Shown piece after piece: positions 1 through 64,000 of a DNA stretch of 64,000 nucleotides (positions within the stretch are counted from its first letter, which is position 1; every line of letters starts with the position of its first letter). The position numbers were made by a program, and so were the translations under genes. Origin of the DNA: a virus; IMG/VR virus record IMGVR_UViG_3300045988_111426; one strand, written 5' to 3'. The notes beneath the pieces were generated by a model, which made no database searches, had not been told where the DNA came from, and worked only from the letters and a program-made list of their open reading frames with translations.

Positions 1-2571
1 CCATTCGTGAAGTTTACGTGGACTACCATTGATCATAGCATCGATTTCAATAGAACTGTCGGTATAAGACACGAACCGCATATCGAGTTCTATACCAAAC
101 ATCTGGTCATATTCCTGCATCTTGATAGTGTCATTGTTCTGAGAATCGACACCAATCTTCAGAAGACCACTGACACCTTCAAAGTCGATTCTATCACCAT
201 CGATTATCTTCCCATCTTTAGACTTGGTGGATTGAGACCCCATTGTGTAAAGATTAAGGAAGGAGAGGTTGTTTTTCGATATCTTGTAGTCATTGTAAGA
301 AATCGTACAGATCATGACGATATTCTTGAATCGACGATTTCTTACAATGCGTATGGAAGATTGACCATTTGGATTTACGTTGAGGATCGAGGAGAATCTG
401 TAACCGTCGATGTCGTTCTTGGAAGTGATACTAATAAGCACACCTCTGAAGAAAGTGACATAGTCACCGACATTGTTCTTCGAGATTATCGACCAATTTT
501 CGGAAGGATCAGTCTTTGAATATGCCCCATTTCTAAAGCTATAACCGAAGACAGTGAAGTATTCTTGGAAGTAGTCATAACTCGAGAAACAATACTTCAG
601 TTCGTTGAATGGTTCAGAGAAGTATGATGACATTTTCCCATCTTCCTCCACGAGTGGATGTCTCGAAATTGGGAAGAACTCATGGGTGTAATACTTCGGA
701 TTAGGATAGGAGATGTTGAATGACGGAGAGAAGTTGTCAGTACCGAACTCTTCCGATACGTTCAGACGATACTCATCCAGACGTACATCTTTAAACTCAG
801 AAACCCACTTACAGACGGACTGTAGAGAAACAAGAGGTCTCTTCTCATCAATCGATACGACATCATAACCGAGGAACTTTGACAAATCGGGATCTGTCTT
901 CTGCTCTTCTGGTGTATATTGTCCAAGTTCAATGAGTATGTCGTTTCTCTTGGTCTTCGTCTTGAGCATGAAGTCGAAGTCACAAATGTCGATAAAGTTC
1001 ACTACAGACAAGGTGAACTCGGTCTGATCATAAACCTGTATGACGTTCTTTGTCTGATAGATTGGTGTGTCCGAGATTATGTCGAACATGTCAACATGTC
1101 GTCTCTTCTTGACGTGCTTGATTCGTTCGAAGTGATTCCCATTCTTCACGTATTTGCCTACACAGTTGAGAGCATTAGAATGGGACATCATGAAGTTGTT
1201 ATCACTTCTTGAGAATTTCTCATACAAGAGCGAAAGTGTTCCATCGGCAGAGGTTATCTCGAACTCAATAGAAGGTCTTGTTGAGTTTTCGACGATTATT
1301 CTATCGTGGTCATTATCCACGAAGACTTTCACACCATACAGACGGAGAGCATCAACGACCCATTCAAGACACGAAGCAATTCTCTGAAGGACTTCTTCTT
1401 TAGATCCGAATGGGTTGTAATATGTCAAGAACCATCCATCTCGAGACCATTTCTCATAACCATAGTCACCCCTTTCAAGATTCGAGAGTGTGTTGGAGAG
1501 TATCGTTTCTGATTCCTTACCATCAATGAAGATCTTTATAGACGTGTTGATCATCGGCTTTCGTGAAGCGTCGTAGATGATCTCGTTGTAAGCAGGTTCT
1601 TGCTCTTGATCTCCCTGCAAACGTATGTTGAAGATATTCGTTGTTGTGTATTGTGGGAAATCTTTCTTTCGAAAGTTCTTGATATCAACAACTGCGTCAT
1701 CAGTCTTCATAAGACAAAGATCGACATCTTTGAAGTTGTCTTGTATCTTCTGTATTACGACATCATTCAGATCGGAATAAAGATAAGTCGTGAGGTTTAT
1801 GTCATCAGCATAAAGACCGAAGTAATTCTCATACTTAAGTTCCGTTGAAGGATCATCAAACAAGAACTCGAAGTTGAAGAGCTTGTGGGATACAAGCGAA
1901 TGTCTCTTGTAACCTTCAGTGATCCATTTGTCAAACTCATAGACACTTTGAGCACCACCGACGAAGTCTTCGATTGATTCTGATACTTGAACAATTGATG
2001 ATTTTTCCACCGATATACCAGTGTAAGTGACGTGTTTTTGTATGAAGTCGCATTGCACATGGGAATTTTGGAAAAGTGGGAAATCGGTGAGTTTCTCGAA
2101 GTACTTGCCTATTGGGGACTTATGAAGATCGATTATCTTCAAGATTTGGCAGTCACGAAGTCTGTCCTTCTTCCCATCTGACTTGTAGATGATGAAGTAC
2201 TTCGGAAGTTTTTCACCAATGTAAAGTGGGGCAAAAATCGAAAATTCCTCATCATAAAGCATCGACGTACATCTCTGAACTTTGTAAAGATAGGTCTGAT
2301 CAACCATGTCCGCATATTTCTCATAGACATAACCATCGGGTTTCGTGGGGGATTCGTAGAATATGTTCCGAGGAACATCAGCGAAAACTTTTGAGATATC
2401 ATCAAAAGGTGCTGATGATACACTAAGTGGTTTCGTATAAGCTATGCTCGACAAGGTATCATTAACTGGTATTGTGGAAATCTGGAAATCTCCATCTGAC
2501 TTCACTACAAACTTGATATTGCCAGTTAATAATGGGTTTGTTCTAACAATTGCTGATGATCTTTTAGACAT
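1..2571 (-). CDS. large virion-type protein, C-terminus beyond left window edge (at least 857 aa)
   Basis: Own translation of the minus strand from ATG at 2571 (MSKRSSAIVRTNPLLTGNIKF...) stays open to base 1. It is missing from the ORF track only because no stop lies in the window. Track ORFs at 7-2426 are short and in other frames. A TAAATAACGAAA motif lies just upstream. Confidence 0.7.
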   Translation of the reverse strand, partial: MSKRSSAIVRTNPLLTGNIKFVVKSDGDFQISTIPVNDTLSSIAYTKPLSVSSAPFDDISKVFADVPRNIFYESPTKPDGYVYEKYADMVDQTYLYKVQRCTSMLYDEEFSIFAPLYIGEKLPKYFIIYKSDGKKDRLRDCQILKIIDLHKSPIGKYFEKLTDFPLFQNSHVQCDFIQKHVTYTGISVEKSSIVQVSESIEDFVGGAQSVYEFDKWITEGYKRHSLVSHKLFNFEFLFDDPSTELKYENYFGLYADDINLTTYLYSDLNDVVIQKIQDNFKDVDLCLMKTDDAVVDIKNFRKKDFPQYTTTNIFNIRLQGDQEQEPAYNEIIYDASRKPMINTSIKIFIDGKESETILSNTLSNLERGDYGYEKWSRDGWFLTYYNPFGSKEEVLQRIASCLEWVVDALRLYGVKVFVDNDHDRIIVENSTRPSIEFEITSADGTLSLLYEKFSRSDNNFMMSHSNALNCVGKYVKNGNHFERIKHVKKRRHVDMFDIISDTPIYQTKNVIQVYDQTEFTLSVVNFIDICDFDFMLKTKTKRNDILIELGQYTPEEQKTDPDLSKFLGYDVVSIDEKRPLVSLQSVCKWVSEFKDVRLDEYRLNVSEEFGTDNFSPSFNISYPNPKYYTHEFFPISRHPLVEEDGKMSSYFSEPFNELKYCFSSYDYFQEYFTVFGYSFRNGAYSKTDPSENWSIISKNNVGDYVTFFRGVLISITSKNDIDGYRFSSILNVNPNGQSSIRIVRNRRFKNIVMICTISYNDYKISKNNLSFLNLYTMGSQSTKSKDGKIIDGDRIDFEGVSGLLKIGVDSQNNDTIKMQEYDQMFGIELDMRFVSYTDSSIEIDAMINGSPRKLHEW

Positions 2572-2584
2572 ATTTCGGACAAAG

Positions 2585-2596
2585 TTTCGTTATTTA
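2585..2596 (-). promoter_or_regulatory. late-type upstream motif TAAATAACGAAA (sense strand)
   Basis: Exact 12-mer about 14 nt upstream of the ATG at 2571. The same 12-mer recurs upstream of 7 virion-type genes in the window. Confidence 0.5.
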
Positions 2597-2606
2597 CAAA
2601 TATGTC

Positions 2607-2642
2607 GAGAGAGCCGATAGAAAAAGATCTGTCGGCTCTCTC
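2607..2642 (-). terminator. hairpin downstream of ligase gene
   Basis: GAGAGAGCCGA ... TCGGCTCTCTC, an 11-bp stem. Confidence 0.5.
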
Positions 2643-2664
2643 ATTAATGTTCTGGGGAGGATGA

Positions 2665-4626
2665 TTAGAAGAGTGCTTTTGAAGGATCTATCAACGACTT
2701 TTGCTGTTCCTCAATGATCGTCTCCATTCCCAACAGTTCTCTAAACTCTGATTCGCTATAAATCCTAATCCCTGCACTCATCGCCTTTTGTTCCTTCGAT
2801 GATCCACTTCCCTTCTCCTTAATGACAAGATCAGTAACTACCTTCGTGTATGTTGCAGACACTTTCCCACCATTTTTAACAATAGTGTCTTCCATCGCCT
2901 TGTTTCTGAAACCAGTGAAACAGAAAACTCTCCCTTGATAAATGTCGGATTCTGTGGTTTCTACCTTTGTCTTGAAAGTGAGTACCGAGGACAAGGACTT
3001 ATAGAAATCGATAAACTTCTTATAGTTTTCCACAAAGATACCTGCTTGGATATCCCCGAATCCGTTGATTTTGAGAATGTCTGTGGATGAGGGGTAGAAA
3101 TCTTCTAAGTTTTCCCACGTGAGAGAATACTCATCGACGATCCATTGAAGTTTGACTGATCCAAGACTTTGGAACATGTTTGATGCGTGCATAAGACGAG
3201 AAATGGTGATGTCGGATATACACTTTTCAAGCGAACGGACAATGTTGGAAGAACGCTTGTCTCCAAACTCTGAGAACACACTCGCACGATCTCTGATGAC
3301 TCTTACTATTTCGTCAGTGTATAAAGAATTCTTGTCGAAGATCTTCTCATATGTCACATCTGACATTCCTTCAACACCGAGCACTTTGAAGAAGAATATG
3401 AACTCTTGTAGATTTCTACCAGAGCATCTCTCATTTGGACAATAGACATCAACGAGAGAATCATCAAGAACAATAGGAGATGAACAGTAGGGACATTCTC
3501 GGAAGAGATGACCTTCTGTGACCATTTCTCCATAAGACTTCCATCTTTCTTTCTTTGGAATAGAGTGAATTCTTGGAATCACCTTTCCAGATCTCTTGAT
3601 GATAATCTCTTCACCGCATCTTAGTCCATTGTCACGGACATAACTCGCATTGTCGACGTAGATGTTGTTGCCACACATAGCACCATCAATGAGGACTTTA
3701 TCGGTGGTGATAGTTGGGTTGAAAGTCCCATCTTTCCCGATGAACCAATTCAAGGATCTAATAATCACTTTCTTTGTATCACCAAACGATCCCTTATAAG
3801 CAATAGCGAACTTTGGATTTCCGATAGAGTTGCGACCAAGAGAATCTGCAACAGAGAGGTCATTGATATCAATCACAAGACCATCGATTTCAAACTCAAG
3901 GATAAACTCTTGATAAGTTGTTGATAGGAATTCTTCGGTTATGTCTTCAAAGTCGACAAGAATGTACCGAACAGGTATCTTGTTGAGAGTGTTCAACCTG
4001 TCGATCATCTCCTGCTTTGTCTTATAAGAACCAGCATAACTGGTGTACTTCATAAAGACAAAGTCTCGAAGCTCCTCCGAAGACCTTGATCGTGGATTGA
4101 GCTTTCCTGCGACCATGTTTCTCACATTCTTGTATTCTGATGAGTACTTCTCTGAGAATACGCTCTGTGGGATGATAAGCTCACCGACTATTTCTTCATC
4201 ATCTTTAAAAAGTGGTTCTATAAGTGAGAAATGGTGAGAAATAGAAAAGCTCATATTCTCACGACCTTTCACGAGTGCTGTCACACTTCCATCTTCTGAT
4301 ATTTTCACCCCACAAGACACACCATCATACTTTGGTGTGACGATGAACTTCTGAGACTGGAGGTTATTTTTAGAGACCCACTCACGGAATTCCTCGATTG
4401 TCTTGATTTTCTCGAGACCATACATCGGGATCGAGTTTTCTACACGAGCGTGAGAAACACGACCATCGAAAAGTCTCGTACACGTGACCAGAGAATAGTG
4501 ATTATACGCCTTATCATAGTCTTCATCAGAGGCAGTTGGAAATCCAGAGCGATATTCATCGTTTCTCTCACGTAACCATTCTCTCAAAAGATCGAGGTCT
4601 AAGGAACAGATGTCGTCAATATTCAT
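2665..4626 (-). CDS. ligA: NAD-dependent DNA ligase
   Basis: Adenylation motif KYDGVS, Zn finger CPYCSSPIV...CPNERC, and a C-terminal BRCT-like GRVFCFTGF. Size of 653 aa fits. Confidence 0.9.
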   Translation of the reverse strand: MNIDDICSLDLDLLREWLRERNDEYRSGFPTASDEDYDKAYNHYSLVTCTRLFDGRVSHARVENSIPMYGLEKIKTIEEFREWVSKNNLQSQKFIVTPKYDGVSCGVKISEDGSVTALVKGRENMSFSISHHFSLIEPLFKDDEEIVGELIIPQSVFSEKYSSEYKNVRNMVAGKLNPRSRSSEELRDFVFMKYTSYAGSYKTKQEMIDRLNTLNKIPVRYILVDFEDITEEFLSTTYQEFILEFEIDGLVIDINDLSVADSLGRNSIGNPKFAIAYKGSFGDTKKVIIRSLNWFIGKDGTFNPTITTDKVLIDGAMCGNNIYVDNASYVRDNGLRCGEEIIIKRSGKVIPRIHSIPKKERWKSYGEMVTEGHLFRECPYCSSPIVLDDSLVDVYCPNERCSGRNLQEFIFFFKVLGVEGMSDVTYEKIFDKNSLYTDEIVRVIRDRASVFSEFGDKRSSNIVRSLEKCISDITISRLMHASNMFQSLGSVKLQWIVDEYSLTWENLEDFYPSSTDILKINGFGDIQAGIFVENYKKFIDFYKSLSSVLTFKTKVETTESDIYQGRVFCFTGFRNKAMEDTIVKNGGKVSATYTKVVTDLVIKEKGSGSSKEQKAMSAGIRIYSESEFRELLGMETIIEEQQKSLIDPSKALF

Positions 4627-4690
4627 ATCTTAAGAGATCTTTTTTAGTGTTTTGTACGATTCTTATCATAAGAACATACTTTCCTTATCA

Positions 4691-4752
4691 CAGAGAGGTA
4701 CTTTCCTTGCGCTCTGATAGGTCTTGTGGGGTGAAAATAGCACAAATAAGCG
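4691..4752 (+). repeat. partial copy of dispersed hairpin element (left arm plus core)
   Basis: GAGGTACTTTCCTTGCGCTCTGA followed by core GTGAAAATAGC. The right arm is replaced by a different hairpin. Confidence 0.7.
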
Positions 4753-4785
4753 ATGACCTCAAGAGAGAGGTTCTCTTGAGGTCAT
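4753..4785. terminator. hairpin
   Basis: ATGACCTCAAGAGA / TCTCTTGAGGTCAT, a 14-bp stem. Confidence 0.55.
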
Positions 4786-4816
4786 TATAGATTAAAGATT
4801 GTGTTATTGGAATCTG

Positions 4817-5212
4817 TTAGTACTTGAACAATAATTTCACTGCTTCTACGTGAGATTTCTGTCTTTCCCAAGACTTCTTATTCTTCTTGATAGATTCGAT
4901 AACTTCCACAGATTGTTCCGTTTCGAGCATTGTATCGAGATCTGAAATGTGGTTATCACAGACCTTGATAAGCTCGTTTACCTTATCCTCATTTGAGAAT
5001 TGTGACATGACCTGCGAAAGATTCCACAGAAGTCGGTGAGATTTTTCGAGTTGTTCAAACTCATATGCGTCGACAGATAACTCATCATCCTCGCCATTGT
5101 TACTCATGTCTTGAATGTAAGAGTAGATCTTTTGCAAGGTGACATTTAGAATCTTTGCATCGAACGAGGCATATTCTACTGGTACTGGACTAATCATTGA
5201 TTTTTCTTCCAT
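4817..5212 (-). CDS. hypothetical protein
   Basis: Track ORF of 131 aa. It overlaps the end of the upstream gene by 23 nt, so it is probably in the same operon. Confidence 0.55.
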   Translation of the reverse strand: MEEKSMISPVPVEYASFDAKILNVTLQKIYSYIQDMSNNGEDDELSVDAYEFEQLEKSHRLLWNLSQVMSQFSNEDKVNELIKVCDNHISDLDTMLETEQSVEVIESIKKNKKSWERQKSHVEAVKLLFKY

Positions 5213-6638
5213 CTTCGAGTTTTCTATCGTTTTTCTTAATATGTTCTATGAGCTTCTTGTTCAACACGACCATTTCATCAAACTTGGACGAGAGTGCGTT
5301 ATATCTGTCGATGATTTGCATCATTGTCGCCATTATTCTTGAAGAATCATCATTTACAGAGTGATGAGAAACGGCATCACCATAGTGGAAATCGGTCTTA
5401 AAGTTCAGTTTATATGACAGCGAATTACCCTGCTGATATGTGACGTTATCATGTCTTATTTTTCTTACTGTCGAGAGAACAGCAGATTCCGTGTTATATG
5501 GGACTACATCACCAAGGAACAGAACACCATAAAGATTGGTCACTGTTTCCCCAGAAGAATCTTCAACATCGTAATAGACGAGGATACAGTTGAAATCAAA
5601 GCTTCGTGCACCAGACTTCGTATTAAAATCACCGAGCGTGGATATTCTATCAGAATGTGTCTTGTTATATTCTTCGATCTGCTTGTAAGATGACACCTCA
5701 AAGTCGATCGAGATACCATCAAGTGATGATCTTTTGAAAGTGACTGGATCAGAACCATCTGCGTATGATCTCGTGATTTCTACATTCGTGGCATTTCCGA
5801 ACTCTTTATCGGTATAGTAACCATTTGGATACAACGTCGATTTCTCTTGCATCCACTGTTGAGAATAGGTCAGTGTGCCTGGTTGTGTGTCACAGTCATA
5901 AACCGCTTCCACAGAAAGTCCCATGTCGGTGATGTCTCTCGAACTTCTACCGTTTATAAGTTCAGATTGCGCACGATGTCTTACCACAGTCTGTTCGTTA
6001 TAGTTCTTATCGGATATTGATCTGAACATCACTTCTGGAGTAGAACCGTGATCAGAGGGAATGTTGATATAAGCTTCTGAATAAGAATCACCGTCGACGA
6101 TATTCTCTCTTACAGAAATGTCGATATCACCGATGTATTGAACAACTTTGTCGTATATTTCAGATTTTTCCTCGGTGAAGCGTTTGTCTTTGTCCGCTTT
6201 GAACTGTGACACCTCGGGCTGTTCTTCAAATCGGATCGCCCCAGTTTCCTTGAGCCACTTGAAGAAGATTCTCTCGGATGCATTTCGAAGAGTGGCACGG
6301 TCATAAGTGTCGGATTCAAGGAGAATGCTTTCCATGTTGAGGATGTAGTTTTGGAAAGATTCCGAGAGAATCTTCCTTGCACGGTCATGGATAAGGAGCG
6401 TCTTCTGACTATAGTCCGAGGTGTAGAAGCCTTCTATTCTTCGTGCATCAAGCGTATTTCTCTGAGAGGTATTTGTTTTAGATGCAACGATAGGTGGAAG
6501 ATTGAGAAGTGCAAACTTTGAAAACTTAAATCCGTTCGCATCATTCCCAGATGAAATCGTCTTTACATCTTCACCAGACGATTTAAAAGTTATAAATGTT
6601 CCCCTTTTCAGAAGTGGAAGAAGAGGTGTATAAGACAT
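5190..6638 (-). CDS. hypothetical virion-type protein
   Basis: Track ORF of 482 aa with the TAAATAACGAAA motif 14 nt upstream. Confidence 0.65.
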   Translation of the reverse strand: MSYTPLLPLLKRGTFITFKSSGEDVKTISSGNDANGFKFSKFALLNLPPIVASKTNTSQRNTLDARRIEGFYTSDYSQKTLLIHDRARKILSESFQNYILNMESILLESDTYDRATLRNASERIFFKWLKETGAIRFEEQPEVSQFKADKDKRFTEEKSEIYDKVVQYIGDIDISVRENIVDGDSYSEAYINIPSDHGSTPEVMFRSISDKNYNEQTVVRHRAQSELINGRSSRDITDMGLSVEAVYDCDTQPGTLTYSQQWMQEKSTLYPNGYYTDKEFGNATNVEITRSYADGSDPVTFKRSSLDGISIDFEVSSYKQIEEYNKTHSDRISTLGDFNTKSGARSFDFNCILVYYDVEDSSGETVTNLYGVLFLGDVVPYNTESAVLSTVRKIRHDNVTYQQGNSLSYKLNFKTDFHYGDAVSHHSVNDDSSRIMATMMQIIDRYNALSSKFDEMVVLNKKLIEHIKKNDRKLEDGRKIND

Positions 6639-6651
6639 GTTCTCGAGAATA

Positions 6652-6663
6652 TTTCGTTATTTA
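6652..6663 (-). promoter_or_regulatory. late-type motif TAAATAACGAAA
   Basis: Exact 12-mer. It contains the TAA stop of ORF 6657..7337. Confidence 0.5.
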
Positions 6664-7337
6664 AACTTCTGTTTCTGACGGAACAGAAAGTATATCAAAC
6701 GATCGAGAAATGTCTTCGTCCTTTTATTCCTATAGAAAAGTTCGAAGATTGACACTGATCCATGGCTTTCTTCATCTTTGATCTTTACTTCCACCTTTGT
6801 GTCAGAAGTTACACAATTGTGATTCAGAAGTCCATCGGAGAAGTAAAGCCTGTCACACGACACCGAGACATCATAAGTCATATGTGGGAAGTAGGAACGT
6901 TCCACACTTATGAGCTTTGAAACACCACCTTCTAAGTTTATGATGTAAATGTGTCTGTGAGAAACATCAATCTTCCTTCTGAAGAAAGACAAACAAGAAG
7001 ATATCCCAAACTTCTCAAGAGTGAAGATTCCGTAAGTTTCCGTGATTAGTGGATGATCTTTGGATATCACGGTCTTTTTACCATCTTCAAACCAGAGTTC
7101 ATAAAGATGCTCCATTTGGCATCTATGAACTTTCTGAAGTTGTCTTGTGTTATGGGGATGAAGTCTGCTGTTTATGCATCCCGATTTGTCATTTTTACAT
7201 TCGTGTGAGAGAACACGGAAGTTGGAAGATACGAGAAATGTCTCCAAAGTTTCATCTTTGGAGACATTTCTGAACTTCAGCAATCTTTCTGAAGATTCTA
7301 TGATGTAGAGAAGTAGAGATGCTAAAAATTTCCTCAT
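6657..7337 (-). CDS. Hint (intein-like) domain protein with a second block-A-like C-terminal tail
   Basis: Block B DGKKTVISKDHPLIT. Blocks F/G MTYDVSVSCDRLYFSDGLLNHN followed by C. The last 52 aa (CVTSDTKVEV...GSVSIFELF...TFLDRLIYFLF) resemble intein block A and the tail of the TerL fragment. Confidence 0.6.
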   Translation of the reverse strand: MRKFLASLLLYIIESSERLLKFRNVSKDETLETFLVSSNFRVLSHECKNDKSGCINSRLHPHNTRQLQKVHRCQMEHLYELWFEDGKKTVISKDHPLITETYGIFTLEKFGISSCLSFFRRKIDVSHRHIYIINLEGGVSKLISVERSYFPHMTYDVSVSCDRLYFSDGLLNHNCVTSDTKVEVKIKDEESHGSVSIFELFYRNKRTKTFLDRLIYFLFRQKQKFK

Positions 7338-8173
7338 CGATTAAGACTAAAATCGTTATAGTTCTTCGTTGTCACTGCAGAGATGAATCCACCCTTACCG
7401 CCGACACGACAGCGAACGAACCCCTTCATATTTAGGGTGGAAATAGTCCCAGCGATAGCGTGATCACCGTCCACAACGTCGGATGCACGGATGACATCAC
7501 GCATTTGTTGTTCCATTGATCGTACTATTGCCTTGTAAACGATCCATTCATTCTCGGTGAGGAACTGGAGACAAGGTTCGTTGGATTGGGCGAGTTCTTC
7601 TACGAATTCATAGCTTGCAAGACCATACTTGATGCTGTTGGTCTTGAGCATCTTCTGACGACGACTACGAGACACCTTCTCGCCTGTGAGAGTTATCTTT
7701 TCTTGCTCTTCGTCTTGCTGTTGTTCTTGAGCATCTTCGTCGATGATATCTTCGTTGTTATCCACACTGGTGAAATTAAGCTCGTGTTTTTCGCCATCAA
7801 GAAGATAAAGGACATGTCCCTTCATGTTGGAAGCATCGTCGAAGTTGATCGATATCTCAACGACATCTGTGCATTCTATGCCTTCATCATCGATGGAGTT
7901 GAGGATCTTGCAGATGAATTCCATCTGTTCTACCGTCATTACGGATTGATGACCGTTGTAGATATCGTTCGTCTGACGTGGCTTGAACGAGATGAAGTCG
8001 TCTGACCAAGCTATGAACTGTTCGTATGCGTCTTTGTCGGTGCAGTTTGCGTTCTCATCTACGAGGAATTTGACCCCATTGTGGTAGATTGAGCGGGTTT
8101 GTCCACGCTTAGTGCATGAGTTATAGACGTTAAGCAAAGAGCTGTACTTGAGGTTGAGGATCTGAGTTGCCAT
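7334..8173 (-). CDS. hypothetical protein (acidic central region)
   Basis: Track ORF of 279 aa with an ATGA overlap to the downstream Hint ORF. It is preceded by the duplicated leader. Confidence 0.6.
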   Translation of the reverse strand: MATQILNLKYSSLLNVYNSCTKRGQTRSIYHNGVKFLVDENANCTDKDAYEQFIAWSDDFISFKPRQTNDIYNGHQSVMTVEQMEFICKILNSIDDEGIECTDVVEISINFDDASNMKGHVLYLLDGEKHELNFTSVDNNEDIIDEDAQEQQQDEEQEKITLTGEKVSRSRRQKMLKTNSIKYGLASYEFVEELAQSNEPCLQFLTENEWIVYKAIVRSMEQQMRDVIRASDVVDGDHAIAGTISTLNMKGFVRCRVGGKGGFISAVTTKNYNDFSLNR

Positions 8174-8300
8174 GATCGGAATTGTTGTTTAGTTGAATTG
8201 ATTGATTGATCCGAGTGATCTTTCATAACAGTTATAACAAAAATCGTGCCAAATCATCACTGTCATGACAAAGTTGTCATATTCTGTCATCTTTGTCATA
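8174..8300 (-). repeat. duplicated leader/regulatory region, copy 1 (paralog of 55761-55902)
   Basis: About 130 bp nearly identical to 55761-55902, starting at the ATG (CATGATCGGAATTGTTGTTTAGTTGA...GATCCGAGTGATCTTTCATAACAGTTATAACAAA). Confidence 0.8.
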
Positions 8301-8346
8301 CTTCGTGTCATGTGTCTGTCATGTCATTCGTGTCATATTTTGTCAT
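8261..8346. promoter_or_regulatory. array of 9 TGTCAT repeats, including near-palindrome ATGACAAAGTTGTCAT
   Basis: TGTCAT at 8261, 8275, 8285, 8294, 8306, 8317, 8322, 8331 and 8341. Most spacings are 9-12 bp. Confidence 0.6.
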
Positions 8347-8376
8347 ATGTTCGGAAGGTACATAAACGAAAAAGCG

Positions 8377-9111
8377 ATGACAAGAGAAGCATTCATAAAG
8401 CATGTAACTGATGAACTCACAGAGGGTGGTGTTATTCCAGCAAGTCCAAGCATAACGAGAATAAACCAGATCATAGACAAATCACTCGCTTATTTCTATG
8501 ATCACGATGATGATTCTCACGAATATCAGTACTTGGTGGTTTCACCAAGCGCATTCAACACTGATTTGTTCAGATTAAAGAGACAGATTGCTTTCCCAAA
8601 GAATGTTCATGCCGTGATGAGATTCCGTCAAACCCGTCAGAACAGCTTTATGGGGAATTCTTATCTGATGGGAGGAGATTTCAGAGGAACGAATTATAAC
8701 TTAAGAATGGCGATAAATGGCGATTCTGAAGCATATCTCACGGCAATCGCATCATCTTACTTTTATCAACAGATCGAAAAGTTCTGCATAAGTGACGTTC
8801 AATACGACTATTCATCAATATCAAACATGCTCACTGTCATTGGTGTAGATCCAAAAGCAAGTTGTGTAGCTCATGTCTCAGTGAAAGTCCCCGATGAAGC
8901 AATGTTTGAACACGAACTTTTCTTCAGATACGTTTGTGGTCAATGTAAGGTATCGATTGCATCGATCTTTGGATTTACAGATCAGAAACTGATCGCTGGT
9001 TATAAGATCGACCACGCATCAATAAAAAGTGAAGGAAAGGAACTGGTAAAGGATGTCCTACAAGAACTACAAGAAAAGAGAACTGGTGACTTTATGGACT
9101 TCTTTGATTAA
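8377..9111 (+). CDS. hypothetical virion-type protein
   Basis: Track ORF 8293..9111 trimmed to the in-frame ATG at 8377 (MTREAF...). The first 28 codons only translate the TGTCAT repeats. An ATG at 8347 is an alternative start. Confidence 0.55.
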   Translation: MTREAFIKHVTDELTEGGVIPASPSITRINQIIDKSLAYFYDHDDDSHEYQYLVVSPSAFNTDLFRLKRQIAFPKNVHAVMRFRQTRQNSFMGNSYLMGGDFRGTNYNLRMAINGDSEAYLTAIASSYFYQQIEKFCISDVQYDYSSISNMLTVIGVDPKASCVAHVSVKVPDEAMFEHELFFRYVCGQCKVSIASIFGFTDQKLIAGYKIDHASIKSEGKELVKDVLQELQEKRTGDFMDFFD

Positions 9112-9137
9112 CTCGTTGATAGACGAATAACACTAAT

Positions 9138-9190
9138 ACTTATTGGGCGATATCTTCCTAAAAATCCGAGGTCGATATCGCCCAATAAGT
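9138..9190. terminator. bidirectional hairpin between convergent genes
   Basis: ACTTATTGGGCGATATC / GATATCGCCCAATAAGT, a 17-bp stem. Confidence 0.6.
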
Positions 9191-9207
9191 GTCGATCAGC
9201 TATTTCT

Positions 9208-9414
9208 TCAGCCGATCTTTTGTATTTCTTCTATTTCTTTCTTTGATTGTTCCGCAACATCATAGAGATCAGAGACCTTTGCATCTTTGTTCTCGTTTAT
9301 AAGCTTTACAATGTTCGAAATGAGAACAGCATCCTCTTGTGTCACCTGCAAACCGATAGTTCTAAGTGCTATGGCCAGATTTCTGTAATAGGCGATCTTT
9401 TCCTTGTTGTTCAT
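9208..9414 (-). CDS. hypothetical protein
   Basis: Track ORF of 68 aa, tightly packed after 9419..10129. Confidence 0.5.
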   Translation of the reverse strand: MNNKEKIAYYRNLAIALRTIGLQVTQEDAVLISNIVKLINENKDAKVSDLYDVAEQSKKEIEEIQKIG

Positions 9415-9418
9415 TGAT

Positions 9419-10129
9419 TTATTCGTTTAGTTTCTTAGAATCTTCAATTTCGAGAAGTGATGAGATCTTATAGGAGAGTGCTTCAAGTTCATCCATAAGA
9501 TCAAACTCGCTCTCTTCACTCATCTCCTCCTTTACAAAGTCAACACCAATAAAGCCAATAGGATAATCTTTAGAGTTCTTTATAAGCTTAATGTATAGCG
9601 ACTTCGTATCATACTTGGTGATATTCAAGAGAGATTGGTCTTGATTGTCACGACGGAAATCTGCAACGGATCTCACACAAACCTGCTCATTTATCAGAAC
9701 TTCTTGATTGAGATTGATCATCATCCCAGTTGGAATACCTTGCATTGCAGTCTTGTGAGATGTGAACCCAGGCTTTGAAGTTTCATAAGTCTCAGACATT
9801 TTTGCGAAAGCAAGACCATTTAAGTTTGATTCACCATTGTGATATTCGAAGATGTAAACACGATCGGCTTCATGATCCCTGCGGAAATCATCAATCAGTC
9901 TTGATATTCTTTTGTTAATCTCAAGTCTTAGATTTATGGATTCTTTGTGCTTTTCTGATACTTCGATCTGATCTTTCTTACGATGATCTTCGAGTATCAT
10001 CTTCATGAGTTTGTTATTCTGATCGATCGTATTCTTTATGAATTTAACAGCAATAGTAACGAATATAACGGAAATGGCGATCGACAAACCAAACTCTTGG
10101 ACTAATGTTCTGAGTATTTGAATATCCAT
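9419..10129 (-). CDS. membrane-anchored hypothetical protein
   Basis: Track ORF of 236 aa with an N-terminal hydrophobic segment (LSIAISVIFVTIAVKFI). Confidence 0.55.
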   Translation of the reverse strand: MDIQILRTLVQEFGLSIAISVIFVTIAVKFIKNTIDQNNKLMKMILEDHRKKDQIEVSEKHKESINLRLEINKRISRLIDDFRRDHEADRVYIFEYHNGESNLNGLAFAKMSETYETSKPGFTSHKTAMQGIPTGMMINLNQEVLINEQVCVRSVADFRRDNQDQSLLNITKYDTKSLYIKLIKNSKDYPIGFIGVDFVKEEMSEESEFDLMDELEALSYKISSLLEIEDSKKLNE

Positions 10130-10138
10130 TTGTTATCA

Positions 10139-10151
10139 ATTTCGTTTATTT
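10139..10151 (-). promoter_or_regulatory. late-type motif variant TAAATAAACGAAA
   Basis: A one-base-insertion variant, about 10 nt upstream of the ATG at 10129. Confidence 0.35.
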
Positions 10152-10160
10152 AAAAAGGCT

Positions 10161-10194
10161 TTGGGGATGTCTCGGATACCAGAGACATCCCCAA
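10161..10194 (-). terminator. hairpin
   Basis: TTGGGGATGTCTC / GAGACATCCCCAA, a 13-bp stem. Confidence 0.55.
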
Positions 10195-10222
10195 ATCTTC
10201 AGTTTACGAAACGACAAGATGA

Positions 10223-10729
10223 CTATTCAATAAGACCAAACGTGACTATGTTCTTAATGCTTTCGCCAGTGATCTCTTGGGGGAAATGCTGAATACTTGC
10301 AACATCTACCTCAACGTTCATCTTTGATGAGATGATTTCCTCATATTCACTGTTAATCTCGTTGATCTTCTTTATGGTTTCCGAGAATTCTTCATCGACC
10401 TTCTTTGTTTCTTCTTCGAACTTCTGAAGATCTTCGTCGGAAATGTCGAGCTTACCGTCGACCATCTTCGATTCTCCATTTTCATCGAGAATGCCGTACT
10501 TGATACCAAGCTCTCTTAGTTTCTGTCTATATTCTTCGTGCTTCTCGACATTCTGCATCGCTTCATTGTAGCCCTTTCGAATGTTCGAGATTATCTCTTG
10601 TAGCTTCTGAAGATTCTTGTTTGAGAACACAGCAAGATGAATTGATGGGATCTTCTGTACGAACTCAAGTTCCGAGATGATGCTCGATATCTCGACAACA
10701 TCGACGCTGATTACCTTCGTAGTACTCAT
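10223..10729 (-). CDS. hypothetical protein
   Basis: Track ORF of 168 aa, acidic and coiled-coil-like. Confidence 0.55.
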   Translation of the reverse strand: MSTTKVISVDVVEISSIISELEFVQKIPSIHLAVFSNKNLQKLQEIISNIRKGYNEAMQNVEKHEEYRQKLRELGIKYGILDENGESKMVDGKLDISDEDLQKFEEETKKVDEEFSETIKKINEINSEYEEIISSKMNVEVDVASIQHFPQEITGESIKNIVTFGLIE

Positions 10730-10736
10730 TTACTAA

Positions 10737-11441
10737 TTAGTTATTGATATTTTCTTGTTTTAAAAAGTATTCTAACATCCAGTACGAGTCGATGATATCC
10801 TGTACAGGACATAAGACCTCGTTGAATTCCTTCCCTTTCTTTATACGTTTTTTTATGAACTGATTTTCATTTTCAGAGATGCACTTATGGAAGGCATTCA
10901 CTGCTCCGTTATTAATGTAAGATCTAAGCATGTCGTATTTGTCGAATGAACCTTTACCAACAAACGCTTTCACCTTTGGTGCAGGGATTATGTAAAAGTT
11001 CTCAAGATTACAAACACGCTCGATAAGTGATCTTTTGAGGGAGAACGTGTTTTCCACCATTTGGATAAGAGTGGAAGATTGTGACGAGTATGAGTAGTTT
11101 TCTATTATACAAGCCACGGATTCCCGATTATACTCACCATAAAGCTCGAGGAGAGTTCTTGAAATCTTCTGACAGAGATCTTCTCCGTAGTAGATGCAAT
11201 TTTCAACATGTTCTCTTTCCCAACCATAGAGACCGTCTTCTCGGAGGTTCGGAGACGTAACTGGGGAACGATAATAAGAATGATAGGAAAAGTTGGACGA
11301 TTCAGAAAGTTTGTCTATGATTTCCTTGGTTTTCTTCGATGATTTATCGAAGTTGATATAGCTCATGAAGTGATATTCTCCATCTTTATAGAACGTCACA
11401 CCAGTGCTATTAAGAGAAAAGTCTATCGAGACGTAGATCAT
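10737..11441 (-). CDS. RuvC-like Holliday junction resolvase
   Basis: MIYVSIDFSLNSTG (first Asp), CIIENYSYS (Glu) and IIPAPKVKAFVGKG. Track ORF trimmed to the ATG at 11441, because the longer form overlaps the divergent gene. Confidence 0.55.
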   Translation of the reverse strand: MIYVSIDFSLNSTGVTFYKDGEYHFMSYINFDKSSKKTKEIIDKLSESSNFSYHSYYRSPVTSPNLREDGLYGWEREHVENCIYYGEDLCQKISRTLLELYGEYNRESVACIIENYSYSSQSSTLIQMVENTFSLKRSLIERVCNLENFYIIPAPKVKAFVGKGSFDKYDMLRSYINNGAVNAFHKCISENENQFIKKRIKKGKEFNEVLCPVQDIIDSYWMLEYFLKQENINN

Positions 11442-11461
11442 ACTTTTATTATTCTTATAAT

Positions 11462-11890
11462 ATGGAAGTTTTTGGAGCTTTAACGAAAGTGGAAGTTGAG
11501 AACGGTTGTGTGAAAGTGACTGTCGATGAACCAATCCAACCATTCATTGATGAGCTTCGTCATATCGGTTTCAAGAAGCAGACAGCCTCGTTGTACGTGG
11601 CAGACAACACAGAACTCTTGGAATCTGCTCGAGAGATTTGTTCGTTCTATTTTTCTGCAGGGAAAACGATGACCTCGGGAAATCGTAAGCTTTGTAAGAC
11701 GATAGAAGACTACTATTCAAACGGTTGTGGGACTGCAGATGTTGACTTCAAGAAAACTGACGAAGGAATCTGGGTTTACTCATTGAGTGGAATCTACGGA
11801 AGTGCTGAAGATATGGCAGAAGATATAAAAAAGATGAGAGCATCGATAATTTGCACAAGAAATGGAAGAAGAGTTTGTTTTACACGGTAA
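11462..11890 (+). CDS. hypothetical protein
   Basis: Track ORF of 142 aa. Confidence 0.5.
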   Translation: MEVFGALTKVEVENGCVKVTVDEPIQPFIDELRHIGFKKQTASLYVADNTELLESAREICSFYFSAGKTMTSGNRKLCKTIEDYYSNGCGTADVDFKKTDEGIWVYSLSGIYGSAEDMAEDIKKMRASIICTRNGRRVCFTR

Positions 11891-12161
11891 TATAAAGTTC
11901 ACAGAAAGTGGTGTTGTGAACCCACTTGGGCAGATCTGCACATATGAGGAGTTCATAGAGAAGATCCGAGACAATGATAATGTTCGAGACATCTTCGAAG
12001 ATGTCTCATATGCGTTCAAGATGACATATAACGACTATCATCGGATTTTCCCAGATAACAAGAGAAATCTTGAGCGAACGTTTAACATTGTCCCCCAATG
12101 TGGGAAAACCAGACACTTCGACTTTTATAAGAAACATGGGTTCGAGATCTACGTGGATTAG
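11862..12161 (+). CDS. hypothetical protein
   Basis: Track ORF of 99 aa, followed by a strong terminator. Confidence 0.5.
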   Translation: MEEEFVLHGNIKFTESGVVNPLGQICTYEEFIEKIRDNDNVRDIFEDVSYAFKMTYNDYHRIFPDNKRNLERTFNIVPQCGKTRHFDFYKKHGFEIYVD

Positions 12162-12189
12162 AATTCATAAATGTTTACGGGTTAAGTAG

Positions 12190-12223
12190 AAAGCCCCGAC
12201 GAGAACGATCTCGTCGGGGCTTT
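12190..12223 (+). terminator. rho-independent terminator
   Basis: AAAGCCCCGACGAGA / TCTCGTCGGGGCTTT followed by a T-run. Confidence 0.7.
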
Positions 12224-12241
12224 TGATTTTCGTGAATATGG

Positions 12242-12253
12242 TAAATAACGAAA
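12242..12253 (+). promoter_or_regulatory. late-type motif TAAATAACGAAA
   Basis: Exact 12-mer, 15 nt upstream of the ATG at 12269. Confidence 0.5.
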
Positions 12254-12268
12254 TCTCAAAGAACAATA

Positions 12269-13777
12269 ATGAATTCACGATACATACGAATAAGTACAGA
12301 ACTTCTACTTGAATTCGTTGCAAGTGCATCAGAGAAGCACGATACCGATGTTCGACTTCGTAGAATAACTTCGGAATATGACGGCACATGTACTCTGTAT
12401 AACGAGAAGGGAACTGGGAACAGTATCGACAAAGTGCATCTCATCACCGACAGGTATGACACAATGGCGGTTGGTGAAGAAGGTGGGAAACTGTCGGATT
12501 CCAACACGCTTTTCAGAGATGAAAAATGCGACCTTCGTTTCTATGACAAGATGAAATACAACAAGGTTCGTCTTCATCTTCTTTGTGGATACAACTTGCA
12601 GAACATAGAAGGCTTAGGTATAAACCTTTTCATTAGAGATACCGAGAAGGTCTTTAATCTTGCCGATATTGTCATTTTCTCTCCACGTATCGGAGATGTG
12701 ACATATACAAGATCACCAAAGAGAATCACGGAATCAGTCTTTGACAGATACATCGAGTTTGACATCATAAGCATTGACGATATTCTCGAATATTCTCGAA
12801 CAGATGAAGAAATGGTAAAGAGAGTGTTCGGACAAGATATGGTCATTGACGGCGTTCTTCATGTCGAGACTTATGAAATCCGAAATCTTCACGTAGAGAA
12901 CGGATTCAAGGTATTCCAAACATACAACAAGCATCGGTCATCATTTCCGATTGGGAACGAATATAAATCGTTAAGCGCAGAACTGAGATTTTCGGAAGAC
13001 AAGACTTGTGTTGAGTTCTCGGGAAGTTTTGAAGGTATGAGTTTCGAGGACTTCATGTACAGACTAAACTCGATGTCAAAGAACTCTTATTTTGTACAAC
13101 ACGAGATAAGAGTTGTTGAACAGGTTGGTAACTCTTTCATTGAGCAGGATACGTGGGTAACTGTACAGAACACTGACTTTGACAAGATCTTCAAGTTCAG
13201 ACCAGTGATAGAGAACAAGGGTGTGATCTCGGTCAGCATCGATTATAGGATGACCTTGGTGAATGCTTATAACGCAAACGGCATGAGTGTAGAAGCATCA
13301 ATAAGCACACGAGACATACAAAGTTTCCAAGGGAAGTTGGTAAAACTTCAAGCACCTTTGCAAAACATAAGAGTTGTGCAGAAAATTGCGAGATCTTCAG
13401 ATAAGAACATACGTGAGGTGTCAAACGATGTCATAAAGACGAAGTATATCACAAAGTACGTAAACGTTACCGATATCACAACCGACAAGAAGGACATCCA
13501 CGTCACGCCATTTAGATCGACCTACAGGATAAATCTGAAAGGTGTAGAATCACAGAACAACAATCATCGTGCTTTCCTCGTCTATGTTGATGACTATGGG
13601 CAGAAGCACTATATGAAGAACGTGGTGAGTGAAGAGCTGTCGGCTCGTGAGTACATGTTCATAATGGAAGAAAACACGTCTGTTACGATTCTTAAAAATG
13701 CGAATCGTAAGCTCTATTTCGTCATAATAGAGAATGATGTAGAAAATGTGATCGATGTCTTGAACATCACGACTTAA
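12269..13777 (+). CDS. hypothetical virion-type protein
   Basis: Track ORF of 502 aa with the late-type motif upstream. Confidence 0.65.
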   Translation: MNSRYIRISTELLLEFVASASEKHDTDVRLRRITSEYDGTCTLYNEKGTGNSIDKVHLITDRYDTMAVGEEGGKLSDSNTLFRDEKCDLRFYDKMKYNKVRLHLLCGYNLQNIEGLGINLFIRDTEKVFNLADIVIFSPRIGDVTYTRSPKRITESVFDRYIEFDIISIDDILEYSRTDEEMVKRVFGQDMVIDGVLHVETYEIRNLHVENGFKVFQTYNKHRSSFPIGNEYKSLSAELRFSEDKTCVEFSGSFEGMSFEDFMYRLNSMSKNSYFVQHEIRVVEQVGNSFIEQDTWVTVQNTDFDKIFKFRPVIENKGVISVSIDYRMTLVNAYNANGMSVEASISTRDIQSFQGKLVKLQAPLQNIRVVQKIARSSDKNIREVSNDVIKTKYITKYVNVTDITTDKKDIHVTPFRSTYRINLKGVESQNNNHRAFLVYVDDYGQKHYMKNVVSEELSAREYMFIMEENTSVTILKNANRKLYFVIIENDVENVIDVLNITT

Positions 13778-13846
13778 AGAGAGGTACTTTCCTTGAACTC
13801 GAAGACACCCAAGAATAGTTTCATAGCGGAAAGTATAAGAAAAAGC
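13774..13846 (+). repeat. partial copy of dispersed hairpin element
   Basis: TTAAAGAGAGGTACTTTCCTTGAACTCGAAG ... TTTCATAGCGGAAA. The TAA of TTAAAG is the stop codon of the upstream gene, and the right arm is replaced by a terminator hairpin. Confidence 0.7.
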
Positions 13847-13887
13847 AAGAGAGCCACATCTGGAACACTTCCAGATGTGGCTCTCTT
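13847..13887. terminator. bidirectional hairpin
   Basis: AAGAGAGCCACATCTGGAA / TTCCAGATGTGGCTCTCTT, a 19-bp stem. Confidence 0.65.
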
Positions 13888-13915
13888 GTTAGTAATATTA
13901 GAATAAAGTCGAATG

Positions 13916-15721
13916 TTAGTATTCGATACCTGCTTCTTGAGCTGTCTTTGCTCTTGTCTTCTTTCTCTTTGACATATCAATAACTGGCTTACTACCATCT
14001 TTGTTGATGATTCCTTTTTCGGGAACGTAAGTACGACCATAACCAAGAGCAAGCATAGACTGCCAGTCCCCAGAATCAAGCGCACGAGCTTTCTTCATAT
14101 TCACACGCAACCTCAAAGTATCGGGGAAATCATCGAATCCAAGAGTTCCATCGGGGAAGGTGATATCAAACGATTCCATTATGAGATTTCCAACAGAAGC
14201 TATCGGATTGTAAGGATTTCCGATGACCATGTGATATTCTCCCACTGGTGCACCACTTACCAATGAGTGAACAGCTACTGATTGTGGGCGAGATTGTGCA
14301 CTTCTCATATCCATTATCGTTCCGAAGCCCTTACCGAGAACACCTTTGATTGCGTTGAGGTCTCCCGAAAGAATCCCACCCATAAGCTGTTTGAAAGCAT
14401 CACCCACAACGCTAAATGCGCTCTTGAACTGATCCATAATGCTACCAAAGTAACCACCATAATCACCACTGTAGAACTTGCTAGCATCACCGAGGAATCC
14501 GAACTGCTTCTGAGTAGCTGGCATAAATCGGTTCGCACCACCCCACCATTTAGCGTGGAAGAAGGTGAGGGCAAGGAGGTTGTTAATGAGGTCTAACATT
14601 ACGAGCTTTGGATTCATGTTCGAGTAAGATTTCAACTGATAATCAAAGACAAGAGTGAACTTGAACTCGCCACCAATACCAGTGTCACGTGTCATAGTGT
14701 CCTTGACAACGTTGACTGGGCCGTAGACCTTGTGAGTATAACTAAAGTCCATAGATGCACGAGCTGCACTTATACTGGCATTTTGACGACCAGTGATATC
14801 ACCTTTACCAGTTATTGCAGAGAGGTACTTACCAATACCGACGTAGTTGTTATTCACCGTTGACGTGAGATTGTTGGCAGTCTTTGATGTCGCATTGAGA
14901 GCACCTGCAACACGACCAGTTCCAGAAAGTCTTCCAAGTTGACCGATCTTGTTAACCTTTGCAGATTCTTCAAGACCTGGTTGTGATTGGGCTTGAGCAT
15001 CCCATATCTGAGAAGAAACTGCTTTCCAATTGATCTTACCATTGATCTTCAAGATATCAGAGAGGTTGTTATCTGTCGGTTCTCCAAAGTAAGTGACGGC
15101 TTGTGCAACTGGTCTTATGTTCTTTCTTTCAGAGAACTCAAGGTTATCATAAGTCGGATAAGGATAACGACGAAGTGTGATAAGTCTGTTCAAAGGGAGC
15201 ATGCGATACCACTTACAATAAAGGAAGTCGTTGGCGTAGTAAGGCATCTGAGTGATTTCCTCCTTGTTATTGACCTTAAAATCGATAAGAAGTTGTTCAA
15301 TTGTAGGTTCACCAGCATTCTTCTTATGACCAAAGATTCCTCGATCACCTTTTCGATCGAGGAAGTCACGTGCACCAGAAGCAAGAGGATGAATCATAAT
15401 CGAATAATCATTAAAGATTGACGGAACACCTTTGGATTGGACACCACCAGTGAAATATTCATCCGCTTCTGCATTGTCATCATCAGAATCGTGTTCGGCA
15501 TAGACAAGCTGACTATTCCTCTCAAGACCTGCTGGTGCAGATACAGTGACCTCGTCGATCATGTGAGCATCTGGATCAGATGCGGTTATAGAACCATCAT
15601 CTGATGATTTCTCCCCATTTTTCACATTTGGGTTAACACCAGTTTTTATTATAGACTTCCCATCTTTCACAGATTTTGCAGGGGAATTCTTTGTTGTTTT
15701 TCTAACTTGTTTTTTCTTCAT
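13916..15721 (-). CDS. virion protein, possibly gp48-like baseplate/tail-tube junction protein
   Basis: Track ORF of 601 aa. It is the last gene of an operon driven from the late-type motif at 17422. There is only a loose pattern resemblance to T4 gp48 (FKFTLVFDY..., GNPYNPI...ITFPDG). Confidence 0.3.
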   Translation of the reverse strand: MKKKQVRKTTKNSPAKSVKDGKSIIKTGVNPNVKNGEKSSDDGSITASDPDAHMIDEVTVSAPAGLERNSQLVYAEHDSDDDNAEADEYFTGGVQSKGVPSIFNDYSIMIHPLASGARDFLDRKGDRGIFGHKKNAGEPTIEQLLIDFKVNNKEEITQMPYYANDFLYCKWYRMLPLNRLITLRRYPYPTYDNLEFSERKNIRPVAQAVTYFGEPTDNNLSDILKINGKINWKAVSSQIWDAQAQSQPGLEESAKVNKIGQLGRLSGTGRVAGALNATSKTANNLTSTVNNNYVGIGKYLSAITGKGDITGRQNASISAARASMDFSYTHKVYGPVNVVKDTMTRDTGIGGEFKFTLVFDYQLKSYSNMNPKLVMLDLINNLLALTFFHAKWWGGANRFMPATQKQFGFLGDASKFYSGDYGGYFGSIMDQFKSAFSVVGDAFKQLMGGILSGDLNAIKGVLGKGFGTIMDMRSAQSRPQSVAVHSLVSGAPVGEYHMVIGNPYNPIASVGNLIMESFDITFPDGTLGFDDFPDTLRLRVNMKKARALDSGDWQSMLALGYGRTYVPEKGIINKDGSKPVIDMSKRKKTRAKTAQEAGIEY

Positions 15722-15736
15722 ATCAACCAGTGATGA

Positions 15737-16825
15737 CTAATAATTGAGAGACGATGAAAGTCCATCATCTTCGGCTTCCGTGAGTGAATCTGCACCATCT
15801 GCAGGATCAGAGTTTGGAACATAGATTCGAGCTTCATCTTCCACTAGTGGATCATTTGTCACAAGCTTCGTATTCGGAGATTTTGGAATCTTCATATCGG
15901 AAGATGCGGAACGGAACTCTGCAAGCTTCTTGATAAGTTCTGCTCTTGAGTTAGTGGAAAGTGATCCATCGTCATGGGTAACATCCACGACATCAACATC
16001 CACGACATCATCTTGTGCAAAGATCTCTTCTTCACTGTCCTTTTTCAGATTCTTAAATGATGATTGCACCGAATCGATGTATTCTCTTTGATACTTCGAA
16101 AGGTCAAGGATCATCTTCTGCAGTTTTACCAGTGAATCGATATTCTTCGGTGAAGGATTCTTCACTATCTCTTTGTAGATCTTCTTGAGAAGTCTGTTAG
16201 AGATGACAATTTGAAGAGTGATCGATGAGATCGATTGTTGTTCAAAGGCGAGTTTGTTGAGGATGAACTTATGCTTCTCGATCGTTCCCTTATCAAGGTA
16301 GAGTTCAGCGACAGATTTTAGGAGATCATTGGCTCTCGAAAGTGCCATTGTCGTGTTCTCGTCATATTCACCATCTGCAAGTTCTGCTTCTTGAAGTCTT
16401 TGAAGTCTTTCCTTTTCCTCATCGGAAGCATCATCCCCAAGAATTGTCGACGGAAGATAGCCGTCCATCAGCGAGGTTTCAAGCATGTGAATCAGACGAT
16501 CATCTTCCTCATCCTCTTCATTCTTGATATGCTCTTTGTTGGAGAGTATGTTGTCCCCGAAGAACTTCTCAGCATCTTGTTTTGTTGAGAACACTTCGAT
16601 ATCTTCAAGTTCTTCCCCATCTGTCGTGCAGAAAGTCACGATCCATTTGTCGTTGAACTTTTCACGATACTTATCGGCTTCCTTCTTGCTTTTAAACTTT
16701 TCGACTATCTTTGTTGATTTCTTCCCATCTATAAACTTGTTCACTTGATAAGGTTGATTTTTACCAAGTGTGTAAGATTGTGAACATGTCACATAATAAG
16801 GCTTATTTGCGATTTTAATAGACAT
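15737..16825 (-). CDS. hypothetical acidic protein
   Basis: Track ORF of 362 aa. Confidence 0.55.
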   Translation of the reverse strand: MSIKIANKPYYVTCSQSYTLGKNQPYQVNKFIDGKKSTKIVEKFKSKKEADKYREKFNDKWIVTFCTTDGEELEDIEVFSTKQDAEKFFGDNILSNKEHIKNEEDEEDDRLIHMLETSLMDGYLPSTILGDDASDEEKERLQRLQEAELADGEYDENTTMALSRANDLLKSVAELYLDKGTIEKHKFILNKLAFEQQSISSITLQIVISNRLLKKIYKEIVKNPSPKNIDSLVKLQKMILDLSKYQREYIDSVQSSFKNLKKDSEEEIFAQDDVVDVDVVDVTHDDGSLSTNSRAELIKKLAEFRSASSDMKIPKSPNTKLVTNDPLVEDEARIYVPNSDPADGADSLTEAEDDGLSSSLNY

Positions 16826-17408
16826 TTTCAGACGAAAGTTTTAGTGGGGTCATTTCTTCCAAAGGTGAGACTTCTTCGATTGAGTTGTATCTGAAAGTGC
16901 AGGTAAACTCTCTGTAACCAAAGCCATTCTCATTTTTCTTCAAGGAAATCGAAGATATGCTCTCGAAGACAACACCGTGGTAATTCTGTGTGAAGATCAC
17001 ATAGCCGTACTGATCGATAATGTCGAGCGTGATATGAGGAAGAATGAAGTCAGTGTTCTTATCACGACGATCTATGAACTCGACAAACATTGATCTCATG
17101 AGAAAGTAAGTGAAGAAGTTGTTCCTTATCTTGAAACTAACAGTGATCGACTTTTTGATTGATGATGTAGCAGACAGAGAACCTGCGTAATGTCTCTTTG
17201 ATCCGTCTCTGGATGTTTGATCAACTATTTGTGTAGACATCTGAGGGATGTCAACACCGTATATTGAATCGTTGACATATGCAATCATAGAATCAAAGAC
17301 TGGTGTCTGTCTATCAAACCATCTCTGAAACTTCTTCCTCACAGAAGGTATGAGAAATTGTCTCGAAAAGTATAAGTGAAATCTGTTAAAAACTGGATTA
17401 GAAAGCAT
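16815..17408 (-). CDS. hypothetical virion protein (tail-tube-fold-like pattern)
   Basis: Track ORF of 197 aa with the late-type motif 14 nt upstream. Confidence 0.4.
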   Translation of the reverse strand: MLSNPVFNRFHLYFSRQFLIPSVRKKFQRWFDRQTPVFDSMIAYVNDSIYGVDIPQMSTQIVDQTSRDGSKRHYAGSLSATSSIKKSITVSFKIRNNFFTYFLMRSMFVEFIDRRDKNTDFILPHITLDIIDQYGYVIFTQNYHGVVFESISSISLKKNENGFGYREFTCTFRYNSIEEVSPLEEMTPLKLSSENVY

Positions 17409-17421
17409 CTTCCGTCAGCGA

Positions 17422-17433
17422 TTTCGTTATTTA
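17422..17433 (-). promoter_or_regulatory. late-type motif TAAATAACGAAA
   Basis: Exact 12-mer upstream of the ATG at 17408. Confidence 0.5.
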
Positions 17434-17457
17434 CGATATCTTTTCCCGACGTATATC

Positions 17458-17469
17458 TTTAAATAAAGG
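17458..17469 (+). promoter_or_regulatory. late-type motif variant TTTAAATAAAGG
   Basis: 20 nt upstream of the ATG at 17490, divergent from the motif at 17422. Confidence 0.35.
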
Positions 17470-17489
17470 CTGTAGATAAAAACAAAAAG

Positions 17490-17831
17490 ATGAAAGATAT
17501 CAACATCGATCCAAGTGCAACAAAAATGGACATAAATGACAATATCAACAAATACATCCAAGAAATTGTCATGATCCTCAACACTTCACCCCATGAAGTC
17601 ATGGGATCTTTTGGAATGCCACTTGATCTTGAAAGACTGGTTTATGAGACAAACATCGATAATAAGGCGCTGGAACGTGAGATAATGACGAAGATAAGAG
17701 AATATTCTACTTATTACGACATGTTCCACACTGAGGTTGAAGTTAGCTTCATGGAAACCGAGGAGCGAGATACTTGCATAATTGACATAACAATAAACTA
17801 TACTAAAAAACTGTCATTCGTTATACGATAA
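17490..17831 (+). CDS. baseplate wedge protein, GPW/gp25 family
   Basis: IQEIVMILNTSPHEVMGSFGMPLDLERLVYE matches the gp25-family core. Size of 113 aa fits. Confidence 0.7.
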   Translation: MKDINIDPSATKMDINDNINKYIQEIVMILNTSPHEVMGSFGMPLDLERLVYETNIDNKALEREIMTKIREYSTYYDMFHTEVEVSFMETEERDTCIIDITINYTKKLSFVIR

Positions 17832-17881
17832 GAACCATAAAGAAAGTATTCGAGTAAAACAACTCATAACAACAAATCTTT

Positions 17882-18445
17882 ATGACTTCGGCAAGAATAG
17901 ATGGGCGACAATTCACCACAAGCTCAAAACAGCGTGAACTTTTCGCATTGTGCTTGAAAGTTATCAAGGGTGGAATGAGACTTCAAGATGTTCCACAGAA
18001 GAAGTACTATGGTGTGAAAAACATCGTCGAGAGATACTATCAAGGAAAGATTTCTATGGAGCATATTCTCGAAAAGTCAACATCCGCAATAGTTCGAGGT
18101 GATAATGGTAATCAGACGATCATCACGAATGGTTACAAGATTGAGAAGAATCCAAACTATGAAGATGAAGGGGGGGAGACGATTTTCTACATGTACCTCC
18201 CAAAAAGAGCGATCGACGAAATCCCGAGGATCTTCAACTATGGTATCCGATCGATGAATTATGGATCGATGACAGAGACGAACGAGTTCTGTAGATTCCA
18301 AGACAACGTTGTGGTTGTGATATCGACAAACATAAAGGTGAGAAAGAAGATAGACGAATTCAAAAGGAAGGCGGTCTATTATGGTCTTGATGTTGTAAGA
18401 CCTCAAGATATCAGAGAAATACAATACAAACTGGAAAATGTCTAA
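17882..18445 (+). CDS. hypothetical protein
   Basis: Track ORF of 187 aa. Confidence 0.55.
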   Translation: MTSARIDGRQFTTSSKQRELFALCLKVIKGGMRLQDVPQKKYYGVKNIVERYYQGKISMEHILEKSTSAIVRGDNGNQTIITNGYKIEKNPNYEDEGGETIFYMYLPKRAIDEIPRIFNYGIRSMNYGSMTETNEFCRFQDNVVVVISTNIKVRKKIDEFKRKAVYYGLDVVRPQDIREIQYKLENV

Positions 18446-19244
18446 TAGAAGTGAAATAATCCACAGAGACCTTTTTGGTGAACTCAAGGAGATGATGTCA
18501 TGTAGTCATCTTGGAGAAATCGTCTCTCTTGAGGGAACAGATAAAGACCCAGGCAGGGTAAAAATTAGGGTCTTTGGGGTGTTTGATTCCAAAGACCTCG
18601 GAAGCATACCAGATGAAGATCTTCCATACGCTTATCCAATAGAAACCCTTTCATTTGGTAGCAAAAGTGGTGCAGGTGCGTATTCTGCACCAAAGGTGGG
18701 AAGCATTGTAAGAGTGGTGTTCAAGGACGACATTTATCATCCTCGATACTTCTCTATTGAATGGTTAGATGAAGAACTTCGGCAGGAAATAAAAAATGAT
18801 CCCGAGAACTTCCATTCACTTCTGTTCGATACTGATGAGAAGATGAAGATCTTCTACAGTAAAAAGAAAGGTATGATGATTGATTACAATGAATCAAACG
18901 TAAACATCAAGCCAGATGGGTCGATAGTGATCACGCATCGTGGAGGATCTGCAGTTATAGAACTCAGAGGTGACGATATCGACATTGTCTCCAAGAATCA
19001 GATCAACATCTCTTCAGAGAATAGCGTCACCGTGAACTCACAGAAGATACACGACAATGGTTCTGAGTACATGGCAGGTGCAAATCCTTCTTACAAAATG
19101 GTAAATGGTGAACCACTGATGATACTCCTTAAAGGTCTTGCACAGATAATAGGAACTAAACTTCCAATTGATCCAAGCGCATCAACACTCGTGCAATCTA
19201 TGGAACAATCAGTGCTTAGTGCAACTTGTAAAGTTTCTCCTTAA
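18438..19244 (+). CDS. baseplate central spike, gp5/VgrG-like (OB domain plus beta-helix)
   Basis: GRVKIRVFGV...DLPYAYP...PKVGSIVRVVFKDDIYHPRYF, followed by repetitive beta-helix-like VNIKPDGSIVITHRGGSAVIELRGDDIDIV. Confidence 0.65.
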   Translation: MSNRSEIIHRDLFGELKEMMSCSHLGEIVSLEGTDKDPGRVKIRVFGVFDSKDLGSIPDEDLPYAYPIETLSFGSKSGAGAYSAPKVGSIVRVVFKDDIYHPRYFSIEWLDEELRQEIKNDPENFHSLLFDTDEKMKIFYSKKKGMMIDYNESNVNIKPDGSIVITHRGGSAVIELRGDDIDIVSKNQINISSENSVTVNSQKIHDNGSEYMAGANPSYKMVNGEPLMILLKGLAQIIGTKLPIDPSASTLVQSMEQSVLSATCKVSP

Positions 19245-19266
19245 AAAGGGAAACTAAGAAATAAGA

Positions 19267-19318
19267 AAAACCGATTGGGGTCATCTGATGCTATTTTCAG
19301 ATGACCCCAATCGGTTTT
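19267..19318. terminator. bidirectional hairpin
   Basis: AAAACCGATTGGGGTCATCTGA / TCAGATGACCCCAATCGGTTTT, a 22-bp stem. Confidence 0.7.
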
Positions 19319-19333
19319 CAAGTATGTCTTCTG

Positions 19334-19430
19334 ATAAAGACGAGGTACTTTCCTTGAACTTGGAGGTACTCGAAGCTATGAAAACAACACCAAACTTTTC
19401 AGAGTGCAAGGAAAGTGCCTTCCTTGAAGT
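19334..19430 (+). repeat. dispersed hairpin element, diverged full copy
   Basis: GGTACTTTCCTTG at 19344 and CAAGGAAAGTGCC at 19407. It abuts the stop codon of the TerL fragment. Confidence 0.75.
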
Positions 19431-19433
19431 CGG

Positions 19434-19895
19434 TTAACCATAGATCATCGTGTAAAGCTTTGATCTTAATCTGTTGATGAATGTTTGAGGGAAGAGGTCA
19501 GAAATCTTGAAGTTTCCGTGTTGCCCATTTATGACAGATCCCCAACCTTTACTTTTCCCAATCTGACGTGAAGCAAGGATAACGTTGTGCCTGTAATACT
19601 GAAGCTGTTGGATGATTCTTGTCTGATATGGTCTCAGTTTGATATGCTTGATACCATCATCAGTTTTTACCTTGGCCAGATTTTCTGAGAAGTACAAGAC
19701 AGAATCTTGAACCTTTGCAAGTTCAAGAAGTTCATCCTCTGTGTATGAGAAGTTGATACGTGGTTTCCTCAAGCGAACATCACCACTATAAAACGGATTC
19801 TTCTTGGGAAGTACACCCTTGTCGTTGAATTCCTGTATGAGCTTCTCTACACGTTCTGTAGACCACAGCATGTTCTCTACAACCTTCTTCGCCAT
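19434..19895 (-). CDS. terL: terminase large subunit, N-terminal fragment ending in an intein block-A-like tail
   Basis: Collinear with T4 gp17 up to Walker A (VLYFSENL...KLRPYQTRII...ILASRQIGK). It then switches to SKGWGSVINGQHGNFKISDLF...TFINRLRSKLY and stops. No Walker B or nuclease part is present. Confidence 0.7.
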   Translation of the reverse strand: MAKKVVENMLWSTERVEKLIQEFNDKGVLPKKNPFYSGDVRLRKPRINFSYTEDELLELAKVQDSVLYFSENLAKVKTDDGIKHIKLRPYQTRIIQQLQYYRHNVILASRQIGKSKGWGSVINGQHGNFKISDLFPQTFINRLRSKLYTMIYG

Positions 19896-19986
19896 ATGTT
19901 GGTTTTTCTTTATATTTTCAAAAAGACGAGTGTCGGAGATGCCTTCTTTGACACCTCCGACACCTTTTATCTTCTCTTCGTTTTTG

Positions 19987-20610
19987 TTATTTCTCCCAAA
20001 GTGGGGAATAATCGTGCTTATCGAGTTCTTTCTTTACACGTTCCCAATATTTCCCAGCTTCTGGATCTGTTCCACTGATGTCGTGACGTGACCAGATTCT
20101 ACAAGCCATTTCATAGGACATCTTCTTGTTATACTTCTTCTGAGTTATGAGGAACATCTGCACCGCCTTCTTGGGGTCAAGTCGATCCTCATATTTGAAA
20201 GCAGAATCTGTCGACAGGTTACAATCATCAACGTTGATTCTTGACTGTTGAAGAAGACCTTTATACTTTCCGCTCTTGGAGACCATGTTTGGAATCCCAC
20301 GAGATTCAACATGTGCTATTGCGGAAAGTAGTGGCTTGAATTTTTCATAGACTTCGATGTATTCATAAGAATAAACGTAGTCGGGGAACTTTGAAGAATC
20401 GACCTTCAAGGGAGCTTCGATCTCTTGTTCGATCGTGATTACAGATTCTAATGAATCCTGTGGTAGAGAATCTACAACAGTCGATTCAAGAGCGGTAGTG
20501 TCAGTGATAGATTTACCAGAACTACCATTACAGCTTTTTACACAGATCACTGTAATCACAAACAAAAGTACTACAGCACCTACGAGATAGATTGTTTTTT
20601 TCTGTTTCAT
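19987..20610 (-). CDS. lytic transglycosylase (SLT domain) with signal/lipobox
   Basis: N-terminal LVGAVVLLFVITVICVKSC. SLT core AIAHVESRG...GKYKGLLQ. Confidence 0.65.
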   Translation of the reverse strand: MKQKKTIYLVGAVVLLFVITVICVKSCNGSSGKSITDTTALESTVVDSLPQDSLESVITIEQEIEAPLKVDSSKFPDYVYSYEYIEVYEKFKPLLSAIAHVESRGIPNMVSKSGKYKGLLQQSRINVDDCNLSTDSAFKYEDRLDPKKAVQMFLITQKKYNKKMSYEMACRIWSRHDISGTDPEAGKYWERVKKELDKHDYSPLWEK

Positions 20611-20622
20611 TAGTCGTATTAA

Positions 20623-22239
20623 TTAAAAGATAGTTTCTGATTCTTTGATTTCCATAGCACCCTCCTTTGTTATGTCAACATTGTAGGATTCTACTATCAA
20701 ATCTTCAGATCTGTAGTATTCAAGTCTCGACTTTGACCAATTCTGCATGAAACACTTCTTGGTTTCCTTTTGTCCAGTCATCGGATTTGACCTTACCACA
20801 GTAGTATCTTCTGTTATATCGTAAAAGTATGACATTTCCTTACCATCCGAAAGTCTCAAAAGTCGACCAGATGATTGGTTGAGAAGAATATCACTCTTAA
20901 TTGCTTCACCAGTGACGACATTCACGAGGTTTTTAATCGATTGCCCAGTAGAGAAAACTGAGTAATTCGCCACGAGAATCGATTGACCTTCCGTGTCGTT
21001 TCTCATGTAGTCTTTTATCACTTCTCTTTCATTGGAGGAAATGTCGCCATCAATATAGAACACTTTCTTGGAAAGTCCTCTTTGGAAAGATATCTCTTGA
21101 AGTCTTTCGTAGATCTTTCGACCATAGCCACCCTTTTTGTCATTGAAGTAGACAAGGGTGTTACCTTTCAAGGAGCATATGAACTGACACTTCCATTCAA
21201 GAAGACGCTTATGATTTCGGATGAACTGTTGTTCATATCTCAGTGACTTCTCACCATCTTCGATATAGTCCTTTTCGGATGATAAAGCAATGAGTTCTGA
21301 TCTACTACAGAACTTGACGTTTATCATTCTGATCGTTATGTTAGTCGCTGCACCTCTATTGATCAGATCAGTTTTCTTGATAACTCTCACAACTGGTCCG
21401 AAGTTCTCTTCAACGGTGAACTCATCGGCATCACCTTTTCCCTTGTAGAATGAACCCGAACATCCAAGAAGGTTCTCAACCGCACCACACTTTGCAATGA
21501 TTTGTTTGATTGTGGTGGCAACGGATCTGTGTGCTTCGTCACAGATTACAGTGTCAAACTTCTCAAAGAACTCATCGGGGAGGTTTATTAATGATGCAAA
21601 GTTTCCAATTGCGTGTGGGAAGTCGTTCGCAGAGAGTTTGTCCTTAGAACCTCCGTGGATCATTGCCACTTTTAGGTTGTATTTTCCACAAGCATAATCT
21701 CGCCATTCATCATAAGACTGAATGACAAGACCTGGGTCGGGTTCAATGATAAGGATGTTCTTCGAGATTTTCAAGTATCTCAGAAGCATCATGTACATGT
21801 ACATGATCAACGTTTTACCACCACTCGTTGCGACCTCTACACAACTGAAACGAGACCTGATTGCTTTATAGACAGTGTCAATCTGATAGTCGTATGGTCT
21901 GATCTTTGGATGACAAGAGAGAAGCTTCTTACAGAACTTTTCTACAAATTCATAGGTGATCTCCTCACGGATGAAACCATCAAAGTTCTCAAACTCAAGA
22001 GGAAACTGGTATTTCTCACACATTTCTATGAGCTTCGACCACATCGTTGATCTTATCCGCTTCCCTTTGTAGATGTACGCCACGATACCATTCCAACCTT
22101 TGAACTTCTTCTTCATGAAATGGTAGTTTTTTACTTTCCTATGGAAGTAGTCGTTTGTCTGTAGCATTTCGCCTTCATTTTCATAATGAAGGTCGATGAA
22201 CATCTTGTCTTCAGAAAGTATTGCTTTCATTGTCTTCAA
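20623..22239 (-). CDS. SF2 DEAH-box DNA helicase (UvsW-like role)
   Basis: Walker A ATSGGKT and DEAH box VICDEAHR. Size 538 aa. Confidence 0.75.
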   Translation of the reverse strand: MKTMKAILSEDKMFIDLHYENEGEMLQTNDYFHRKVKNYHFMKKKFKGWNGIVAYIYKGKRIRSTMWSKLIEMCEKYQFPLEFENFDGFIREEITYEFVEKFCKKLLSCHPKIRPYDYQIDTVYKAIRSRFSCVEVATSGGKTLIMYMYMMLLRYLKISKNILIIEPDPGLVIQSYDEWRDYACGKYNLKVAMIHGGSKDKLSANDFPHAIGNFASLINLPDEFFEKFDTVICDEAHRSVATTIKQIIAKCGAVENLLGCSGSFYKGKGDADEFTVEENFGPVVRVIKKTDLINRGAATNITIRMINVKFCSRSELIALSSEKDYIEDGEKSLRYEQQFIRNHKRLLEWKCQFICSLKGNTLVYFNDKKGGYGRKIYERLQEISFQRGLSKKVFYIDGDISSNEREVIKDYMRNDTEGQSILVANYSVFSTGQSIKNLVNVVTGEAIKSDILLNQSSGRLLRLSDGKEMSYFYDITEDTTVVRSNPMTGQKETKKCFMQNWSKSRLEYYRSEDLIVESYNVDITKEGAMEIKESETIF

Positions 22240-22241
22240 AC

Positions 22242-22290
22242 AGATCGTTGCGTACCTACTTTCTTATATTTTGTAGATACGCAACGATCT
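22242..22290. terminator. hairpin with 23-nt loop
   Basis: AGATCGTTGCGTA / TACGCAACGATCT. Confidence 0.4.
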
Positions 22291-22314
22291 ATAAACAGTT
22301 ATTTATGAACCTGT

Positions 22315-22857
22315 TTATTTAGATTGTTTGTCCTTTAAGAAAGTCTTCTTTAAGAAATCTTCATCGACGTACTTGACGATATAAGAGGTGGATTCGAGAA
22401 GTTCATAGATGAACTGGATCTCATCGACGTAAACACCTTCCGATATGTTCTTGTAGATCTTCTCACCAACAGTGAAGAATGTCTCTTCATCCCGAGCATT
22501 CATCAGACTTTCAACGTCTGCCTTGTATTCTTGGGATTTGTATTCGTGTCGATTTATGCATTCGATCACATTCTCATAGTTCTCGAGATTGAACTTATAA
22601 GCATTCATCACAGACTTGTAGAAACTGTACTTAGTCCTCGCATCGAGGAAGTTCTTATAAGTGATCGCATGAACATAGAACATTGCGACGACACTTACCG
22701 AGATGATGAATCTTAATCTGTACAAAGATGAAGGATCACGATCAACTGCATAGAACACGAGGTAGAGAATGATGACGAGACATAGGAGATCGAAGAACAT
22801 TTTCCCCAACCATGTGTAATAGTTGTTACGTGCTTTTGTGTACCCAGATTTCTTCAT
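22315..22857 (-). CDS. membrane protein, hypothetical
   Basis: Track ORF of 180 aa with two hydrophobic segments. Confidence 0.55.
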   Translation of the reverse strand: MKKSGYTKARNNYYTWLGKMFFDLLCLVIILYLVFYAVDRDPSSLYRLRFIISVSVVAMFYVHAITYKNFLDARTKYSFYKSVMNAYKFNLENYENVIECINRHEYKSQEYKADVESLMNARDEETFFTVGEKIYKNISEGVYVDEIQFIYELLESTSYIVKYVDEDFLKKTFLKDKQSK

Positions 22858-22899
22858 TTGTTCGTTGTTGTTAAAAGTTGCTTATTGATTGATGATTAG

Positions 22900-23421
22900 T
22901 TAGTAGTTTTTACGATATTCTTCAAACTGGATGACGTACGTGAAGCCGTAGATCATATCAGTCAAGTTCTTTACGGAATCCGTTATAAACTGGATGTGGT
23001 TATCAAGTGTGTCCACAACGAGTTGCATGTCAGAAAGATTTCCATCAAGAATCATCCTGCGCTCTGTGTCATTTGAAGGACGAATCCCATCTTCATTGCT
23101 ACCCACCTTATACGATATCATCTCCTTCTTTTTCATTTTTGCCATTTCTGCAACAATGAAAGATTGATCATCAAGGATGAGTTGCTTTCTTGTGATGAGC
23201 TTTTGTCTATAATTGTAGAACTTAGAACTTATCTTCGAAAGATCACCAATGGAAACCATCGACTTGGAGAATGATGAGATAGCGTTCGATATGGATGAGA
23301 CATCCTTTGCCTTTCTACCACAAGAATACTCGTAGATTTCCGAGGTGTCTTGAAGTATGCCGTTTGTGAGAAGATATCTTACGGAATGTGAGAATTCTTC
23401 AAGGTTTATTTCTTTCTCCAT
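22900..23421 (-). CDS. hypothetical protein
   Basis: Track ORF of 173 aa. Confidence 0.55.
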   Translation of the reverse strand: MEKEINLEEFSHSVRYLLTNGILQDTSEIYEYSCGRKAKDVSSISNAISSFSKSMVSIGDLSKISSKFYNYRQKLITRKQLILDDQSFIVAEMAKMKKKEMISYKVGSNEDGIRPSNDTERRMILDGNLSDMQLVVDTLDNHIQFITDSVKNLTDMIYGFTYVIQFEEYRKNY

Positions 23422-23437
23422 TTTGCTACCAAGCCGT

Positions 23438-23677
23438 TTACCAGAGAGGTTTGTTCTTGTTTTTCTTTGTTTCTATTATTCTTATAACACTTTCAGTAGC
23501 ATCTTCTTGTTTTACACTTTTCTCGAAGTCGATGTCCATTTCTTTGTCGATTGACTTCGATTCTATAACGCCAGTGTCAATATCGAAGTCCACTTTGAGT
23601 TTTATTGTCCCAGATTCATCCTCGAGGTCATCAAAGGAATCTGGGACAATAAAGCTTCTACTTCTGGTTGTACTCAT
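23438..23677 (-). CDS. hypothetical small acidic protein
   Basis: Track ORF 23438..23773 trimmed to the internal ATG at 23677 (MSTTRSRS...), which overlaps the Rad50-like stop by 20 nt. Confidence 0.4.
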   Translation of the reverse strand: MSTTRSRSFIVPDSFDDLEDESGTIKLKVDFDIDTGVIESKSIDKEMDIDFEKSVKQEDATESVIRIIETKKNKNKPLW

Positions 23678-26282
23678 CAATTGATCGAATCTGAAGACGT
23701 GAGAAGTGGTCAACCATCTCAAGTTCAAAGATATTATCGAAGAACGACGAGGAAATGAAAGAGTGGTTGACAAGGAACACGTGCAGTTTCATCTCCGCCT
23801 TGAGTTCACGGTGAATGATTTCCATCATCTGAGAAACGGCAGATGTGTGGAGCGACGAGAAGATCTCATCATAGAACACGATGTTAATACCACCACATTT
23901 CGAAATCAAGAACTTCGTAATTGTGAAGATGATAGCAGAATCGATCATCTTTGTCTGCCCAGTGGAGATTGATGATGTCGAAACCTGCTTGCCAAATCTA
24001 AAAATCGAAGGCTTGAAATTATCGTCAAATCTGACAACGAGAGGTATCTCAAGATTGGAGAGGATGTCGTTGACTGACTTGTTGATGTAAGGGACTACGT
24101 TGCGGATAATGTAGGACTTCACACCATCGTCAGAGATAATGTTCTCCATGACGTTATAAAATCTGATCGATTTGTAACAACGCTTGATATTCTCACGAGT
24201 TTCCTCAAGTTTATCGTCATACTTCTTTATTACAGACTTCTTTGCTTCGATCTGAGATTCTTCTGCAACATTGATCTTGGAGATCTCGATCTTGATCTCC
24301 GAAATCTCTGACTTCAAAGTGTTGATCTTCTTGGAAAAATCACGGATCTTCTGATCAATCTGGGAGAACTCGGAATCTGGGAGAAGGTCGGATTCTGTGA
24401 AATCTTCGAAGTCTCCATCGATAAGTCTCATCTTCGCATTCTCCATTGCGAGGTTTTTATGAGAGATTTCCTCGATCTTCTGACGAATATCCTCGTTGTA
24501 CTTCTCTCTTATGGATTCCAGATAGGACTTTTCGCCTATGAGTTCTTCTTCAGATTCTTCTGGGATTTCCACATCAGAATCTTCAACGTCGGAGACTTGA
24601 TCAATGATGTAGTTCATCTTAGAAATCTGTGAATCTCTTAAAGACTTCTTTTCAGAGATCTTCGACTTCAACTCATCGATTGGTGTGTCATAATCGACAT
24701 TTTCCGAAGATTCGAGAACATCCTCTTGGGAAAGATCGTTCTGGAGAAGAAGTGTGGAGATTTCCTTATCAATGTCTTCAACACCGATCTTCGAATCTTC
24801 GATGTCCGTGTCGATGTTTCTTATTCTCGAGGTCAGGTTCGTGATCTTCTCGTTATACTCAGAAACGATCGACCTGTATTCTTTCTTGCTCTCTTCAAGT
24901 TCTGAGATGCGAGATTCGATATTCTCAAGTTCATCCTCGAATTCACCGATCTTGGACAGAGACTGAGGATCTTTGAACTCCGATCCACATTGATCGCAAT
25001 GACCAGATTCATAAGTCTCCTTCTTTCTCTTTATAGACTTGTACGAAACGTGAAGATCCGCAATTTTCGTAGAAAGATCGTCGACAGTCTTTTGAGCATC
25101 ATCACGCTTCTGTACAGCATCATCTTTGTCTTTCTCAAGATCTTCCTTTTCCTTTACAAGAGAAGTTATGGTTTCACGAAGATGATCGGATTCATTAATC
25201 TTCGATCGAATATCTTGCTTTACGTGATAAACAGACCTCTCGGAGATGAGCACAGAAAGTCTCTCCTCATGTGTGGAAATCTCCGACTTCAAAGCGTCGA
25301 TTTCTCCCTGTAACTTTTCTGCTTCCTCCATTGCTTTCACTTTCCTTGCATATTCTCTATGCTTAGAATGTAAAGCGATCTTTGAAGATACCTCCGAAAG
25401 CTTCTTCTTTGATTCTTCAGATTCCTCTTCGAGTGAATCTTTGTATTCGTTTATTTTCGATATGTCTTCCGATAATCTTTGTATATCTTCCTTGAGCTTC
25501 TCGTTCTTCCTCTTATTCTCATACGAGAGATGACGATGACGCTTGTTCTCGAGGTCAGAAATAGTCTCGTCGGTTTCCTTGATCTCCGCTTTCTTCTCCT
25601 CGATTTTTCCTTCAAGTTCATCGATCTTCTCTCGAGAATCGCTATTTGCTTCAAGTTCTTCAATCTCTGCACGTAGATCATCACGAGTTTCTTCAAGAGA
25701 TTGAAGCGAGAGAAGGTTGGTCTTGTGGATTTCCGATTGAGATTTCAGAGAAAGTTTCAAGCTTTCCATCATGTCATTCAAGACATAGAAGCCGAAGATT
25801 CTGTCACGAATGTTTCTCGTGTCCTTTGGAGACATTGACAGGAATGACTTGAAGTCATTGACCGAGAGACTGAGGATGTTGGAGAAGATGTGATAAGGAA
25901 TGTCAACAACATCCGACTTTATCATCTTCTTTGTATCTGGAATCTTCCCCCAGTCTTGCTCTATTCCGTTCTTATAAACACGGATCGTGGACAGCTTTGT
26001 ACGAGTGTATTCCGATTCGATCCTCCAGTCATTTCCTTTCGATTCGATATCGATCGAGAGGAATCCGTTGCCGTTTATATCGTTTGCGATACTGTCCATT
26101 GTGACACCATCAGCATCGAAATAAAGAGCTAACTTATGGAGCTTGATAAAAGATGACTTCCCACAACCATTCTTCCCAAGGATCATGTTGAGAGAACCAT
26201 CACCAAGATTGTCATAATCGACGACCATCTTCTTATTACCAAACGAGAAGATGTTCTGAAACTCTATCTTTTTAATTTTCAT
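23658..26282 (-). CDS. SbcC/Rad50-like ATPase (T4 gp46-like)
   Basis: Walker A LGKNGCGKSS, a long coiled coil with CxxC hook CDQCGSEF, and Walker B IVFYDEIFSSLH. Confidence 0.85.
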   Translation of the reverse strand: MKIKKIEFQNIFSFGNKKMVVDYDNLGDGSLNMILGKNGCGKSSFIKLHKLALYFDADGVTMDSIANDINGNGFLSIDIESKGNDWRIESEYTRTKLSTIRVYKNGIEQDWGKIPDTKKMIKSDVVDIPYHIFSNILSLSVNDFKSFLSMSPKDTRNIRDRIFGFYVLNDMMESLKLSLKSQSEIHKTNLLSLQSLEETRDDLRAEIEELEANSDSREKIDELEGKIEEKKAEIKETDETISDLENKRHRHLSYENKRKNEKLKEDIQRLSEDISKINEYKDSLEEESEESKKKLSEVSSKIALHSKHREYARKVKAMEEAEKLQGEIDALKSEISTHEERLSVLISERSVYHVKQDIRSKINESDHLRETITSLVKEKEDLEKDKDDAVQKRDDAQKTVDDLSTKIADLHVSYKSIKRKKETYESGHCDQCGSEFKDPQSLSKIGEFEDELENIESRISELEESKKEYRSIVSEYNEKITNLTSRIRNIDTDIEDSKIGVEDIDKEISTLLLQNDLSQEDVLESSENVDYDTPIDELKSKISEKKSLRDSQISKMNYIIDQVSDVEDSDVEIPEESEEELIGEKSYLESIREKYNEDIRQKIEEISHKNLAMENAKMRLIDGDFEDFTESDLLPDSEFSQIDQKIRDFSKKINTLKSEISEIKIEISKINVAEESQIEAKKSVIKKYDDKLEETRENIKRCYKSIRFYNVMENIISDDGVKSYIIRNVVPYINKSVNDILSNLEIPLVVRFDDNFKPSIFRFGKQVSTSSISTGQTKMIDSAIIFTITKFLISKCGGINIVFYDEIFSSLHTSAVSQMMEIIHRELKAEMKLHVFLVNHSFISSSFFDNIFELEMVDHFSRLQIRSIDEYNQK

Positions 26283-26300
26283 TGTTGTTGCTTACTGCCA

Positions 26301-27503
26301 TTATTCTTGATCTTCGGGCTTTGACTTTTCAGAGACTGAATCGTAGATCTTCTTCAGCGATTCTTGTATCTTCAACTTTGCTTTTTCAGACAAGGGAATC
26401 AGCGTGCCTTGGATGACAACTGAATCAATGCTTTCGATATAGTCATTGATGTAGCTAAAAATGTCGGATGATAGTTCTACGTTCGAGATATCTTGGAGGT
26501 CGTCATCATCTTCCAAGTCAACACTTTCTCCACCAATCTTTTGATTTTTATCGAACACCTGCTTGTAGTCGATCTTCTTATAACCTTCTACAGATTGGGT
26601 TATACGTGGTGTCTGGAATCTCATAATGGTGTCGTTAGGACACTGAACGACGACCTTGTTGCCTTTCACAAATTCCAATGCTTCTGATCTCCGCATGTCG
26701 AGGAACTTGAAGAGGTCTATTTTCACATATCTCGAAGATACCTTGTTCTCAATCTTCTGAATCTTTCCAGTCTCGGTGTCAAGAATAACTATTTGTGGAA
26801 CATTTCTCCATTCGTTAACTCTTGTATGATAAGCACTTCCAACATAGGTGATATTTGCACTGTCTTGTGGCTTGTGAATATGACCCATGAAGACATGCTT
26901 GAACCTTTCAAACTCAGACATTGGTAAAGAGTGAATCTCAGAAACTTCCTTGCCTTCATAATGGAAGCCAGAGATCTCGTCATGACCAAAGATGTAAGAA
27001 GAATCTTCACAAAGATCAACTGCCTTCTTGAACAGCTCCTTATTCCCATAATTAGGTAAGAGGAAAGCAGGTGTTCCAGATTCTGTGAGGATCTTTGTGA
27101 TGTTCGGGATGACATTCACTCTTGGAATGAGAGAGATTGATTTGTTGTTGTTGATATGACGGATGTCCTTATAAACAGTGTCGTGATTCCCAACAAGAAC
27201 ATAAACGTCGTTCTTTGATGCAAGTCTTAAGAAGATATCAATGACGTTGTTCCCAGTAAGTGTTCCAACAGATGACTTATTATCAAAGACATCACCCATC
27301 TGAATGATCGACACGTTCCCTCCGCATTTCTCATTCATTCTCTCGAGAAGTGGGAACAAGAACTCGTGAAAATATCTCACACTTTCATCGAGTTCGGACT
27401 GATCATTAGAAGCACGACCAAAGTGTAAGTCACCAATCAGTAGAAGATACCTTTTTAATCTGTTGTCGTCTATTGTTGTCAAGTTTGTTGTTACATTTTC
27501 CAT
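26301..27503 (-). CDS. SbcD/Mre11-like nuclease (T4 gp47-like)
   Basis: Phosphoesterase motifs GDLHFG, GDVFD, GNHD and GHIH. It is adjacent to the Rad50-like gene. Confidence 0.85.
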   Translation of the reverse strand: MENVTTNLTTIDDNRLKRYLLLIGDLHFGRASNDQSELDESVRYFHEFLFPLLERMNEKCGGNVSIIQMGDVFDNKSSVGTLTGNNVIDIFLRLASKNDVYVLVGNHDTVYKDIRHINNNKSISLIPRVNVIPNITKILTESGTPAFLLPNYGNKELFKKAVDLCEDSSYIFGHDEISGFHYEGKEVSEIHSLPMSEFERFKHVFMGHIHKPQDSANITYVGSAYHTRVNEWRNVPQIVILDTETGKIQKIENKVSSRYVKIDLFKFLDMRRSEALEFVKGNKVVVQCPNDTIMRFQTPRITQSVEGYKKIDYKQVFDKNQKIGGESVDLEDDDDLQDISNVELSSDIFSYINDYIESIDSVVIQGTLIPLSEKAKLKIQESLKKIYDSVSEKSKPEDQE

Positions 27504-27607
27504 CTTTATACGAAATTTCCACTTCTCTTATATGTTTTGTCGTGACGATGTGGTAGAAAAACCAATCGTCACGACAAAACGAAAAAATAAGCAACTAAAG
27601 ATCGGTT

Positions 27608-27958
27608 TTATCTGTGAGTGATATACTGCACAAACCTCTGTACAACATCCTCAACAGTAGCAGATTCGCTTATGGTTTCCATCACACTCTGGTTCTCGTC
27701 ATGGTACTTGCCGTAGACTGACGTGTCACAAAGAGCATAGAGAATGCCGTCTGTCATTGTACAGATCGTATACGTCTTTTCTATACCTTCTTGAGAGATA
27801 TTACAATCGACGTGGACAGATTTGCCTTCGTGTAGAGAAACTGACACACGAAGATCATCGAAGTAGATACCGTTATCTAACAATGACGATTTTATAGAAT
27901 CGTGAAAGAGATTGATGACCTCATGATTCAGATTCTTCAATAGTTCTAAGACTTTCAT
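27608..27958 (-). CDS. hypothetical protein
   Basis: Track ORF of 116 aa. Confidence 0.5.
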   Translation of the reverse strand: MKVLELLKNLNHEVINLFHDSIKSSLLDNGIYFDDLRVSVSLHEGKSVHVDCNISQEGIEKTYTICTMTDGILYALCDTSVYGKYHDENQSVMETISESATVEDVVQRFVQYITHR

Positions 27959-27996
27959 ATAGAGAAGAGTTGGTTTTGTTCATAGTTTTTATATGG

Positions 27997-28032
27997 ATTG
28001 GGCTGTCGAGATTTCTCCCCCGACAGCCCAAT
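27997..28032. terminator. hairpin
   Basis: ATTGGGCTGTCG / CGACAGCCCAAT. Confidence 0.55.
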
Positions 28033-28065
28033 TCGGATAAATGGTTATTTGAAAGAATAAGTTTT

Positions 28066-28650
28066 TTAGATGTCTTCTGCTCTGTATGACTTCACATTTT
28101 CACACTGGAACTTAAAACCAGTGATCTTATAGATCGCTTCCTGTGTGTTGTTCAGTTCCCATGCAGGAAGATTTGACTTTGGGAACATGATCCCCACGTC
28201 GACGTGGCGGATAAGTCTGCCGATCTTGTCAGTGACATCTATCGTACATTTCCCTGCATAGTCTTTCTTGAGAGATTGGAAGCCAGTGTTAGGATCATAA
28301 CAGAGACGAAGCCAATCCTGCAGGAGGTTGTAAGGATAAGGAACGTTCGTTTCGGAATCCACGTTTACTTCAAAGTCAAACGACAGTTCCACCTTAGTAT
28401 CAAGAATAGTACCAATGAACGATCTATCGTTATAGCGGAACTTCTGTGTGACAGTACCTGGTACCTTATCGAGATCAAGACCACCAATTTTCAACATCTG
28501 TTCGTGGAGAAGTTCTGCTGTACCATACTTTTCTTTGAGGATGTCTGGAAGTATGATGTTTGCAGAGAACTTCGTAAGGAACAATGGTTCATCCAGCGAA
28601 TTATTCACTCTACTCTTGGAGAAGTGATAATCTCTTGTATTGTTACTCAT
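28066..28650 (-). CDS. tail tube protein, gp19-like (pattern match only)
   Basis: 194 aa. The order of conserved hydrophobic/Gly/Pro positions parallels T4 gp19 (LFLTKFSANIILP..., DWLRLCYDPNTG, GIMFPKSNLPAWEL, ITGFKFQ). A late-type motif variant lies upstream. Confidence 0.45.
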   Translation of the reverse strand: MSNNTRDYHFSKSRVNNSLDEPLFLTKFSANIILPDILKEKYGTAELLHEQMLKIGGLDLDKVPGTVTQKFRYNDRSFIGTILDTKVELSFDFEVNVDSETNVPYPYNLLQDWLRLCYDPNTGFQSLKKDYAGKCTIDVTDKIGRLIRHVDVGIMFPKSNLPAWELNNTQEAIYKITGFKFQCENVKSYRAEDI

Positions 28651-28677
28651 ATTTTAATTCGTCTTTCTTTTAGATAT

Positions 28678-28692
28678 TTTGCTTATTTAAGG
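28678..28692 (-). promoter_or_regulatory. late-type motif variant CCTTAAATAAGCAAA
   Basis: Identical 15-mer to 54327-54341. It lies upstream of the ATG at 28650. Confidence 0.4.
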
Positions 28693-28695
28693 TGG

Positions 28696-28703
28696 TATAT
28701 TTG
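28696..28703 (+). promoter_or_regulatory. TATATTTG, matching the Bacteroidota -7 box TAnnTTTG
   Basis: Perfect TAnnTTTG about 50 nt upstream of the ATG at 28753. An 11-bp hairpin (28714-28746, CGTTTCTTTAT/ATAAAGAAACG) lies between it and the start. Confidence 0.3.
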
Positions 28704-28752
28704 CCCGACGGAAACGTTTCTTTATTTTACATAAAGAAACGGAAAAATCATC

Positions 28753-29349
28753 ATGAACCACCTAATAAAACCAATCTTTGAAAGTTGGAGATCAGATTTC
28801 ACAAGGGTTATTGATTGTGGCTACGATGTTGATATCTATGACGAAATACTAGCAAGTGTTATTGATGGTGACATTATGCAACCATTAAACACAGGTGGTG
28901 AAAGTTTCGTTTGGAAGCATATCGACGGAGACAAGGTTGTCAAAAGCACATCCACAAGACTTCTTGGTGTATCTTGCGACTATGAGGTCAACGCTGACTT
29001 CTGGTGCAGATCTCTTAAAACTTATAATCAAGTTTTCCCAGAGAGTAAGATAACACCGATCGCTTTCTGCATAATCGAGAACGACAGCAGTTACTTTATG
29101 ACCACTCAGAAGTTCATCGAAGGTGTTGATGCTACAGAAGAAGAAATAAGAAGAGATCTTCGCAAGAGAGGTTTTAGACCATGTAAAAACAAAGAAACTG
29201 GTTATTCTCGAAACATCTACTTTGATGGTTATTATCTGATAGATGATGTTCGAGAATCAAACGTAATAAAAAGTGGTGGCGAATTTTACTACATTGATGT
29301 AGGTTGCTACATTGTGAACAATCCCGACAACTACGAGTTTATCGATTAA
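28753..29349 (+). CDS. small protein-kinase-fold protein (RIO/Kdo-like), putative
   Basis: G-loop-like TGGESFVW, Lys in KVVKS, catalytic-loop-like DDVRESNVI, and a DFG-like YIDVG. Confidence 0.4.
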   Translation: MNHLIKPIFESWRSDFTRVIDCGYDVDIYDEILASVIDGDIMQPLNTGGESFVWKHIDGDKVVKSTSTRLLGVSCDYEVNADFWCRSLKTYNQVFPESKITPIAFCIIENDSSYFMTTQKFIEGVDATEEEIRRDLRKRGFRPCKNKETGYSRNIYFDGYYLIDDVRESNVIKSGGEFYYIDVGCYIVNNPDNYEFID

Positions 29350-29355
29350 AAATAA

Positions 29356-29400
29356 AGATTGGGCGTAACAACAAAAATAGAAAGTTGTTACGCCCAATCT
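29356..29400. terminator. bidirectional hairpin between kinase-like and phosphatase genes
   Basis: AGATTGGGCGTAACAAC / GTTGTTACGCCCAATCT, a 17-bp stem. Confidence 0.65.
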
Positions 29401-29417
29401 GTGTTCGGATTATTGTT

Positions 29418-30143
29418 TTATCTTAGGATTTCACACTCTCCAGTCTCGGTATCCAAGATGAATGCTTCGTGTTGATTAGAATCTGTGAAATAGAGGTTCT
29501 TACCATTGTCCATAGTCACACGATTAGAATCGATATTCGAGAAATCGAAAGCAGTATGACCAACTATTTGGTGATAATCTCCGTAAGGGTTTTCCGAGAG
29601 AGCATTTGGTCGAATCCAGATTGGAGACTGATGAATGTTGTCACCATATTGCGATGTTGTCCGTTCATCTTTTCGGAACTCGACAATCCTTGGAGATTGC
29701 TTGAACACACCATTGATATCTTCGACACTTGAATCTTCTCCAACCATTTCCTTGAACCAAGTCTCGGAGACCCCAGCATGAGAGAAAAGATAACCGTCAG
29801 ATTCATAGGAGAGAACCAAAGTTCCTCGATCTACAAGCTCATCAAGGAGACTTCCTACAAGGACAAATGTCGTGGTGGAAAATCCGCTGTATCTTCCCAT
29901 GCAAAACTTTGTATAGTGGAAGTCATGGTTTCCGATAAGCATTATGACTTTTTCCACTCCAATAGATTCTCGAAGAGCGAGGATCTTCTTGAAGTTCTCT
30001 GAAGCCACCTGCGCAGAGACTTTCTTGAATGAATCGAAATAGTCCCCCATAAAAACGATCTTCTCGACACTGTCTTTGTTTTTTTGAACATGTTCTATCC
30101 AAAAGTCGCTTTCGTGAATGTCACCAATTATGAGAATCTTCAT
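29418..30143 (-). CDS. calcineurin-like metallophosphoesterase (Ser/Thr phosphatase type)
   Basis: Motifs GDIHE, GDYFD, GNHD, SHAG and VGHT in canonical order. Confidence 0.75.
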   Translation of the reverse strand: MKILIIGDIHESDFWIEHVQKNKDSVEKIVFMGDYFDSFKKVSAQVASENFKKILALRESIGVEKVIMLIGNHDFHYTKFCMGRYSGFSTTTFVLVGSLLDELVDRGTLVLSYESDGYLFSHAGVSETWFKEMVGEDSSVEDINGVFKQSPRIVEFRKDERTTSQYGDNIHQSPIWIRPNALSENPYGDYHQIVGHTAFDFSNIDSNRVTMDNGKNLYFTDSNQHEAFILDTETGECEILR

Positions 30144-30230
30144 TTATCGTCTAATCGTTGTTTATTGATTGTCTTTACCTATCTGCATTATCTTATAGCA
30201 GATAAACAACAAAACATTTCTTCAGAAAGT

Positions 30231-31880
30231 ATGAAAAAATTGAGGACTGTAGGTTCTTCGGCTATATTCGACATAGAGAAATCGCCAATGGAGATCGAGT
30301 ATGTTATGGAGAAGGTTGAAGGTGAAAACTCATCTTCCTTGCTTCTCCGAGACTTTACGACTTCTTCCGATGGGAAAAATTGGGATTCGTGGAAATCGTA
30401 TAACAGAGATTCTCTTGTCGGTGTTCACGGAAAACATATCAAAGTCAGATACTCTCTTGTGGAGAACTTCTTGGGATCGACTATATCGATCGAGAAACCA
30501 CTAATCAAGTACAAATCTCCACAGACCACTTTTATAGATCAAGGAGAATCGTTCCTGCTGTCTGGTGTGGATTCACTTGCTGATTATTCTCGAATGTCAA
30601 TAGGTCTTCAGAAATTGGAGATCGACATGAACTATTACATCCAGCAACATTCAGCGGTGAGTGTTAAGTATTGGCACACAAATCCAGATCTGAAGTCCAA
30701 AGATGAGTTCTTAAGAGAATATTCTCTGCAGAATGTCGTCGACATGAAGATCTTAAAAGTTGTCTTGAAAGACAACCAGATCCCAGAACCTAAGCATGAG
30801 TTCTCACAATGGGGGATCGAGTTTGAAAAACTGGAAGTTTACTTTGAGAAGACCTATTTCGAAGAAGTGTTTGGGATAAAAGAAGAACCAAGAAAAATGG
30901 ACTACCTTTACTTCTCGGAGATTAACAGAATGTACATGATCCAAGACGTTTATCTCAATCATGGGATAGGTGAACATGGAAGCTTCTATGTTTGTACAAT
31001 CAAGAAGTATGAAGACATGACGAATGTCGACAAAAGGGATGATGATCTTGAGTTCTTAAAAGAACACGTGAAGATTGACGATTATTCAGATGAACAAATA
31101 GACGAAATGGAAGACATGCAGAACACGAAGCAAAATCTGGACAACGTAGGGGTTGATGATCTTCTTCATTCAGAGTTTGATCCAAGTCTTGTTAAATCTG
31201 AAAGATGTGATTATGATAACAATGGGAACTCACTTGGAAAGTTCATCTACGACATGTCAGTAGGGAAAACTGGAGAAACAGCTATCAAATACCTCCCGAG
31301 AGTTCATTCACGGCAGGGGATTTCCTTCATGTTCTGGATAGAACTTCTCGACGACAGTCTTTCGAAAGTGATCAATGTAGATGGGAAACCATTCTCAATT
31401 TCCGTTTCAACAAAGAACATAGTCGTCAGTGGTGAACATTCGTTCTCTTTGGAAATTGATCTTGAGCGGAGAAAGTTCTATTGTGTTGTCATAGGAATCA
31501 ACAATGAACACCACTTTATGAGGTTCAATATCTATCAAGTAAACGATGGAGATTCAACAATTCTCAAGAGTGTCTTCGACCATACAGAACCAATGGAGAA
31601 GGTCATGAAACTTCTGTACAGAGAAAGGTCATCTGTTTTGGAGATTGATGGACAAGTCGCACTAATTACTGGGAAATACGCCATTCGACAGATTCGAATC
31701 GCAAATCACGAAGTTGATGAAACTTACCATTCTTACATTATGTCGAAACAAATGGTGAAGACACCTTCGAAGTTCTTCATAATCGATGATTGTCGTGATC
31801 CATTGAACTTGGATAAAAAGTCAAGATCACTTTTCAGAGAAATCAACGAAAGTTTCCTTAAAAGAAGAACCATTCACTAA
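30231..31880 (+). CDS. hypothetical large protein
   Basis: Track ORF 30084..31880 trimmed to the ATG at 30231 (MKKLRTVG...). The longer form overlaps the phosphatase gene. Confidence 0.55.
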   Translation: MKKLRTVGSSAIFDIEKSPMEIEYVMEKVEGENSSSLLLRDFTTSSDGKNWDSWKSYNRDSLVGVHGKHIKVRYSLVENFLGSTISIEKPLIKYKSPQTTFIDQGESFLLSGVDSLADYSRMSIGLQKLEIDMNYYIQQHSAVSVKYWHTNPDLKSKDEFLREYSLQNVVDMKILKVVLKDNQIPEPKHEFSQWGIEFEKLEVYFEKTYFEEVFGIKEEPRKMDYLYFSEINRMYMIQDVYLNHGIGEHGSFYVCTIKKYEDMTNVDKRDDDLEFLKEHVKIDDYSDEQIDEMEDMQNTKQNLDNVGVDDLLHSEFDPSLVKSERCDYDNNGNSLGKFIYDMSVGKTGETAIKYLPRVHSRQGISFMFWIELLDDSLSKVINVDGKPFSISVSTKNIVVSGEHSFSLEIDLERRKFYCVVIGINNEHHFMRFNIYQVNDGDSTILKSVFDHTEPMEKVMKLLYRERSSVLEIDGQVALITGKYAIRQIRIANHEVDETYHSYIMSKQMVKTPSKFFIIDDCRDPLNLDKKSRSLFREINESFLKRRTIH

Positions 31881-31909
31881 ACGAAGAGACTTATCAACTA
31901 AAAAGAAGA

Positions 31910-31945
31910 ATGTGGGGAGAAGATGTTCGAAACTTCTCCCCACAT
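31910..31945 (+). terminator. hairpin
   Basis: ATGTGGGGAGAAG / CTTCTCCCCACAT. Confidence 0.6.
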
Positions 31946-32028
31946 CTGTATTCAAACATTGACCTTCCAGTCATATTCAGAAAAATTGACTGGAAAAATG
32001 ACTGGAAATGTGTTATTAAACTATCACA

Positions 32029-32131
32029 TTAAAGGAAGGTACTTTCCTTGCACTCGAAATAGCCCGAGAATATGAAAATAGCGGAAAATGGATCAGAGTT
32101 CAAGGAAAGTACCAAGGAAAGCCAAGGAGAG
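32029..32131 (+). repeat. dispersed hairpin element, copy A
   Basis: GGTACTTTCCTTG at 32038, core GAATATGAAAATAGCGGAAA, and CAAGGAAAGTACC at 32101 followed by AAGGAAAGCCAAGGAGAG. Confidence 0.85.
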
Positions 32132-32180
32132 GTATTCCGTGAGACTATGGGTCATCGTCCGAAGGCAATAGACCATTTCG

Positions 32181-32275
32181 AAGGATTATGGAAGACTATG
32201 GAAGACTATGAAAGACAATGACGATTGTTGAAAGACAACGGAGGATTATCAAAGGATTATGAAGAGACAATAGTT
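32181..32275 (+). repeat. 10-bp-phased degenerate repeat array
   Basis: aaggattatg|gaagactatg|gaagactatg|aaagacaatg|acgattgttg|aaagacaacg|gaggattatc. The units stay in register with the 10-nt blocks of the listing. Confidence 0.75.
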
Positions 32276-32286
32276 CTGATTTGTTA

Positions 32287-32392
32287 ATTAAGACGAGGTA
32301 CTTTCCTTGCGCTCTGAGATATTCAAGAATATGAAAATAGCGGAGACTATACTCGAGTTCAAGGAAAGTACCTTCCTGTAATCAGGAGACAT
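32287..32392 (+). repeat. dispersed hairpin element, copy B
   Basis: GGTACTTTCCTTG at 32297 and CAAGGAAAGTACC at 32360, then TTCCTGTAATCAGGAGAC. Confidence 0.85.
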
Positions 32393-32399
32393 ATTCTCG

Positions 32400-32580
32400 A
32401 GGATTATGGGTTTCTGTCGGAAGACAATCAAAGACAATGACTGATTATGGAAAGACAATGATGATCATCAAAGGACTATTGAAAGACAATGACTAATCAT
32501 CGAATACTATGAACGATAATCGGAAGACAATGAAGGATTATCAAAGGATTATTGAAAGAAAATGGCTAAAAATGGTCGAA
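32400..32580 (+). repeat. 10-bp-phased degenerate repeat array
   Basis: aagacaatca|aagacaatga|ctgattatgg|aaagacaatg|atgatcatca|aaggactatt|gaaagacaat|gactaatcat|... Confidence 0.75.
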
Positions 32581-32685
32581 TTAAAGAGAGGTACTTTCCT
32601 TGTCCTCGAAGACATTCAGTGGGGTAGAAATAGCGTCAAATAGATCAGAGCGCAAGGAAAGTACCTTCCTGTAATCAGAAGAGGT
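32581..32685 (+). repeat. dispersed hairpin element, copy C
   Basis: TTAAAGAGAGGTACTTTCCTTG at 32581 and CAAGGAAAGTACC at 32653, then TTCCTGTAATCAGAAGAG. Confidence 0.85.
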
Positions 32686-32699
32686 ATTCTGTTGAATGG

Positions 32700-33290
32700 T
32701 GGGTTTCTGTCGGAAGACAATGACTATTGTCAATGACTATGGAAAGACAATCGACTATGGAAAGACAATAGAGGATCGTGAAAAGATCATCAAAGACTTT
32801 GAAAGACAATCAAAGACAATAGCTGATTCTTTGAAGACTTTGGAATCTATTGATTAATCATTGAAAAGATCATCACTTCTTTGAAAATTTCTCTAAAGAT
32901 TGATTGATAGACTGATGACTTTTGTCTGAATCATAGATTTCCGCCCCTTTAATGATAATCGTTTTGAAGACAAAAGATGATCGTTAAATGGTTTTATTGT
33001 GGACGAGGATTGTTGAAAATCAAAATCAGTCTTTTTTGAATCCCAGAATAGACCAGAACAATTGAAAGAGACCATTGATGATTCCCGAGATATTTATGAT
33101 TCTTGGAAAGACTATGATTCTTGGAAAGACAATGGAGGATTATTCAAAGAGAGATTGAAATTGAAAGATAATCATTCCAAGAACGGAGATTTGTTAAGAA
33201 TTGTTAACTGATTTTGAATGGAAAGTTGAAAATTGGAGGATTCATCAGACAGATAATCATACAGATAATCAGATTATCCTCGGAATTTGC
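32700..33290 (+). repeat. extended degenerate repeat field (GAAAGACAAT / GACTATGG / GATTATC family)
   Basis: The same short units recur throughout, and no protein-like ORF is present. Confidence 0.6.
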
Positions 33291-33372
33291 CGACAAACCG
33301 TGCGTATACACGAAACTTTAAAAAAACGCGCGAATTCCCGTGTATACCCGTATACGCATGCGGTATTTTTTT

Positions 33373-33497
33373 CCAGTTTTATCGTAAATACAAAGTATTT
33401 ACAACTGGTTTGGGGTCAGCCTTGGCACGATAGTGCCAAGCCAGGCTGCCCCAAACCATACATTGAGCGCAGAAACATGTCGTGCGCATGTTTTTAA
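33373..33497 (+). ncRNA. candidate small structured RNA or DNA structure at the centre of the palindromic region
   Basis: Three consecutive hairpins: CCAGTT..GTAAATAC/GTATTTAC..AACTGG (33373-33408), GGTTTGGGGTCAGCC..TGGCAC/GTGCCA..GGCTGCCCCAAACC (33407-33457), and AAACATG/CATGTTT plus a T-run (33473-33495). Confidence 0.3.
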
Positions 33498-33714
33498 ATT
33501 TCCAGTTTAAACCAAAAGTACCAGGTGCGTGTTAGGGAACTTTAAAAAAACGCATGCGTGAAACTCCAAAAAAAGCGCACGCACGCAAAAAACTTTAAAA
33601 AAGACCTGTGTCAAATCCCCCGAACAGATTAACACCTTTTAACACCTTAAAACCGATATTCTCTTTCCAAGATATTCCTCCCATAAGCCACAGAGACCAT
33701 AACCCTCGAAAATA

Positions 33715-33820
33715 TGTCTCCTTGGCTTTCCTTGGTACTTTCCTTGAACTCGAGTATAGTCTCCGCTATTTTCATATTCTCAGATATCTCAGAGCGCAAG
33801 GAAAGTACCTTCCTTTAATT
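33715..33820 (-). repeat. dispersed hairpin element, copy B' (reverse complement of copy B)
   Basis: GGTACTTTCCTTG at 33734, core in reverse (TCCGCTATTTTCATATTC), and CAAGGAAAGTACC at 33797. Confidence 0.85.
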
Positions 33821-33824
33821 CAAT

Positions 33825-33960
33825 TATTTTCGATCATTGTCTCGATAGTCATTGATGATCTTCCATTGTCCTTCATTATTGTCATAGTCTTTTGATAATC
33901 CTTGGAAATAACCATTGTTTTCGGAAGATGATTCATAAACCTCAAAAATGTTCAGAATCG
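33825..33960 (-). repeat. mirrored degenerate repeat array
   Basis: CATTGTC / CATAGTC / GATAATCC units, which are reverse complements of the left-arm units. Confidence 0.65.
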
Positions 33961-34004
33961 ATATTCCCATGTGAACCGAGGAGACCATAATAATCAGAAA
34001 ATAC

Positions 34005-34107
34005 TCTCCTTGGCTTTCCTTGGTACTTTCCTTGCGCTCTGATCTATTTTCCGCTATTTTCATATTCTTGAACCTCTCAGAGCGCAAGGAAAGTACCTCT
34101 CTTTAAA
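34005..34107 (-). repeat. dispersed hairpin element, copy A' (reverse complement of copy A)
   Basis: CTCCTTGGCTTTCCTTGGTACTTTCCTTGCGCTCTGA ... TCAGAGCGCAAGGAAAGTACCTCTCTTTAAAG, with a 21-bp perfect stem. Confidence 0.85.
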
Positions 34108-34173
34108 GCGTATCAATTGATAATACACTTTAACACATTTCTTCAATCTTCAATCATCCCTCAAACAACAATC

Positions 34174-34235
34174 CGCCAATCTCCGATGAATTGGTTCTTT
34201 TTGATAAAAAAGAACCAATTCATCGGAGATTGGCG
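34174..34235. terminator. 29-bp perfect hairpin followed by a T-run
   Basis: CGCCAATCTCCGATGAATTGGTTCTTTTT gata AAAAAGAACCAATTCATCGGAGATTGGCG TTTTT. Confidence 0.55.
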
Positions 34236-34381
34236 TTTTTGGCATTAATAACTGTGATGGTCGTGAATAGCTTCCAATAATCCTCCAAAATCATCAATAA
34301 TCATCATTGAAACTAACATCTTGACATTCACAATAAGAACACCGAAGCAATCATTCAGAAGAGATTGTTTAAGGTTGGTTC

Positions 34382-34454
34382 GATTTCATAGCTCAACAGG
34401 TAGAGCACTGCACTTTTAATGCAGGGGTTGTGGGTTCGATCCCCACTGGAATCA
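34382..34454 (+). tRNA. tRNA-Lys (anticodon TTT)
   Basis: Hand-folded cloverleaf: acceptor GATTTCA/TGGAATC, D-arm GCTCAACAGGTAGAGC, anticodon stem CTGCA/TGCAG with loop CTTTTAA, T-arm GTGGGTTCGATCCCCAC. Confidence 0.85.
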
Positions 34455-34475
34455 CAAAAAAGAACAAGAAACACA

Positions 34476-35021
34476 ATGCAAATCTTCGAAGATTACAAAT
34501 TGGTGACTTTCTTCACTGGTTCGGACATTTTTAGCAACTTCTATAAGTCTGAGATCGATTATAATGGGATGACTTTCCATTGCGGTGAATCGTTGTTCAT
34601 GTTCTTGAAAGCGAAGTACTTCGGTGATGAAGATATCGCAATGGAAATCCTCAAGAACTCTGATAGTCCTCGTTTTTGTAAAGAGCTTGGAAGACTTGTT
34701 CGAAACTTCGAAGATGGAAAATGGTCATCTGTCAGATATGACGTGATGCTCTTTGTAGTTCTCATGAAGCTAAGATCTTCCAAGACAATCAGAGATCACT
34801 ACACACAACTGATAGATGAAGGTTATGAGTTTGTAGAAGCCAGTCCTTATGACAAAATCTGGGGGTGTGGACTTGCAGAAAATGATCTTCGTATCTTGGA
34901 CAAATCAAAGTGGAGAGGATCGAATCTTCTTGGTACGGTTTACAACAATGTTCACGAGATTCTGGATAATGATTCATTGAGAGATCTTTCGGATGTTTTT
35001 GGATACAGTAAAACGTTCTAA
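34476..35021 (+). CDS. NADAR (DUF1768/YbiA-like) domain protein
   Basis: FFTGSDIFSNFY...GMTFHCGESLFMFLKAKYFGD...KIWGCGL. Track ORF trimmed to the ATG at 34476, because the longer form starts inside the tRNA. Confidence 0.65.
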   Translation: MQIFEDYKLVTFFTGSDIFSNFYKSEIDYNGMTFHCGESLFMFLKAKYFGDEDIAMEILKNSDSPRFCKELGRLVRNFEDGKWSSVRYDVMLFVVLMKLRSSKTIRDHYTQLIDEGYEFVEASPYDKIWGCGLAENDLRILDKSKWRGSNLLGTVYNNVHEILDNDSLRDLSDVFGYSKTF

Positions 35022-35090
35022 AAACGTCTTTTATAAGATTTCTGAAAAGGTTCATTAATTAATAATCACTCTTTGTTCAATTGAACAAAT

Positions 35091-35164
35091 GTTCCAATAG
35101 CTCAGTCGGTAAGAGCAACTGACTCATAATCAGTAGGTCGTAGGTTCAATCCCTACTTGGAACA
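35091..35164 (+). tRNA. tRNA with CAT anticodon (Met, or Ile2 if lysidinylated)
   Basis: Acceptor GTTCCAA/TTGGAAC, D-arm GCTCAGTCGGTAAGAGC, anticodon loop CTCATAA, T-arm GTAGGTTCAATCCCTAC. Confidence 0.85.
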
Positions 35165-35177
35165 CTCAAGAAAAAAT

Positions 35178-36182
35178 ATGAACAATCTGGAAAAGGGTTC
35201 AATCTCAAATCTCATCATGCATAACACAGCTCCCTCTTGTTATGATGTTTTTGTTGCAAACGATGAGGTGGAAATTGGTGAAGGGAAAACTGTCTCTCGA
35301 AAAGCAGTTTTCCATGTGGAGACACCACGTTCATTGGGTGATGAAAATGAACTGTCTATCGACTGCACAGAAGAGACCATGACTGGGAATGAGGATGTCT
35401 ATTATAAGACCTATCTGTATGAAGGTGGTAAGTACATTGATAGGTCAGAGAAACTACATGATGATGTTTATGAATGTGTTTCCTATGCTATGCGAAAGAT
35501 CTTTGAGAGATGCAAGGAACACAGTGATAAATTCACCCCAGAGTTTGACTTCGAAATCCAATATGCAAGTTATGATAACGACGACGATTGTGTCCGCTGG
35601 ATCTCTGCTGTAACACCTTGTGATGAAAGCACAATCCTTGGATATGTCAATGTAGGATATAGGACTGTTGCACACCGCATCTGCAATGCATACCAAACAA
35701 TCAATAGCCACTTCGATAAATCAACACAAGATTGCGTTACTCCACATATCGGTTTATATGAATCCATCATATTTTATAGAAGGCTCTATGATGGAAAATG
35801 GGGAGATTACACAGATTCAGACAGACCTAAAGTGAACCTCAATGCATATCTGAAGAAGTCCACCATCACTGATGATATAATCTTAACATGTTACGGATGT
35901 CTAGGGATTGGCGGAAAGATAAAAGATTTTCATCATAATCTAGGCGAAGATCATAACAATGCTGTTTCCGAAGCATGTAATATCATCACCCATCATATCC
36001 TCAATGAATACTTCTTCTCATCCCCTCCAAGGATGATTATCAGATCAATCGAGAAGTATAAACACATGGTGACTTTTGAAGGTGTGGATATTGGTTATTT
36101 CTTGTTTGCAAGAAGAGAAGATGCGATCACCTTCTTGACCTTCTTCGGGACGGCGGTTAGAAATCAGTTAGAGAAACAATAA
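35178..36182 (+). CDS. hypothetical protein
   Basis: Track ORF trimmed to the ATG at 35178 (MNNLEKG...). The longer form starts in the tRNA. Confidence 0.55.
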   Translation: MNNLEKGSISNLIMHNTAPSCYDVFVANDEVEIGEGKTVSRKAVFHVETPRSLGDENELSIDCTEETMTGNEDVYYKTYLYEGGKYIDRSEKLHDDVYECVSYAMRKIFERCKEHSDKFTPEFDFEIQYASYDNDDDCVRWISAVTPCDESTILGYVNVGYRTVAHRICNAYQTINSHFDKSTQDCVTPHIGLYESIIFYRRLYDGKWGDYTDSDRPKVNLNAYLKKSTITDDIILTCYGCLGIGGKIKDFHHNLGEDHNNAVSEACNIITHHILNEYFFSSPPRMIIRSIEKYKHMVTFEGVDIGYFLFARREDAITFLTFFGTAVRNQLEKQ

Positions 36183-36195
36183 AAATACCAACAAA

Positions 36196-36411
36196 ATGTT
36201 TCGATTAATTCTCATAGACAAAGGCAGGGCACCTCTTCAAGTTATAAAGTGCCTAATGGATCATCTTCGTATTTCACTTAGCTTCGCTATGGAACTTGTT
36301 CGTCAGAATGAACCAGTTCTTTATGAAACGGAAGATAAGCAGGACATCCTTGATCTTGAGGAAAAGTTGAAGAAGTTTTGCGCTGTTACAAAAATCGTAA
36401 ACGACAATTAG
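36196..36411 (+). CDS. ribosomal protein bL12 (L7/L12) C-terminal-domain-like protein
   Basis: 71 aa. FRLILIDKG..LQVIKCLMDHLRISLSFAMELVRQNEP.LYE..DKQDILDLEEKLKKFCAVTKI aligns position for position with E. coli L7/L12 CTD ([61 protein letters not shown]). Confidence 0.5.
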   Translation: MFRLILIDKGRAPLQVIKCLMDHLRISLSFAMELVRQNEPVLYETEDKQDILDLEEKLKKFCAVTKIVNDN

Positions 36412-36418
36412 ACGAGTT

Positions 36419-36643
36419 ATGCTTGAAGAATATGAACAGAGGAGACGGAAAGCTCTGAAGAGCTATGAAAGGTTCAAAGAGGTCACTTTGAAGCAACTCG
36501 ATTTCATCCAGTCTCTGGAATTTGAGAAGTTGTCACCAGATGAGAAGTTCTTTCAGCAGACTAAGTACGAATACATGCACGGCTATCTTCGCTGTCTGAG
36601 ACTGGAATTCGATAGGATCTTAGCAGAAGAAAAAGATCTGTAA
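36419..36643 (+). CDS. hypothetical protein
   Basis: Track ORF of 74 aa. Confidence 0.45.
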   Translation: MLEEYEQRRRKALKSYERFKEVTLKQLDFIQSLEFEKLSPDEKFFQQTKYEYMHGYLRCLRLEFDRILAEEKDL

Positions 36644-36658
36644 TGGTTGATCATAAGC

Positions 36659-37801
36659 ATGTTAAGAGCAATTAAAGTAAGGTTATATCCAAACAAAGCG
36701 CAGGAACAAGAACTTAACAAGGTTCTTGGTGCTTATCGTTTTGTCTATAACCACATGCTCGATAAAAGAAAGACTGCTTATGAAACTGACAAGACAAGTC
36801 TAAGCGAAAACGATCTATCAAAGTACTTCCATGGAACATTGCTGAAAGATGAACAACATGTTTGGATAAAAGAACAGAACACAAAGGTGATGAACCAAGC
36901 AATCAAACAGATGGTCGGTGCTTATCAAAACTTCTTCAATCATCATAAAGGATTTCCAAAGTTTAAATCAAAGAAAGACAAACAATCGGCATTGTTTCCT
37001 CGTAATGCCATTTCAAAGAGGAACACTTTCGAAACGAAGCACATAACTTTAATCACTTCCCTTAAGAACCTCAGATTCCGTTGTTCTGACTTATATCACA
37101 AACGCTTGCAGAAATACAAGGACAACATAAGAAGCGCAACTCTCTCGAAAACCAAGAGTGGGAATTTCTTCTTGTCGATTCTTGTAGACATTCCCGAAGC
37201 GGAATTTGTGAAATTCGGAAAGACCAACAAACAAGTTGGTATTGACCTTGGCGTGAAAGATTTCGTTATAACCTCCGATGAAACTGTGTTTGAAAACAAA
37301 CACTTCTTCAAGAAGGAGGAAAAGAAGATGATCAAACTTCAACGTCAATTATCCAGAAAGGTCAAAGGTTCAAACAATAGGAACAAACAGAGAATCAGAC
37401 TTGCAAAAGTGATTGCGAATATAACGAACAAGAAAGAGAACTACATCCACTCAGTTGTGAACGAGATATTGAAATCATACGACACGGTGTTCATGGAAGA
37501 CTTGAATATTAAAGGGATGCTTGGAAATCGTTATCTTGCGAATGCTATCCAAGAGTCTGGATTTTATCGGTTCAAGTCGATATTGCAATATAAGGCTCTT
37601 ATGAATGATAAGCGAGTTGTTCTTATCAATAGGTTCTATCCAAGTTCAAAGACTTGTTCGTGTTGTGGTTACAAGAAGAAAGACTTGAAACTCGGTGATA
37701 GGTTTTGGACTTGTCCCGAATGTGGTGAATATCACGACAGAGATATAAACGCTTCGAAGAACATTCTTTTTGAAGGACAAAGAAAACTTCGAACTGGCTA
37801 A
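36659..37801 (+). mobile_element. tnpB: TnpB (IS200/IS605-family OrfB) RNA-guided nuclease gene, with no tnpA
   Basis: N-terminus MLRAIKVRLYPNKAQEQ. RuvC-I GIDLGVKDF, RuvC-II VFMEDLNIKGM, Zn finger CSCCGY...CPECGEYHDRDINASKNI (RuvC-III Asp). Confidence 0.85.
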
Positions 37802-38090
37802 GATATAAAAAAGATGAATAGGTGTTCGTAACACCGAATTTACGCTTGCGGACTGCTCTCTTATGGATGACCGAACCTCGTGTTCCTAAAAAGTAATGGT
37901 AGGTTGAAACAAGAAGTGAGAACTGGATAAAACGCAGATTTTTCACATACGATAAGGCTTTTACACATCCAAGGGAAGATTTGTCGATAGGTATGAAGCT
38001 TGTAAAATAGCCAAAGAATCTGGCCAAATAGAGGTCGATGATGAAAATATGGTTCTTTACTCGGAAGACCTCTACTGAATCACAAGATCA
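37802..38090 (+). ncRNA. candidate omega/reRNA scaffold and right end of the TnpB element
   Basis: 289 nt of ORF-free sequence directly 3' of tnpB, with local hairpins (for example GGTGTTcgtAACACC at 37822). The position matches where TnpB guide RNAs are encoded. The boundary was not determined. Confidence 0.4.
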
Positions 38091-38558
38091 ATGATTAGTC
38101 CTACAGAGTTTTACGAAGGTCTTGATAAAGGTGAATATAAGACGAATATCAAGATATATCAATCATCACAGACATTGGACTACAATGGAAGTCCAATGTT
38201 TGAGGTTGAAATAACAACAACAAAAACACGGATGCCTATCAAAGACGATCCTTACGATAGTCCCTATGAGTTCAAGCTCACGATAAAAAGGAATCAACGA
38301 GAAATCAACGATTTTATCACACATGTAAAGTTGGTTAGCTTACGTTGGAAATCATCTGAAGAGGTTGATAAAACCGTTGCTAAATTGGAACGGCTTATAA
38401 ACGATTTCACTAATGCTTGCTATGGCTATCAAAATGGAGAGTACAACTCAAGATCGGACTATTACGCATATCTAACATTGCGAGGTTGTTATGAATATCT
38501 AAGCTCGTACTTTGATGATTTACAATATGTCTACGATGCTTATATTGTACGGACTTAA
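38091..38558 (+). CDS. hypothetical protein
   Basis: Track ORF of 155 aa. Confidence 0.55.
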   Translation: MISPTEFYEGLDKGEYKTNIKIYQSSQTLDYNGSPMFEVEITTTKTRMPIKDDPYDSPYEFKLTIKRNQREINDFITHVKLVSLRWKSSEEVDKTVAKLERLINDFTNACYGYQNGEYNSRSDYYAYLTLRGCYEYLSSYFDDLQYVYDAYIVRT

Positions 38559-38615
38559 TAAGTCTGTCACACACAAATCCCTAAACAGAAGAATAGTTAA
38601 AACTTGAATCGAAAC

Positions 38616-39569
38616 ATGGTAAGGAAGGCAACTAATAAGTTACTTCAGAAGGCTAAAAAGCAGAAGAACGACGAGTTCTATACGCAACTTATTGACATCG
38701 AGAGAGAATTGCGACATTATGAAAGCTATTTTAAGGGGAAAGTTGTGTATTGCAATTGTGATGATCCTTTGACGGGTAACTTTTTCAGATACTTCGTTTC
38801 TAACTTCAAAGCATTAGGACTTAAGAAGGTGATCGCATCTTGTTATAAGGAAAACGGTCATGGCTTTTTCTTTGAATACACAGGGACAGAACTTGCTGAT
38901 GCAGATCCAAAGACCGCCAATGTTGTCTACTTCAAGGGCGATGGCGACTTTCGTAGCCAAGAAAGTATTGCCTTACTGGAACAATCTGACATAGTTGTTA
39001 CCAATCCACCATTTTCGTTGTTCCGTGAGTATGTTGCACAATTAACAAGATATGATAAGCTCTTTCTCATTATTGGGAATATCAACGCCATCACTTATAA
39101 AGAGATTTTCAAGCTCATTCAAGATGGTAAGGTATGGCTTGGTGTGAATATTGCGAGAGGAATTTCTGGGTTTGTTGTACCAGCTCATTATGAACTCTAC
39201 GGAACAGAAACAAGGATAGACGAATCTGGTAACAGGGTTGTATCTACCAACAATTGTCTGTGGCTTACGAATTTGGACAATTTTACGCATCGTAAAGAGA
39301 TCTCGCTTACCAAAAGCTACTATGGGCACGAACATGAATATCCCAAATACGACAATTATGATGGTATAAATGTTGATAAGACTAAGAACATACCACGAGA
39401 TTACAGTGGTTATATGGGAGTTCCGATAACATTCTTACATAAATTCGATCCACGCCAATTTGAGATTGTGGGTTCCAGAAAGGGAAACGATGGGAAATGT
39501 TTATCTGTGAATGGGAAATGTTCTTATTTTAGGATAATCATCAAGAAGAAACAAACTACGACTAAATGA
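38616..39569 (+). CDS. N6-adenine DNA methyltransferase (EcoRI-methylase-like family)
   Basis: KNDEFYTQ near the N-terminus and catalytic VVTNPPFSLFREY. The TTG start in the track was replaced by the ATG at 38616. Confidence 0.6.
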   Translation: MVRKATNKLLQKAKKQKNDEFYTQLIDIERELRHYESYFKGKVVYCNCDDPLTGNFFRYFVSNFKALGLKKVIASCYKENGHGFFFEYTGTELADADPKTANVVYFKGDGDFRSQESIALLEQSDIVVTNPPFSLFREYVAQLTRYDKLFLIIGNINAITYKEIFKLIQDGKVWLGVNIARGISGFVVPAHYELYGTETRIDESGNRVVSTNNCLWLTNLDNFTHRKEISLTKSYYGHEHEYPKYDNYDGINVDKTKNIPRDYSGYMGVPITFLHKFDPRQFEIVGSRKGNDGKCLSVNGKCSYFRIIIKKKQTTTK

Positions 39570-39730
39570 TCTGATCAATAGAGATCAATGATGATAAAAA
39601 GAAGGAAACGAAACCGATAGGAAGATCAAATAATAAGACTTATGAAGAGATTCAGAAAAAGGTCTGATGATCTAACCATAAAGATCAGAGAGGTTCGACC
39701 CCTCTTCTCTTCGCAAAAATAAAAAGGAAC

Positions 39731-39814
39731 AGAGGTGTCGCATAGTGGCAATTGCAAGTGACTGTAAATCACTCGTCTTAAAAGGCTTCGTAAGTTCGAT
39801 TCTTACCACCTCTA
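39731..39814 (+). tRNA. tRNA-Tyr (anticodon GTA), class II with long variable arm
   Basis: Acceptor AGAGGTG/CACCTCT, D-arm GCA-TAGTGGCAAT-TGC, anticodon stem AGTGA/TCACT with loop CTGTAAA, T-arm GTAAGTTCGATTCTTAC. Confidence 0.8.
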
Positions 39815-40175
39815 CAAAAATAAAAAGAAAAAGCGACTCGAGGGCTACTTGAAAAGATACACAGTAGCTATCTTCACGGAATCTTTCATAGAGTTGGGAC
39901 TTTCTTGAAGATATCGCAATATTGAACAACAACTCTATCACTCGGCTTGGTCTTTGATTAATGGGACTATAGGTCGATAGGTAAAGAACAACCTTGATAG
40001 CGTGTAAGATTATCAGAAAAGTCTCTTGTGCAGAGTGACAAAGCCCTCATTGGAGAAGCTAAAATCCCTAGTGGTTTGAACCATGATGATGATACGGCTG
40101 TTGAGTAGATTGAGAGAGCGTTTAGGATTTATAGTGATGCTCCACCAACCTCTCTGGGCAAGTAAAAAACTCGTT
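39815..40175 (+). ncRNA. ORF-free inter-tRNA spacer, candidate structured RNA
   Basis: 361 nt between two tRNAs. Long-range complementarity GAGGGCT (39840) / AGCCCTC (40041). The GAAGATATCGCAAT box is shared with 40288-40301. Confidence 0.25.
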
Positions 40176-40260
40176 GGAGAGATGGCAGAGCGGTCTATCG
40201 CATCAGTCTTGAAAACTGAAGGTCGGAAACGATCCGTGGGTTCGAATCCCACTCTCTCCT
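40176..40260 (+). tRNA. tRNA-Ser (anticodon TGA), class II
   Basis: Acceptor GGAGAGA/TCTCTCC, anticodon stem TCAGT/ACTGA with loop CTTGAAA, long variable arm GGTCGGAAACGATCC, T-arm GTGGGTTCGAATCCCAC. Confidence 0.8.
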
Positions 40261-40743
40261 CAAAAATGACTATTGGATTCACAGCAAGAAGATATCGCAA
40301 TTGCTCCTAAAAATTACGTAGTCCACTGGGAAGTCATCAAAACAAAAGCGTTCTTTTAAAGAATTCTCAATGTCGAGATTTATAGACATACAGCAAACAT
40401 AATTATTCATAACTGGCTCATAGACCGTCTGTAGTAAAGATTTCGACGAAAACATTAAGAAAACATCCGTTTAGATAGCAGATTTCCTGCATTGAAAATC
40501 TAAGGTTAATGGCTTCGTGCTCCTGTCGGCACTATCTGCAGTCATCTAAACGGTTATCAATCATAGTCTCCGATTTGCAGATATTCAGCAATGAATCTTC
40601 ATTATCGTTTGTCTACGTGTTAAACGTCTGCAGTATAATCGGAATCCATAAAGTGATGACACTATACTTCGCCTCCTACAATAGGTTCACCACTTTTTGT
40701 TGTTAGAAGGGCTGTCGTTCGATTCAGAGAACGACAGCCCTTC
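40261..40743 (+). ncRNA. candidate large structured ncRNA downstream of tRNA-Ser, ending in a strong terminator
   Basis: There is no credible ORF. Nested helices: CCGTTTAGATAGCAGAT (40467) / ATCTGCAGTCATCTAAACGG (40534), and CCGATTTGCAGA (40570) / TCTGCAGTATAATCGG (40626) enclosing two hairpins. Terminator GAAGGGCTGTCGTTC/GAACGACAGCCCTTC at 40706-40743. Confidence 0.4.
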
Positions 40744-40786
40744 GTCATTTTCTAAAGATAACTAAAAAGATATCACAACACATACG

Positions 40787-41089
40787 ATGAAGAAGACTTT
40801 AAAGCGTAAGATGCTTACCGATGGAGAACTGTCTATCCGATTTGAACGAGATAGGTACTTGGATACTGAGAAAGTTGCTCGTGGAAATGGCTATAAGATG
40901 TTCAAGTACCGTGGTCGATTTTTAGCAGAAGTTCGTGGGAAGAATCCTCGTTATGTCCAAATCTTTAAACATAAACACGTCTCTATGGGAAGATGTAACT
41001 GTTCGCTATGTGAATGGCGAAGAAAACGTACCATTCAATATAAGGCGAAAAAGATGAACGAGAAGACAGAAGCATTTGGAGAATGGTGA
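40787..41089 (+). CDS. hypothetical basic protein
   Basis: Track ORF of 100 aa. Confidence 0.5.
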   Translation: MKKTLKRKMLTDGELSIRFERDRYLDTEKVARGNGYKMFKYRGRFLAEVRGKNPRYVQIFKHKHVSMGRCNCSLCEWRRKRTIQYKAKKMNEKTEAFGEW

Positions 41090-41112
41090 TTTGATCGCTA
41101 TCTTTGAAAAAC

Positions 41113-41151
41113 GAAAGGCGACAACTCGATTTAGAGAGTTGTCGCCTTTTC
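41113..41151 (+). terminator. rho-independent terminator
   Basis: GAAAGGCGACAACTC / GAGTTGTCGCCTTTTC. Confidence 0.65.
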
Positions 41152-41183
41152 TGCATATTGGGATTAAAATCAAGATTTGTTGA

Positions 41184-41279
41184 ATTAAAGAGAGGTACTT
41201 TCCTTGTCCTCGAAGATATCTGAGAATATGAAAATAGCGGAAACTATACTCAAGCTCAAGGAAAGTACCTCTCTTTAAT
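41184..41279 (+). repeat. dispersed hairpin element, most symmetric copy
   Basis: 23-bp perfect terminal inverted repeats ATTAAAGAGAGGTACTTTCCTTG ... CAAGGAAAGTACCTCTCTTTAAT around core GAATATGAAAATAGCGGAAA. Confidence 0.9.
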
Positions 41280-41294
41280 CAGGAGAGTACTTTC

Positions 41295-41771
41295 TCATTT
41301 AAAGAACTTCTCTGTCACGAAGAGATATTTCCAACCTCTCTCTGCACAGAACTTTTCTGCAGATCTTCTCTTTACTTCTACATTCAGATTTGTCTGTAGT
41401 TCTCGGCTATATGTCGATTTCGATTTCTTTGCACTTCTCTTAGGAATCTGAGTTTGAGAGTAAGGTTTTACTTCTATGAGGAACGTTTTAAGTTCTCCCT
41501 TCACTCTCATCTGCATCCAAAAATCTGGGTAGTAAGTCCTCTGTTTTTGCATCATTGGATCGAAATACGAGATCTTTGTGTCGGGATGTTCGTATGTCCA
41601 CTTTTCTACATTCGGATTCGCATCAATAAGTCGCATGAACTTGAGTTCTAAAGATGATCTGTACGGAACACCTTCTTTGTTGAGATGTCCAACAAACTTG
41701 TCCTTATTGGTTGGAATGTAGTAACCTTGTTTATATCCTCTTGTGTTATTAGGATTTGGATTCTGTAGCAT
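41295..41771 (-). CDS. head completion nuclease, T4 gp4-like (PD-(D/E)xK)
   Basis: YRSSLELKFMRLIDANPNVEKW, YYPDFWMQ, FLIEVKPYSQT, and a C-terminal ...AEKFCAERGWKYLFVTE. Size of 158 aa fits. Confidence 0.6.
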   Translation of the reverse strand: MLQNPNPNNTRGYKQGYYIPTNKDKFVGHLNKEGVPYRSSLELKFMRLIDANPNVEKWTYEHPDTKISYFDPMMQKQRTYYPDFWMQMRVKGELKTFLIEVKPYSQTQIPKRSAKKSKSTYSRELQTNLNVEVKRRSAEKFCAERGWKYLFVTEKFFK

Positions 41772-41784
41772 GTGTTCTTTCTAA

Positions 41785-43194
41785 TTATGCAGGAAAGCCC
41801 ATGTAAGGTGTCTGCTTCCTCATCATTTCGTTGAGGAAAGCTATGAATTGTAAATTGTTCATTCCCATTCTTTCAAAAGGTGGGAAATCGTCAGATTGGA
41901 TAGCAAGGGATTGGAATGAGGAAGGATCAGTGTCGACTATTGCAGATCCTCCATTTTCCGTCTCCGTCTTTAAGTTTGTGTTTATAACAATCGATCCTCC
42001 ATTGTCTTTTATCTTCACAGATCCTCCACGGAAGAGAATCCTCCATGTCGAGGAGACTTTTCGATTAAGGTCTATTTCAAGCATTGTGGGGAAAACTACG
42101 ACACCGTTGATAGTCAGCCACACAACGAAGATCTTCCCAATTATGACTGCAGGAATGACCACCATGAACTTGTGGATGATCGGAAGCTTGATAGGTGTGG
42201 AAGGTGGAAGGATTATACCAGTTGTCCAATACGTAGGGATCACCGAGACAATGTTCAAAAAGCTCGTGAACTTTCTCCAATATGCAGGTTTTGTGATATC
42301 ATAAGCCTTTGGATTTCTGGAGATTTCACGTAAAGACATATCAGCATCTTGATTTGTCGATGATTTGTCTTCCTTCGCATTATCATCACCAATCATTGAC
42401 TGTATTACACATTTCACCGCTCGAAGATCATCCACGATCTGTTTCTCTTTGAGTTCTGTATCGAAAACTACGAACTTGTTACAAAAGTCTATTATGAAGT
42501 GCTCTACGTAAGACTGATGGAAGATTCTCGACTTCAGTTTTTTACCATCCTTCTTCCCGAAGATCTTTATCGCATTCTTCGAATCGTACTTCCTCTTGCT
42601 GTTTGTACAATTGTTGAATATACGAAGAGCATAATCAAGAGATTCGAGAAGTTTCTCCAAACTCTCAAAGTTGAGTTTTCGAGAGAGATCTTCAACTCTC
42701 TCTATTGGTGATGATGATTTTTGATGGGCATTTTTAATCACATCATAAACTCTCGAAGGGATACCCGCTTCAAGACCAGTTATCTTCGATCTATCTTTTA
42801 AAGATTTCTCGTGGATAAAAGAGCAAGCATAAATCAAAGACAGATCTTTGGAAAGTTCAAGTATTCTTCGAATTGTTCCTTTATCTTTCTCTACTCTTGT
42901 AGATACGTTACTTATAGTAGAACTAATCGAAGACAAACATTCATCAATTGAAAATGGTGGTTCTTCTTGCTTTGTGAGTTTGTCGACAGCGTCTAATAAC
43001 GACTTGTCAATCACAGGCTTTATGTCGGAAGGTATCGTCAAGTGACATCCTTCCAGAGGACATGCAGGAATCTCGTCGAAGTGTATCTTACACATGTCGA
43101 CTTCTGCCGTGCTTTCCATCACACGTTCATATTCCTTGAAAAGATCCTCACCGAGGATGTCTTTAATTGATGTAGTCTTCATCTTTGTCGACAA
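41785..43194 (-). CDS. hypothetical protein with C-terminal hydrophobic segments
   Basis: Track ORF of 469 aa. Confidence 0.55.
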   Translation of the reverse strand: MSTKMKTTSIKDILGEDLFKEYERVMESTAEVDMCKIHFDEIPACPLEGCHLTIPSDIKPVIDKSLLDAVDKLTKQEEPPFSIDECLSSISSTISNVSTRVEKDKGTIRRILELSKDLSLIYACSFIHEKSLKDRSKITGLEAGIPSRVYDVIKNAHQKSSSPIERVEDLSRKLNFESLEKLLESLDYALRIFNNCTNSKRKYDSKNAIKIFGKKDGKKLKSRIFHQSYVEHFIIDFCNKFVVFDTELKEKQIVDDLRAVKCVIQSMIGDDNAKEDKSSTNQDADMSLREISRNPKAYDITKPAYWRKFTSFLNIVSVIPTYWTTGIILPPSTPIKLPIIHKFMVVIPAVIIGKIFVVWLTINGVVVFPTMLEIDLNRKVSSTWRILFRGGSVKIKDNGGSIVINTNLKTETENGGSAIVDTDPSSFQSLAIQSDDFPPFERMGMNNLQFIAFLNEMMRKQTPYMGFPA

Positions 43195-43396
43195 GGAAGT
43201 TCACTCTCTTCTTGATAGATTTCACGGAATAGACAAGATGCGTCATTATGTCTTCGATATACTTCAAGAATCCTTCAACATTTTCATTAAGGTAGATTAT
43301 AGAGGAAAGCGATCTCTGCATGATCTTTCCTCTATAATCGTACCCGAGATTCTTCAGTTTTGTTTTTCTTCTATGAAGTGCCTTGTAATTATCCAT
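43163..43396 (-). CDS. hypothetical small protein
   Basis: Track ORF of 77 aa that bridges two genes with short overlaps. Confidence 0.4.
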   Translation of the reverse strand: MDNYKALHRRKTKLKNLGYDYRGKIMQRSLSSIIYLNENVEGFLKYIEDIMTHLVYSVKSIKKRVNFLVDKDEDYIN

Positions 43397-44969
43397 TTTG
43401 CTTCATTGATTCTTCAAAAACAGATCGAACATACTCAAACTTCGACTTGTTCTCGGTTATTATTTCACGAAGTTGCTCACGAGTGTCATCCTCTTGCTTT
43501 CTTGGGAATTCGAATTCAGAGTTCTCCTTTATAGACTTCAGAGCTTTTGCAGTCTCTTCTTTTGACGTACCGAACTGGTCGTTATGACTTTTAATGATCT
43601 GTCCACCTTGCTCTGAATCATTCCCTGCACTTCCTGTATCCCCCATAAAAGCTTTCAACTTTGAAATTGCAGTATCTGCTACAGCATCCACTTTGTCGAT
43701 TGCACGCTTTGCAGAATCACCTGCTTTCTTTGCTTGTTTGTTTACAAATCTTCCTGCAACATTTGAAGGTCTGAACTCGGTCTCAAGTTCATCAAGCTTC
43801 TGTTTCAATGCTTTAGTTGCGTGTGATGCTGTTCCCTTGATCTGGTTATCGATCGCTCTTGTAATAGCTTCTGATGTCTTTCGAGCTTCCTCAATGGCGA
43901 TCTTCTTGACGATATCGCCAATCCCCGAAGAGGAAGACTTCTGACCATCTGTCGTGAATCTTCTGACCTCTCTCGAGATTTCAGATTGTTTGTCTGATCT
44001 CTGATAAACGTGTGGTTCTACTTCCTCGAGGAATCTCTTCTTTCTTGCCGATTCTGAGAACACGTCAAGATCGTGATATCTGAAGTCCATACGACCAAGC
44101 GATATCTTGAACTTTGTAGACACTTCTTTACCTCCTTCATTGGAGACACTGGAAAGATAGGAGAAAGTTTCTGAAAAGTCGAACTCACAATCTGTGAACT
44201 TGTAGGCATGAGTTCCGAGGTAAGGATTGAGGAAGACCATACCGTCACGATCCTCAATGAATCTCTCGGATTCACCACCATGTTCTTCCATTATCTTCTT
44301 GTACTTCTCATCATTGTTGAAGTAGTTAGTGAGAAGCGACTTTATGTTTCTGATTTCGTGAATGACGACGATCATGTCAAACCGTCGAAGGTTGATCGGT
44401 GCGACATTCTTCATGTTCTGATAGTCGTACGTTGCATGAAGATAGTCATCTGCCATCGAAGATATGAACATGTCCATCGATTCTATCGTGCTAATCGTTA
44501 TCTCTTGTGGGAGAAATGCGACTTTTGGCTGTATCTTCCAAAAACTTCCAAGACCATCCATTGACTTCATGTAATGGAATCGATTGGTCATTAGTTCTCG
44601 CATCTTTCCTTGGAAATTCAGAAGTTTTTCCTTTCTCCAAGTCTGGTTTACCGATTCTAAGTAATACGACAGACTTTCACCACCTCCCATTTTCTCTTTC
44701 CTCACTTGAACACGCTTGTCGTTGTTCCTAAAAAGTGGTGATGTCCAATCGATGATTATCTTAAAAGAGAGGAATGTTGGATCTTCAATTCTGATCAGTG
44801 ACTTCTTCGAAAGATACCACTTTGAGTACATCTCCAGCAGTGAATCAAGGTCTTGTGGTCTGTCTTTCCCAGTCTTGATCCTCTCTGCATCTTTCCATAA
44901 GAGATCATCGACAATACCTGTTGTAAGATTGCCGTCGGCTATATTGTCGTATAGTTTCTTGATATTCAT
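43389..44969 (-). CDS. hypothetical virion-type protein
   Basis: Track ORF of 526 aa with the late-type motif upstream. Confidence 0.6.
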   Translation of the reverse strand: MNIKKLYDNIADGNLTTGIVDDLLWKDAERIKTGKDRPQDLDSLLEMYSKWYLSKKSLIRIEDPTFLSFKIIIDWTSPLFRNNDKRVQVRKEKMGGGESLSYYLESVNQTWRKEKLLNFQGKMRELMTNRFHYMKSMDGLGSFWKIQPKVAFLPQEITISTIESMDMFISSMADDYLHATYDYQNMKNVAPINLRRFDMIVVIHEIRNIKSLLTNYFNNDEKYKKIMEEHGGESERFIEDRDGMVFLNPYLGTHAYKFTDCEFDFSETFSYLSSVSNEGGKEVSTKFKISLGRMDFRYHDLDVFSESARKKRFLEEVEPHVYQRSDKQSEISREVRRFTTDGQKSSSSGIGDIVKKIAIEEARKTSEAITRAIDNQIKGTASHATKALKQKLDELETEFRPSNVAGRFVNKQAKKAGDSAKRAIDKVDAVADTAISKLKAFMGDTGSAGNDSEQGGQIIKSHNDQFGTSKEETAKALKSIKENSEFEFPRKQEDDTREQLREIITENKSKFEYVRSVFEESMKQNG

Positions 44970-44978
44970 CAGAACGAG

Positions 44979-44990
44979 TTTCGTTATTTA
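44979..44990 (-). promoter_or_regulatory. late-type motif TAAATAACGAAA
   Basis: Exact 12-mer, 9 nt upstream of the ATG at 44969. Confidence 0.5.
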
Positions 44991-45024
44991 GAGTTTCGTT
45001 CTGACCGTATTTCGGAAACATTTG

Positions 45025-45036
45025 TAAATAACGAAA
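45025..45036 (+). promoter_or_regulatory. late-type motif TAAATAACGAAA
   Basis: Exact 12-mer, 16 nt upstream of the ATG at 45053. It is the divergent partner of 44979-44990. Confidence 0.5.
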
Positions 45037-45052
45037 TGTATATTCGACAGGT

Positions 45053-45517
45053 ATGAAGAAATTGAAGATCTTTGAGGGGATTGGAGAGATAAACGGAAGT
45101 GTTCTACAATCTGCTATACGGCAAAGATACTACGTGCAATTCTACTATTCTCGAGACGATGACGGTGTGCTCCCAGGTCCCAGATTTGTCGAGCCGTATT
45201 GTTATGGTTATTCAGTTGTCGACGGCAAGATTCGTCAATATCTCCGTGCGTGGATGGTGGCATCGACAGACAAAGAAGATAACCTCCGAGGAAAAGTGAA
45301 GATTCGATCTGTTTCAAAATCTGGGAGACGTGGGAGACGTGAATGGTCTGTCGAATCGGGCTGGAGACTTTATAGGGTCGATTCTATGTCGAACATGTAC
45401 GTTCATCGTCGAAAGTTCTCATACTATCGTAAAGGTTATAACGGTTCGACCGATATCGCAATGTCGACCATAATCGAACAGATTCCCAAGGGTGAATTCA
45501 AGGGTGAGAAGAGATGA
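45053..45517 (+). CDS. hypothetical virion-type protein
   Basis: Track ORF of 154 aa. Confidence 0.55.
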   Translation: MKKLKIFEGIGEINGSVLQSAIRQRYYVQFYYSRDDDGVLPGPRFVEPYCYGYSVVDGKIRQYLRAWMVASTDKEDNLRGKVKIRSVSKSGRRGRREWSVESGWRLYRVDSMSNMYVHRRKFSYYRKGYNGSTDIAMSTIIEQIPKGEFKGEKR

Positions 45518-46863
45518 AAGAAGTAGTCGTTATTTTTGATCCCACAATTGATATCCAGAAGCACGGTGATATAAAAATCCCAGATGTCAAGGACATTCCG
45601 ATAGAAACAAAGAAGCGTGTGGGAAGATATGCTCCGTTTATTGATATCAATGGATTCCAATTTGACCACGGTTCAATTGAGAGCTTCGAACTTTCGATTG
45701 GGAAGTCTTTTTTACCTACGATTTCTTGTACTCTCCAAGACACTTTCGGGGTGATGAGGTCTTATGGAACTCTGACAGATGATGTATTAAAGTTATTCAT
45801 TCGTTCCGATAACAAAGACTTCAAACCAATAAGACAGAACTTCAGAATCATAAACTCGTCATCTTCATCTGGATCAGAAAATGCGAGAATCACGATCTTT
45901 GGTATTCTTGAAATCGAAGATTTCCACCATGACATAGTGAAATCGTTCGGAAAGAAGTCCTCGTTCGACACTTTGCAAGACATTGCAAAAATGTTCGGTC
46001 TTGGATTTGCATCAAACGACACGAAAACTGATGATGTGATGACGAGAATCTGTCCGAACATCACAATTCAAGAATTCTTGCAAACTGATCTCATTCCTTC
46101 AATGTACAAAGACGACAAATCTTTCTTCAGAGTTTTTGTTGATCAATATTACTACTTGAATGTTGTCGAGGTCAATGAGCTTTTTGATATAGACATTGAC
46201 ATTCGGAAAGTGAGAGAATCTCTCAAATATGGTGATCGTGATTTCGATACGAGTGATGAAGAAAAATCCGAGATGACACCATTCTTCTTGTCAAATGCTA
46301 ACATAAAGCTCTTGACAGAGAATGGAATCTCGTACTATCGTGTTGTGAACTCTATCGGAGATATGACAGAAGACGGTAACAAGATAAGCTGTCACTACTA
46401 TGATCACGATTCTTCGGAATATAAAGAGTTCTTCCAAAAGAGCTTGGAAACCGATGGTGATAGTCATAAACTCACGGATAGAACAGTTCATAAATCAGTG
46501 AACTTCATCGAGCAATATTCCGAAAATGTCCACAAGAACTACTACTTCTCAAAGATGTCAAACCTCCTACAAAGAAAGTCATCTTCACGATTTGGTCTTG
46601 AGTGTCACTTGATGGACATAAACAACTACGTTCGTGTATGTCAACAAATCCCGATCTTCATCCAAAGAGACAGAGAAGAGAGAGACAGAGCAGGAGACAG
46701 AGAAGAAGGGATCAGATTTGACAATATGCTATCTGGCCAATACGTCTCTGATGATCTTTCGTACGTTTACAGGTCTGATAGAGGTTTTTATACGAGATTG
46801 AAATGTGTAAAACGTGACTTTTGGAAAGGTGATGATGAAGAAGAGGGTGGAGGAGGAAAATAA
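45514..46863 (+). CDS. virion protein, possibly baseplate hub (gp27-like)
   Basis: Track ORF of 449 aa with an ATGA overlap to the upstream gene. There is only a loose pattern resemblance to hub proteins. Confidence 0.3.
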   Translation: MKEVVVIFDPTIDIQKHGDIKIPDVKDIPIETKKRVGRYAPFIDINGFQFDHGSIESFELSIGKSFLPTISCTLQDTFGVMRSYGTLTDDVLKLFIRSDNKDFKPIRQNFRIINSSSSSGSENARITIFGILEIEDFHHDIVKSFGKKSSFDTLQDIAKMFGLGFASNDTKTDDVMTRICPNITIQEFLQTDLIPSMYKDDKSFFRVFVDQYYYLNVVEVNELFDIDIDIRKVRESLKYGDRDFDTSDEEKSEMTPFFLSNANIKLLTENGISYYRVVNSIGDMTEDGNKISCHYYDHDSSEYKEFFQKSLETDGDSHKLTDRTVHKSVNFIEQYSENVHKNYYFSKMSNLLQRKSSSRFGLECHLMDINNYVRVCQQIPIFIQRDREERDRAGDREEGIRFDNMLSGQYVSDDLSYVYRSDRGFYTRLKCVKRDFWKGDDEEEGGGGK

Positions 46864-46889
46864 CCAATAATCCTTAACACAATAATAAC

Positions 46890-46930
46890 GAGAAAGCCCA
46901 ACAACTTGATAGAAGTTGTTGGGCTTTCTC
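46890..46930. terminator. bidirectional hairpin
   Basis: GAGAAAGCCCAACAACTT / AAGTTGTTGGGCTTTCTC, an 18-bp stem. Confidence 0.65.
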
Positions 46931-46934
46931 TTTG

Positions 46935-47022
46935 CCTTTTCCTTGGGCTTTCTTGCCTTCGATGCTATGTAAGTACCACTAAGACCATCAGAGTGCAAGG
47001 AAAGTACCTTCCTGTAATCAGA
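46935..47022 (+). repeat. degenerate copy of dispersed hairpin element (right arm intact)
   Basis: CAGAGTGCAAGGAAAGTACCTTCCTGTAATCAGAAGACC at 46989-47022. The left part is degraded (CCTTGGGCTTTCTTGCC). Confidence 0.6.
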
Positions 47023-47026
47023 AGAC

Positions 47027-48424
47027 CTATGTGAAGATCTGATAATCTTCTGGACTTATGAGTTCCCCAGTTTCTATGATTCTCATCTTTGAGAATTCTG
47101 TATCAAACTTTGCGAAGAAGTTCTTGTATTTCGAATCACGACATTTTAGATTCTTCATGTACATCGTGTGCTCGACCTGCATCTTCTCAGTGGCGATCAT
47201 CCCGATAACGCTATCGCATCTATAAACAATACCGTAAGATTCAGCAACAGATGAAAGTGTCATATCGGACATGTTCAAAGCACCTCTATTCAACTGATGA
47301 GCAGTTATCACACACCAGTTCGTCTCTGAAGCCATTTGATAGAGATCATCGGCATTCTGCTTGTGATATTGATACGTTTTATCTTGAGCCGTGCCGTGAT
47401 CGTTTTGTAGTTCTGTGAAATAGTCTATCACGATTGCGTGCCACTTGATCCCATGCTTCTCTTCAAGTCTCTTTGCAGTTCCGTAGATGTTTGAGACACC
47501 AGTCTTTGGGAACTTCAAGGCGAGGAACTTACCTGGTGGTACACCAATGTTCATGTGCTTCTGTCTAAACTTTTGGATAGATTCTGATAGAAGTGCGTCG
47601 TCGTTGGAGAATGTGTCATATTCCGATATTGGAATGTCGAAGGCGTTCGAGCCAATTCGTCGGAAAGTTCTTGGAATTGACATTTCGACAGACACAAACA
47701 GCACATTTTTGCCCGATCTTGAAATGTTGAGTGCAAGATTACCAAGGATCACCGATTTCCCAGAGTTTGTAGATCCCATGAACATGTTGAGAGTACCAGG
47801 TATGAATCCGTTATGTCTGTCCTCGGTGAGCATCTGGTTGAGCATTCCGTAACCAGTGTCGATATAATCTTCGATAGAAATCTGCTTGTGAGATTGAGGA
47901 TCATAGAAGTCAAAGACCTCCTCATCACCAAACGATAAAGATGATCCTCGAACTACAATCTCTCGTGCTTTTGATATCACTTCCTTTACATTCTCGGGTG
48001 TGATATTCTGTGTCTGCATATAAGATATTGATTCTTTATATGCTCGCTGGTTGTTTTGCCACATTATCCATGCACCAACAGTCTCGTCAAGCCATTCCTC
48101 AGAGAATGCTTTTATGTTTGTCTTGATGATGTATGATGCGTTCGCAATGAAAGTCTTCGCATTGTCGTCCTCTGACATGTTCAAGTCAATCATAAACGAC
48201 TTTTTGTCTTCCATTACGAGATATTCGATCTGCTCTACACTTGGATTTTCTGGAGAGAATATCTGCTCGTGGAATCTTTCGTAGAATTGTTTGGTGAGCT
48301 TTGATAGTGCCTTCAGAGTTGGAGATTTGAAGAACTCATGATCAACAGATTTCCAAAGGTGAGGTTGTGAGTTTATGTAAACGTAAGCTATGTTCTCAAA
48401 GTTCTGACCAAATCCAACAGCCAT
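47027..48424 (-). CDS. DnaB-like replicative helicase (gp41-like role)
   Basis: Walker A GSTNSGKS, Walker B AIVIDYF, and AHQLNRG. The GTG start in the track lies inside a terminator hairpin, so the ORF was trimmed to the ATG at 48424. Confidence 0.75.
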   Translation of the reverse strand: MAVGFGQNFENIAYVYINSQPHLWKSVDHEFFKSPTLKALSKLTKQFYERFHEQIFSPENPSVEQIEYLVMEDKKSFMIDLNMSEDDNAKTFIANASYIIKTNIKAFSEEWLDETVGAWIMWQNNQRAYKESISYMQTQNITPENVKEVISKAREIVVRGSSLSFGDEEVFDFYDPQSHKQISIEDYIDTGYGMLNQMLTEDRHNGFIPGTLNMFMGSTNSGKSVILGNLALNISRSGKNVLFVSVEMSIPRTFRRIGSNAFDIPISEYDTFSNDDALLSESIQKFRQKHMNIGVPPGKFLALKFPKTGVSNIYGTAKRLEEKHGIKWHAIVIDYFTELQNDHGTAQDKTYQYHKQNADDLYQMASETNWCVITAHQLNRGALNMSDMTLSSVAESYGIVYRCDSVIGMIATEKMQVEHTMYMKNLKCRDSKYKNFFAKFDTEFSKMRIIETGELISPEDYQIFT

Positions 48425-48498
48425 TTTCTTGTTGTAGTTTTTTGAAGATAGTTTGTGGGGGCTTTGTGCTTTTATTTCCAGCAAAGCCCACACATTCT

Positions 48499-48762
48499 TT
48501 ATAAGAGAGAAATCGTCTTGTCTTCTTCACCTATCACGGAAGCATGACCAAGAGAGACCATATCGTCCACAAGAGACCAAAGTTGGTCACGTTTCTCTTC
48601 ACCGAACACTTTCACGATGTCGTTGAACTTCATCGATTTCCTACCTTTCGAGAGGATTGCATAAACGACATCATCAATAGAGTGGTTTGTATAGTGAAGA
48701 TATTCACCAGAGATGTGCTTTATCTTCAGATCCTGCTTATCTACGAGTTCATCGATCTTCAT
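48499..48762 (-). CDS. hypothetical protein
   Basis: Track ORF of 87 aa with an ATGA overlap to the recombinase gene. Confidence 0.5.
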   Translation of the reverse strand: MKIDELVDKQDLKIKHISGEYLHYTNHSIDDVVYAILSKGRKSMKFNDIVKVFGEEKRDQLWSLVDDMVSLGHASVIGEEDKTISLL

Positions 48763-50528
48763 AATCCGCTCATAATCTTGTCCATTTCGGAAAGTTCTTC
48801 AATATCGGTGTTTGAAAGATCACCGTCCATGTCCTCATATTCTTTATCTCTGTAAGAGAACAGAGGAATCATGACCTTCTCATCAAGCGTCTTCAAGATT
48901 TCGTCAGTGAAGACATGTTTGTTGAAGATTTCCAGATTCTTGAAGGACTTATTGAGATGACGGACTACCCATTCAGTCCCAGTGGGTGTGGGGAAACAGA
49001 CCTTCTCCGTAGATGATGGCGTGAGTTTTCCATCTTCGAATCTTTCCGTGAAGAACTTCTCGGTGAATACGAATTTCTGATCCTTCTTTTCGTTGATTTC
49101 CTGCGTCTGTTCAGATTCGACTTCGATGAGTCTTTCCACATAAGACCCATCATTTATCGACTGGATGATCGACTTCTTGAACTTGAGTTTCTGATTCTTT
49201 GCAACGTCGAGTTTCACATTCCCGACCATATAAGCATCACCGCTGTCGATATAGCTCGAGATCATCTTCGTCATTGCTTCATCAGAATAGATGCCGTGCA
49301 CGATCAGTTTGTCCTTGATCGTCTTTGTTTCGAGATCTTCTGTGAAGTCAAACACATCTTGCTCCATCATACGTATGAGGTCTGGCAGTACGATCGTGTT
49401 ATCTGACGATACAATTCGAATATGACCATTGTAGAGGTCGTATGACAGAGATTGATAGAACGTTTGCTTCTTTGCCTGTGCAAGTTCTCGTTCTATTTCC
49501 TTCGTCGAGTAAGTCTTCGTTTTGTCAAGACCGATCTTCTTTGATATCTCTGAAGCCACGTCTACATACGCCACCATTCTTCCTCGGTCGATCCCACAGA
49601 TGTTCCAAGATACGAATTCCTGTAAGCCCATGTAAGCGTTAAGCCCCTTTGTGAAGGAGATGTAAAACTCTACTGGTCTGTGAATTGAGAATCGAGATTC
49701 ATTGATCCCTGCAGTTACAATGACCCCCATCTTCTGCTTGTTCTCATCCCGATCGAACTTCTTACGAAGAGATACAAGAACGGATGCCATGTAAGTGATC
49801 CCTTTACCACCGCTTGTTACACGAACTCGCTGATATCCTTGCTCGGCTTCGTATTCATGTGCAGTACAGAGCATTGGGATGTCGAGCTTCCCAAGACGAG
49901 GTGTGATCATGTTGAACAGAAGCTTGATTTCCTTGGCTACTGTCCCCATGTCCTGCTTCATTTCACCACTTAGAGCATCGGAGAATTGCTTCGATGAGTT
50001 CAGTGCAGAAAGTGAATCGATGAAAACTGCAACCTTTGGGATTTCAAGCTTTTCATCTTCGGAAAGCTTCTTGTTCTTCTGCTCGTATTCCTTCTTCGTA
50101 TCAAGTAGTGATTGTGTGAGCTGTGTGAGCTGTACAGTGATGTCTGCCACAGTCTCTGGTACAATCACACGTACGCCTTGAGGATCAACGCCTTGTGCTA
50201 TAAATCTGTCATAGCTCGTGGCGTTCTCGGTGTCGAAATAGATGCAGAAATAACCCTTCTTTTGTAACTGTGCCATGCATGACAGAAGAACGAAGGATTT
50301 CCCAGTTTTTGGATCACCAGATATCGTGATGATTCTCCCAGAAGGTACACCTTTGAGGATTGATCCCGATATGCAGGCGTTGAGGACATAAGAACCTGTG
50401 TGAACCCATTCTCGGATTTCTGCTGTTGTGTGTTCAGAGAGCAGACCACCAGATTTATCAAAGTTTCCAATGAATTGGTTGATCTCTGAAAAACTCTTTG
50501 CGTTTCCGTTAAAGATAGTTTTTGCCAT
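48759..50528 (-). CDS. RecA/UvsX-like recombinase with long C-terminal extension
   Basis: Walker A GDPKTGKSF and Walker B VFIDSLSAL. The RecA-type core fills the first ~330 aa and is followed by ~250 extra aa. Confidence 0.75.
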   Translation of the reverse strand: MAKTIFNGNAKSFSEINQFIGNFDKSGGLLSEHTTAEIREWVHTGSYVLNACISGSILKGVPSGRIITISGDPKTGKSFVLLSCMAQLQKKGYFCIYFDTENATSYDRFIAQGVDPQGVRVIVPETVADITVQLTQLTQSLLDTKKEYEQKNKKLSEDEKLEIPKVAVFIDSLSALNSSKQFSDALSGEMKQDMGTVAKEIKLLFNMITPRLGKLDIPMLCTAHEYEAEQGYQRVRVTSGGKGITYMASVLVSLRKKFDRDENKQKMGVIVTAGINESRFSIHRPVEFYISFTKGLNAYMGLQEFVSWNICGIDRGRMVAYVDVASEISKKIGLDKTKTYSTKEIERELAQAKKQTFYQSLSYDLYNGHIRIVSSDNTIVLPDLIRMMEQDVFDFTEDLETKTIKDKLIVHGIYSDEAMTKMISSYIDSGDAYMVGNVKLDVAKNQKLKFKKSIIQSINDGSYVERLIEVESEQTQEINEKKDQKFVFTEKFFTERFEDGKLTPSSTEKVCFPTPTGTEWVVRHLNKSFKNLEIFNKHVFTDEILKTLDEKVMIPLFSYRDKEYEDMDGDLSNTDIEELSEMDKIMSGL

Positions 50529-50586
50529 ATTAATTCATAAATGGATGTTACCATTTTTCTCCACGTTTCTTATATTTCAGAAACAC

Positions 50587-50631
50587 TTTGAGGGGCTGAC
50601 AAACCTCAAGATGGTTCATCAGCCCCTCAAA
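50587..50631 (-). terminator. hairpin downstream of capsid gene
   Basis: TTTGAGGGGCTGA / TCAGCCCCTCAAA. Confidence 0.6.
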
Positions 50632-50661
50632 AAGGAGAGTGTATTTTTATGGCTTTCGTGT

Positions 50662-52284
50662 TTAGACGAGCTTGTCGCTACCTTCTACGACGAACGTCAT
50701 GTACTGAGCTTCTGGATGAGAACCACGTTCAGCGATAACGTAGCGAGACTTAAGTCTGAACTTCTTCTCCATCGTACCTTCAGCGACGGTTTCAACCTTT
50801 TCACCGAGGATGTATGGGCAGAATGCGAGACCTGGGGTCTTTTCACCACCCTTGTTGAAGACAGCTACACGGCAGTCGTTCAGATCCATCAGACCATCTT
50901 CGAAGACATCAATTCCGTAGAACTGACCGAGGTGGGCGAGGGATGACTGCGTCTGAAGCGTGTTTTCAAATGGGGCGATAGCAAAACCACGAACGTCACG
51001 GATAGCCGTAGAGTTCGTACCATTGACAACAGCGGTGTTACCTGCACCTACACGACCACGATTCTTGATGATCGTAGAAGCGAAGAACATTCTCGTGATG
51101 ATTCTCTTCTGCAGGGTGGAAAGGTTTTCTGCGATTGCACCAACAGCAGGGAGAACAGAGGTTGCACCAGAGATCTGCTTGAGTTCACCATCAAGACCAA
51201 CAAATTCCTGCGTTGCACCAGTACCAGTACCGAAGTTTGCGTTGAGGTTGATGTTGGAGAGCTTGTTGATAGCAACGTGATGATCCCAACCCGAAGCGAA
51301 GATCATAGAAAGAATGTGATCATTGATAGACTGATCGAGGTCATTCTTCATGATTTCTTCAGAGAATTCAAGCATGTCGAAGTCGTGATCCATGCGAGCG
51401 TCCTGAATCTGCTCCGTGGTCAGAGAGAGGTCAACGTGGAAGGTTTCTGCAGAGAACGTTCTGTTCCACATCTTCGTACCAAGAGTACGTGCACCCTGCG
51501 TTTCACCAACTTCACGTGACATTGGCTTGTACAGGGACTTGCCGTTGTTACGACCAACGTGGAAAGGATCGTTGTTCTGAAGACCAGAACCTGCGAAACC
51601 AGCGATGAAGTTCGTGAAGCCGTTCACGTAGTCGACAGTGTTACCACTGAGAACCCACTTACCGCTACCCGAGGTGATTTCTGCGTTTTCGAGGATTTCT
51701 GCCAGTACCTTGTCCTTATGAGTGGCTTCAACACTTACGAGATCGAAGATGAAGTTACCATTGTACTGGTGGATGCCGATGAACTTGGCTTCAGCAACCT
51801 TCGTTGCACCACCAGTTTCCTTGATTTCGTACTTTTCACCAACCTTCAGAGGATCTGCACTCGTCGTGGTCTTTGCCTTGATCTGGAAGACCTGCAGGTG
51901 ATTACCATTTGCAGATTCCTTCTTACCACCAGCGTAAACTGGTTCTGCAACAACCATCGTGATGTTGCTCTTCGTCATAGGAGCTACGTGCAGGAGGTCG
52001 AAACCAACGTTAGTAGCTGCAGTGTCTACGAATACCGTAAACAATCTGTCGAACATTTCTGCAGAACCGTGCTCAGTAGCCGATCCGAATGAGAACGCAC
52101 CACGACCTGGGACGTTAGCACCATTAGAAGCACTTTCGTAAATCTTTCTGGTGTGAGCCATGAGGGCGATATCACGAAGTCGAGACTCATTGACAGAATA
52201 ACCTCTGTCCTTAAACAGCTTTCTCAACTTAGAAGAGTGTTCATTGACCACTCTGTTGAGAAGACCTTCATTTATCTTAGTCAT
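50662..52284 (-). CDS. major capsid protein (gp23-like by position and size)
   Basis: 540 aa, immediately downstream of the gp21-like protease/scaffold gene, with its own late-type motif and a strong terminator. Confidence 0.65.
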   Translation of the reverse strand: MTKINEGLLNRVVNEHSSKLRKLFKDRGYSVNESRLRDIALMAHTRKIYESASNGANVPGRGAFSFGSATEHGSAEMFDRLFTVFVDTAATNVGFDLLHVAPMTKSNITMVVAEPVYAGGKKESANGNHLQVFQIKAKTTTSADPLKVGEKYEIKETGGATKVAEAKFIGIHQYNGNFIFDLVSVEATHKDKVLAEILENAEITSGSGKWVLSGNTVDYVNGFTNFIAGFAGSGLQNNDPFHVGRNNGKSLYKPMSREVGETQGARTLGTKMWNRTFSAETFHVDLSLTTEQIQDARMDHDFDMLEFSEEIMKNDLDQSINDHILSMIFASGWDHHVAINKLSNINLNANFGTGTGATQEFVGLDGELKQISGATSVLPAVGAIAENLSTLQKRIITRMFFASTIIKNRGRVGAGNTAVVNGTNSTAIRDVRGFAIAPFENTLQTQSSLAHLGQFYGIDVFEDGLMDLNDCRVAVFNKGGEKTPGLAFCPYILGEKVETVAEGTMEKKFRLKSRYVIAERGSHPEAQYMTFVVEGSDKLV

Positions 52285-52311
52285 ATAAATCTTCTTTTGT
52301 TATAATTTTGA

Positions 52312-52323
52312 TTTCGTTATTTA
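52312..52323 (-). promoter_or_regulatory. late-type motif TAAATAACGAAA
   Basis: Exact 12-mer, 27 nt upstream of the capsid ATG. Confidence 0.5.
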
Positions 52324-52343
52324 GGAGAGATTTCTCTCGGTCA

Positions 52344-54305
52344 TTAAAGACCGAGAGAATCCCAAATGGAGAAGAATTCCGATTTAGATCTCGGATTCTT
52401 TGTTTCAAAAACAGATTTCACGTAAGTCTTCTGATCCTCATCAAGCGAGTTGTACTGCTTTGCAAATCTGTTAGGAACGTAGAGTGAGCCGTCAGATTCA
52501 AACACACGGAAAGCGGGTGCTTGTGCCTTGATCGTCTCGATGACGTTGTCGATTCTTGAACCAATGCTTGTAGCATCTTCAATCTTTCGAGCGGTTGCAG
52601 ATTCCTTCACCATCTGCTTCGTTCTGTCTGCAGATTCTGCGATGAAGGAAACATCGCTTTCGATATTGTCGACATGAGACATTACTGCTTGCTGTGATGA
52701 TTCGATATCCTCGATCTTCTGACTAAAGGTTTTGGCAACACCATCCAGCTTCTGGGAGATCTTTGCAACTTCTGCAGACTTGTCAAGTGCAGAGTTGTTT
52801 GATTCGATCCATGAGATAATGTTATAAACATCGTCACGTATTTCATCAATCGTGCAGAATGCGCTTTCGATATCTGCCTTGTATTCTTCAAGAACTCGGT
52901 TTACATTTCCGACGAGAGAATTTATCGATTTCTTGAACTCCGCTCTATCTTGGTTGATCTGTGCATAAAGCTTGTTGACGATATGCTTGACATCTGCGAT
53001 TTCGTTTTTCGATCTGACTTCCGAGTTTTCGATTTCGTCATAGATGAAATCGTTCTTCATATCACAAGCGATAAGAACAACATCTTCCATCGTGCAATCA
53101 TCCACAACTACGCCATATTCGGGATACTTGACAAAGAACTCTCTGGCGACTTCGAACTTATCTTCATATCCGTAAGAAGGATCGTTGCAGAAGTCAGAAA
53201 CTACCAACTTCACAGATTCGCATTCGTTCACAGACTGGATCTTGCGCAGAACATTTCTCTTTGATTTCTTGCTTTCTTCGATGATGCGAGCATAGCGATC
53301 AATGTCTGCCTTACCATCACCTTCTTCTACGGATTCCCCGAAGTTGTTCTTGAATACCTGCTTGATTTCTGCGAAATAATCATCACATGCACGACCAACT
53401 TCGATCTTGATGAAGTCACCGATATTTTCACAAGACGTTCCATCATCGTAAACGTATCTACCACAATCCATGAAGTAGTTCACGATTGCATCAGAAAGCA
53501 TTGGACTTGGATCATTTTCGTTGAAATAATCGATAAACTTTGGATAGTCAAAGAATTCGTCGAGTTTTTCGATCACATCACTCGTGAAATCATAAGCTCC
53601 CTTCACCGAAGGATTGAACAGAAGCGAGAGAACATCTTCCTTTGTGAGTTCGCTTAGCTTATAAGTCTTATTTTCCATATTAATATTTTCAGATTCAGTA
53701 CCATCTACCGCCTTCTGTCTTGAGTAAACGCTGGTATAACTGCTCTTTCCATCGAATGATTCGAGGACTGGAGAAAGTTTAGCGTTCCCAAACCCAGGTC
53801 TGTAGACGATATCGTATGTGTGAATTTGTGCCAACCATACTCGTCCATCTTTGTCAATGAGACCAGATGATCTTGAGCTAATGAACAGTGGCATACCAGC
53901 ATCAACACAAGCCTTTGCGTCCTTACCCCATTCAGTGTCGAGAAGCTTGATTCTGATCCAGACTTCATCAGTCTCTGGCTTGTACCAAAGCTTTGTGATG
54001 AGGTGGGACAGGTCTTTCATTTTTGGCGTGAAGATGTCCTTCGTTTCGTCCTCTTCATCACCATTGGGATGATCAAGAGATCCTGCAAGCGAGTTCTGTT
54101 CTATTTCCTTCTGTAGGTACTCGACATGACGAAGATACTCATCTCTGTCGTAGAATCTTGCGTTTTCGTTTTTCCCATTAAAGGTAGCACAGACACCCTC
54201 AAAGACATAATCTTTGACCCCATTTGCGGTTTCCAACGATTCATTTACACGATTCATTGGAACGCTATGGTTCTCAAAGATTACAACATTTTTATTGTTA
54301 CTCAT
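52344..54305 (-). CDS. prohead serine protease (T4 gp21-like) fused to a scaffold-like coiled-coil region
   Basis: NARFYDRDEY...LAGSLDHP...FISSRSSG parallels T4 gp21 NKRLYPKRIL...LGELNHP...GVSSRGLGS. The C-terminal ~400 aa are acidic and helical. Confidence 0.7.
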   Translation of the reverse strand: MSNNKNVVIFENHSVPMNRVNESLETANGVKDYVFEGVCATFNGKNENARFYDRDEYLRHVEYLQKEIEQNSLAGSLDHPNGDEEDETKDIFTPKMKDLSHLITKLWYKPETDEVWIRIKLLDTEWGKDAKACVDAGMPLFISSRSSGLIDKDGRVWLAQIHTYDIVYRPGFGNAKLSPVLESFDGKSSYTSVYSRQKAVDGTESENINMENKTYKLSELTKEDVLSLLFNPSVKGAYDFTSDVIEKLDEFFDYPKFIDYFNENDPSPMLSDAIVNYFMDCGRYVYDDGTSCENIGDFIKIEVGRACDDYFAEIKQVFKNNFGESVEEGDGKADIDRYARIIEESKKSKRNVLRKIQSVNECESVKLVVSDFCNDPSYGYEDKFEVAREFFVKYPEYGVVVDDCTMEDVVLIACDMKNDFIYDEIENSEVRSKNEIADVKHIVNKLYAQINQDRAEFKKSINSLVGNVNRVLEEYKADIESAFCTIDEIRDDVYNIISWIESNNSALDKSAEVAKISQKLDGVAKTFSQKIEDIESSQQAVMSHVDNIESDVSFIAESADRTKQMVKESATARKIEDATSIGSRIDNVIETIKAQAPAFRVFESDGSLYVPNRFAKQYNSLDEDQKTYVKSVFETKNPRSKSEFFSIWDSLGL

Positions 54306-54326
54306 TGGATAGTCTTTCTTGAATTG

Positions 54327-54341
54327 TTTGCTTATTTAAGG
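54327..54341 (-). promoter_or_regulatory. late-type motif variant CCTTAAATAAGCAAA
   Basis: Identical to 28678-28692. It lies 21 nt upstream of the protease ATG and contains the stop codon of the upstream gene. Confidence 0.4.
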
Positions 54342-54968
54342 TTGGGAAAGGTCTAAATACTTACCATCTTCGAGCGAGACAATGCCTTTTAAAACACCTT
54401 TTGAAGCATAATTTCGAATCGACTGTATTGCAGATTGTTCTGTTTTGTAGTGATGATCTATCGACGATATCACGGTCACGAGTTCTGACTTCCCATGTTC
54501 TTCGAGGTACTTCTTGATCTCGGAGACGGTCTTCTTGAATGGTGTGAAGTATGGAACACCACCACTTCCTGCAAGAGCGAACGATTTCTGTTCATCGTAT
54601 AGTTTTAAGGTTTGCGTGGGGATTTCTTGTGCAGGGTTGTATTGGATGCTTACATTTCCATCAAAATCTACAACAATAATACCAATGTTCAGACCTCTGC
54701 ACATACCAGAGATCATCTTTCGTCGAGATTTCCGATAGATGTTCTCGGGAATTGCAATGAAAGAGTAATTACACCACTTCTTGTTCTTGAATGCCTGTTC
54801 CCAAAGTTTCATATTCAACGTCACTTTGGTTTCTATTGCCATAAGTCCCGATTTCCTACGAACCACAATATCAATGACACGTGAAGAACAAGCTTTCACT
54901 TCTTGATACACTTCGCAATCTTTGGAGAAATGAGAGACTACCAATTTTGCTAAATCTACCTCTAACAT
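54336..54968 (-). CDS. PD-(D/E)xK nuclease-fold protein, putative
   Basis: EVYQEV...RVIDIVVRRKSGLMAIETKV gives the E...D...ExK arrangement. Size 210 aa. Confidence 0.4.
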   Translation of the reverse strand: MLEVDLAKLVVSHFSKDCEVYQEVKACSSRVIDIVVRRKSGLMAIETKVTLNMKLWEQAFKNKKWCNYSFIAIPENIYRKSRRKMISGMCRGLNIGIIVVDFDGNVSIQYNPAQEIPTQTLKLYDEQKSFALAGSGGVPYFTPFKKTVSEIKKYLEEHGKSELVTVISSIDHHYKTEQSAIQSIRNYASKGVLKGIVSLEDGKYLDLSQP

Positions 54969-54996
54969 ATTGATGATGATCGATATTTTTAAAAAA

Positions 54997-55033
54997 GTGA
55001 AACCTCGTGATAACGAATATCACGAGGTTTCAC
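54997..55033. terminator. bidirectional hairpin flanked by A- and T-runs
   Basis: GTGAAACCTCGTGATA / TATCACGAGGTTTCAC. Confidence 0.65.
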
Positions 55034-55076
55034 TTTTTGTTTGTGTTATTTAAAATATCGATCTCGACGGAGACGG

Positions 55077-55760
55077 TTATTTCGTCATTCTACCATAGCA
55101 CCACTTATCAGCACCATTTATGAAGTCGATAGATTCTCGCATAGCTTCCGACATTGTCGTGCTGATGATCTTCTTTTCATAAGTCCCACTCATGGTGCGT
55201 GCAGTGAACGTTAGAATATCGATTTTGTCGTTGTTGTCTCGGTCTTTATCCCAATATTCCAACGTGACAGTCATCATCACATCATAATTGATATTAAAGA
55301 TGAAGTTGTCGAAAGATGTCCCCTTGACATCATCATCTCCGTATTTGTGCTCCCATGTCGTGTTAAGTGTTGCACAAACGACATCACTTACAAGATCATA
55401 CTCATCTACCGACCCATTATCAAGATCTTGATCTTCATCTTTGTTTTCTGGTTTCTTGTATATCATGAGATCAGATAGCGTCGATACGATCTTTTCGATG
55501 TAGTCATCTTCGCTTTCAAGTGTTTCCACGATCATCGAAGATTCATTCACCGAGAAAAGATCGTTGATGACCATCCCGAACATGTTTGGGAAGCAGTTTG
55601 CGTGGAAGATGATCGTATGACCGTCTTCGCAAGTGATCGTGTATGTTACGTGGTATAATGATTCGTTCTGTACCGCTTTCGATTTGTCGAATCGTGCGTT
55701 GGAAGATGAACAAACAAACTCTACGTTCTTGTCCAGCTTGTCTTGTACTGTTGTTGTCAT
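55077..55760 (-). CDS. hypothetical protein
   Basis: Track ORF of 227 aa, preceded by the duplicated leader. Confidence 0.55.
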   Translation of the reverse strand: MTTTVQDKLDKNVEFVCSSSNARFDKSKAVQNESLYHVTYTITCEDGHTIIFHANCFPNMFGMVINDLFSVNESSMIVETLESEDDYIEKIVSTLSDLMIYKKPENKDEDQDLDNGSVDEYDLVSDVVCATLNTTWEHKYGDDDVKGTSFDNFIFNINYDVMMTVTLEYWDKDRDNNDKIDILTFTARTMSGTYEKKIISTTMSEAMRESIDFINGADKWCYGRMTK

Positions 55761-55906
55761 GATCGGAATTGTTGTTTAGTTGAGTTGAAGTTGATTGACT
55801 GATCCGAGTGATCTTTCATAACAGTTATAACAAAGATCGTGCCAAATCATAACTGTCATGACAAAATTGTCATACTCTATCATTCTTGTCATGACAAAAT
55901 TGTCAT
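55761..55906 (-). repeat. duplicated leader/regulatory region, copy 2, with two 16-bp palindromes
   Basis: Near-identical to 8174-8300. ATGACAAAATTGTCAT occurs at 55858-55873 and 55891-55906, 33 bp apart. Confidence 0.8.
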
Positions 55907-56349
55907 AATAACAGAGTTTTTTGAAGGAATGAAGCGATAAAGTTTATGGCTTCATCTCTTGATACGTTTCCAATTGATGATTCATTATCATATTCATACG
56001 CCATACTGATGTTGATGATTTCACCTTCCCCATTTTCGTGACTTTCGTAGTTTATGACAATATCCACGAACGATCCATCGTATTGGTTCTCAAGCATAAA
56101 CTCGTAGCACGTGGTATTTGTGGCTTTATACGTGTGACAATCCTCATGATGTACAAAGTAGCCAGTCCCATGAGAAGCTATCACGACCATATTGTGAGGT
56201 ATGATGTCGTACTTTGTGACTTCTTGTATTTGGTGGAAATGAGAAGGATTATAACGAAGATCTTCATGCGAAACATAAGACCTCTTCGTGTTCACAATCT
56301 TTCTATTATTCACGAATTCCTTCATCGCTTTCAAAAGTCCCATGATCAC
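55903..56349 (-). CDS. hypothetical protein
   Basis: Track ORF of 148 aa. Confidence 0.5.
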   Translation of the reverse strand: MIMGLLKAMKEFVNNRKIVNTKRSYVSHEDLRYNPSHFHQIQEVTKYDIIPHNMVVIASHGTGYFVHHEDCHTYKATNTTCYEFMLENQYDGSFVDIVINYESHENGEGEIINISMAYEYDNESSIGNVSRDEAINFIASFLQKTLLL

Positions 56350-56750
56350 TTCCTGATTTTCTGTTCAACACTATCCACAAACGCTTGTATCTTCGAGATT
56401 ATGGATGACTTCTTTTTCACTGATACAGTGTTATCAACGATCTCGTGATTATCATCGATGTACGTTAGAGATGCGTAGTAACTACTATCTTCGAATTCTG
56501 CATAAACTCTGACAAATCCGTATTCGTCGTTTTCCATTTCACAGTTCATATCGAAAGATCCGCCACGAACGTTTGTCTCTCGAGAGTAGATTTCAAAGTT
56601 TGTCATCGATTGAAGTTTGTCGATACAATCATTGACAAATGACACGACCTCATTGATGTCGTTCTGATTTTCTTTTGCCATCTTTTGCCATTCATCGAGG
56701 AAATTGTTGACGAAAGAGAGCGTGCCGTTACTTGGTCTTGCTTTTGCCAT
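56346..56750 (-). CDS. hypothetical protein
   Basis: Track ORF of 134 aa with a 4-nt overlap. Confidence 0.5.
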   Translation of the reverse strand: MAKARPSNGTLSFVNNFLDEWQKMAKENQNDINEVVSFVNDCIDKLQSMTNFEIYSRETNVRGGSFDMNCEMENDEYGFVRVYAEFEDSSYYASLTYIDDNHEIVDNTVSVKKKSSIISKIQAFVDSVEQKIRK

Positions 56751-57018
56751 CTTCGTCTTTTATTACAGTCTCCATAATACAACCTATCGTATGAAGATAG
56801 GCAGTCCATGCGATATCTTTAGCAGTTTCAAGGGAGACTGGTTTGTTATATTCTAAACAGTCATTGTCCGAGTATATTCTGTGAACCAAGTAACATTCAC
56901 CCACCTTTTCAAGTTTCAGATTGTACTTCAAGACTGTTTCTGCAGTGATAACTCTTCCGTTATCATAGCTTCGCCAACAGAGTGGTTTTACTATCTTTTC
57001 GAGTTCTTGTTTGTCCAT
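56728..57018 (-). CDS. hypothetical protein
   Basis: Track ORF of 96 aa. Confidence 0.5.
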   Translation of the reverse strand: MDKQELEKIVKPLCWRSYDNGRVITAETVLKYNLKLEKVGECYLVHRIYSDNDCLEYNKPVSLETAKDIAWTAYLHTIGCIMETVIKDEDGKSKTK

Positions 57019-57070
57019 AAGTGTTTAATCGACTTGTTGTTATTAGTTTCCACATAAGTTCTATAATACA

Positions 57071-57106
57071 GATGATGAGCAACGTTTTTCAACATTGCTC
57101 ATCATC
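57071..57106 (-). terminator. hairpin
   Basis: GATGATGAGCAA / TTGCTCATCATC. Confidence 0.5.
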
Positions 57107-57140
57107 CGATCTTCCAACTACCGCTATTTCTTCGGTCTTC

Positions 57141-57482
57141 CTACTTTTTGTTCAGAAGCTCATCGATCGTTTTGTCGTACAATGACAAAAATTCTTCAGA
57201 CGATGTGAATCTGAATGACTTCGTAGACCACTTCTCACCATTGTTATGAGTTATGGTGCAGATGCTGGACTTATCGTCGAAAGTGATATTCGTGACGACA
57301 CTTCCCAGTTTATGGCAGGTCTCTTGATGTATCTTCATAATCCCAGAAGATATTGATGAACTTTCATACTTGCACGATAAACCATACTTCTTGTAGACTT
57401 TAAGAAGTGATTGCCTTACCTTGATAGATTCTGCTGTTTTCATTTCAGAGATTTGTAATAGTTGTTTAGCGTGAATACACAT
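57141..57482 (-). CDS. hypothetical protein (positioned like a clamp-loader small subunit)
   Basis: Track ORF of 113 aa, directly downstream of and overlapping the gp44-like gene. There is no motif support. Confidence 0.3.
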   Translation of the reverse strand: MCIHAKQLLQISEMKTAESIKVRQSLLKVYKKYGLSCKYESSSISSGIMKIHQETCHKLGSVVTNITFDDKSSICTITHNNGEKWSTKSFRFTSSEEFLSLYDKTIDELLNKK

Positions 57483-58450
57483 GACTTGAGAACAATCATA
57501 GGATCGACCGACATTTGTAGTTTGTAGAGGTGATCACAGACCACAATACAAATCGTAGGAATTGCAGATGTCATAGAAGAACCGAGCTTTGCGGTCATGT
57601 ACTCGATGAAGTCAGTATCCAACGATTCGATGATTTCTGAAGCCATGGATGAATAATCACCTCCGAGGAGCTTATGAATGTCGACAGGATTTGCCGATTT
57701 ATCAAGGATCAAGTCGTAGATTTCGGAGAATCTGTCACCATAAGACGAAATCGAGTTCTTATCGACTACCTTCGAACCGTTGTAGACGCTCTGCAGGAAG
57801 TTCAAGGTTGACCTAAAGTCGGGGTAATACTTCTTCATCAGCATTTCGAACCCTTCTTCCGAGCACTCGATTCCACAACCTTCGAGAATCTTCCCAATTC
57901 TCGATTTGTACCCTTTCAAGATCTGTTCTTCTTCTTCCTTCGTCTGAGGTGTGAAGTCGACAGAGACCATTCTTGATTTGATCGGATCGGGTATCTTGTG
58001 GAAGTGGTTCGTTGTTGCAAGGAAGATGACTGATGAGTACTCTTCCATGAAGCCCTTAAGTCCTTCGAAGAATTGTGCAGATGCGCCATTTATCTCGTCG
58101 AAAAGGACTACCTTTCTATCGGAATTGACACCATCATCAAAAAGAAGTGGGGAAGAATCACAGAATTCTGTGACGATATCACGAAGGTCTTCAATTCTTC
58201 CGTTTGTCGATGCGTTGATGTATAAGAAAACGTACTTCTTGCCGAGATATTTTGCAAGACTTGATTTCCCACATCCTTGAAGACCATAGAAGATCATCGA
58301 TTGTCGAAGTGGATCGTCTTCGTCTTTGAACATGTCCTTTATCCTTTGAGGAAGGACAAAGGCAGAAAGCTTCTTCGGAGAGAATTTTGATACGAATAAC
58401 TGATCTATCATAAACTCTTGGAGGTTTTTATTTCTCTGTGTTAACACCAA
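57440..58450 (-). CDS. AAA+ clamp loader large subunit (gp44/RFC-like)
   Basis: Walker A GLQGCGKSS, Walker B VVLFDEINGA, and sensor-1-region IKSRMVSVDF. Confidence 0.75.
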   Translation of the reverse strand: MVLTQRNKNLQEFMIDQLFVSKFSPKKLSAFVLPQRIKDMFKDEDDPLRQSMIFYGLQGCGKSSLAKYLGKKYVFLYINASTNGRIEDLRDIVTEFCDSSPLLFDDGVNSDRKVVLFDEINGASAQFFEGLKGFMEEYSSVIFLATTNHFHKIPDPIKSRMVSVDFTPQTKEEEEQILKGYKSRIGKILEGCGIECSEEGFEMLMKKYYPDFRSTLNFLQSVYNGSKVVDKNSISSYGDRFSEIYDLILDKSANPVDIHKLLGGDYSSMASEIIESLDTDFIEYMTAKLGSSMTSAIPTICIVVCDHLYKLQMSVDPMIVLKSCVFTLNNYYKSLK

Positions 58451-59186
58451 ACTTCGTCAGCACTTCCTTTCCCTTATACTTTTCGATGAGGTAAGTGTAC
58501 TTATAGAAGTGGGTTACAAACTGTTCATATGCCTTCTCTGGAGACCAATAGTCGAACTCGAACATGATCGGCTTTTGATATGGGTAAATGCCACCACGAG
58601 ACCAATCACGATTATCGAGATCTCTGAGTTTGTCTGAGAGATACTGATCGATACCGATCTGCTGACCAAGAAGGAACTCAAGTTCATCATTGCAGATTTG
58701 AGTGTCGATGAACTTGATCAACTTTGAATCGATGTATTCTTCAACACCAAAGTGTGAGAAAATCACCTTCTCGATATCCTTCTCGATCTGCTTGATGTGA
58801 TCGGGAAGTTCTCTCTTCAGAGTGTAAGGGATATCCGAAACGTAGCATTCTGTAGCGTCGTGGAGCAGAATGGCGAGAGCAAGTCGAACGTCACCATACG
58901 CAAGATAAGCGGATTCTGCCATGCGTACACAGTGTTGGGCTACCGAGTAGAACCCATTTGTCGATCCGTTGTATCGACATTGATTCGACAGAGATCTGGC
59001 CACCGCATGAATGTTGATGTTTTCTGCCTTGAAATCGAAGAGGTTGAAAGTGTCTGCCATATTTGTGACAGTCACCCCCTTGCCCATCATTTCGGGGTTT
59101 GTATTTCTGATAGATGCGATGTCCTTAAGGCATCCCGACTTCTTCAGCTTCTTGAATTTTTCTTGTATCTTCTTTCTTTTTCCCAT
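58428..59186 (-). CDS. HD-domain phosphohydrolase
   Basis: SVAQHCVRM ... LLHDATECYVSDIP gives the H...HD...D arrangement. Confidence 0.65.
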   Translation of the reverse strand: MGKRKKIQEKFKKLKKSGCLKDIASIRNTNPEMMGKGVTVTNMADTFNLFDFKAENINIHAVARSLSNQCRYNGSTNGFYSVAQHCVRMAESAYLAYGDVRLALAILLHDATECYVSDIPYTLKRELPDHIKQIEKDIEKVIFSHFGVEEYIDSKLIKFIDTQICNDELEFLLGQQIGIDQYLSDKLRDLDNRDWSRGGIYPYQKPIMFEFDYWSPEKAYEQFVTHFYKYTYLIEKYKGKEVLTKFGVNTEK

Positions 59187-59278
59187 GCTTTGTATCGATG
59201 TTTTATATTTTCGAAGGCACAGAGCGCAACGGAAATACCTCTCTATGCCTTCAAAAATACTTTCTTATGATTGGCGGT

Positions 59279-59701
59279 TTATGCTGTCAGTTCTACTGTG
59301 AGAATGTTAGTGCTCGTGACTTGAACCACACCAAAGGGAATAATCACCTCATTACTCATTCTCTCTGAGATGTCGTTAGAGATATCAGAAATGTTGTTAT
59401 CACCACAGATTAGGATCTGGAACTTCTCAGAATCAGTCTTTACGACTGCCTTGTACCACTGTGGGCGATGGAGGATGTTCTGATTGTCCATGCCGAATAT
59501 GTATTCGAAATGCACCTTTGAGATCGACTTCATCTCGAACTCGGTATGACCTGTTGGAACTGCTTCCCCAAAGGCGTGCATAGCGTCCTTTTCTGCTTCT
59601 GCGAAATTCTTAGAATTCACGATGATCTGCTTCGTGAACTTCTTCAGCTTACCTTCATCATCTGATGCACGATAAGCCACTACTACCTTAAAGTACTCCA
59701 T
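59279..59701 (-). CDS. hypothetical protein (DUF4494-like from memory only)
   Basis: YFKVVVAYRASDDEGKLKKFTKQIIVNSKNFAEAEKDAMHAF resembles my recollection of a Bacteroidota/phage DUF. This is unverified. Confidence 0.3.
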   Translation of the reverse strand: MEYFKVVVAYRASDDEGKLKKFTKQIIVNSKNFAEAEKDAMHAFGEAVPTGHTEFEMKSISKVHFEYIFGMDNQNILHRPQWYKAVVKTDSEKFQILICGDNNISDISNDISERMSNEVIIPFGVVQVTSTNILTVELTA

Positions 59702-61025
59702 TGTTTTCTCTCATTTTTTTATAGAATTCATAAATCTTATCATCAACCTTCACGTCACGTATCGACATGTTTGATATAAGCTGTATTCCTTGCATCGATC
59801 TGCATCTCGAAAGTGCAACGTAGAGCTGACCTGTGTCGAATGCACCTTTACCAATGTCGATCTTCACCTCGTCAAGTGTGATCCCTTGTGATTTATGTGC
59901 AGTCATTGCGTACGATACGACGATTGGGAAGCAAGTCATGGAAGATGTTTCTTTGGCTTCGATTTCCCCAGTTTTCGAGTTGTATTCGAACTTGGAATCC
60001 GTGAACTCGACCTTTTCCATTATCTGCTTATCACCACCGTCTAGTTCGATTATGATCTTTTCATCGCTGACCTTCTTGACGAACTTTGCGATCGTTCCAT
60101 TCACCCATCTTTCATCCTTGTCATTGTTTCGGCACATGATACGGCATCCAGGTCTTACACGTGTGATTTCCTTGACTGGGCAAGACTTTGGATTGAAGAA
60201 GCCATTTATCGAAGAATAAAGGAACACATCTTCTGCTTTGATCTCGTTGAGCTTATAATCGTTGATCATATCGACGACATCATTTCTGAACGAGATCACC
60301 ATAGCATCATCAGACACCTTGTTTGATGTGAAGATGTCATTGAGCTTTATGATATCACTTTGTGTTATCGTTCCAGTTCTGATCTTGTTGAGATAACCAA
60401 TAAACTCGGGATCATTCTGTCTGAAGATTTCCGTGAACTCGACGAACTTGATATTTACCTCCTTGAAGATTGTAGCATCGAAGAAGTATTTCCCACCAAA
60501 TCTGTCCTTAGTATACTGTCTTTCAGCGTCAGATCCAATAACTGGTGGGAGCTGTGCCATATCACCAACAAGGACTATCTGCTTTCCACCGAATGGTTCA
60601 TCAGAATCAAAGTTGATCCGATAAAAATCATCGATTGCCTGCATCATCATTGACGATACCATCGAACACTCATCAATGATGATTGTATCAACGTTGAGAT
60701 ACAACTGTCTGTTCTCCTTGTATTTCTTGGAAGATAGCCTTGGAATGTTCGAGGTGAAAAGTGGCTTATTGCCAAACTTGAAGAACTTATGGATGGTGGA
60801 AGCTCGGATTGGGAGAAGGTTTACAGCTCCCATACCAGTCGGAGACAGAACGACTGTCTTCTTTGAGGTGTTACTTAGCCACCATTTTAGGAATGTGGTC
60901 TTTCCAGATCCTGCATCCCCAGTCAGAAACACGAATTCCTTCGTATGTTCAAGAAGGTCATAGGCTTTCTTGAACTCTTCGGTGAGCAGGAGACCATTCG
61001 GCATCTGAGGATAGTTGTTTTCCAT
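59688..61025 (-). CDS. SF1B helicase, Dda/Pif1/RecD-like
   Basis: GDAGSGKTT, IIIDECSMV, VGDMAQLPPV, TAHKSQGITLDEV and YVALSRCRS. Confidence 0.8.
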   Translation of the reverse strand: MENNYPQMPNGLLLTEEFKKAYDLLEHTKEFVFLTGDAGSGKTTFLKWWLSNTSKKTVVLSPTGMGAVNLLPIRASTIHKFFKFGNKPLFTSNIPRLSSKKYKENRQLYLNVDTIIIDECSMVSSMMMQAIDDFYRINFDSDEPFGGKQIVLVGDMAQLPPVIGSDAERQYTKDRFGGKYFFDATIFKEVNIKFVEFTEIFRQNDPEFIGYLNKIRTGTITQSDIIKLNDIFTSNKVSDDAMVISFRNDVVDMINDYKLNEIKAEDVFLYSSINGFFNPKSCPVKEITRVRPGCRIMCRNNDKDERWVNGTIAKFVKKVSDEKIIIELDGGDKQIMEKVEFTDSKFEYNSKTGEIEAKETSSMTCFPIVVSYAMTAHKSQGITLDEVKIDIGKGAFDTGQLYVALSRCRSMQGIQLISNMSIRDVKVDDKIYEFYKKMRENNGVL

Positions 61026-61042
61026 CTTTTATCTTTTGTCTG

Positions 61043-61351
61043 TTAATAGTTCTCGTCAAGAGAGATCTCATCGAGCTTTACTTCACACGTGATAGATTCG
61101 TGCGGACTGTCATAGTTTCTCATGATGTAGTCATAAACTCGACATTCATCATCATCCGAGGAGAAGTTGCTTATTTCATCAACACCCATCTCTTCCAGTT
61201 TTTTGAATGATTCGTATACGTGATCGGGAACTTCACATTCTTCTACTTCATAGACGGAAACCACTCTAAAGCCTATGCGACCTATCTTTTTCATATTCTT
61301 ACTTTGATTGATTGATATTTCTTCATCATTCATTAATCTTATAATCAGCAT
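61043..61351 (-). CDS. hypothetical protein
   Basis: Track ORF trimmed to the ATG at 61351, because the GTG start in the track lies inside a hairpin. Confidence 0.45.
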   Translation of the reverse strand: MLIIRLMNDEEISINQSKNMKKIGRIGFRVVSVYEVEECEVPDHVYESFKKLEEMGVDEISNFSSDDDECRVYDYIMRNYDSPHESITCEVKLDEISLDENY

Positions 61352-61369
61352 GGTTTCATCTATACACCA

Positions 61370-61408
61370 AGAGCCGTGCTGAAGGAACTTTCTCCTTAGC
61401 ACGGCTCT
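61370..61408 (-). terminator. hairpin
   Basis: AGAGCCGTGCT / AGCACGGCTCT. Confidence 0.5.
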
Positions 61409-61449
61409 TTCTCGTCTGGGGGCGATTTGTCTGTTATTTCTCTAATTTG

Positions 61450-62253
61450 TTATTTCTCTAACTTGATGATGTCTGGGATTTTACCGTAGATTGGTGTCTT
61501 ACCATCCCACTTTTCTATGAATTCCTTCATCAGCAGTTTTTCATCAATTCCACTTGAACGGATCTTGTTCTGTTCTGCACGAAGCTGTTCGAGTTGGTTT
61601 CTTTTCTTTTGTTCTTCAATCTGTTGATCAAGGACAGAAAGATTGGTGTTGACCTCATTTCGAGAATCGATCTTTTCCCTTACTTTTTCGGAAAACTCAA
61701 GTTGGGCAGAGAAAGTGAGTAGTTCGAATCCTCGCTTTTTGAATTCCTCACGTATGACATCTTCAAGCGACTTTTCAAAGGAAAGTGAACCACCGTCCGC
61801 CATGAGTTCATCGGTCTTATGCTTTCGAGATTCTTCCTTGATGAGGTCATAGATTCTTGGTTCTATGATGTTGTCCTCGATTGATGAGATGAAGTTAGTG
61901 GAATCATTCAGAGGACTTGATTCGATATGCTTGTTATCAAACACGACATCGATCGCACGATCCTTGATAACCTTGTAAGAATACGTTGGTCGAGCAGTGA
62001 ATTCGGTGTTGTCAGAACTTTTAAGAGTTACCTTTTCCGAGAATTCCCCACGTTGTTCAAACAGAGGGACTTGGAAAAGTTCAGTACCTGGTGCCATCGT
62101 GTTGACACGACCAGTTACTATGTTGAAGTCGGATTTACCATTCTTGCCGTAATTCTCCATGAGAACACCAGCATAGTTTGGCGCAACTCTTTGACACGAG
62201 AAGGCAAGTGTTGCAAGCGCACCGATAGACAGAAGTTTAGCGATCTTCTTCAT
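61450..62253 (-). CDS. SPFH/band-7 (prohibitin-like) lipoprotein, putative
   Basis: Lipobox signal MKKIAKLLSIGALATLAFSC, a beta-rich core and a C-terminal coiled coil (QQIEEQKKRNQLEQLRAEQ), as in SPFH proteins. This is a pattern-level call. Confidence 0.45.
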   Translation of the reverse strand: MKKIAKLLSIGALATLAFSCQRVAPNYAGVLMENYGKNGKSDFNIVTGRVNTMAPGTELFQVPLFEQRGEFSEKVTLKSSDNTEFTARPTYSYKVIKDRAIDVVFDNKHIESSPLNDSTNFISSIEDNIIEPRIYDLIKEESRKHKTDELMADGGSLSFEKSLEDVIREEFKKRGFELLTFSAQLEFSEKVREKIDSRNEVNTNLSVLDQQIEEQKKRNQLEQLRAEQNKIRSSGIDEKLLMKEFIEKWDGKTPIYGKIPDIIKLEK

Positions 62254-62461
62254 CTTCTTTTTCGATATGAGTTTTATAGATTCCTGTCAGAGATTTGTAG
62301 AGGACATAAACCGATCCTCCGTAAGACATCCACCCTAACCAAGGATTGACGTATTCAAAGACATACCTTGATAGAATAATCAATAACACTGAGATCAGTA
62401 GCATGTGGATCGGCTTAAGGTTGATATTCTTAATGCTTTCGAAAATCTTCATAGTCTTCAT
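62237..62461 (-). CDS. small two-TM membrane protein
   Basis: Track ORF of 74 aa, overlapping the SPFH gene start by 17 nt. Confidence 0.5.
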   Translation of the reverse strand: MKTMKIFESIKNINLKPIHMLLISVLLIILSRYVFEYVNPWLGWMSYGGSVYVLYKSLTGIYKTHIEKEDEEDR

Positions 62462-62476
62462 TTTTCTTTGGACTTT

Positions 62477-63223
62477 TTATAGCGTGTAGATTCCGTTATC
62501 TTCTGCGTTACACGAGAGTCTTACTTGATTCCCACCTCTCAAGGCTTTGGGTGATGTGTAGTCAAGCGATTTCTTTATCGAGTTGTTACACAAAGATGTT
62601 AAGAATTGGAATGCAGGAGAAAATGGAACAAATGAGTAGACATTTTCACCGATAATGTTATAATAGCCGTCTTCAAGGATTAGTGGTTGTTCATTTGGAA
62701 GTTCATGGACGATCAACTTTGAGAACACGGAGAGATCTTCTTGATTGTGAAGGTCTCTAATCATCATCTTGTGATTAGAAGTATTGTTTGTCACTCTTAT
62801 TATGTCCGAAAGTGGTTTTTCTTGGCAGAGTATCATAAGAGATCTGATCGATTTGTTTGCAGTATCTCTGATCTCGAAAGTCATAGTTTCCTTATCGAGC
62901 TTTTCCCCAGCAGTAAAGATGAACGTTCCCGAGTTTTCTATTATGAGTTCAAGTTTTTCACCAACTTGGAAGTTTCTATTGAACTTGAGGAACACGTTGT
63001 TTTGTACGGCAAAAGATTTCCAATTGTGAAGAAAATCGACCATGCACGTAGAAACTGCATCATTCTTATCGTCATCATCTGGGAAATAGAAACGTCTGCA
63101 AACATTCTTCGCATGAATGGAGAACATTTCTATCATCTTTGCCGACAATTTGTCTTGTTTCACACATTTAACCAGTTCATCATTGTACTCTGAAGGGTTT
63201 ATGTACTGTGATTTTTTAGCCAT
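62477..63223 (-). CDS. candidate late-transcription sigma factor (T4 gp55-like)
   Basis: The N-terminal ~75 aa (YINPSEYNDELVK...MFSIHAKNVCRRFYFPDDDDKNDAVSTCMVDFLHNWKSF) parallel T4 gp55 (YNYVNNKELLQ...IMLIAEGLSKRFNFSGY...IEASIKGLHNF). The C-terminus is longer than in gp55. Confidence 0.35.
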   Translation of the reverse strand: MAKKSQYINPSEYNDELVKCVKQDKLSAKMIEMFSIHAKNVCRRFYFPDDDDKNDAVSTCMVDFLHNWKSFAVQNNVFLKFNRNFQVGEKLELIIENSGTFIFTAGEKLDKETMTFEIRDTANKSIRSLMILCQEKPLSDIIRVTNNTSNHKMMIRDLHNQEDLSVFSKLIVHELPNEQPLILEDGYYNIIGENVYSFVPFSPAFQFLTSLCNNSIKKSLDYTSPKALRGGNQVRLSCNAEDNGIYTL

Positions 63224-63274
63224 TGGTGTATACGCCTTTTTTATATGATTCTTATCAATTGAACCATATAAAAA

Positions 63275-63313
63275 GTTTCAGCCCGACCATTCTTATTATG
63301 GTCGGGCTGAAAC
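63275..63313 (-). terminator. hairpin
   Basis: GTTTCAGCCCGACCAT / ATGGTCGGGCTGAAAC, a 16-bp stem. Confidence 0.65.
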
Positions 63314-63337
63314 AGTTTCTTATGTTAGTTTTGTCTT

Positions 63338-64000
63338 TTAGCGACGAATTCTTGAAAGACGCTTTTCGTAGACTGCACGATTAGCTTTTCTCGAGAGCGA
63401 TTCTCTAATTGCTCTACGAAGTCGACGAGCCTGTGATTCGTTGACCTGTGTATCCTTGACAGAAACCTTGACAGCTTCTTCAGTTGCAATTTCAATGACA
63501 TCATCGATAACTTCCTTTTCAACGCTCTGTTCGGTGAGTTCAGTTACAACTTCTTCAAGTGAAACTTCCTTCTTCTCTGGGAGAGCGTCGATGACTGCGT
63601 CGATCTGCTTCGTAGAGAGTTCTGCCTGCTTCAGTACGTTTTCTACATCTTCTGCGTTGAGGATATCCTGCTGTACGAGTTCATCAGCACTCTTGAGAGA
63701 AGCCGTTGCCTGCTTGGTAGAAAGACGAGAAGCTTCTCTCTGTGACTGACGAGTTGCCTGCTTTGCAGATGCTTCCTTATAAGACAGACGAGTCTTACGG
63801 CTTGTAGAAGTTGCCTGCTTGGCAGATGCCATACTTGCGATAGCTTCACGAATAGATGATGACTGCTTGGCAGAAGCTTCCTTCTTCATTGAGCGTGCAA
63901 CAGCTTCACGGAGAGAAGCCTGCTTGGCAAGTGACTTCTGACGTGCAGATGCTTCCTTCGAAATCGTACGAGCAATAGCTTCACGGAAAGAAGCCTGCTT
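63338..64000 (-). CDS. repeat-rich Ala/Lys/Gln/Ser protein, N-terminus beyond right window edge
   Basis: My codon-by-codon check shows the frame of track ORF 63338..63889 stays open from 63890 to 64000 (KQASFREAIARTISKEASARQKSLAKQASLREAVARSM...). The KEASAKQ / REAIA units are degenerate repeats. Confidence 0.6.
   Translation of the reverse strand, partial: KQASFREAIARTISKEASARQKSLAKQASLREAVARSMKKEASAKQSSSIREAIASMASAKQATSTSRKTRLSYKEASAKQATRQSQREASRLSTKQATASLKSADELVQQDILNAEDVENVLKQAELSTKQIDAVIDALPEKKEVSLEEVVTELTEQSVEKEVIDDVIEIATEEAVKVSVKDTQVNESQARRLRRAIRESLSRKANRAVYEKRLSRIRR

What the first reader, a model, noticed from the sequence alone, without database searches (positions are those of the whole stretch)
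41184..41279. Dispersed ~95-bp hairpin element family (GGTACTTTCCTTG / CAAGGAAAGTACC) at module boundaries
The best copy (41184-41279) has 23-bp perfect terminal inverted repeats, ATTAAAGAGAGGTACTTTCCTTG and CAAGGAAAGTACCTCTCTTTAAT. They flank a conserved core, GAATATGAAAATAGCGGAAA.

Related full or partial copies lie at 4691, 13774, 19334, 32029, 32287, 32581, 33715 (reverse), 34005 (reverse) and 46935. A possible relic is at 59221.

Nearly all copies sit in intergenic spots between convergent genes or between functional modules, next to but distinct from ordinary terminator hairpins. In three partial copies (4691, 13774, 46935) one arm has been swapped for or degraded next to another hairpin, which looks like recombination scars.

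Arm extensions come in two interchangeable variants, GCGCTCTGA and AACTCGAG, mixed between copies. That is consistent with exchange among copies. The element could be a MITE-like or palindrome-associated mobile element, a mobile regulatory cassette comparable to the promoter-stem-loop cassettes reported in T4-type phages, or a recombination or RNA-processing signal.
Basis: seen in the sequence. Interest (0 to 1): 0.7.

Follow-up and report, generated by a model that had tools for sequence, protein, structure and literature searches.

The report
Conserved inverted-repeat cassettes in phage genome
A ~150-kb gut or oral phage distantly related to T4 carries about a dozen copies of a 76-125 bp directional cassette, two invariant 13-bp inverted arms around a conserved core, that sits at fixed boundaries between transcription units, swaps internal pieces between copies, does not transpose and matches no known RNA or mobile-element family.

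Summary

The family is restricted to one clade of ~145-152 kb Bacteroidota-type phages distantly related to T4. It is absent from 185,579 bacterial species genomes. Copies sit at identical orthologous sites in every relative, so it is not a MITE.

The arms are almost invariant (1.2% changed bases in 65 distinct copies) and unchanged in relatives with ~80% protein identity. There is no compensatory change and no covariation. Arms stay conserved even where the partner arm has decayed, so selection acts on the sequence, not the helix.

Arm spacing is 50 nt in 70 of 74 copies. Core and a 3' "leader" give the element polarity. Internal modules are shuffled between copies.

Singletons lie at transcription-unit boundaries next to ordinary terminators (4 of 6-7 convergent junctions). 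Five copies lie in a 2-kb non-coding cluster with helically phased 10-mer arrays converging on a highly conserved structured centre.

Best reading (about 0.35): a protein-recognised DNA boundary or architectural cassette, analogous to BIME/REP and PeSL but a member of neither. An RNA 3'-end or processing hairpin is the main rival.

The parts
41172..41294 (+). Best full copy: 5' flank ATTAAAGAGA, arms at 41194-41206 and 41257-41269, 50-nt interior with the core GAATATGAAAATAGCGGAAA, and 3' leader TCTCTTTAATCAGGAGAGTACTTTC. It lies between bidirectional terminator 41114-41149 and the stop codon (41295) of the oncoming gp4-like gene.
19318..19440 (+). Full copy with the alternative core GCTATGAAAACAACACC; arms 19344-19356 and 19407-19419 (one mismatch). 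The leader-like flank is on the left, the only site where core and leader orientation disagree. It lies between terminator ~19271-19314 and the stop codon of the oncoming gene at 19434.
32013..32140 (+). Cluster unit 1: hairpin cassette with arms 32038-32050 and 32101-32113 and an AAGGAAAGCCAAGGAGAGG leader, followed by a 10-bp repeat array.
32276..32399 (+). Cluster unit 2 cassette, arms 32297-32309 and 32360-32372.
32565..32692 (+). Cluster unit 3 cassette, arms 32590-32602 and 32653-32665; variant core GGGGTAGAAATAGCG.
33707..33833 (-). Cluster unit 4 cassette in reverse orientation, arms 33734-33746 and 33797-33809; points leftwards towards the centre.
33996..34122 (-). Cluster unit 5 cassette in reverse orientation, arms 34022-34034 and 34085-34097; 21-bp perfect stem.
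46933..47032 (+). Full-length copy with a degenerate left arm (TGCCTTTTCCTTG), core GCTATGTAAGTACCAC, perfect right arm 46996-47008 and a leader. It lies between terminator 46890-46930 and the stop codon of the DnaB-like helicase (47027). Conserved in 12 relatives and, with an intact distal arm, in the 79% relative L137.
13767..13858 (+). Copy whose right arm (CAAGAGAGCCACA, exactly 50 nt after left arm 13783-13795) forms the left stem of terminator hairpin 13846-13888. It starts at the stop codon of gene 12269-13777. The left arm is perfect in 7 of 7 relatives while the adjacent linker is hypervariable.
4673..4785 (+). Copy with left arm 4697-4709, core GGTGAAAATAGCACAAA, and a right-arm position (4760-4772, CAAGAGAGAGGTT) embedded in terminator-like hairpin 4753-4785. 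It lies between two co-directional minus-strand genes, upstream of the NAD-dependent ligase.
59203..59258 (-). Relic: arm-like GGTATTTCCGTTG plus the extension CGCTCTGTG. Orthologous to a perfect solitary arm in relative L137 (1267).
32140..33200 (+). Context: arrays of degenerate 10-11 bp repeats (GGAAGACTAT / GAAAGACAAT / AAGGATTAT) that follow each forward cassette. They are non-coding: ORFs after the hairpins run from 2 to 54 codons and are not conserved.
33820..33960 (-). Context: the same 10-bp repeat array in reverse orientation, between cluster units 5 and 4.
33290..33560 (.). Context: highly conserved centre on which the five units converge. It contains GC-rich hairpins with compensatory changes, T-runs and AACTTTAAAAAAnGCGCG repeats. 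One copy per genome, found only in this clade.
31910..31945 (.). Context: terminator-like hairpin bounding the cluster on the left.
34174..34235 (.). Context: 29-bp perfect palindrome (bidirectional terminator-like) bounding the cluster on the right.

Best explanation
The element is a lineage-specific, non-mobile, directional cis-acting cassette of about 125 bp: 5' flank, 13-bp arm, 50-nt interior with an A/T-rich core, inverted 13-bp arm, then a leader.

Its arms are recognised as a specific sequence, most probably as double-stranded DNA, by a phage-encoded or host protein. The two half-sites usually lie 63 bp centre to centre, about six helical turns. The cassette marks boundaries between transcription units, next to ordinary terminators.

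In multiplied form, extended by helically phased GGAAAG/GGAAGAC 10-mers, it flanks a conserved structured centre in a 2-kb non-coding locus. I infer an architectural, insulating or loading-site role comparable to enterobacterial BIME/RIP elements. In that role, inverted palindromic units around a protein-binding linker sit at 3' ends and convergent junctions.

Because about 100 bp of near-identical sequence is repeated 10-15 times in a phage with a UvsX/gp46-47 type recombination system, copies also undergo frequent ectopic gene conversion. This shuffles the interior modules and occasionally makes the cassette a breakpoint of genome rearrangement.

Shown: the anatomy, the sequence-level (not pairing-level) constraint, fixed positions, polarity, module shuffling and boundary location. 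Inferred: the DNA-level protein recognition and the architectural or insulator function.
For: 1. Sequence-level constraint. 21 of 1690 arm bases (1.24%) differ in 65 distinct copies. The arms are unchanged in L143, where the neighbouring protein is 80% identical and the cluster centre only 84%. They are nearly unchanged in L137/L144, at 61-79% protein identity. There is no compensatory change in any arm pair. Pairing is 89.7% observed against 89.8% shuffled, and the covariation score is below the shuffle mean (own counts). Single-sided changes are not strand-biased: 11 G.T-type against 8 A.C-type.

2. An arm stays conserved without a good partner. The 13783 left arm is perfect in 7 of 7 relatives although the right-arm position has become a terminator stem. 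A solitary arm persists at L137:1267.

3. Geometry. 70 of 74 arm pairs span exactly 76 bp, although the interiors fall into very different sequence classes. The interior has no indel in the orthologous alignments, whereas the flanks do. 53 of 65 'solo' arms have a degenerate partner at 49-50 nt.

4. The arm motif recurs as tandem direct repeats at roughly helical spacing: CAAGGAAAGTACC-AAGGAAAGCC-AAGGAGAGG in 18 of 47 main-class copies. It continues into 10-11 bp phased arrays. This is a DNA-binding-array signature and not a coding or RNA-helix one.

5. Location. Enriched at convergent junctions and always in inter-unit gaps. At S4 and in the cluster the cassettes lie between two terminators, so they are shielded from read-through. 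The order of element and terminator varies between sites, which argues against a fixed 3'-UTR RNA role.

6. Exchange. At orthologous sites the interior is 66-71% identical (51% in the linker), against 77-86% for the flanks and 95-100% for the arms. Recombinant interiors are seen and modules are at linkage equilibrium.

7. No known RNA family matches.
Against: - No binding protein was identified. The 549-aa gene next to the cluster is a core gene that is also present in relatives lacking the family.
- The spacing is not absolute: 75- and 78-bp copies exist, and the L143 interiors are 49, 50 and 46 nt.
- Inverted half-sites 63 bp apart are unusual for a single DNA-binding protein.
- The hairpin is thermodynamically very strong, and an RNA or single-stranded DNA hairpin recognised sequence-specifically would leave the same signature of invariant arms.
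- Concerted evolution by gene conversion contributes to the uniformity within a genome.
- There are no transcript, footprint or nick data.
- All relatives are metagenome assemblies, so some mosaicism or rearrangement (L003) could be an assembly artefact.
Confidence: 0.35

Rival explanations
1. RNA-level element. The arms form a long hairpin in transcripts that read into unit boundaries and in a transcript of the non-coding cluster. The hairpin would serve as an RNase III-type processing site, a 3'-exonuclease barrier (mRNA stabiliser) or a termination aid, like the T7 RNase III sites or REP stabilisers. A sequence-specific RNA-binding protein or nuclease would explain the invariant arms.
For: - Very stable hairpins on both strands, z from -3.6 to -8.8.
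- Position within 15-26 nt of stop codons and adjacent to intrinsic terminators.
- In copies 4697 and 13783 the interior supplies the U-rich tract after a terminator hairpin on the minus strand.
- In L137 an arm-like sequence extends a terminator stem.
- Repetition between non-coding units resembles processing sites in a precursor RNA.
Against: - No covariation or compensatory change in 65 copies or across lineages, whereas the nearby centre hairpins show two compensatory pairs in only six sequences.
- Arms are conserved where the partner has decayed.
- A 50-nt unstructured, length-constrained 'loop' is not expected of a generic hairpin.
- Orientation relative to the transcript that could contain it differs between sites: antisense at 41194, 19344 and 46933; sense at 13783, S3 and S5.
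- S4 and the cluster lie between two terminators.
- There is no U-tract, so it is not an intrinsic terminator.
- No Rfam match.
Confidence: 0.25
2. Functionally neutral or selfish repeat. A duplicated terminator-flanking sequence is kept uniform purely by frequent ectopic gene conversion in a recombination-proficient T4-like phage. Its only consequence is to act as a recombination hotspot or module linker.
For: - Mosaic interiors and linkage equilibrium of modules.
- Copy-number variation of cluster units between relatives, 4-5 units.
- A synteny break at a copy.
- A possible rearrangement in L003.
- The phage encodes UvsX and SbcCD-like (gp46/47-type) proteins.
Against: - Conversion alone would homogenise copies within a genome but let lineages drift apart. 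The same 13-mer is retained in three lineages down to 61-80% protein identity, while linkers a few bases away are hypervariable.
- Positions are fixed and non-random.
- Polarity is maintained, 67 to 2.
- Solitary arms are conserved.
Confidence: 0.15
3. PeSL-like promoter-terminator cassette. A stem-loop insulates from upstream transcription, and a promoter in the core or leader drives transcription out of the leader side: non-coding repeat RNAs in the cluster and antisense RNAs at convergent junctions.
For: - The phage is distantly related to T4.
- A terminator usually lies on the 5' side and the cassette points away from it.
- The element is directional with a conserved leader.
- The upstream gene is co-directional at 8 of 10 sites.
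- Copies recombine, as PeSLs do (PMC2839356, PMC4122927).
- S5 lies between two co-directional genes.
Against: - No family-wide promoter. Sigma70-like hits are not enriched overall (49 against 45.9), and only one incidental hit overlaps a copy.
- The Bacteroidota -33/-7 pattern is not enriched and is absent from the elements.
- The phage's late-type motifs lie elsewhere.
- No Shine-Dalgarno sequence (1 of 74 genes uses one) and no conserved downstream ORF.
- Most singletons face the 3' end of an oncoming gene.
- No indel polymorphism of flanked ORFs was seen in close relatives.
Confidence: 0.08
4. Non-autonomous mobile element (MITE, or a palindrome-associated element of the IS200/IS605 type) mobilised in trans, for example in connection with the TnpB gene at 36647-37801.
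For: - Terminal inverted repeats and a ~100-bp size.
- Multiple dispersed copies.
- A TnpB gene (HTH_OrfB_IS605, OrfB_IS605, Cas12f1-like TNB) lies 2.5 kb from the cluster.
Against: - Every site examined is occupied in every relative; no empty site exists.
- Partial copies are stable.
- No TnpA/Y1 or other transposase lies beside tnpB.
- No shared 11-mer between the tnpB flanks and the elements, and no arm motif within 36-38 kb.
- Absent from bacterial genomes and from all other viral contigs.
- No target-site duplication could be defined, because no empty site exists.
Confidence: 0.03

Closest known systems
BIME / RIP composite REP elements of enterobacteria (inverted REP units around a conserved linker that binds IHF; gyrase and Pol I binding; located at 3' ends and between convergent genes). 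Compared from established knowledge and PMC3733652.
   Same: - Extragenic.
- Two inverted palindromic units flank a conserved, directional linker.
- Enriched at gene 3' ends and convergent junctions, next to terminators.
- Many near-identical copies.
- Substrates for recombination.
- Can also act in RNA.
   Different: - Found in a phage genome at ~10-15 copies, not hundreds in a chromosome.
- Arms are 13 bp and A/T-rich, without the GTAG/CGTC tag.
- The interior is 50 nt.
- No RAYT transposase.
- No known binding protein.
- No sequence similarity.
PeSL promoter-early stem-loop cassettes of T4-type phages (Arbiol et al. 2010, PMC2839356; Comeau et al. 2014, PMC4122927).
   Same: - ~100-bp conserved intergenic cassettes in T4-like genomes that contain a stem-loop.
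- Mark module boundaries.
- Recombine with each other and can be rearrangement breakpoints.
- Degraded 'half' copies occur.
   Different: - A PeSL is a short G/C stem-loop terminator, then a sigma70-like -35/-10 promoter, then a Shine-Dalgarno sequence and ATG, lying between co-directional small ORFs in hyperplastic regions.
- Here there is no promoter, Shine-Dalgarno sequence or downstream ORF.
- The inverted repeat encloses a 50-nt conserved interior.
- Singletons lie mostly at convergent junctions of core genes.
- No ORF indels are associated with them in close relatives.
RNase III processing sites of phage T7/T3 early and late mRNAs (established knowledge).
   Same: - Repeated, mutually similar ~60-100-nt hairpins between transcription or translation units of a lytic phage.
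- Can define and stabilise 3' ends.
   Different: - T7 sites lie within polycistronic transcripts in one orientation and have an internal bubble in a ~20-bp helix.
- Here the orientation relative to transcripts varies, the 'loop' is 50 nt, and cleavage is untested.
Iteron arrays with an inverted-repeat operator at plasmid and phage replication origins (lambda ori, P4 ori/crr, pPS10/R6K-type) and the phased repeat boxes of pac sites (SPP1, P1). Established knowledge; relevant to the cluster only.
   Same: - Helically phased direct repeats sharing a motif with an inverted repeat.
- Arranged around a conserved A/T-rich, hairpin-rich centre in a non-coding region.
   Different: - No initiator or terminase link was shown.
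- The inverted half-sites are 50 nt apart.
- Additional solitary copies are dispersed at gene boundaries.
MITEs and IS200/IS605-derived palindrome-associated transposable elements.
   Same: - Small non-coding repeats with inverted termini.
- A TnpB gene is present in the same genome.
   Different: - No insertion polymorphism.
- No cognate TnpA.
- No similarity to the tnpB flanks.
- Restricted to one phage clade.

Membership tests
PeSL (T4-type promoter-early stem-loop cassette) | Sigma70-like -35/N17/-10 early promoter immediately downstream of the stem-loop | tested here: not met
   The sigma70 scan found 49 sites against 45.9 expected in 30-48 kb. Only one incidental hit (33732-33760) overlaps a copy and it is not shared by the family. 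The Bacteroidota -33/-7 pattern has 2 hits against 2.3 expected, none in an element.
PeSL (T4-type promoter-early stem-loop cassette) | Shine-Dalgarno sequence and start codon of a downstream gene at the 3' end of the cassette | tested here: not met
   Shine-Dalgarno-like motifs precede 1 of 74 genes. ORFs after cluster copies run from 2 to 54 codons and are not conserved. Singletons abut the stop codon of an oncoming gene.
PeSL (T4-type promoter-early stem-loop cassette) | Short stem-loop acting as a terminator; location between co-directional ORFs in hyperplastic regions, with associated indels between close relatives | tested here: not met
   The stem encloses a 50-nt interior and has no U-tract. 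4 of 5 window singletons are at convergent junctions. Orthologous sites are collinear in 6-12 relatives. Only one synteny break was seen, in the 79% relative.
REP / BIME | 20-40 bp imperfect palindrome with a conserved GTAG or CGTC 5' tetranucleotide | tested here: not met
   The arms read GGTACTTTCCTTG / CAAGGAAAGTACC and carry no GTAG or CGTC tag (definition from PMC3733652).
REP / BIME | Associated RAYT (TnpA_REP, Y1 HUH transposase) in the genome | tested here: inconclusive
   No Y1 transposase was found among about 38 window proteins scanned with Pfam or PHROGs. The other ~90 kb of the genome was not scanned.
REP / BIME | Extragenic location biased to 3' ends and convergent junctions; composite of inverted units around a conserved linker | tested here: met
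   This is an architectural analogy only.
MITE / IS200-IS605-derived PATE | Presence/absence polymorphism at orthologous sites (evidence of transposition) | tested here: not met
   The element is present in 8/8 relatives at site 41194, 6/6 at 19344, 7/7 at 13783 and 12/12 at 46996. It is also retained at the helicase site in the 79% relative.
MITE / IS200-IS605-derived PATE | Cognate transposase whose element ends resemble the repeat | tested here: not met
   A TnpB is present but no TnpA was found next to it. There is no shared 11-mer between the tnpB flanks and the elements.
MITE / IS200-IS605-derived PATE | Target-site duplication or a defined target motif | not testable with these tools
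   No empty site is available for comparison. The flanks are themselves part of the conserved cassette.
Structured RNA family (Rfam) / covarying RNA helix | Match to a curated covariance model | tested here: not met
   Only four tRNAs reach the gathering score in the window. No hit on any element at E <= 5 in 31.8-34.4 kb.
Structured RNA family (Rfam) / covarying RNA helix | Compensatory base changes that maintain the helix | tested here: not met
   There are 0 compensatory changes in the 13 arm pairs. The whole-model covariation score is 0.044 against 0.047 in shuffles. Pairing equals the independence expectation outside the arms, and mutual information is only local.
Intrinsic (Rho-independent) terminator | Short G+C-rich hairpin with a 3-8 nt loop, followed by a U-tract | tested here: not met
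   The terminator scan picks up the neighbouring hairpins (41114-41149, 46890-46930 and others) but not the elements, except for a trivial flank hit at 41269-41287. The loop is 44-50 nt.
Invertible-promoter 'inverton' | Both orientations of the segment between the inverted repeats present in a population | not testable with these tools
   Needs read-level data. In assemblies, core orientation is coupled to the flank in 67 copies against 2, both exceptions at the 19344 site. A 50-bp segment is very short for recombinase-mediated inversion (inference).

The most novel reading that the evidence does not exclude
The dispersed cassettes and the 2-kb cluster may form one cis-acting system. A dedicated sequence-specific protein would bind the GGTACTTTCCTTG arm and the related GGAAAG/GGAAGAC 10-mers. 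It would nucleate a large nucleoprotein complex on the phased arrays around the conserved structured centre, which could be a replication origin, a packaging-initiation site or a non-coding RNA locus. The same protein would occupy solitary inverted pairs at transcription-unit boundaries as satellite sites, for example as loading, insulation or topological-barrier sites that coordinate replication or late transcription with unit boundaries. That would be a genome-organising site network not described for T4-like phages.
Probability: 0.15. Interest if true: 0.75.

Novelty: new variant of a known kind. Interest (0 to 1): 0.45.

Why it matters
Large uncultivated Bacteroidota phages of the human microbiome have essentially unknown regulatory and replication signals. 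This family gives a precisely defined, strongly selected cis element (arms, spacing, polarity, fixed boundary positions) that can be used in three ways:

- As bait to find its binding factor.
- As a marker of transcription-unit and module boundaries.
- As a natural record of ectopic gene conversion in phage genomes.

It also shows that strong hairpin potential with invariant arms need not mean a structured RNA or a mobile element. The contrast with the covarying centre hairpins a few hundred bases away makes that point clearly. The associated 2-kb repeat locus is a good candidate for the phage's origin, pac site or a non-coding RNA gene, none of which is known for this group.

Tried and rejected
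- Known RNA family: Rfam gathering and permissive scans gave only tRNAs and microRNA noise on an unrelated palindrome.
- tRNA-like 76-mer: ARAGORN finds only four true tRNAs.
- Close phage in INPHARED: none. The nearest capsid is Flavobacterium phage MaF61 at 39%.
- Host-derived repeat: the arm pair has 0 hits in 185,579 bacterial or archaeal species genomes.
- Divergent copies found through the core alone: all 50-odd extra hits lack arms and are chance matches. Degenerate-arm and metagenome scans returned only the same clade.
- Micro-ORF in the element (MKIAE...KEST..): the ATG is lost in variant cores and the frame is not conserved. Rejected by inspection.
- Small genes after cluster hairpins: ORF lengths run from 2 to 54 codons.
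- Covariation in a shifted register: mutual information over all column pairs shows only local haplotype blocks.
- Bacteroidota promoter and the late-promoter motif inside elements: none.
- Link to TnpB or to an RNA from the cluster centre: no shared 11-mers.
- The 549-aa gene upstream of the cluster as partner protein: no Pfam, PHROG or PDB match, and it is conserved in relatives that lack the family. Structure prediction was therefore not pursued.
- Replication-direction polarity: all five window singletons share the same orientation on both sides of the cluster, so orientation does not mirror around it.
- L003, where a 10-bp array abuts the 19344-type copy: cannot be told apart from a chimeric metagenome assembly.
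Full report
OBSERVATION. The sequence at 41184-41279 is as described: 23-bp perfect terminal inverted repeats around a 50-nt interior that holds GAATATGAAAATAGCGGAAA. The 13-mer arm GGTACTTTCCTTG occurs 18 times in the window at up to 2 mismatches, against 1.09 expected from shuffles. Extracting the copies shows seven arm pairs that each span exactly 76 bp, plus three apparently partial copies. Nothing else exceeds noise.

GENOME CONTEXT. The window belongs to a large phage distantly related to T4. It encodes:
- a Gp23-type major capsid protein, a prohead protease, UvsX, SbcC/SbcD-like (gp46/47-type) proteins, an NAD-dependent ligase and a helicase;
- a DnaB-like helicase, a gp4-like head-completion protein and a baseplate-hub-like protein;
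- four tRNAs.

No close relative exists in INPHARED. The best capsid match is Flavobacterium phage MaF61 at 39%, followed by Lak, Tenacibaculum and Chryseobacterium phages. Shine-Dalgarno motifs precede only 1 of 74 genes, which fits a Bacteroidota host. T4-late-like motifs (TAAATAACGAAA, 7 hits against 0.6 expected) precede many genes, including the capsid gene, but never lie in an element.

DISTRIBUTION. The arm pair at 45-55 nt spacing is found in 38 IMG/VR stretches and 34 metagenome stretches. All come from one clade of ~145-152 kb contigs that are 88-93% identical to the window in genes. It has no match in one genome each of 185,579 bacterial and archaeal species. A core-only search gives only chance hits without arms outside the clade, and a degenerate-arm pattern adds nothing.

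Graded relatives were reached through neighbouring proteins:
- L143, where the gene upstream of the cluster is 80% identical, keeps the whole cluster with identical arms.
- The phage of L137/L144 (79% helicase, 61% for the other gene) keeps a copy after the helicase stop codon with arms GGTACTTCCCTTG and CAAGGAAAGTGCC. It also has a solitary perfect arm orthologous to the window relic at 59221, and a terminator whose stem is made of arm-like sequence.
- Relatives at or below 58% helicase identity lack the family.

ANATOMY. Across window and loci, 70 of 74 arm pairs span exactly 76 bp; the others span 75 or 78. The information profile shows nearly invariant arms, a conserved CTC/GAG three bases inside each arm, variable 'linkers', and a conserved core that comes in a few types, all alignable as RRTATGAAAAYARC.

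The element is polar. The core orientation is coupled to a conserved 5' flank (ATTAAAGRRA) and a 3' 'leader' (TAATCAGAAGAnnTATTCT, or AAGGAAAGCCAAGGAGAGnTATT) in 67 copies against 2, and both exceptions are at the 19344 site.

The 'half' copies at 4697 and 13783 carry CAAGAGAG.. exactly 50 nt after the left arm. They are therefore full-length copies whose right arm has been absorbed into a terminator stem. Of 65 arms without a good partner, 53 have a degenerate CAAG/AAGG/CAA partner at 49-50 nt.

IS THE HAIRPIN SELECTED AS A HELIX? All copies fold into strong hairpins on either strand, with z from -3.6 to -8.8. Nothing shows selection for pairing:
- Every arm pair is either invariant or changed on one side only. 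Pairing is 89.7% observed against 89.8% in shuffles, and the covariation score of 0.044 is below the shuffle mean of 0.047.
- Outside the arms and CTC/GAG, the pairing frequency equals the expectation under independence at every symmetric column pair. This includes the 10-bp outer flanks that give the best copy its 23-bp stem.
- Mutual information over all column pairs reveals only local haplotype blocks.
- Single-sided changes are not strand-biased: 11 G.T-type against 8 A.C-type.

Only 21 of 1690 arm bases (1.24%) differ from consensus. The same 13-mer persists in lineages whose proteins are 61-80% identical. It also persists at sites where the partner arm is degenerate; the 13783 left arm is perfect in 7 of 7 relatives. 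By contrast, the GC-rich hairpins in the centre of the cluster show two compensatory pairs among only six sequences. The constraint on the arms therefore acts on the sequence itself.

MOBILITY AND EXCHANGE. At orthologous sites the element is always present: 8/8 at 41194, 6/6 at 19344, 7/7 at 13783 and 12/12 at 46996. The interiors nevertheless turn over:
- At orthologous sites the arms are 95-100% identical, the flanks 77-86%, and the interior 66-71%, falling to 51% in the linker.
- Alternative interiors occur at the same site, and L010 is a clear recombinant between the two types.
- With modules defined as 5' flank, left linker, core, right linker and 3' flank, 8 of 10 module pairs show no association beyond the null, and all four gametes are present for most.
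- Cluster units vary between 4 and 5 per genome.
- In L137 the collinearity with the window, which runs from 60.5 kb to the helicase, ends exactly at the element-plus-terminator junction.

Frequent ectopic gene conversion among copies, and occasional rearrangement at them, is well supported. The caveat is that all relatives are metagenome assemblies. L003, where a 10-bp array abuts the 19344-type copy, could be chimeric.

LOCATION. Among intergenic gaps longer than 70 bp in the window, 4 of 6-7 convergent junctions carry a copy, against 2-3 of 25 other gaps (Fisher p = 0.006-0.026). Every singleton is adjacent to an ordinary, usually bidirectional, terminator hairpin. The order differs between sites:
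- terminator then element at 41194, 19344 and 46933;
- element then terminator at 13783 and S3/S6;
- a tandem pair between two terminators at S4;
- no terminator, between co-directional genes, at S5.

In the element's own frame the upstream gene is co-directional at 8 of 10 sites, and the leader usually faces the stop codon of an oncoming gene 15-26 nt away. The element is thus a boundary feature, but it is not consistently inside one transcript in one orientation.

THE CLUSTER. Five of the seven full window copies lie in a 2.5-kb gene-free stretch (31881-34381). It is bounded by terminator-like hairpins at 31910-31945 and 34174-34235. Each cassette is followed by the conserved leader (...ATGGGTTTCTGTCGGAAGACAAT) and by 100-180 bp of degenerate 10-11 bp repeats (GGAAGACTAT / GAAAGACAAT / AAGGATTAT). 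The 10-mer RRAAGACWAT has 14 of its 17 window hits there, and identity autocorrelation peaks at 10-11, 20-21 and 30 bp, not at 3. ORFs after the hairpins run from 2 to 54 codons and are not conserved, so the units are non-coding.

Three units point rightwards and two leftwards. They converge on a ~270-bp centre (33290-33560) that is almost 100% identical among relatives whose genes are 88-93% identical. That centre is unique in each genome and absent elsewhere, and it contains hairpins with compensatory changes. The arm motif recurs as tandem direct repeats at about helical spacing in the leader of 18 of 47 copies (CAAGGAAAGTACC-AAGGAAAGCC-AAGGAGAGG). The arm therefore looks like the strongest member of a set of related, phased sites.

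INTERPRETATION. The evidence points to a cis element whose arms are read as sequence:
- sequence-level rather than pairing-level constraint;
- conservation of unpaired arms;
- near-fixed 63-bp centre-to-centre spacing, about six helical turns (inference);
- the link to helically phased direct repeats;
- occurrence between terminators.

The most economical reading is recognition as duplex DNA by a protein. The function would then be architectural, insulating or a loading site at unit boundaries, analogous to BIME/RIP elements. Gene conversion would be a by-product in a recombination-proficient phage. I give this 0.35, because no protein was identified and the spacing relaxes in L143 (46, 49 and 50 nt).

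A sequence-specifically recognised RNA or single-stranded DNA hairpin (processing site, stabiliser or termination aid) would leave much the same signature, and I give it 0.25. A neutral repeat homogenised by conversion gets 0.15. It is disfavoured by the cross-lineage conservation next to hypervariable linkers. A PeSL-type promoter cassette gets 0.08 and a MITE/PATE 0.03; both fail defining features that were tested here.

COMPARISON WITH KNOWN SYSTEMS. PeSLs are short terminator stem-loops followed by a sigma70-like promoter, a Shine-Dalgarno sequence and an ATG. They lie between co-directional ORFs of hyperplastic regions and mediate indels and mini-circles (PMC2839356, PMC4122927). The present family shares the recombining boundary-cassette behaviour but has none of the defining parts.

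REP/BIME elements share the extragenic, convergent-junction, inverted-units-around-a-linker architecture. They differ in sequence tag, copy number, host and RAYT association (PMC3733652).

A TnpB gene lies at 36647-37801. It has no TnpA beside it and shares no sequence with the elements. The arm sequence does not occur in the searchable literature.

VERDICT. This is a real, well-delimited, strongly constrained repeat family in a poorly known phage clade. It is not mobile, not a known RNA and not a PeSL. It is best classed as a new variant of the dispersed intergenic palindromic-cassette kind. Its function is inferred, not shown. Interest is moderate (0.45). The associated cluster with its conserved structured centre is the most promising lead.

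Noticed in passing
window 33290-33560: A ~270-bp non-coding stretch at the centre of the repeat cluster is almost 100% identical in seven relatives whose genes are 88-93% identical. It holds a hairpin plus T-run (33348-33372), hairpin 33373-33407, a long GC hairpin (33409-33459) and ACATG..CATGT followed by a T-run (to about 33497). Two compensatory pairs appear when the 80% relative and others are included. It occurs once per genome, has no Rfam hit, and is absent from bacteria and other viral contigs. It is a candidate novel non-coding RNA of about 125 nt, or a replication or packaging origin.
   Followed up: partly
window 32140-33200 and 33820-33960: Arrays of degenerate 10-11 bp repeats (GGAAGACTAT / GAAAGACAAT / AAGGATTAT) with helical-repeat periodicity follow each hairpin cassette. 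They are non-coding, and the number of units differs between relatives.
   Followed up: partly
window 33317, 33537, 33590 (and relatives in alignment A3): Repeats of AAACTTTAAAAAA(C)GCGCG-like sequence flank the conserved centre. Copy number varies from 2 to 5 between relatives.
   Followed up: no
window 36647-37801 (+), with 37802-38090 downstream: A TnpB gene (HTH_OrfB_IS605, OrfB_IS605 and Cas12f1-like TNB domains; phrog_506, E = 3e-112) with no TnpA beside it. It is conserved in relatives, including the 80% relative L143. The 289-nt non-coding tail is a likely omega-RNA region. An 18-mer just after the stop codon (AAGATATAAAAAAGATGA, 37800-37817) recurs at 11820-11837.
   Followed up: partly
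window 2585, 6652, 12242, 17422, 44979, 45025, 52312: The motif TAAATAACGAAA (7 hits against 0.6 expected) lies 15-30 nt upstream of many genes, including the major capsid gene. A second recurrent upstream motif, (C/A)TATAAAAA, resembles the T4 late promoter TATAAATA. These are probably the phage's late or middle promoters.
   Followed up: partly
window 8174-8346 and 55761-55902; L138 3575-3633 and 11475-11531: A ~140-bp intergenic block is duplicated at two sites and ends in arrays of TGTCAT / TGTCATGACAAAGTTGTCATA palindromes. The same palindrome family occurs in a 57% relative that lacks the hairpin family, so it is an older, more widely conserved operator- or promoter-like signal.
   Followed up: no
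window-wide (74 crude gene calls): Shine-Dalgarno-like sequences precede only 1 of 74 genes, and upstream regions are A-rich. This is consistent with Bacteroidota-type translation initiation and supports the host assignment.
   Followed up: partly
window 34174-34235: A 29-bp perfect palindrome with a 4-nt spacer (CGCCAATCTCCGATGAATTGGTTCTTTTT GATA AAAAAGAACCAATTCATCGGAGATTGGCG) lies between the cluster and tRNA-Lys. It attracts spurious microRNA-precursor hits in Rfam. It is probably a bidirectional terminator.
   Followed up: no
window 30084-31880: The mechanical 598-aa ORF (TTG start) is probably about 549 aa and starts near MKKLRT, judging from 24 homologues that cover 92% of it. It is an orphan core gene, conserved to ~40% identity, with no Pfam, PHROG or PDB match.
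   Followed up: partly
L143 9385-9480: The 80% relative has about ten tandem copies of TAGTCAATCTT between the cluster and tRNA-Lys. This array is absent from the window.
   Followed up: no
L010/L044 (site 46.9 kb), L010 (site 41.1 kb), L047 (site 13.8 kb): In some relatives the ordinary terminator hairpin next to an element is replaced by an unrelated G/C-rich low-complexity hairpin, or is preceded by a long A-run. This is either rapid terminator turnover next to the cassettes or an assembly artefact.
   Followed up: no
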